Of a stretch of 24,000 bases of DNA, positions 1 through 24,000 are shown piece by piece. Below the pieces are notes generated by a model. It ran no database searches, was not told where the DNA came from, and worked only from the letters and a program-made list of their open reading frames with translations. This stretch comes from Actinopolymorpha alba DSM 45243 (GTDB lineage Bacteria; Actinomycetota; Actinomycetes; Propionibacteriales; Actinopolymorphaceae). The stretch covers positions 67,968-91,967 of the forward strand of contig NZ_KB892755.1 in assembly GCF_000373925.1 (NCBI RefSeq), read 5' to 3'. The first letter of the stretch is position 1. The number at the start of each line of letters is the position of its first letter. A program made the position numbers and the translations under genes.

Positions 1-962
1 ACCTCCTGCTCACCACGCCGCCGGACGAACTCGCCGCGCGCTATCTCGCGGGCACTCTCCCCGACATTGGCCTCTCGGTGTTCCTCGACACCTATGGACA
101 TCGGGCCGCCGCCGAGGTCGACGTCGGTGTGCCTCGCTGGGAGGAGGCGCCGGCCCCGGTGTTCGCCATGATCGCGAACTATCTGCGGGTCACCGATCCC
201 GAGCAGGCTCCCGACCAGCGGTTTGAACGCGCGGCTGCGGCAGCCGAAGCGAAGCTGGCGGAACTCCGGGAGCGGGTACGCCGCAGCCGGCCGATCCGCG
301 GGCGCCTCGCGGTGTTCTTCCTGCGCCGGGCACGGGCCTTGTCTGGTCTGCGGGAGGCCGGGAAGTTCACCGGGCTGTACGCACTCCGCGAGATACGGCG
401 GCAACTTCTGCTCGTGGGCGCGGACCTGGCCGAGCGTGGACTGCTGGAGGGCGCCGGCGACATCATGTTCCTCACGATTGCCGAGGCGCGCTCAGCTGTC
501 GACGAGGGCGCCGATCATCGGGAGATTGTCCTTTCCCGTAAGGCCGTTCACGAGCGGGAGCTGCGCCGCCGGAGTGTGCCAGTCGCCATTCTGTCCGACG
601 GAACCGACGTGGAGACGCTCCTGCCAGCGCCAGCCTCGGCGGACGGGGCGCTCAAGGGTGTCGGCGCCGCGGCGGGGAGGGCGACCGGCCGCGCCCGCGT
701 GGTTCGCGACCTCGCGTCCGCCCACCTCGAACCCGGTGAGATCCTCGTCGCCCCGACCACGGATCCCGGCTGGACGCCGCTCTTCCTGACGGCGGGTGGC
801 CTGGTAACCGAGACGGGAGCGCCGATGGCTCACGGCCCGACCGTGGCTCGGGAGTACGGCATCCCAGCGGTCATCTGCGTACCCGCGGCTACGGAGAAGA
901 TCCAGACCGGGCAGGTCATCACGGTCGACGGCGCCGCGGGAACGGTCTCCTTCGACCCGTGA
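1..962 (+). CDS. PEP-utilising enzyme, C-terminal part (PEP synthase / rifampin phosphotransferase-like); 5' end lies outside the window
   Basis: Frame 3 is open from nt 3, so the listed GVG start at 78 is internal. The C-terminus carries the PEP-utilisers mobile (swivel His) domain: GRATGRARVV...GEILVAPTTDPGWTPLFLTAGGLVTETGAPMAHGPTVAREYGIPAVICV...VITVDGAAGTV. Stop at 960-962. Confidence 0.8.
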   Translation, partial: LLLTTPPDELAARYLAGTLPDIGLSVFLDTYGHRAAAEVDVGVPRWEEAPAPVFAMIANYLRVTDPEQAPDQRFERAAAAAEAKLAELRERVRRSRPIRGRLAVFFLRRARALSGLREAGKFTGLYALREIRRQLLLVGADLAERGLLEGAGDIMFLTIAEARSAVDEGADHREIVLSRKAVHERELRRRSVPVAILSDGTDVETLLPAPASADGALKGVGAAAGRATGRARVVRDLASAHLEPGEILVAPTTDPGWTPLFLTAGGLVTETGAPMAHGPTVAREYGIPAVICVPAATEKIQTGQVITVDGAAGTVSFDP

Positions 963-985
963 CCTCTGGCCTTGGATTAGTCACG

Positions 986-1789
986 TCAACGAGGTGGGCC
1001 GGCCTCGATCCGGCGCTGGATGACGGTCAGCGGCTCGTTGATGTCGGACGGTTCGTCGATCACCCAGGTTGCTCCAGCTTTCTCCAAGGCATCTATCGAC
1101 GAGGTGGAGTTCAGCGCTGTGATGATCTCGAAGCCCTCCGGCGGGTCGAGACGTTCGACCACCTCGGCCAGCACCTCCGGCCGAAGGCCGCCCTCGGGGG
1201 CGCGCGGATCCAGCGGGTAGAACCCATCCCAGCGAAGCGCTCGCTGCATCGGTCGCCGGTGCGGCACTGAGCCCGCGACCCAAATCGGCGGACGCGGCTT
1301 CTGCACCGCGGCTGGCGCCAGCTGCGCCGACACCCGGAAGTACTCGCCCGTATGCGACACCGCCTCTCCCCGCAAGAAGGCGTCGATCAACGGCAACGCC
1401 TCGTCCAGCATCGCGGCGTGGACTCGCGCCGAATCGGACTCGCCGAACGCGGCGTACTCGAGGTCCGCCGGCGCACCAAGCCCTACACCTAGCGTCACCC
1501 TCCCATTGCTCAGGTGATCGATGGTCGTAACCTGCTTCGCAAGCTGCCACGGCCGACGCCGGGCCACCGGCGTCACAAGTGTCCCGAGCCGCAGTCGGGA
1601 CGTGCGTGTCGCAAACGCGCCGATGAGACTCCACGGGTCGTGTAGCTCGGGCCGGTTGGACCCTCTATGCAGGTGGTCCCACAGGAAGAAACCATCCCAG
1701 CCCGTCGCTTCTGCCGTCACGGCAAGATCGACCAGAAACGCCGGATCGCCCACGGCCGGCACGTTCAACCCCAATTTCACGAGGCTCAA
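986..1789 (-). CDS. LLM-class (luciferase-like) flavin/F420-dependent oxidoreductase
   Basis: 267-aa ORF with a typical LLM layout: GLNVP...LAVTAEATGWDGFFLWDHL...RLRLGTLVTPVARRRPWQLAKQVTTIDHLSNGRVTLGVGLG. TTG start at 1789 (GTG alternative at 1780). Lies 19 nt downstream of the PPOX-like gene on the same strand. Confidence 0.8.
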   Translation of the reverse strand: MSLVKLGLNVPAVGDPAFLVDLAVTAEATGWDGFFLWDHLHRGSNRPELHDPWSLIGAFATRTSRLRLGTLVTPVARRRPWQLAKQVTTIDHLSNGRVTLGVGLGAPADLEYAAFGESDSARVHAAMLDEALPLIDAFLRGEAVSHTGEYFRVSAQLAPAAVQKPRPPIWVAGSVPHRRPMQRALRWDGFYPLDPRAPEGGLRPEVLAEVVERLDPPEGFEIITALNSTSSIDALEKAGATWVIDEPSDINEPLTVIQRRIEAGPPR

Positions 1790-1808
1790 ACTACATCGGC
1801 ACTTCGGA

Positions 1809-2297
1809 TCAGCTCTGCTGGTGGGCCACCATCAGGTCTTCGACCGCCTTCGGGATGGTCGTCTCGAAGTCCAGCAGCTTCGCCCAGTCGGGCTCGATCG
1901 TGATGCAGACCATCCGCTGATAGAGCGCGCGCAGTCCGGCCTCCCGGGCAGCGAACTGCTCCGCCGGCACCAGTTTCCGGGAGGCTTCGACATAGCCGTC
2001 GGGTACGCCGTCGACGAGCTCGAGCGTCGCCGAGCCGCGGATGAGCAGCACGTGGGGCGGAAATCCTTCGGTGTCGATGGTGATCGCCACCCGGGGTTCT
2101 GTTGTAGGGCCCGCACCTTCGCCGACGCCGGAACGGTGTACATGAGGATCTGCGAGCCGTTCCAGAGGAGCCCGATCGGAACCACCCGAGGGTCACCCGT
2201 CGAGCCCGACATAAGAGAACCGCGCCGGAATGCCCGACCCCAGCAACTCCTGGGAGATCGGCTTGGCCAGCACGTCAGCGACATCCTGCTGCTTCAT
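1809..2297 (-). pseudogene. Pyridoxamine 5'-phosphate oxidase (PPOX) family / F420-dependent-like protein, disrupted by two compensating 1-nt frameshifts
   Basis: Hand translation of the minus strand gives three pieces. ATG at 2297 gives MKQQDVADVLAKPISQELLGSGIPARFSYVGLDG, then TGA (2195-2193). The next frame gives DPRVVPIGLLWNGSQILMYTVPASAKVRALQQNPG. The original frame then resumes as VAITIDTEGFPPHVLLIRGSATLELVDG...MVAHQQS (listed ORF 1809..2090). Joined, these make a ~163-aa PPOX-like protein. Confidence 0.6.
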
Positions 2298-2401
2298 TAC
2301 TCAGCCCTCTCTGTCTGGCAGCACCCATTGCGCCGCTCTGAGGTGTGGACGGAGTCGCTCGCGCTTTCTCGACATCTTTTGACGATTTGACCCTGTCGCA
2401 G

Positions 2402-2418
2402 GGCACGACCGTCGTGCC
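2402..2418. promoter_or_regulatory. Perfect 17-bp palindrome ggcacgac-c-gtcgtgcc abutting the MFS start codon; candidate operator or start-occluding hairpin
   Basis: Read directly: 8-bp arms around one central base at 2402-2418, with ATG at 2419. It overlaps a second small palindrome ccctg-tcg-caggg (2391-2403). Located in the divergent PPOX/MFS intergenic region. Confidence 0.3.
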
Positions 2419-3765
2419 ATGATCACCGTCATGGTGAACAGGCTGCTGATCAACAGAGCCTTTGCCGGGGTCTGGTCGGCGGGGGCAGTTTCCTGGGTCG
2501 GGGATTTCGTCTTCGACACGACCGTGCTGCTGTGGATCTCGACCGTCCTGGCCAAAGACCAGCCCTGGGCGCCGGCCGCCGCCTCGGGCGTTCTGCTCGC
2601 GGTCCTCGTGCCCGGGGTCATCGCGGGGCCGATCGCCGGAGTCTTCGTTGACCGCTGGGACCCGCGGCGCACCATGCTGTGGTCGGATGCGATCCGCGCC
2701 GTCCTGGTCGGCGCTTTGGTCGTCCTGCCTTTGCTCCCGGCAGGGACATTGCCGGTGGCGGTGCAGTTGACCATCGTGTACGCGACGGTCGTGCTCAACA
2801 CCATCGTCTCGCGATTCTTCACTCCGGCGCGTTTCACCATCATCGCCGACATAGTCCCGGAGGCAGACCAGCCGCGCGCCGCCGGTATCACCCAGGCCAC
2901 GAGCGCGGCGGCTGGCATCGTCGGTCCGCCGCTTGCCGCGCCGCTGCTCTTCACTGCGGGTATCGAGTGGGCGCTCGTCGTGAACGCCTTGAGCTTCGTC
3001 CTCTCCTACCTCATCATCTGGAAGGTCCGGACGCCGAAGATCGAGCGCAAGCCCGCCCCCACAGGAGAGCGCGGATCGGGATTCTGGCAGGAATTCCTGG
3101 TCGGAGTGCAGACGATCGGCCGAAGCCAGGTCCTGCTCGCGATTCTCATCATGGGCATGATCGCCAACATCGCCGCGCAGACCTTCAACGCACTCGGGGT
3201 CTTCTTCGTCACGGACAACCTGAACACACCGGCGAGGTACTTCGGCCTTCAGGACGCGGTGATGGGAGTCGGCGTCGTCGTGGGCGCGGCGCTCGCCGGC
3301 TGGCTGGCTCCCCGGCTCGGGTACACCCGGACGATCTGGGGCAGCATGCTGGCATTCGGGCTCTGCCTGGGTGTCTATGCCAGGACGACAAGCTTTGTTG
3401 TCGCGCTCCTGATCCTGCTGCTGGCGGCCGTCCCGCTCGGCGGCATGAACACAGCGATGAGTCCGCTCATGATTCAGACCGTGCCGAGAGAGGTGCTCGG
3501 CAGGGTATTCGCGACCTTTGTGCCAGGGGTCCAGTCGATCGGCATCGCGGGCGTCGCTTTCGCCGGTTGGATTTCGAGTTCGGTCCTGCGCGACCTGGAC
3601 ACCGAGCTCCTCGGCGTGCACTTCGGAACCTACGACACTGTGTTTCTGTGTGCTGGATTGATCGTCGTCGCCTCCGGCCTGTATGGAATGGTCGCCCTCA
3701 GAAGGGCCACCCAGACGTCTGAGAACGCAGCGGCCCAGGCGGCGGCCCACTCGCGAGGGGAATAG
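2419..3765 (+). CDS. MFS transporter (12-TM, EntS/MFS_3-like)
   Basis: 448-aa hydrophobic ORF with repeated TM segments and an MFS loop motif: GPIAGVFVDRWDPRRTMLWSDAIRA. An alternative start is the ATG at 2431. Confidence 0.85.
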   Translation: MITVMVNRLLINRAFAGVWSAGAVSWVGDFVFDTTVLLWISTVLAKDQPWAPAAASGVLLAVLVPGVIAGPIAGVFVDRWDPRRTMLWSDAIRAVLVGALVVLPLLPAGTLPVAVQLTIVYATVVLNTIVSRFFTPARFTIIADIVPEADQPRAAGITQATSAAAGIVGPPLAAPLLFTAGIEWALVVNALSFVLSYLIIWKVRTPKIERKPAPTGERGSGFWQEFLVGVQTIGRSQVLLAILIMGMIANIAAQTFNALGVFFVTDNLNTPARYFGLQDAVMGVGVVVGAALAGWLAPRLGYTRTIWGSMLAFGLCLGVYARTTSFVVALLILLLAAVPLGGMNTAMSPLMIQTVPREVLGRVFATFVPGVQSIGIAGVAFAGWISSSVLRDLDTELLGVHFGTYDTVFLCAGLIVVASGLYGMVALRRATQTSENAAAQAAAHSRGE

Positions 3766-3769
3766 TTGA

Positions 3770-5302
<1,533 letters not shown>

Positions 5303-5319
5303 CTGAAGGAGGCCGACGG

Positions 5320-5757
5320 ATGCGCATTACGCAAGGCACATTCTCATATCTCCCCGATCTCACCGACGACGAGATCGCGATGCAGGTGCAGTACGCGCTC
5401 GACCATGGTTGGGCGCTCTCGGTGGAGTTCACCGATGACCCACACCCACGCAACCATTACTGGCACATGTGGGGCCTGCCGATGTTCGACCTGCACGACG
5501 CGGCCGGTGTGGTGTACGAAGTCAACGAATGCCGGCAGGCGTACCCGCTTTACTACATCCGGGTCAATGCGTACGACGCCAGCCCGACCCGCCAGACCAC
5601 GGCCCTGTCATTCATCGTGAATCGTCCGCCAGACGAGCCAGGCTTCCGGCTCGAGCGGCAGGAACACGTGGACCGGCGCCTGCGATACACGCTGCACCCC
5701 TATGCCGCCGACCGGCCCGCTGGCGACCGTTACCCGCCCACAATGCCGGAACGATGA
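5320..5757 (+). CDS. cbbS: RuBisCO small subunit (red-type, with C-terminal beta-hairpin extension)
   Basis: [19 protein letters not shown]...[12 protein letters not shown]...YIRVNAYD is typical CbbS. SD gaaggagg at 5305-5312 precedes the ATG at 5320; the listed TTG at 5299 overlaps the cbbL stop and is less likely. Confidence 0.93.
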
Positions 5758-6764
5758 CGGGCAACGACGAACCACGGCAAGGATTCCAGATGCCGACGCC
5801 CGGGGGGACGGATCAGGAGAGCACGACACAGGGCCCCACCGACCCGGCGGCGCGATCTCGTCGTGCGTCGCCATCGCGGCTGCCCGCGGACGCCACAGTC
5901 GACCTCGCCGCCGAACGCCGGGCCTCCGGCATCGACGAGATCCTCGACACTCTTGATCGGGAGTTGGTCGGTCTCGCACCGGTCAAGACCCGGATCCGCG
6001 AGCTCGCCGCGCTCCTGCTGGTGGATCGGGTCCGCCAGGGTTTCCAGTTGAGCGCGTCCCGGCCGAGTCTGCACATGTCGTTCACCGGAAGCCCGGGTAC
6101 CGGAAAGACGACCGTGGCCCTGCGAATGGCCGAACTCCTGCACCGGTTGGGATGCATCGACCGCGGCCATCTGGTAGCCGTCACCCGGGACGATCTGGTC
6201 GGGCAGTATGTCGGGCACACCGCTCCCAAAACGAAGGAAGTCATCAAGCGGGCGATGGGCGGGGTGCTCTTCATCGACGAGGCCTACTACCTCTATCGCG
6301 CCGAGAACGAACGTGACTACGGCCAGGAGGCGATCGAGATTCTCCTGCAGGTCATGGAAAGTCACCGCGACAGCCTGGTGGTCATTTTCGCCGGCTACAA
6401 GGACCGCATGGAGTCCTTCTTCAGCTCCAATCCAGGGCTGAGCTCGCGGATCGCCCACCACCTCGACTTCTCCGACTACGATCTCGACGAGTTGATGGCG
6501 ATCGCCGCGTTGATGCTCGAGCGTGAGCACTACCGCTTTTCTGAGCCGGCCGAGCGTACGTTCCGCGACTATCTCCAGCGCCGGATGCGCCAACCCCGGT
6601 TCGCCAACGCCCGCAGCGTCCGCAACGCGCTCGAGCGGGCCCGCCTCCGCCAGGCGAACCGCCTACTCGCGGCGACGGGACGCACGTGGAGTCGGGACGA
6701 CCTGATGCGTTTCGAACCCGAGGACTTCCTCGCCAGCCGGGTGTTCGCCGACGAGTCCACCTGA
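5754..6764 (+). CDS. cbbX: CbbX, AAA+ red-type RuBisCO activase
   Basis: [29 protein letters not shown]...[16 protein letters not shown] (Walker A)...[13 protein letters not shown] (Walker B)...[18 protein letters not shown]...[22 protein letters not shown]. The ATG at 5754 overlaps the cbbS stop (ATGA). The listed ORF start at 5469 lies inside cbbS and is rejected. Confidence 0.92.
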
Positions 6765-6771
6765 CGGCGGG

Positions 6772-7500
6772 TCACGCCTGGGCCAGGCCCAGCGACCTGA
6801 TCAGGTCAAGCATCTCGGCGCGGTGCAGCGCGGCCGGGTTGCGTGCGACGGGATGGATGTGGCCGTCGATTTCCAGGGCTACCAGGCCGTGCATCCGGCC
6901 CCAGACGCGCAGCGCGAGCGCCGCCGCGGCGGGTGGTACGTCCGGGAGGTCTGCCTGGATCTTCGCGACGTAGTCCGGGTGAAGGTCGGACCAGGAGGTG
7001 TCCTCGGGCTGGAGCTGCCGGGCCTGGGGCCAAGCGGCAGTGACCAGGCGGGTCAGCTCGCGGCATACGCGGCGTGCCGTCTGGTCCACCGGCCCGTCCT
7101 CGGGGGGCTGGTAGCCGGGGATGGGGTGGCCGTAGAAGAGCCGGAAGCTCTCCGGGTGAGCCAGCGCCCATTCCCTCAGGGCCTGGCCCCACGCCAGCAG
7201 CCTGCCGCCGGGGTCGGTGTCGGACACGGCGTTGCTGGCGGTTTGCAGGGACTCCGCGAGCGAGGCGGCGATTCCGGTGATCAGTGCCGTGATCAGGTCG
7301 TCTCGGGTGGGGAAGTAGCTGTAGATCGCGCGTGCGGTCATCCCCATCTCGCGGGCGATGCCGCGCAGCGAGATCGCTCCGGGCCCGCCGTCGGCCATCT
7401 GCCGCAGCGCGATGGACTTGATCTCCCGGCTCGTCTCCGCCCGCAGCCGCTCCCGGCGGCTCAGCACGACCGCGACGCGCTCGCCCTCGTCCTCGCTCAC
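6772..7500 (-). CDS. TetR/AcrR family transcriptional regulator with WHG-type C-terminal domain
   Basis: N-terminal HTH: REIKSIALRQMADGGPGAISLRGIAREMGMTARAIYSYFPTRDDLITALI. C-terminal WGRMHGLVALEIDGH (W-x3-HG). GTG start at 7500. Convergent with cbbX (7-bp gap) and divergent from the DUF1330 gene. Confidence 0.85.
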   Translation of the reverse strand: MSEDEGERVAVVLSRRERLRAETSREIKSIALRQMADGGPGAISLRGIAREMGMTARAIYSYFPTRDDLITALITGIAASLAESLQTASNAVSDTDPGGRLLAWGQALREWALAHPESFRLFYGHPIPGYQPPEDGPVDQTARRVCRELTRLVTAAWPQARQLQPEDTSWSDLHPDYVAKIQADLPDVPPAAAALALRVWGRMHGLVALEIDGHIHPVARNPAALHRAEMLDLIRSLGLAQA

Positions 7501-7579
7501 CTTGAGCAGGTTACAGGGTTTCGGTTAGTCTCCGGAGGAACATAAGTACACGCCGTGTCCAATGGAAACGGAGTTCCCC

Positions 7580-7894
7580 ATGGCCGCTTACGTCATCGTC
7601 AACGCCGATGTGCTCGACGAGGAGGCCGGGTGGGCCTACGCCCCCGTGGCCCAGAAGTCCATCCTCAGCCACGGCGGCCGTTATCTGGTCGCGGGCGCCA
7701 CGCCCGAGCCCGTCGAGGGCACCTGGGACTCCTCCCGGTTCCTGGTCATCGAGTTCCCCGACATGGACCGGATCCGGGAGTGGTACGACTCCCCGGAGTA
7801 CCGGCAGGCCCGGGAGATACGGGAGGGCAAGCTCCGGGTAGGGCTCTTGTTCGTCGAGGGCGCGCCGCCCGAGGGCTTCTCCCTCCCGGCGTAG
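7580..7894 (+). CDS. DUF1330 domain protein
   Basis: AAYVIVNADVLDEE...YAP.A...HGGRYLV.G...EG.W...R.VVIEFPDMDRIREWYDSPEYRQAREIR is the DUF1330 pattern. The ATG at 7580 is preceded by ggag 6 nt upstream; the listed ATG at 7562 is an alternative. Confidence 0.75.
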   Translation: MAAYVIVNADVLDEEAGWAYAPVAQKSILSHGGRYLVAGATPEPVEGTWDSSRFLVIEFPDMDRIREWYDSPEYRQAREIREGKLRVGLLFVEGAPPEGFSLPA

Positions 7895-7904
7895 CCGGTG
7901 AGGT

Positions 7905-7967
7905 CCCGTTGGGTCCGGGGCACCCTTGTATGGCTCTATTGGTCAGGGGTGCCCCCGACCCAACGGG
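7905..7967. terminator. Long GC-rich hairpin between convergent genes (candidate bidirectional terminator)
   Basis: cccgttgggtccggggcaccc (7905-7925) pairs with gggtgcccccgacccaacggg (7947-7967): a 21-bp stem with one mismatch and a ~21-nt loop. It lies between the DUF1330 stop (7894) and the prk stop (8018). No U-tract. Confidence 0.45.
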
Positions 7968-8017
7968 CTGGTCCCGCTGGTCCCACTGGTCCCGCTCTGG
8001 CCCGGATGGTCCGCTCC

Positions 8018-8965
8018 TCACCCGGCGGCGGACAGCAGCTGATGGAGCAGCAGAAGCTGGGTGATGGCGAGTGACTCGCTGCGCTCGCCGTTGCCGATGT
8101 CGCCCAGCGACTCCGGTGGATCGCCGCCGTCCACACCCAGCCGCGACCAGATCGCTTTCAGCACGACCTGGCTCTCCTCCCGCGGTGCGTACCCATGGAT
8201 GTGGAGCGTGTCGACGGGTCGCCCGTCCTCGTCCCTGCTCAGCTTGAGGTGGATCGCGCGCTGGCCGTTCAGGGCGACGATCCTGCGCAGGTCGGGGTGC
8301 CGCAGTGTCGGGCGTAGCAGCAGTTCGGCCGACAGAGGCGTACCCGGTGCGTCATGGCGACCGGGGACAGGCGCGAACCGCGCGACGAGATCGGCGAACG
8401 CCCGCTGCGGCCGGATGAACGCCGCCGACTCCGGCTCGCGGTGCTCGAGCTCGGCCAGCACCTGGTCGACTCTGTAGCCACGCTTCTGCGTGTCGCGGCC
8501 GACCTTCCACCGCCGGCGGATGTCCTCCGGAGGGTCGAGATAGACCATGAAGTCGAAACACGCCCGGGTCAGGCGGGAATGCAACGGCAGCAGGCCCTCG
8601 ACAATGACGAACTCCCGCGGCTCGACGAGTTCAGGGCGGATGAGTTGACCTGTGTCATGGTCGTACACGGGTTTGAGAATGGGCTGGCCGGTCGCGAGCA
8701 GTTGCAGGTGCTGCTCCATGATTTCGACGTAGTTGCAGTCCGGATGCAAGGCGGTGAACGGCAGGCCCTTGCGTTCCTGACGGTCATAACGGTGATAGTC
8801 GTCAACACAGACGGTGGTGACCCGCGCCGGACCCAATGGCTCGGCCAGCCCTCTGCTGAGTGTGGTTTTGCCGGCCGCGCTGTCACCGGCGATCGCGATC
8901 ATGACCGGCCGGTGAGCCCGCTCCTTTCGGCGAACCCGTTCCATCCGGATCAGCTTGTGCGGCAT
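8018..8965 (-). CDS. prk: Phosphoribulokinase
   Basis: PRK/uridine-kinase family: VMIAIAGDSAAGKTTLSRGL (P-loop)...VCVDDYHRYDRQERK...TALHPDCNYVEIMEQHLQLLATGQPILKPVYDHDTGQL...VIVEGLLPL...DFMVYLDPPEDIRRRWKVGRDTQKRGY. The ATG at 8965 is preceded by aaggaggagggg; the listed start at 9010 adds 15 unlikely residues. Confidence 0.9.
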   Translation of the reverse strand: MPHKLIRMERVRRKERAHRPVMIAIAGDSAAGKTTLSRGLAEPLGPARVTTVCVDDYHRYDRQERKGLPFTALHPDCNYVEIMEQHLQLLATGQPILKPVYDHDTGQLIRPELVEPREFVIVEGLLPLHSRLTRACFDFMVYLDPPEDIRRRWKVGRDTQKRGYRVDQVLAELEHREPESAAFIRPQRAFADLVARFAPVPGRHDAPGTPLSAELLLRPTLRHPDLRRIVALNGQRAIHLKLSRDEDGRPVDTLHIHGYAPREESQVVLKAIWSRLGVDGGDPPESLGDIGNGERSESLAITQLLLLHQLLSAAG

Positions 8966-9252
8966 GTCGTCCCCTCCTCCTTGCGGAAACGGACGCCGTC
9001 CAACGGACACCCGCCGGAATCTCGCGCTGAGAAATCCGGTGATGGCATCGCGGCCATTGGTCGGTTTCGAGACAAAAGACCCAGCCAGTGGCCACGGGTT
9101 TCCTCATGACGGTAGATCGGCCCGCGAGCCGCGAAATCCCCCCGCGAGGGGATGCGGGTGGGGAGCCTTTCCGGGCGGATATCGGGCGTTCGTCCGGATC
9201 CATTGATCGGTATAAGCCGTCCTCCAGGGGCGTCCGCTCATAGGCTCGTCCC

Positions 9253-9915
9253 ATGAAGAGCCAGCCGTTGCGGCTCGTTCTCGTCGATGACCATGAAATG
9301 GTGATCGAAGGGCTCAAAGCGCTCCTGGCGCGGTTTCACGGGCGAGTGCGCGTTGTCGCGGAATCCGTGAACGCGAACGACGCCGAGGCCCTTGTCGCCG
9401 CGCTCGACCCGGACGTCGTGGTGTCGGACGTACGCCTGCGCGGTTCGGTCAGCGGCCTTGACCTGTGTCGCCTTCTGGTGGAGGCGAATCCCGCGCGTCG
9501 GGTCGTGCTGCTGAGCGCGTACGACGACGAGCAGTACCTTTTCCAGGCCTTGCGTGCCGGTGCCGCCGGCTATCTCCTGAAATCGATCGAACGCGACGAA
9601 CTCGTCCGCCAACTCGAACGCGCCGCCCGCGGCGAAACCGTCGTCGATCCGTCCATGGCGGCCCGGGCGGTTTCCTCCGCCGCGCGCCTGCAGGCAGGGG
9701 AGTTCTGGCCCGGAGCGCATCTGAGCCTCACCCAGCGGGAGAGTGAGGTGCTCGGCCTGCTCGTCGCCGGCCTCTCGAATCGCGCGATCGCTGGCAAGCT
9801 GGTGCTGGGAGAGGAGACGGTCAAGAGTCACGTGCGTTCGATCTTCCGCAAACTCGACGTGAACGACCGGGCCGGTGCGGTCGCGGTTGCCCTGCGGGAG
9901 GGGATATTCCAATGA
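9253..9915 (+). CDS. NarL/FixJ (LuxR-type HTH) family response regulator
   Basis: Receiver residues are present: LVLVDDHE, VVVSDVRL (phospho-acceptor Asp), VVLLSAYDD, AGYLLKS. C-terminal LuxR HTH: LTQRESEVLGLLVAGLSNRAIAGKLVLGEETVKSHVRSIFRKLDVNDR. Confidence 0.9.
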   Translation: MKSQPLRLVLVDDHEMVIEGLKALLARFHGRVRVVAESVNANDAEALVAALDPDVVVSDVRLRGSVSGLDLCRLLVEANPARRVVLLSAYDDEQYLFQALRAGAAGYLLKSIERDELVRQLERAARGETVVDPSMAARAVSSAARLQAGEFWPGAHLSLTQRESEVLGLLVAGLSNRAIAGKLVLGEETVKSHVRSIFRKLDVNDRAGAVAVALREGIFQ

Positions 9916-11132
9916 CCTCGAGGGCGACCGGGCATGGCCTTGGCCTCGCGGCCGCCGTATCCGAGAATGCCCTGCTCCTCGGCATTATCGAGGCGATATC
10001 GGCGGCCCCCGAACTCGAACTCCTGGCCGCCCGGGTGGCACCGCTCATCGCCGCGGCGACCGCCACCGACGTGTGTTTCGTCCACGTGCTTGACGATTCT
10101 GACCGGTCACTCACGCTGGTGGGAGCGACGCCGCCGTTCGACCGGGAGGTGGGGCGGATCCAGCTGAGGCTCGGCGAAGGTGTCACGGGATGGGCGGCAA
10201 GCCATCGAGAGCCCGTGATCATCGTCGAAGGTAAGAAAGGCGATCCGCGCTACAAGTATTTCCCAGAATTGCGCGGAGAGGACTACACCTCGATGGCGGC
10301 AGTGCCGATGGCGACTTCGCCCGGCGGTCTGGTCGGCGTTCTTAACGTTCACACCCGTGCCCGACGCGAGTTCACCGACCAGGACATCCGGCTTCTCACC
10401 TCGATCGGCAGCCTCATCGCCGGCGGCATCCACCAGGCTCGCCTGCACCGCCAGTTGGCCGCCCGCGAACGCGCGCACGAACGCTTCACCGAGCAGGCCA
10501 TCGCCGTACAAGAAGCGGAACGCCGCCGGCTCGCGGCCGACATCCACGACGGGATCACGCAGCGGCTCTACAGCTTGAGATTCCACCTCGATGCGGCGGC
10601 CGAGGCGTTGACGGAGGAGCCGGACTTCACCGCCGAGCAGTTGGTCGCGGCTCGCACGCTCGTCGATCTCACTCTCGATGAGGCGCGGGCTGCCATCAAC
10701 GGATTACGTCCACCCGTCCTTGACGACCTGGGTCTCGCGGACAGCCTGGCCAGCCTCGCGCGGTCCGTCGGCGGGGTCGAAGTAATCCTCGAGGTGGAGG
10801 AATGCCGGCTGCCCGAACACGTCGAGATCGCGTTCTACCGCATTGCGCAGGAGGCGCTCCAGAACATCGTCAAACATGCCGCCGCCACCACGGTCCGTCT
10901 TAGCCTGCGCCACGACGGGTCACAGGTGTGCCTGGAGGTGAGCGACGACGGACGCGGGATCGGCGACGACCCGGCGCCGCCCGTCAACGATCAGTTCGGC
11001 GGGGGATATGGCATGCGCAGCATGGCCGAACGCGCCGAACTCGTCGGGGGTCGACTGCACTTGCGATCCCGGCCGGGTGGGGGCACGACGGTCGCCGCAC
11101 GGGTCGCCGTTCCTGACAGCCAGCGGCAGTGA
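9912..11132 (+). CDS. GAF-domain sensor histidine kinase (HisKA_3 / HATPase_c, NarL-partner class)
   Basis: N-terminal GAF-like region: VHVLDDSDRSLTLVGA...RLGEGVTGWAASHREPVII...VLNVHTRARREFTDQDIRLLTSIGSLIAG. H-box EAERRRLAADIHDGITQRL. ATPase motifs QEALQNIVKHA, VSDDGRGI, GGYGMRSMAERAELVGG. The start overlaps the response-regulator stop (ATGA at 9912-9915). Confidence 0.9.
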   Translation: MTSRATGHGLGLAAAVSENALLLGIIEAISAAPELELLAARVAPLIAAATATDVCFVHVLDDSDRSLTLVGATPPFDREVGRIQLRLGEGVTGWAASHREPVIIVEGKKGDPRYKYFPELRGEDYTSMAAVPMATSPGGLVGVLNVHTRARREFTDQDIRLLTSIGSLIAGGIHQARLHRQLAARERAHERFTEQAIAVQEAERRRLAADIHDGITQRLYSLRFHLDAAAEALTEEPDFTAEQLVAARTLVDLTLDEARAAINGLRPPVLDDLGLADSLASLARSVGGVEVILEVEECRLPEHVEIAFYRIAQEALQNIVKHAAATTVRLSLRHDGSQVCLEVSDDGRGIGDDPAPPVNDQFGGGYGMRSMAERAELVGGRLHLRSRPGGGTTVAARVAVPDSQRQ

Positions 11133-11164
11133 CCGCCAGCCGTCAGCCGAAGCGTGGCTGCCGT

Positions 11165-11210
11165 GATCGTGAAGGATTTCGTCTCTATATGACCAAAATC
11201 CTTCACGATC
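11165..11210. terminator. Perfect 15-bp-stem hairpin between convergent genes (candidate bidirectional terminator)
   Basis: gatcgtgaaggattt (11165-11179) and aaatccttcacgatc (11196-11210) are exact reverse complements, with a 16-nt AT-rich loop. Located between the kinase stop (11132) and the lipoprotein stop (11232). Confidence 0.5.
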
Positions 11211-11231
11211 CTTGAATGCTCGGGTTGCCTG

Positions 11232-11747
11232 TCAACACCAGGCGTCGCCGTCGTGCGCGCCCGTAACCTCCAGATGGAAGTCGCGGCTCTTTTCTCCGAA
11301 ATCGCTGAGGAAGGACACCGTGAGGTATCCCGTCGTTCCATCGATCGCTTTGGTGAAGCACAGGCGCACACCAGAAATGACGAGCCCGTCCTCGGGTACC
11401 GGCGAGTCGCTGGCCGACTTCAAAGTCCAGCCGTCATCGGGTGCGACTCGGCGATAGAACGCCACCACCTCCTCGGGCGTGCCCTCCGGCCGGTAGGTGC
11501 GCCCGGCGACGGCGAATCCGTCGTCATCGTCGCAGCCGGAGTACGAATCACGAAGGGTCGCACCAGGCGGGCGGACGTTGAGAATGTCCAGCTCGTCCAG
11601 GGTGGCGGCGAATTCCTCGTCCCGGTCCGTGCATCCGTACCCAAGAAAGGGCGAGCAGCCGGCTGTGCTGAGGAGCCCCGCCAGTACGCCGAGCCCGATC
11701 GTTGCCGCAGCCGCTCGTCCGCGCAGTCCCATTGCCACGGCCGCCAT
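11232..11747 (-). CDS. Hypothetical secreted lipoprotein
   Basis: 171-aa ORF with a signal peptide and lipobox-like site: MAAVAMGLRGRAAAATIGLGVLAGLLSTAG|C. The mature part is acidic, with Cys pairs. No family recognised. Confidence 0.6.
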   Translation of the reverse strand: MAAVAMGLRGRAAAATIGLGVLAGLLSTAGCSPFLGYGCTDRDEEFAATLDELDILNVRPPGATLRDSYSGCDDDDGFAVAGRTYRPEGTPEEVVAFYRRVAPDDGWTLKSASDSPVPEDGLVISGVRLCFTKAIDGTTGYLTVSFLSDFGEKSRDFHLEVTGAHDGDAWC

Positions 11748-11748
11748 T

Positions 11749-11790
11749 GTGCCCTGCGAAAGAGACGACGTGTCCTGCGAAAGAGACGAC
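11749..11790. repeat. Tandem 21-bp direct repeat (2 copies, 20/21 identical) immediately upstream of the lipoprotein start codon
   Basis: gtgccctgcgaaagagacgac (11749-11769) is followed directly by gtgtcctgcgaaagagacgac (11770-11790). The lipoprotein ATG is at 11747-11745 on the minus strand. Confidence 0.9.
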
Positions 11791-11929
11791 CGCCCGCGGT
11801 CGAGACGGCCGGAAGGCCCAGCCGGAATGAGCGTGCCCGGATCCGGCCAGGCCCCGGTGGATTTCCGCTGAACCCGACTGGTTGGGGATTCGTGGTCGAT
11901 GGTGTGACGCCTGTGTCCGCGACCTTCGG

Positions 11930-12601
11930 ATGACCTGGGGAGCTGATCGTGCCGACACCGCTGACCGCACGTTGAGGGTCAACGGCCACGACCGCACGGT
12001 TGCGGTGGCCGACGAAACTGAGCAGTTGCTGTACTTACTAAGGAACGCGCTGGGCCAGCGCGGCCCGAAGTTCGGGTGCGGCGTGGCGCAGTGCGGAGCC
12101 TGCACCGTCCTCGTCGATGGTGAGATCCGGCGGTCCTGCGTAACCCCGCGGCGCACGGTCCCGGAGCGCGCGAGCGTGGAGACCCTCGACGGGCTGGGGA
12201 CCCCCGGGGCGCCGCATCCCTTGCAGCAGGCGTTCATCGATCAGCAGGCGGGCCAGTGCGCGTACTGCGTCAACGGCATGATCACGGGCGCCCTCGGCTG
12301 GTTGCGGCAGCGCAAGGCCGCCGGCGACACGAGTCTGCCAAGCGAGCAGGAGATCGCCGAGTTCCTGTCCGGCGAGGCCGCGGGGTCGAGTGCTCGACGG
12401 GCGCGCCTCGCCGGTGTTCGCGGCGGGGCCCGACAGGCTGCGCGTGGACGAGAGTCCGGCGGCGGATTCGCTGGCCTGGCTGGTCCTCACGCCCGGCGAT
12501 GTCAGCATCCACAGCGGAAAGGTGGAGCTGGGTACCGGCGTACAAACCGCACTGACCACGCTTTTGTTCGGCGCAGGCCCCGGATTTCAGTCCGGGGTTA
12601 G
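11930..12601 (+). CDS. (2Fe-2S)-binding small subunit of an IorA/NicA-type molybdenum hydroxylase; probably C-terminally defective
   Basis: TLRVNGHDRTV...LLYLLRNALGQRGPKFGCGVAQCGACTVLVDGEIRRSCVTP (first cluster), then HPLQQAFIDQQAGQCAYCVNGMI (Cys-x2-Cys). Family-like sequence ends at ...EIAEFLSGE (~12378) without the expected Cys-x-Cys. The frame then runs as Arg/Gly/Ala-rich sequence to a stop at 12599-12601, inside the IS left end. Confidence 0.6.
   Translation: MTWGADRADTADRTLRVNGHDRTVAVADETEQLLYLLRNALGQRGPKFGCGVAQCGACTVLVDGEIRRSCVTPRRTVPERASVETLDGLGTPGAPHPLQQAFIDQQAGQCAYCVNGMITGALGWLRQRKAAGDTSLPSEQEIAEFLSGEAAGSSARRARLAGVRGGARQAARGRESGGGFAGLAGPHARRCQHPQRKGGAGYRRTNRTDHAFVRRRPRISVRG
12390..12556 (+). 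pseudogene. 5' fragment of the molybdopterin-binding large subunit (IorB/NicB-type), cut off by the IS insertion
   Basis: The frame is open from 12282, with GTG at 12390. It reads ...ADSLAWLVLTPGDVSIHSGKVELGTGVQTALT, the conserved N-terminal motif of this subunit family, then diverges into IS sequence. Confidence 0.7.
12578..12597. repeat. IS left-end subterminal hairpin (7-bp stem, 6-nt loop)
   Basis: ccccggatttcagtccgggg. The arms ccccgga and tccgggg are exact reverse complements. It differs by 1 nt from the right-end copy. Confidence 0.85.
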
Positions 12602-12614
12602 CCGGATCCCGCCG

Positions 12615-13034
12615 TCAGGCGGGACGCTCCTGGTTCTCGATGTACTGCTTCAGCACCGAGAGGGGCGCCCCGCCTGCGGAGACTGAGACGGCGAAGTAGG
12701 AGGGTGTCCAGAAGTGTCCGTGCATCCGTGCTCGGTTGCAGCGACCGGTGTAGTCCGCCCGCAGTCTCCGCGCGGTCGCGCCTTTCAAGCTGCGCACGAG
12801 TTCGCTGATCGGCACCTGGGGCGGGTACCGCACGAGGAGGTGCACGTGGTCGGCTTCGCCGTTGAACTCCACCAACTCGGCACCCAGCGCAGTGCAGACC
12901 TGCCGGAGGGTGGTCTCGCAGTCGGTGAGCATGGCGGGGTCGAGCACCCGCCTGCGGTACTTCGTCACGAAGACAAGGTGGGCGTACAACAGGCTCACGC
13001 TGTGGCAGGTGGAGCGGTAGTCGGTGCGCTTCAT
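12615..13034 (-). CDS. tnpA: IS200/IS605 family Y1 (HUH) transposase TnpA
   Basis: 139 aa: LYAHLVFVTKYRRRVL...GEADHVHLLVRYPP (HUH motif)...HFWTPSYFAVSV (catalytic Tyr)...VLKQYIENQ. Confidence 0.93.
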   Translation of the reverse strand: MKRTDYRSTCHSVSLLYAHLVFVTKYRRRVLDPAMLTDCETTLRQVCTALGAELVEFNGEADHVHLLVRYPPQVPISELVRSLKGATARRLRADYTGRCNRARMHGHFWTPSYFAVSVSAGGAPLSVLKQYIENQERPA

Positions 13035-13042
13035 GCGTCGGA

Positions 13043-14323
13043 TTGTCGGTGGTCTTTGGGAGAGTGGACGCAGTGAGCATCCGGCAGCGTCTCTATCCCG
13101 ACCCCGGGCAACTGGCTGGGCTGGTGGAGCACTGCCACCACGCCAGGTTCGTGTTCAACATCGGCCTGGAACAACGCTCGATGTGGCGCAGGTGGAAGCA
13201 CGACCGAGGCACACACCCCGAGTACGGGGACCTGAATGCTGCACGGATCACCACGGCATCGCAGATGCGCGAGTTGGCCCAACTCCGGGGTGAACTGGGC
13301 TGGCTGCGGGCTGGGTCCTCCAGCGTGCAGCAGGCCGCGCTGCGCGACCTGGACCGGGCCTTTCAGAACTTCTACGCCGGTCGGGCGAAGTACCCGCAGT
13401 TCAAGCGCCGTTCGGAGCGTGAAGGCAGTTTCGTGGTGCGCGACCTCACCGTCCGCCGCCTGAACCGGAAGTGGGGCGTGGTCACCGTCCCCAAGGTCGG
13501 GCAGGTGCGGTTCCGCATCTCCTGGATGTGGGCCGACATCGAACGGGCTACCAGCGCGAGGGTCACCCACCGCAACGGACGCTGGCACATCGCGTTCACC
13601 ACACCAGCCGCCGAGAAAATCACCGCCGAGTCGGGTGCTGTGGTCGGGATCGACCGTGGCGTGGCCAACACTTTGGCCACCAGCGAGGGACGCATGATTC
13701 AGGCCCCGTCACTCACCGACCCGGAGAAGACCCGGTTCCTGCGGTTGCAGCAGCGGCTGGCACGGCAGCAGAAGGGCTCCAAGCGCCGGGCGCAGACACT
13801 GGACCGTCTCGCCACCTTGCGGCGCCGGTTGGGCGACCGGCGCACCGATTGGGTGGAGCAGACCACCACCGGACTCGCCCGCACCTACGACCTCATCGCC
13901 GTGGAAGACCTCCGAGTGCAGAACATGGTCAAGCGCCCGGCACCCAAGCCCGACCCCGTGCATCCGGGTGTGTTCCTCCCGAACGGGGCACGGGCGAAAG
14001 CTGCGCTGAACCGAGCGATCCTCGCCAGCGTGTGGGGCCGGTTCCTCACCCGCATTGAGCACAAGATGCCCGAAGGCACAGTCCTCCGGGTTGATCCGAA
14101 GAACACCAGTCGTACGTGCGCCGCCTGCGGGCACACGGCAGCGTCCAACCGCGAGAGCCAAGCGGTGTTCGCCTGCCAAGCCTGCGGACATCAGGCACAC
14201 GCCGACACCAACGCAGCGGTCGTCATCCTCGACCGCGCGCTAGGCACTACGGCCCCGGGACACGGGGTGTCAGGGCGCAGAAGTCCGGCCTTCGCTGGCA
14301 GCGCCAACCAACCGGCTGCGTAG
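13043..14323 (+). CDS. tnpB: TnpB (IS605 OrfB) RNA-guided endonuclease, apparently intact
   Basis: RQRLYPDPGQLAGLVEH...FVFN is a typical N-terminus. RuvC triad candidates: VVGIDRGV (Asp), LIAVEDLRVQNM (Glu), HADTNAAVVI (Asp). Zn ribbon: TSRTCAACGH...FACQACGH. The GTG at 13073 is an alternative start. Confidence 0.9.
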   Translation: MSVVFGRVDAVSIRQRLYPDPGQLAGLVEHCHHARFVFNIGLEQRSMWRRWKHDRGTHPEYGDLNAARITTASQMRELAQLRGELGWLRAGSSSVQQAALRDLDRAFQNFYAGRAKYPQFKRRSEREGSFVVRDLTVRRLNRKWGVVTVPKVGQVRFRISWMWADIERATSARVTHRNGRWHIAFTTPAAEKITAESGAVVGIDRGVANTLATSEGRMIQAPSLTDPEKTRFLRLQQRLARQQKGSKRRAQTLDRLATLRRRLGDRRTDWVEQTTTGLARTYDLIAVEDLRVQNMVKRPAPKPDPVHPGVFLPNGARAKAALNRAILASVWGRFLTRIEHKMPEGTVLRVDPKNTSRTCAACGHTAASNRESQAVFACQACGHQAHADTNAAVVILDRALGTTAPGHGVSGRRSPAFAGSANQPAA

Positions 14324-14384
14324 CAGCCGAGAATCCCCGGACTTCAGTCCGGGGAGGATGTCAAACAGATCGTCCTCGAGGAAC
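14215..14384 (+). ncRNA. Predicted omega-RNA (reRNA) of TnpB: scaffold over the tnpB 3' end and right end, with the guide read from the flanking host sequence
   Basis: This is inference from how the family works, not from a recognised conserved fold. The right-end hairpin is at 14335-14354, the inferred element end is 14364, and the following ~20 nt (acagatcgtcctcgaggaac) would be the guide. The 5' limit is a guess. Confidence 0.3.
14335..14354. repeat. IS right-end subterminal hairpin
   Basis: ccccggacttcagtccgggg, 19/20 identical to the left-end hairpin. Followed by aggatgtcaa. Confidence 0.85.
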
Positions 14385-16459
14385 TCCACCTCACCAACGG
14401 TCGGGTGCGCTACGTGCAGGGTGACACCCGGACGACCCCGGACCAGGGGACGACCGCTGGCAGCAAGACGATCCAGAACGGCGGGCCCGAGCTACGCCGA
14501 GCGGCGGCGACCGCGTTCCAGGCACTGCTCGACCTCGCCGCGGCGTACTTCCGCGTCGGCAAGGATGAGTTGACAGCGAACGACGGCGTCATCTCGGTCA
14601 AGGGAACCCAGCGGAAGGTCAGGTATGAGCGGTTGCTGGCCCAGACCGATGCCGTGCTGGTCGCGGATCCGGACGTGCCGTTGACCGCTCCAGGCGACTA
14701 CCGCGTGGTCGGGCGGTCAGTCGCCCGCGTCGAGCTACCCGAGAAGGTCACCGCCCGCTTCACCTTCGTCCACGATGTCAAGGTTCCTGGCATGCTGCAC
14801 GCCCGGGTCATCCGCCCCGCCGGCCGGAATGCGCGGTTCGGCTCGATCGAGCCCGACTCGCTGGAGCGCGTGAAGGCGATTCCGGGCTTTGTCACTGTCG
14901 TACGCCGGGACAAATTCGTCGGTGTGGTCGCCGAGACCGAGTGGGCGGCCATCCAGGCGGCGAACCCCACGGCCGGCGTCCGGGTCACCTGGCAGGACGG
15001 GCAGCCGCTCGTCCCGCAGGGGACGTTTCCCGAAGCGTTGCGCGATCCCAACCACCATTACCGAACGGTCGAAGAGGTCAGGGTCGGCGACGTCGACCAG
15101 GCGTTCAACGACGCCGGCGTCCAGGTGCGGGCGAGCTACGACACGCCGTTCCACATGCACGCGTCGATGAGTCCGTCGTGCGCGGTCGCCGACGTACGCC
15201 GGGCTCCGGATGCCAAGACCGGTGTCCAGGTGACCGTCTGGTCGGGTACGCAGTCGGTCTTCGCGCTCCGCCGGACGCTGGCCAATCTCCTGACCCTGCC
15301 AGAGGAGTCGGTGCACGTGAGGTACGCGGAGGCCTCGGGCTGCTACGGCCACAACGGCGCCGACGACGTGGCGGCGGACGCGGCGCTGCTGTCGCAGGCG
15401 GTCAGCGCGCCGGTCCGGGTGCAGTGGGCTCGCCAGGACGAGCACGGCTGGGAGCCGCTCGGCCCTGCGATGGCGCACGACCTGCGCGGCGGCATCACCG
15501 GCGGCCAGGTGGTCGCCTGGGAGCACGTCGTGTGTACGCCGACTCACGGCAGCCGGCCCAACGGCAGCCCGGGAACGGTGCTCGCCGGCATCCTCACCGG
15601 CTCGCTCCCCGCGAACCTTCCGACCGCGGCGGGCAACAGCGGCGGCCGGAACGCGCCGGTCACCTACGCGTTCCCCAACAATCGGCTCATCGCCCATCTC
15701 GTCCGCAGCTTCGAGACGACCGGCCCGACCTCGAACGTTCCGGCCGCCCCGCTGCGTTACCGCTTCCTGCGTTCGACCGCTCTCCGGTCGCTGGGTGGGT
15801 TCTCCAATACCTTCGCCAACGAGTCGTTCCTCGACGAACTCGCCGCGGCGGGTGGGGTCGACCCGCTCGAGCTGCGGTTGCGTTCGCTCGACGACCCGCG
15901 GGCGCGCGCCGTGGTCGAGGCGTTGCGCGACGCGTGGGCTTCGCGACCGCGGGGTGGGGACGGCCGAGGTGCCGGTCTCGCGTTCGCCCGCTACGAAACG
16001 GAGTTCACCTACGTCGCGACGTACGTCGAGGTCGCGGTGGACGCGGCCACCGGCGCGATTCGCGTGCCCCGGGTCGTCGTCGCCCATGACTGTGGGCTGG
16101 TCGTCAACCCCGACGGTCTGCGTCACCAGATCGAGGGCAACGTGATCCAGGGGATCAGCCGGACGCTGAAGGAGGAGGTCCGGCTGGATTCCCGGGGAGT
16201 GACGAGCGTGCTGTGGCAGCAGAACCAGTCCAATCCCACGCCGCAGTACTCCGTGCTGAGGTTCAGCGAGGTACCCGCCATCGAGATCACCCTCCTCAAC
16301 CGCCCGGATGAGCCCGCGTGGGGTGCCGGCGAGCCGACCATCGGACCCATCCCCGCCGCGATCGGCAACGCCGTCTTCGCCGCGACCGGCGTTCGGGTCC
16401 GGCAATTACCGATGACACCGGAACGCGTCCTCGCCGCGCTGCGCGATGGCCCGACATAA
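14365..16459 (+). pseudogene. 3' part (~698 codons) of the molybdopterin-binding large subunit (IorB/NicB-type xanthine dehydrogenase family), separated from its 5' end by the IS
   Basis: The frame of listed ORF 14405..16459 is open back to the TAG at 14321-14323. From 14365 it reads QIVLEELHLTNGRVRYVQGDTRTTPDQGTTAGSKTI, continuing the motif broken at 12556. The C-terminus is family-typical: GAGEPTIGPIPAAIGNAVFAATGVRVRQLPMTPERV. Confidence 0.8.
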
Positions 16460-16468
16460 GGAGAGGTC

Positions 16469-17590
16469 TCAGTGATGAATGGGGCCGGCGGTCACTGAAA
16501 GTGGCCGGCCGGTCCCGCCCCAGCGCATCTGGGTGAGTTCGGCCGCGATGGATATCGCGGTTTCTTCGGGAGTACGCGCGCCGATATCGAGACCGATGGG
16601 GGAGTGTAACCGCTGCAATTCCTCCTCGGTCACGCCGATTTCCCGCAGCCGGCGGATCCGGTCGTCATGGGTGCGCCGGCTGCCCAGAGCGCCGACATAA
16701 CCGGCCGGGGTGCGCAGGGCGGCGGTGAGGAGTGGAATATCGAACTTCGGGTCATGAGTGAGCACGCAGATCGCCGTACGTGAATCAACAACGGTCTCCG
16801 CCAGATATCGGTGCGGCCAGTTAACGATGACCTCGTCCGCGTCCGGAAATCGCTGGCGGGTCGCGAAAATCCCGCGGGCGTCGCAGACCGTCACGTGGTA
16901 GCCGAGGAATTTGCCGACCCGGGAAACGGCGGCGGCGAAATCGATGGCGCCGAAGACGAGCATCCGCGGCGGTGGCGCGAATGACCGCACGAACACGGCG
17001 ACCTCGTCCCGGCGGCGTTCGCCTTGCTGGCCGTACGTACATTGGCCTGTCACGCCCTGCGCCAGCAGGCCGCGGGCGTCGGAGTCGACAGCGCGATCGA
17101 GGCCGGAGGACCCAAGTGAGCCAAGGGCCCGATCCGGCCAGATGACGCGTTGCGCGCCGGCCGAATCGGCGCCGACGATCGCGGGGGCGACGGCAATAGC
17201 GGTGGCCAGCGCGACCGGATGGTGAGCCCGGACTGACGCCACCACCTCCGTGAATGCGGGAAACGACTGTCGACTCATCGGTTGGACGAAGACCTGAATT
17301 TCGCCACCACAGGTGAGTCCCGTGGCAAAGGCGTCGTTGTCACTGATGCCGTACGTGTCGAGCATCGGCTGCCCGGTCTTTATCGCCTGCTGGGCGGATT
17401 CATATATCGCACCCTCGACACAACCGCCGGAAACACTTCCGACCACCTCGCCGTCACCAGAAACAGCCATCGTGGCTCCGGGTTGGCGGGGAGCGCTGCC
17501 GGACGTTTTCACCACCGTCGCGAGCGCGAAGGTGTCACCGGTCAAATACCAGGACACAACCTGGTCCAGGACGTCGCGCATCGGCATCAC
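16469..17590 (-). CDS. XdhC/CoxI family molybdenum-cofactor insertion accessory protein
   Basis: 373 aa: FALATVVKTSGSAPRQPGATMAVSGDGEVVGSVSGGCVEGA...GLTCGGEIQVFVQP (XdhC_CoxI N-domain), then a Rossmann-like C-domain: PRMLVFGAIDFAAAV...GYHVTVCDAR...TAICVLTHDPKFDIPLL. Confidence 0.85.
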   Translation of the reverse strand: MMPMRDVLDQVVSWYLTGDTFALATVVKTSGSAPRQPGATMAVSGDGEVVGSVSGGCVEGAIYESAQQAIKTGQPMLDTYGISDNDAFATGLTCGGEIQVFVQPMSRQSFPAFTEVVASVRAHHPVALATAIAVAPAIVGADSAGAQRVIWPDRALGSLGSSGLDRAVDSDARGLLAQGVTGQCTYGQQGERRRDEVAVFVRSFAPPPRMLVFGAIDFAAAVSRVGKFLGYHVTVCDARGIFATRQRFPDADEVIVNWPHRYLAETVVDSRTAICVLTHDPKFDIPLLTAALRTPAGYVGALGSRRTHDDRIRRLREIGVTEEELQRLHSPIGLDIGARTPEETAISIAAELTQMRWGGTGRPLSVTAGPIHH

Positions 17591-17811
17591 CTTTACACAG
17601 AGATGCCGCTCAATATATCGAGGAATTCGCTGTATGGGTTAAGAGTCACGAGCCGCCCCCGGTCAGCCCTGGTGCCGATAGGCGGGTGGTGCTCCCCGGG
17701 GGCGGGGTCGGCCGGGCAGCGCGGGGCAGGTGGCTGGACAGCGACTGCACAGGTGTGTAGCATCCTTCACAGTCGAGTAGTTAGCTGTACGTAGGGATAG
17801 GAAGGTCGAAG

Positions 17812-18444
17812 GTGTCGACGTCGAGACCGGACCCCGAGGACCTCACCGCCCGCGCCCGGATCAGGGACGCGGCGATGTACCACTTCGGCGAGCACGGCTT
17901 CGAACGCGCGACGATCCGGGGAATCGCCACGACGGCTGGTGTCTCGTCAGGGCTCGTACGCCACCATTTCGGTTCCAAGCAGGCGCTGCGCGAGGCGTGT
18001 GACGACTACCTGCTGAAGGTGATCCGGCAGTTCAACGACCAGGCCTGGGCGGATCCCACGTTCAGCGACACGCGCTACGTGTATGCCGCCCGGGCGACGA
18101 TGGCGAAGTACCAGCGCTACCTCGCGCGAGCCCTGATCGAAGGCTCGGCAACCGAGTTGTTCGACGAGATGGTCCGTATGTCGGAGCAGTGGCTTGCCGT
18201 TCTCGACAAGGACCGCCCCGACCCCTCCGACGTCGACCGCAGGGCCCGGGCGACCGTCGGCACCGCGATGGCCTTGAGTGTCGGGCTCCTCTACGACCAC
18301 GTGGGCCGGAGCCTGGGCGTCGACCTGTCCAGCCCGGAGGGAGACCGGTTGCTCTCCCGGATCCTGCTGGACCTTTATTCGCATCCCCTCATGAGCCTGG
18401 AAGACGCGGCCAGGGCTCGGGCCGCGCTCGACCGGGCCCAATGA
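17812..18444 (+). CDS. TetR/AcrR family transcriptional regulator
   Basis: HTH: [52 protein letters not shown] start. Lies directly upstream of the ABC exporter genes. Confidence 0.85.
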
Positions 18445-18500
18445 TCCACCGAATCACGCACAGCGCGGAGCAGGGCTTCGCACACGGGAGGAAGAGCACG

Positions 18501-19418
18501 ATGACTAACGCCATCTCGGCGAACGGGTTGGTGAAGAAGTTCGGGTCGACCACGGCATTGGACGGCCTCGATCTGGTCGTACGCACCGGTGAGGTGCACG
18601 GCTTCCTCGGACCGAACGGCGCGGGCAAGAGCACCACGATCAGGGTGCTGCTCGGCCTCCTGCGCGCGGACGGCGGGTCGGTGAGCCTGCTCGGCGGGGA
18701 TCCCTGGGAGGACGCGACCGCCCTCCACCGCCAGCTGGCGTACGTGCCTGGTGACGTCACGCTGTGGCCGAACCTCTCGGGTGGAGAGGTGATCGACCTG
18801 CTCGGCCGGCTGCGTGGCGGGCTGAACAAACGGCGTCGCGCCGACCTGCTGGAGAGGTTCGACCTGGACCCGCGCAAGAAGGGACGCTCGTACTCCAAGG
18901 GCAACCGCCAGAAGGTCGCGCTCGTCGCCGCGCTCGCCTCAGACGTCGAGCTTCTACTCCTCGACGAGCCCACCTCGGGCCTGGACCCGCTGATGGAGGA
19001 GGTGTTCCGTGAGGCGATCCACGAGGAGCAGCGCCGCGGCGACCGTACCGTCCTGCTGTCCAGCCACATCCTCTCCGAGGTCGAGGCGCTCTGCGACCGG
19101 CTGACCATCATCCGCGACGGCAAGGCGGTCGAGACGGGCACCCTGGCCGACCTGCGCCACCTGACCCGTACCTCGATCGAGGCGGAGCTGTCCAGGGCGC
19201 CCGACGGCCTGGCCGACCTGCCCGGCGTTCACAATCTGCGGGCTGAGAACGGCCGGGTCCGCTTCGACGTCGACACGGCCGCGCTCGACCCGGCCTTGCG
19301 CCACCTCACCGCGGCGGGCGTACGCAGTCTCGTCAGCCAGCCGCCGACCCTGGAGGAGCTGTTCCTGCGCCACTACGACCGGGCCGCGGCAGCCAGCGGC
19401 GCGGAGGTGGCGCGATGA
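18501..19418 (+). CDS. ABC transporter ATP-binding protein (DrrA-like, ABC-2 exporter type)
   Basis: [46 protein letters not shown] (Walker A), YSKGNRQKV (signature variant), [13 protein letters not shown] (Walker B). The ATG at 18501 is preceded by gggaggaag. The listed start at 18189 overlaps the TetR gene and is rejected. Confidence 0.9.
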
Positions 19419-21022
19419 ACGGCCTCACCGGCACCGGCAAACTGATCCGGCTGATCCTGCGGCGCGATCGCGTGCTCATGCCGCTGTGGGTCCTCTTCAT
19501 CGGCCTCGTCCCGATCTCGTACGTCGCGTCCATCAACGAGCTCTTCCCGACGGCCGCGGCGCGGCAGCAGTACGCCGACGCCAGCGCGCACAACGCGGGC
19601 TTCGTCGCGCTCTACGGCCGGCTGTTCGGCTCGAGCCTTGCCGAGTTGGTCGCCTGGCGAGCGGGCTTCATCCCGATCGTGATCGGCCTGCTCAGCATCC
19701 TCACGGTCATCCGGCACACCCGCACCGAAGAGGAGGCCGGTCGCCGCGAGCTCCTCGGCGCGACCGTGGTCGGCCGGCACGCCCCGCTCGGCGCGGCCCT
19801 GATCGCGACCTTCGGCGCCAACCTGGTCCTCGGCGGCCTGCTCGCCGTGGGCATGATCGGCCAGGGCCTCCCAACCGCCGGATCCCTGACGTTCGGCCTG
19901 GAGTTCACCGCGATCGGCTGGATGTTCGCCGCGATCGGCGCCGTGGCCGCCCAGCTGACCAGTGGGGCCGGGAGTGCGCGCGGGACCGCGATCACCGCCC
20001 TCGGCGCGACGTACGTGTTCCGGATCGTCGGTGACATCAGCGGCATGTCCAACGGTCCGCTCGCCTGGATGACGTGGCTGTCGCCGATCGGCTGGGTGCA
20101 GCGGATGCGTCCCTACCGCGACGACGTGATCTGGCCCGTCGCGCTCGCCGCCGGCCTCACCATCGTGCTCGTCGTGGCGGCCGTCGCCCTGTCGGGACGG
20201 CGCGATGTCGGTGCCGGCCTGCTGCCGCCCCGGCTCGGTCCCGCCTCGGCATCGCCTCGCCTGCGTACGCCGCTTGCGTTGTCCTGGCGGCTGCACCGCG
20301 GCCTGCTGGCGGGCTGGGTCGCGGGGTTCGCAGCGCTCGGTGTCGTACTCGGCTACCTCGCCGCCGACATCGGGGACCTGGTGCACGACGCACCCGAGAT
20401 GGAGGACGTCTTCGCCCGGCTCGGCGGCGCGTCCGGACTTATCGACAGTTATCTCGCCGGCCTGATGGGCTTCTTCGGCCTCATCGCCGGGGCGTACGCC
20501 ATCCAGGCCACGCTCAAGATGCGGGACGAGGAAACCAGCGGGCGCGCCGAGCCGGTGCTTGGTACGGCGGTCGGCCGGTTGCGGTGGGTCGCCAGCCACT
20601 TCGTCTTCTCGTTGCTGGGCCCGGCCGCGACCCTCGCCGCAGCCGGCCTGGCGATGGGGCTGACGCACGGACTGAACACCGGGAACGTCGGCCGCGAGGT
20701 GCCCAGAGTGCTGGCCGGTGCGCTGGTGCAGCTACCCGCGGTGTGGGTCCTGGCTGGTACGGCCATCCTGATCTTCGGCCTGCTGCCGCGGTTCGCGGCG
20801 GCCAGCTGGGGTGCGCTGGTGATCTGCCTGGTGTTCGGGCTGGTGGGCAGCGCGCTGGGTCTCGACCAGTGGGTGCTCGACATCTCACCGTTCACCCATC
20901 TTCCTCACCTCCCTGGGGGCGAGGTCGCCGCGACTCCGGTGCTGTGGCTGTTGGTCGTCGCCGTGGGGCTGGCCGGGGTCGGCCTCGCCGCCCTGCGCCG
21001 TCGCGACATACCCACCGCCTGA
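19415..21022 (+). CDS. ABC-2 type exporter permease (12-TM, polyketide-antibiotic-exporter-like)
   Basis: 535-aa polytopic ORF in two homologous halves. The start overlaps the ATPase stop (ATGA at 19415-19418). Confidence 0.85.
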
Positions 21023-21058
21023 CCCGGCTGTTCCTCTGATCCGAGTGGGAGAACCCAC

Positions 21059-21883
21059 ATGGACGCGATCCCAGTTACCTTCACAGACATCCAGGTGACC
21101 GCGCTGATCGAGTTGTACGCCCGTTGGCTGGATGCCAAGGACCCGCACCCCATCCTCGGTGACCCGTGGGCAGACCGGATCGTCCGTTCCCTGGACTTCG
21201 ACTTCTCCGAGTTCAAGAAGGGCTTCGCCCTCTCGCGCTATCCCGTCGGAGAACGCTCGCGGACCTTCGACCGGTGGGTGGCGGAGTACCTCTCAGAGAA
21301 TCCGGATGCGATCGTCCTGGACCTCGGATGCGGATTGGACAGTCGGGTGATCCGGGTCGATCCGGCGCCCGGTCACCTGTGGTACGACGTTGACCTCCAG
21401 GGAGTCATCGAAATCGCCGACCGCCTCTATCCCGAACGCGCCGAGCATTGCCGAATAGCCGCGTCCGCCGTCGATCCTGACTGGCTCGCGCGGATCCCTG
21501 GCGACCGGCCAGTGGTGGTCGTGGCCGACGGGTTGTTGATGTTCCTCGCCGAGGATGAGGTACGGCGGGTGTTCCAGCAGATCATCGATCACTTCCCGCG
21601 TGGGCAGTTCGTCTTCAACGCGTACGCGCCGCTGATCAAGGAGCGAGGAGAAAAGCGTCCCGAACCAGTCTTCGAAAAGTACGGCGTCCAGCTGAAATGG
21701 ACCATCGAGAACGCACGCGGCGTCGAGAAGTTGGATGATCGGCTGCATTACGTCGACGAACACCGCATGGGAGAGGGCGGCCTGCTCGCACACGCCTCGT
21801 TGTACTACCGCCTTCTGGTGGCGGTGATCAACGTGGTCCCGGCCTGGCGGAACAGCGGCTGGATTCTGCGGTATCGGTTCTGA
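21059..21883 (+). CDS. Class I SAM-dependent methyltransferase (TcmP/LCM-like O-methyltransferase family)
   Basis: 274 aa with SAM motif I: IVLDLGCGLDSRVIRVD. Also VVVADGLLMFL and a TcmP-like N-terminus: ALIELYARWLDAKDPHPILGDPWA. SD gggaga upstream. Confidence 0.75.
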   Translation: MDAIPVTFTDIQVTALIELYARWLDAKDPHPILGDPWADRIVRSLDFDFSEFKKGFALSRYPVGERSRTFDRWVAEYLSENPDAIVLDLGCGLDSRVIRVDPAPGHLWYDVDLQGVIEIADRLYPERAEHCRIAASAVDPDWLARIPGDRPVVVVADGLLMFLAEDEVRRVFQQIIDHFPRGQFVFNAYAPLIKERGEKRPEPVFEKYGVQLKWTIENARGVEKLDDRLHYVDEHRMGEGGLLAHASLYYRLLVAVINVVPAWRNSGWILRYRF

Positions 21884-21961
21884 ACCCTTCGGCCATTTCC
21901 GGACCCGCGCACCGGATGATCACCTTGGCTCCCCGTCGGGAAATCCCCGCCCCTTATGCGT

Positions 21962-22009
21962 CGGCCTGTGTGGCCCGGCGGATCGTGCGGCCTGTGCGGC
22001 TCGGCGGAT
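21962..22009. repeat. Two tandem copies (26-nt period) of cggcctgtgYggcYcggcggat
   Basis: cggcctgtgtggcccggcggat (21962-21983), then spacer cgtg, then cggcctgtgcggctcggcggat (21988-22009): 20/22 identical. Intergenic, between the methyltransferase and the HelD-like gene. Confidence 0.85.
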
Positions 22010-22046
22010 AAGGGTAGCGGGGGCTCGCCATGTCTGGTAGCTCCCG

Positions 22047-22076
22047 AAGCCGCTCTTTCGAGAGCGGTTTGTTTTT
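22047..22076 (+). terminator. Canonical intrinsic terminator (10-bp stem, UUCG tetraloop, U-tract)
   Basis: aagccgctct-ttcg-agagcggttt followed by gttttt. The stem has one G-U pair. Lies 164 nt after the methyltransferase stop and 108 nt before the HelD-like ATG. It is preceded by a second hairpin at 22019-22045. Confidence 0.7.
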
Positions 22077-22183
22077 CGCGCTTCAGTGGATCGAAACGAA
22101 CCGGATCATATTCCGGGGCGGGACCCTGACGATTGCCGCCAGTCCGTTGTTCCCGCGCGTTCTCACAAGGAGCTCTGCCTCCG

Positions 22184-24000
22184 ATGGTCCAAATCGAATC
22201 CCCGCATACCCAAGATTCAGAACTCGAGATCGAGCGTGACTATCTCGCGCGAGCACGCGCGGCCCTCGCTCTCATGCACAAGGATGTCGTGTCCCGCGAT
22301 ACGCCGCGGATCGGCGGCGAGGACAACGACGAGCGTTTCACCAATGAGTCCTACCTCCGGGCGCGCTGGCTTCGGGCGCAGGCGCTCGTGGATCTGCCGG
22401 ACGTGCCGTTGTTCTTCGGGCGGCTCGACTACGAATCCGGCACCGTGGAGGAGACTGACCAGATCTATATCGGCCGCCGCCACGTGCACGACGATCTAGG
22501 TACGCCGCTGGTCATCGACTGGCGAGCACCCGTCTCCGTACCCTTCTACCGCGCCACACCCACCGACCGGCAGCGCGTTCGCCGGCGCCGCCGCTACGGC
22601 TACTCCGACTCGGCCGAATTGACGGCGTTCGACGACGAACTCCTCGACCGCGCCGCAGCCGATGGGGCCGGCGGTACCGGCGGGGCCCGCGAGCCCGACA
22701 CCGTGGACGAGACCGCGGACGACGCCGCTGACGCGTTCCTGCGCGCCGAGATCGAACGCCCGCGCACCGGGCCGATGCGCGACATCGTCGCCACCATCCA
22801 GCCCGAGCAGGATGATCTGGTGCGCGCGCCCCTGCAGCCGTCGCTGTGTGTGCAGGGTGCGCCGGGTACGGGCAAGACCGCCGTGGGCCTGCACCGCATC
22901 GCGTACCTGCTCTACACCGAACGCGAACGCCTGAGCCGCGGCGGTGTGGTCATCGTCGGGCCGAACCGCTCCTTCCTGTCGTACATCCGCAAGGTGCTGC
23001 CCGCGCTCGGCGAGGTCGATGTCAGGCAGGCCACGGTGGATGAACTGCTCGGTCAGGCCCAGCTCGCCAACGCGGAGACCTTCGACGCGGCCCGGGTCAA
23101 GGGCGATGCCCGGATGGTGCGGGTGCTGCGCCGCGCGCTGTGGTCGCACGTGGGTACGCCGACCGAGGGAATCCTGTATGCCAAGGGATCCCGGCGGTAT
23201 CGCGTACCCGACTACGAGGTGCAGGAGATCGTGTCGGCGGTACGCGGTTCCACCAGCTACGGCCCGGGCAGGAATGCGGTCGCGCAGCGGGTGGCGCATG
23301 CCGTGCTGCTTCGGATGGAGCGGCGTGGTGAATCGCCCGACGACCGGGTGCAGAACGCCGTGGCCAGATCCAAGCCGGTCAAGCAACTGATCGACGAGGT
23401 GTGGCCCAGGCTCGTTCCCGAGCAGGTGTTGTTCAGGCTGCTGTCGGACGCGGAGTTCCTGGCGGCGTCGGCCGGCGACGACCTCACGCCGGAGGAGCAG
23501 GCTGATCTGCTCTGGCCCAAACCCGCGCGTTCGTGGAAGTCGGCTCGATGGTCGACGGCAGATGTCGTACTCCTGGACGAGCTTTCCGAACTCATCGAAC
23601 GCCGTGCCGGCTCGCTCGGTCACCTCGTGGTGGACGAGGCGCAGGATCTTTCGGCGATGCAGCTTCGCGCGCTCGGCCGGCGCTGTCGTACCGGATCCGC
23701 CACTGTCCTTGGCGATCTCGCGCAGGCCACGACGCCGTGGGCGACCGGCTCCTGGGGGCAGGTGCTCGATCATCTCGGCATGCAGGATGCGATGCTGGCC
23801 GAGCTTGACCGGGGATTCCGGGTGCCGGCACAGATCATCGACTTCGCCGGGCGGTTGCTGCCGGCCATCGCGCCCACTCTCGGTGCACCACGAGGGGTAC
23901 GCGAGATCCCGGACGCGCTGCGGATCACCGAGACCGCAGAGCAAGGTCTCCTTGACACGTTGGTATCCGCCTGCCGCAAGGCGCTTGAGGGCGAGGGGTC
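22184..24000 (+). CDS. HelD/HelR-like UvrD-family (SF1) ATPase, an RNA-polymerase-associated helicase-like protein; 3' end lies outside the window
   Basis: Not in the supplied ORF track because there is no stop in the window. Hand translation from the ATG at 22184 (SD aaggag 22167-22172) gives MVQIESPHTQDSELEIERDYLARARAAL...LFFGRLDYE...IYIGRRHVHDDLGTPLVIDWRAPVSVPFYRAT...CVQGAPGTGKTAVGLHRIAYLLY (Walker A)...GHLVVDEAQDLSAMQLRAL (Walker B/DEAQD). I checked the frame at three points (22481, 22853, 23621). Confidence 0.85.
   Translation, partial: MVQIESPHTQDSELEIERDYLARARAALALMHKDVVSRDTPRIGGEDNDERFTNESYLRARWLRAQALVDLPDVPLFFGRLDYESGTVEETDQIYIGRRHVHDDLGTPLVIDWRAPVSVPFYRATPTDRQRVRRRRRYGYSDSAELTAFDDELLDRAAADGAGGTGGAREPDTVDETADDAADAFLRAEIERPRTGPMRDIVATIQPEQDDLVRAPLQPSLCVQGAPGTGKTAVGLHRIAYLLYTERERLSRGGVVIVGPNRSFLSYIRKVLPALGEVDVRQATVDELLGQAQLANAETFDAARVKGDARMVRVLRRALWSHVGTPTEGILYAKGSRRYRVPDYEVQEIVSAVRGSTSYGPGRNAVAQRVAHAVLLRMERRGESPDDRVQNAVARSKPVKQLIDEVWPRLVPEQVLFRLLSDAEFLAASAGDDLTPEEQADLLWPKPARSWKSARWSTADVVLLDELSELIERRAGSLGHLVVDEAQDLSAMQLRALGRRCRTGSATVLGDLAQATTPWATGSWGQVLDHLGMQDAMLAELDRGFRVPAQIIDFAGRLLPAIAPTLGAPRGVREIPDALRITETAEQGLLDTLVSACRKALEGEG

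Follow-up and report, generated by a model that had tools for sequence, protein, structure and literature searches.

An IS605-type insertion sequence and its exact ends in a molybdoenzyme operon of Actinopolymorpha alba

The window, the whole 24-kb stretch of Actinopolymorpha alba DNA analysed here, carries a gene for the molybdopterin-binding large subunit of an oxidoreductase, split into two fragments between which lie the divergent genes tnpA and tnpB (Table 1). The host gene belongs to the xanthine dehydrogenase/aldehyde oxidase family and is IorB/nicotinate dehydrogenase subunit B-like, with MoCoBD domains, a 2Fe-2S gene upstream and an XdhC gene downstream. Its 3' fragment is present in NCBI as a 696-aa protein annotated as an ordinary protein (WP_272944082.1), and an exact-protein look-up gave no recorded contig for the 684-aa host fragment. 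The GC content is 66.9% in the inserted segment and 67.4% in the window.

Table 1. Coordinates of the insertion sequence, its parts and the surrounding host genes, in window positions.
Feature	Position	Strand	Description
2Fe-2S small-subunit gene	11930..12389	+	3'-truncated; Pfam Fer2 + Fer2_2; alignment to L001 and L037
~152-nt deletion junction	12386..12392		151-152 bases missing relative to L001 and L037 (DNA alignments)
Large-subunit 5' fragment	12390..12556	+	molybdopterin-binding; ends ...GKVELGTGVQTAL-T
TGAC, target and left cleavage tetranucleotide (CL)	12553..12556	+	belongs to the host, not the element; predicted TnpB TAM
Whole insertion sequence	12557..14364	+ (top strand)	1,808 nt; from orthologues, related copies and DNA alignments
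Left end	12557..12624	+	21-nt leader, GL, IPL and second hairpin; DNA fold z = -3.5
Guide GL (CAGG)	12574-12577	+	directly 5' of IPL
Left hairpin (IPL)	12578-12597	+	CCCCGGATTTCAGTCCGGGG; 8-bp stem, one T.G, TTCA loop
Second left hairpin	12607-12624	+	tnpA stop codon inside its loop
tnpA	12615-13034	-	139-aa Y1/HUH single-strand DNA transposase; Pfam Y1_Tnp PF01797, E 2e-36
tnpB	13073-14323	+	416-aa RNA-guided endonuclease; Pfam and alignment to solved TnpB structures
Predicted omega-RNA (reRNA) scaffold	14210..14364	+	overlaps tnpB 3' end and right end
Right end core	14331..14364	+	GR, IPR and AGGATGTCAA, ending in CR; DNA fold z = -3.6
Guide GR (GAAT)	14331-14334	+	directly 5' of IPR
Right hairpin (IPR)	14335-14354	+	CCCCGGACTTCAGTCCGGGG; 8-bp stem, TTCA loop
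Right cleavage site CR (TCAA)	14361-14364	+	last base is the 10th nt past IPR
Large-subunit 3' fragment	14365..16459	+	MoCoBD_1 + MoCoBD_2; frame open, collinear with orthologues
Right flank	14365..14380	+	ACAGATCGTCCTCGAG; host sequence; predicted omega-RNA guide; unique in window
XdhC/CoxI-family maturation factor	16469..17590	-	intact operon context; Pfam XdhC_CoxI + XdhC_C

The Pfam match of TnpA spans the full PF01797 profile (positions 1-121), and its best PDB match is the TnpA of IS608 (2a6m, E 3e-18), with the HUH motif (H-V-H) and the catalytic tyrosine (LKQYIENQ) kept. TnpB matches OrfB_IS605 (PF01385), Cas12f1-like TNB (PF07282) and HTH_OrfB_IS605 (PF12323). Alignment to ISDra2 TnpB (8exa/8h1j) and to relatives places the RuvC D/E/D residues in GIDRGV, AVEDL and HADTNAA, and alignment to solved TnpB structures also shows a CxxC...CxxC zinc finger (CAACGH...CQACGH). 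The initial annotation had described both genes as intact, which holds at the level of the catalytic residues (HUH/Tyr and D/E/D). TnpB is identical to WP_020576421.1 of A. alba, named InsQ/TnpB family protein by NCBI and recorded on a single contig; an exact-protein look-up with TnpA found no contig, the sequence as read here being absent from the protein collection. When genome contigs, those of A. alba not among them, were scanned with TnpB, the nearest match was 75% identical and came from A. rutila (L004).

The left and right hairpins (IPL and IPR) lie in direct orientation and differ at one nucleotide (95% identity), as had been noted beforehand for 20-nt hairpins at the two ends, and no third copy occurs in the 24-kb window, where 0.01 would be expected by chance. 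The spacing of tcaa exactly 10 nt 3' of the right hairpin was likewise recovered, and the 18-21 nt previously proposed between the left junction and the left hairpin narrow to 21 nt, the rest of that range being dropped. There is no complementarity between the terminal sequences CACGCTTTTG... and ...GGATGTCAA, and the flanks (...CTGAC and ACAGATC...) have no repeat in common; the element thus has neither terminal inverted repeats nor a target-site duplication, again as first described. Next to the hairpins, the guides pair with the cleavage sites as they do in IS608, GL as CA(G/A/T)G with CL TGAC and GR GAAT with CR TCAA, when position -4 is paired with guide base 2, -3 with base 1 and -1 with base 4 (the last being our own reading of the published sequences). 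A guide of the form CA(G/A/T)G specifies T-G-x-C, in agreement with TGAC. The unpaired third base of GL is G in the window and A in most relatives and in IS608, and IPL carries a private T at 12585 (C in relatives) that creates a T.G at the loop-closing pair; either of these could lower activity.

The ends of the element were located from related insertions. A right end consisting of the hairpin followed by AGGATGTCAA is common to eight independent insertions (the window, L004, L015, L017, L018, L030, L031 and L034), whose flanks are unrelated immediately past TCAA, the next base being variously a, t, c, a, g, g, t and a. Since this base varies, the element must end at 14364, and hence begin at 12557. 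TGAC stands 20-22 nt 5' of the left hairpin in all five independent insertions with a preserved left end (the window, L018, L030, L031 and L034) and is preceded by a varying base (C, C, G, A and T); in the last four, too, the left end starts directly after TGAC. L004 and L017 have no recognisable left end, so that they fix the right end only. The relatives occupy unrelated, mostly intergenic sites, and in five of the eight insertions (L004, L015, L018, L031 and L034) tnpA has been lost or truncated and tnpB and the right end are kept. Scanning metagenomes for the left hairpin plus TTAG returned mostly unrelated AT-rich elements sharing the hairpin; of these hits, L024, L026 and L028 alone seemed to be relatives, and they were not counted as evidence. 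The second left hairpin is kept with other stem sequences in L018 (CCCGCG/CGCGGG) and L024 (CCGCTC/GAGCGG).

The same boundaries emerge from the host gene. Joining 12556 to 14365 yields a 753-aa open frame that reads GKVELGTGVQTALTQIVLEEL, with the same spacing in 50 aligned intact orthologues (745-800 aa, 56-77% identity, the closest being 76-77% identical), all of which have TALTQIV, or occasionally SLTQ or AMSQ, without an extra residue; this agrees with the ALTQIV join put forward in the initial annotation. The DNA alignments to L001 and L037 run collinearly through the join, which neither adds nor removes a base. The reconstructed join is GCACTGAC followed directly by ACAGATCG, and the reconstructed uninterrupted allele is GCACTGACACAGATCGTC. 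A left edge at 12560, making the host read ALTTQIV, or a 1-nt shift of the whole element to 12558-14365, would also give in-frame joins, with empty-site alleles reading CTGACCCAG or CTGACCACACAG, and the shift would even produce ACC CAG, the codon pair of L001 and L037. Nevertheless, these placements are highly improbable: the extra Thr occurs in no orthologue, so that the alternative join at 12559 mentioned earlier is in frame yet without a counterpart among the 50, the base after TCAA differs among copies and fixes 14364 and hence 12557, the left ends of L018, L030, L031 and L034 begin directly after TGAC, and the guide rule puts cleavage after TGAC. Boundaries at 12559/12560 and the +1 shift were rejected on the strength of the orthologues, the copies and the guide rule, and on these comparisons the ends 12557/14364 are fixed to the nucleotide.

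We are thus highly confident that a single, complete insertion sequence of the IS200/IS605 family, of IS605 type with divergent tnpA and tnpB, occupies 12557-14364 and lies on the + strand directly 3' of TGAC, within the gene for the molybdopterin-binding subunit of a nicotinate-dehydrogenase/IorB-like oxidoreductase of A. alba; an element of this family at this place in a molybdoenzyme large-subunit gene is what had first been proposed, and all the parts then described were found where they had been placed. Divergent tnpA and tnpB between a left and a right end are also the arrangement of IS605/IS606-type elements (the IS605 group of ISfinder), a likeness of gene layout only, whereas in IS608 the two genes are co-directional. 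With IS608 the element shares a Y1/HUH TnpA, direct-orientation subterminal hairpins, the lack of a target duplication, an identical GR GAAT and CR TCAA 10 nt 3' of the hairpin, and a 4-nt guide 5' of the left hairpin that specifies the left cleavage site. In Helicobacter pylori, IS608 has TTAC 19 nt 5' of its left hairpin and TCAA 10 nt 3' of its right one (PMC3201880), as the initial annotation had correctly stated; its published guides are AAAG for CL TTAC and GAAT for CR TCAA, with T-4 pairing guide base 2 and T-3 base 1. The present element differs from it in its target (TGAC versus TTAC), in its left guide (CAGG/CAAG versus AAAG), in the distance from cleavage site to left hairpin (21 versus 19 nt), in the hairpin sequence and in its high-GC host.

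TnpB resembles that of ISDra2 from Deinococcus radiodurans in domain order and in the RuvC D/E/D residues (8exa/8h1j, E 1e-19), although protein identity is low and the TAM predicted here is TGAC rather than TTGAT. In ISDra2 the RNA is encoded at the tnpB 3' end and the right end, its guide derives from the right flank, and the TAM is the transposon target (PMC8612924). TGAC serves as the TAM, and also borders the left end on its 5' side, in ISAba30 of Acinetobacter baumannii (PMC10787141) and for TvTnpB of Thermoplasma volcanium (PMC10530073). These come from other hosts, and the likeness to our element concerns the tetranucleotide predicted here as TAM and target.

The 3' part of the element contains a predicted RNA structure, with five conserved helices within 14252-14355. 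In an alignment of eight sequences, from which the structure itself was also derived, 7 of the 31 pairs show compensatory change, a score reached by none of 500 shuffles, and slid controls have at most two such pairs; the RNA fold of the predicted omega-RNA has z = -4.2. The last ~115-155 nt of the element thus probably form a conserved structured RNA consistent with a TnpB omega-RNA, which would presumably be expressed from this locus and whose guide would match the empty site TGAC + ACAGATCGTCCTCGAG. No Rfam family matched the element at its gathering score. Below threshold, HgcC (RF00062) matched 14216-14371 at 21.1 bits against a cut-off of 50 (E 0.006-0.06), too low a score for a member of that family, and CRISPR-DR9 matched the hairpin still more weakly; both were taken as hints only. 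What the element has in common with HgcC is a GC-rich, UUCA-tetraloop hairpin at the tnpB 3' end and, after it, the tail GAGGAnGUCA; here the right-end hairpin with GAGGAuGUCA aligns to the 3' part of HgcC. The likeness is limited to this 3' hairpin and tail, with large insertions relative to the model. HgcC is known to share its UUCA-tetraloop motif with transcripts (sotRNAs) from the 3' end of IS1341-type tnpB genes (PMC4615843).

The insertion is one of two lesions in the operon. A deletion of ~152 nt near 12389, overlooked in the initial annotation, removes the end of the small-subunit gene, the overlapping stop/start and the large-subunit Tat signal (LSRRGFLTGxG), which all aligned orthologues carry and the window copy lacks. 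As a consequence, 12390, previously given as the start of the host gene, is not its start, the true one being lost with the Tat signal. The small subunit is left without its C-R-C cysteines and its stop codon, the frame continuing to 12601, and its Pfam Fer2_2 match covers positions 1-60 of 75 only. Imprecise excision of the element, or a cut made by TnpB, was considered as the cause of the deletion and rejected: 167 nt separate the deletion from the left end, the target site shows no damage, and elements of this family excise precisely. The operon carries two independent disabling lesions, of which the insertion is only one. There is close to an even chance that the deletion came first and that the element landed in what was already a pseudogene, neutrally and without phenotypic meaning: the deletion takes two essential 2Fe-2S cysteines, the large-subunit start codon and the Tat signal, and the Fer2_2 match stops at position 60 of 75. 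A single sequence, however, does not tell which event came first, and the 753-aa frame is otherwise collinear with orthologues and free of stops and frameshifts, so that neither lesion looks old. A further reading, weak and doubtful, would see in two independent lesions of one operon selection for loss of the oxidoreductase rather than neutral decay.

By analogy with the IS200/IS605 family, TnpA (Y1/HUH) would bind the top strand, in single-stranded form, at both subterminal hairpins, locate its cuts by the 4-nt guides 5' of the hairpins (GL CAGG with CL TGAC, GR GAAT with CR TCAA) and excise the element as a single-stranded circle, which would then be reinserted 3' of another TGAC without duplication or loss of host bases. 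The predicted products of excision are the empty site GCACTGACACAGATCG and a circle in which the right and left ends are joined, its RE-LE junction reading ...GATGTCAA followed by CACGCTTTTG... (also ...AGGATGTCAA followed by CACGCTTTTGTTCGG...). The omega-RNA would comprise the final ~150 nt of the element and the adjoining ~16 nt of right flank; guided by it, TnpB would cleave the empty site once this has been resealed (TGAC + ACAGATCGTCCTCGAG), and recombinational repair of the break would bring the element back.

The insertion may be recent and possibly still mobile, as the initial annotation suggested. We regard as rather doubtful, and no more than tentatively suggest, that this single intact copy could have stayed active in its high-GC actinomycete host, with a TnpB/omega-RNA naturally programmed against a reconstructable empty site and a TGAC-TAM nuclease adapted to high-GC hosts; were this true, the locus would offer a ready natural substrate for TnpB-mediated transposon retention in an actinomycete. 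A real possibility, if one to which we give somewhat less than even weight, is that the element, correctly identified, is a fixed and immobile single copy heading to the tnpA-less state of most relatives. Only one copy is on record, tnpA is missing or truncated in five of the eight related insertions, with tnpB and the right end kept, and the left hairpin has its private C-to-T change and a third guide base G instead of A. Yet both genes are full length and encode their catalytic residues (HUH and Tyr for tnpA, D/E/D for tnpB), and both ends, guides and cleavage sites are present with their guide/cleavage pairing intact. A role as a programmed intervening sequence, excised under regulation to return the gene to working order, is extremely improbable. 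The precise excision typical of the family would indeed restore the large-subunit frame exactly (PMC3201880), but the upstream deletion would keep the operon non-functional even afterwards, the relatives lie at unrelated, mostly intergenic sites, and no regulatory feature was found.

The IS605-type element described here is an ordinary mobile element of a kind already known: targets reading TGAC, the hairpin with a UUCA tetraloop and the biology of TnpB and its omega-RNA have all been described before, and current understanding of the IS200/IS605 family is unchallenged by it. For annotation, the result is one IS605-type element (12557-14364, target TGAC) in a molybdoenzyme operon that is also cut by a deletion. 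The exact ends, the target and predicted TAM, and a likely omega-RNA are defined for a small clade of actinobacterial TnpB elements, which is potentially useful for mining TnpB nucleases for high-GC hosts. The element may already be a named IS; a plasmid megablast with it returned short tnpA matches only, at 80-92% identity.

The junctions of the insertion lie at 12556/12557 and 14364/14365, with TGAC as the target; orthologues of the host gene, other copies of the element and the guide-pairing rule of IS608 sharpen a junction that the initial annotation had placed almost to the nucleotide. The genes, hairpins and TCAA that it described were all found where it had located them (see table).

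Features of the inserted element and its surroundings
Feature	Position	Strand	Description
tnpA	12615-13034	-	139-aa ORF; Pfam Y1_Tnp (PF01797), whole profile, E 2e-36
tnpB	13043/13073-14323	+	Pfam OrfB_IS605, Cas12f1-like TNB and HTH_OrfB_IS605
Left hairpin	12578-12597		20 nt, CCCCGGATTTCAGTCCGGGG
Right hairpin	14335-14354		20 nt, CCCCGGACTTCAGTCCGGGG
Surroundings			two-component system, oxidoreductase operon, XdhC-family maturation factor, TetR regulator, ABC transporter

A TnpB scan of representative genomes, a set without A. alba, gave as nearest protein one of A. rutila (75% identical, locus L004), and contig positions were determined for close relatives (75-83% identical) in metagenomes and MAGs. 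The right end reads GAAT-hairpin-AGGATGTCAA in eight independent insertions (the window copy, L004, L015, L017, L018, L030, L031 and L034), and homology ends exactly after TCAA, where the copies continue with a, t, c, a, g, g, t and a, which fixes the right end at 14364. TCAA occupies 14361-14364, so that its final A is the tenth nucleotide past the right hairpin. The left end is preserved in five insertions (window, L018, L030, L031 and L034), each with a TGAC that precedes the left hairpin by 20-22 nt (21 nt in the window) and follows a variable base (C, C, G, A and T, respectively); this constancy identifies 12553-12556 as the target and 12557 as the start of the element. The two hairpin sequences differ by one base and are in direct orientation, and no further copy of the motif occurs in the 24-kb window with up to 3 mismatches allowed (chance expectation 0.01). 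As single-stranded DNA, both ends fold into a stem of 8 bp capped by a TTCA loop (z about -3.5). Compared with its relatives, the left hairpin of the window has a private T at 12585 in place of C.

In IS608, left cleavage occurs 3' of TTAC, 19 nt 5' of the left hairpin, and TCAA, where the right end is cleaved, is found 10 nt 3' of the right-hand hairpin (PMC3201880), in agreement with the numbers that the initial annotation had given (19 nt/TTAC and 10 nt/TCAA). The cleavage sites are recognized by 4-nt guides directly 5' of the hairpins (left AAAG for TTAC, right GAAT for TCAA), T-4 pairing with guide base 2 and T-3 with guide base 1 (PMC5934647); by our own reading, a pair between position -1 and guide base 4 also fits both published ends. 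The right guide GAAT and cleavage site TCAA of the window are the same as those of IS608. The left guide is CAGG (12574-12577) in the window and CAAG or CATG in relatives, and under the IS608 rule all three specify T-G-x-C, a pattern that TGAC matches. The unpaired third base is the sole guide position that varies among copies (G in the window, A in most relatives). Three independent lines (orthologues, other copies and the pairing rule) agree on the left boundary at 12557.

Joining 12390-12556 to 14365-16459 restores an open frame of 753 aa, which retrieved thousands of relatives from a large protein collection, the closest intact ones being 76-77% identical, under names such as nicotinate dehydrogenase subunit B, CO/xanthine dehydrogenase Mo-binding subunit and IorB. 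The joined sequence GKVELGTGVQTALTQIVLEEL runs collinearly with all 50 aligned orthologues (745-800 aa), which have a single residue (T or S) before Q, and collinearity across the join extends to the DNA of two orthologous loci, L001 and L037. The proposed insertion of an IS200/IS605 element into a molybdoenzyme large-subunit gene is supported. The alternative join at 12559, which is in frame, as the initial annotation stated, and reads ALTTQ, has an extra residue matched by 0 of the 50 orthologues and was rejected. The surroundings are ordinary chromosome, and GC content is 66.9% in the element versus 67.4% in the window. In the NCBI annotation the 3' fragment is an ordinary protein of 696 aa, WP_272944082.1 (14369-16459), and not a piece of a disrupted gene; its implied start would be a non-standard codon just within the right flank.

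The host operon carries another lesion, independent of the insertion and overlooked in the initial annotation. In the upstream 2Fe-2S subunit, the match to the Fer2_2 domain stops at profile position 60 of 75, and the Tat signal (LSRRGFLTGxG), present in every aligned orthologue, is missing from the large subunit. Alignment to L001 and L037 DNA showed 151-152 bases to be absent at ~12386-12392. The deleted stretch comprised, for the small subunit (11930-12389), the C-R-C cysteines and the stop codon and, for the large subunit, the overlapping start codon and signal peptide. The operon is thus broken twice, and 12390, taken earlier as the start of the host gene, is not its true start. We see no reason to link the deletion mechanistically to the element: the left end is 167 nt away, and the TGAC target site is unaffected. 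Since the frame is clean outside the two lesions, neither looks old.

Of the features that define the IS200/IS605 family, the element displays every one that can be assessed in silico. Both genes appear intact, as previously proposed: TnpA aligns with IS608 TnpA (2a6m, E 3e-18), with the HUH motif (DHVHLL) and catalytic tyrosine (LKQYIENQ) conserved, and TnpB aligns with ISDra2 TnpB (8exa, 8h1j) and related structures, with the RuvC residues (GIDRGV, AVEDL, HADTNAA) and both CxxC pairs present. It is plausible that the insertion is recent and still mobile. Among the eight insertions compared, full tnpA occurs only in the window, L017 and L030, tnpA being lost or truncated and tnpB and the right end kept in L004, L015, L018, L031 and L034. 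The divergent start codons of tnpA and tnpB are 38 nt apart (13035-13072), so that promoters must overlap or sit within neighbouring coding sequence; as tnpB and the host operon share orientation, read-through could drive tnpB and its RNA.

An alignment of the final ~260 nt of the eight copies yielded a consensus fold of several helices. In five helices within 14252-14355, 94.7% of cells pair and compensatory double changes are seen in 7 of the 31 pairs, the structure being derived from the same eight sequences; on this small alignment, covariation was matched by 0 of 500 shuffles, and slid controls gave at most 2 such pairs. The tnpB stop codon lies in the loop of one helix, and the 160 nt ending at 14364 fold with z = -4.2. 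No Rfam family reached threshold for this RNA; the best sub-threshold match, HgcC (21 bits vs 50, 14216-14371), aligns mainly via a UUCA-tetraloop hairpin and GAGGAuGUCA. This hairpin motif is already known, being common to HgcC and to the sense-overlapping transcripts found at the 3' ends of tnpB genes of the IS1341 type (PMC4615843). The predicted right-end RNA fits the known TnpB omega-RNA arrangement (PMC8612924); the right flank ACAGATCGTCCTCGAG, unique in the window, would serve as its guide and TGAC as its target motif (TAM). RNAalifold also predicts a pairing between GACACC (14204-14209), in the codons that encode the RuvC Asp motif ADTNAA, and GGATGTC (14356-14362), beside the right cleavage site. 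This modelled pairing could be the long-range closing helix of an omega-RNA; as both segments are invariant in 8/8 copies, covariation speaks neither for nor against it.

TGAC is already known as target or TAM from ISAba30 (PMC10787141) and Thermoplasma volcanium TnpB (PMC10530073). The tnpB product already carries the NCBI name 'RNA-guided endonuclease InsQ/TnpB family protein': WP_020576421.1 of Actinopolymorpha alba, recorded from a single 94,225-bp contig, the same as for WP_272944082.1, is identical to the window TnpB read from GTG 13073. The element itself is a well-delimited and new member of its known family, unless already listed in ISfinder.

The closest genomic relative, A. rutila L004 (2600-4340), is decayed, with internal deletions in tnpA, ~60 nt extra in the tnpB 3' end/RNA region and two mutated hairpin positions (CCCCAGA...TCCAGGG) giving C.A mismatches; a search for its left hairpin found none. 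Just inside the left end of the window copy lies a second hairpin (12607-12624, TCCCGCC-GTCA-GGCGGGA) with the tnpA stop codon in its loop. The left ends of L018 and L024 have a hairpin at the same place with different stem sequences, and published IS608 work mentions a comparable one in ISDra2 and IS605. Finally, verbatim copies of the 20-nt hairpin with a following TTAG are present in metagenome contigs that are AT-rich and otherwise unrelated (L019, L020, L022, L023, L025, L027 and L029), two each in L023 (415 nt apart) and L027 (299 nt apart), and a second hairpin, GGACTTTAGTCC, often follows; possible explanations are small non-autonomous (PATE/MITE-like) derivatives or distant ends of the IS1341 type.
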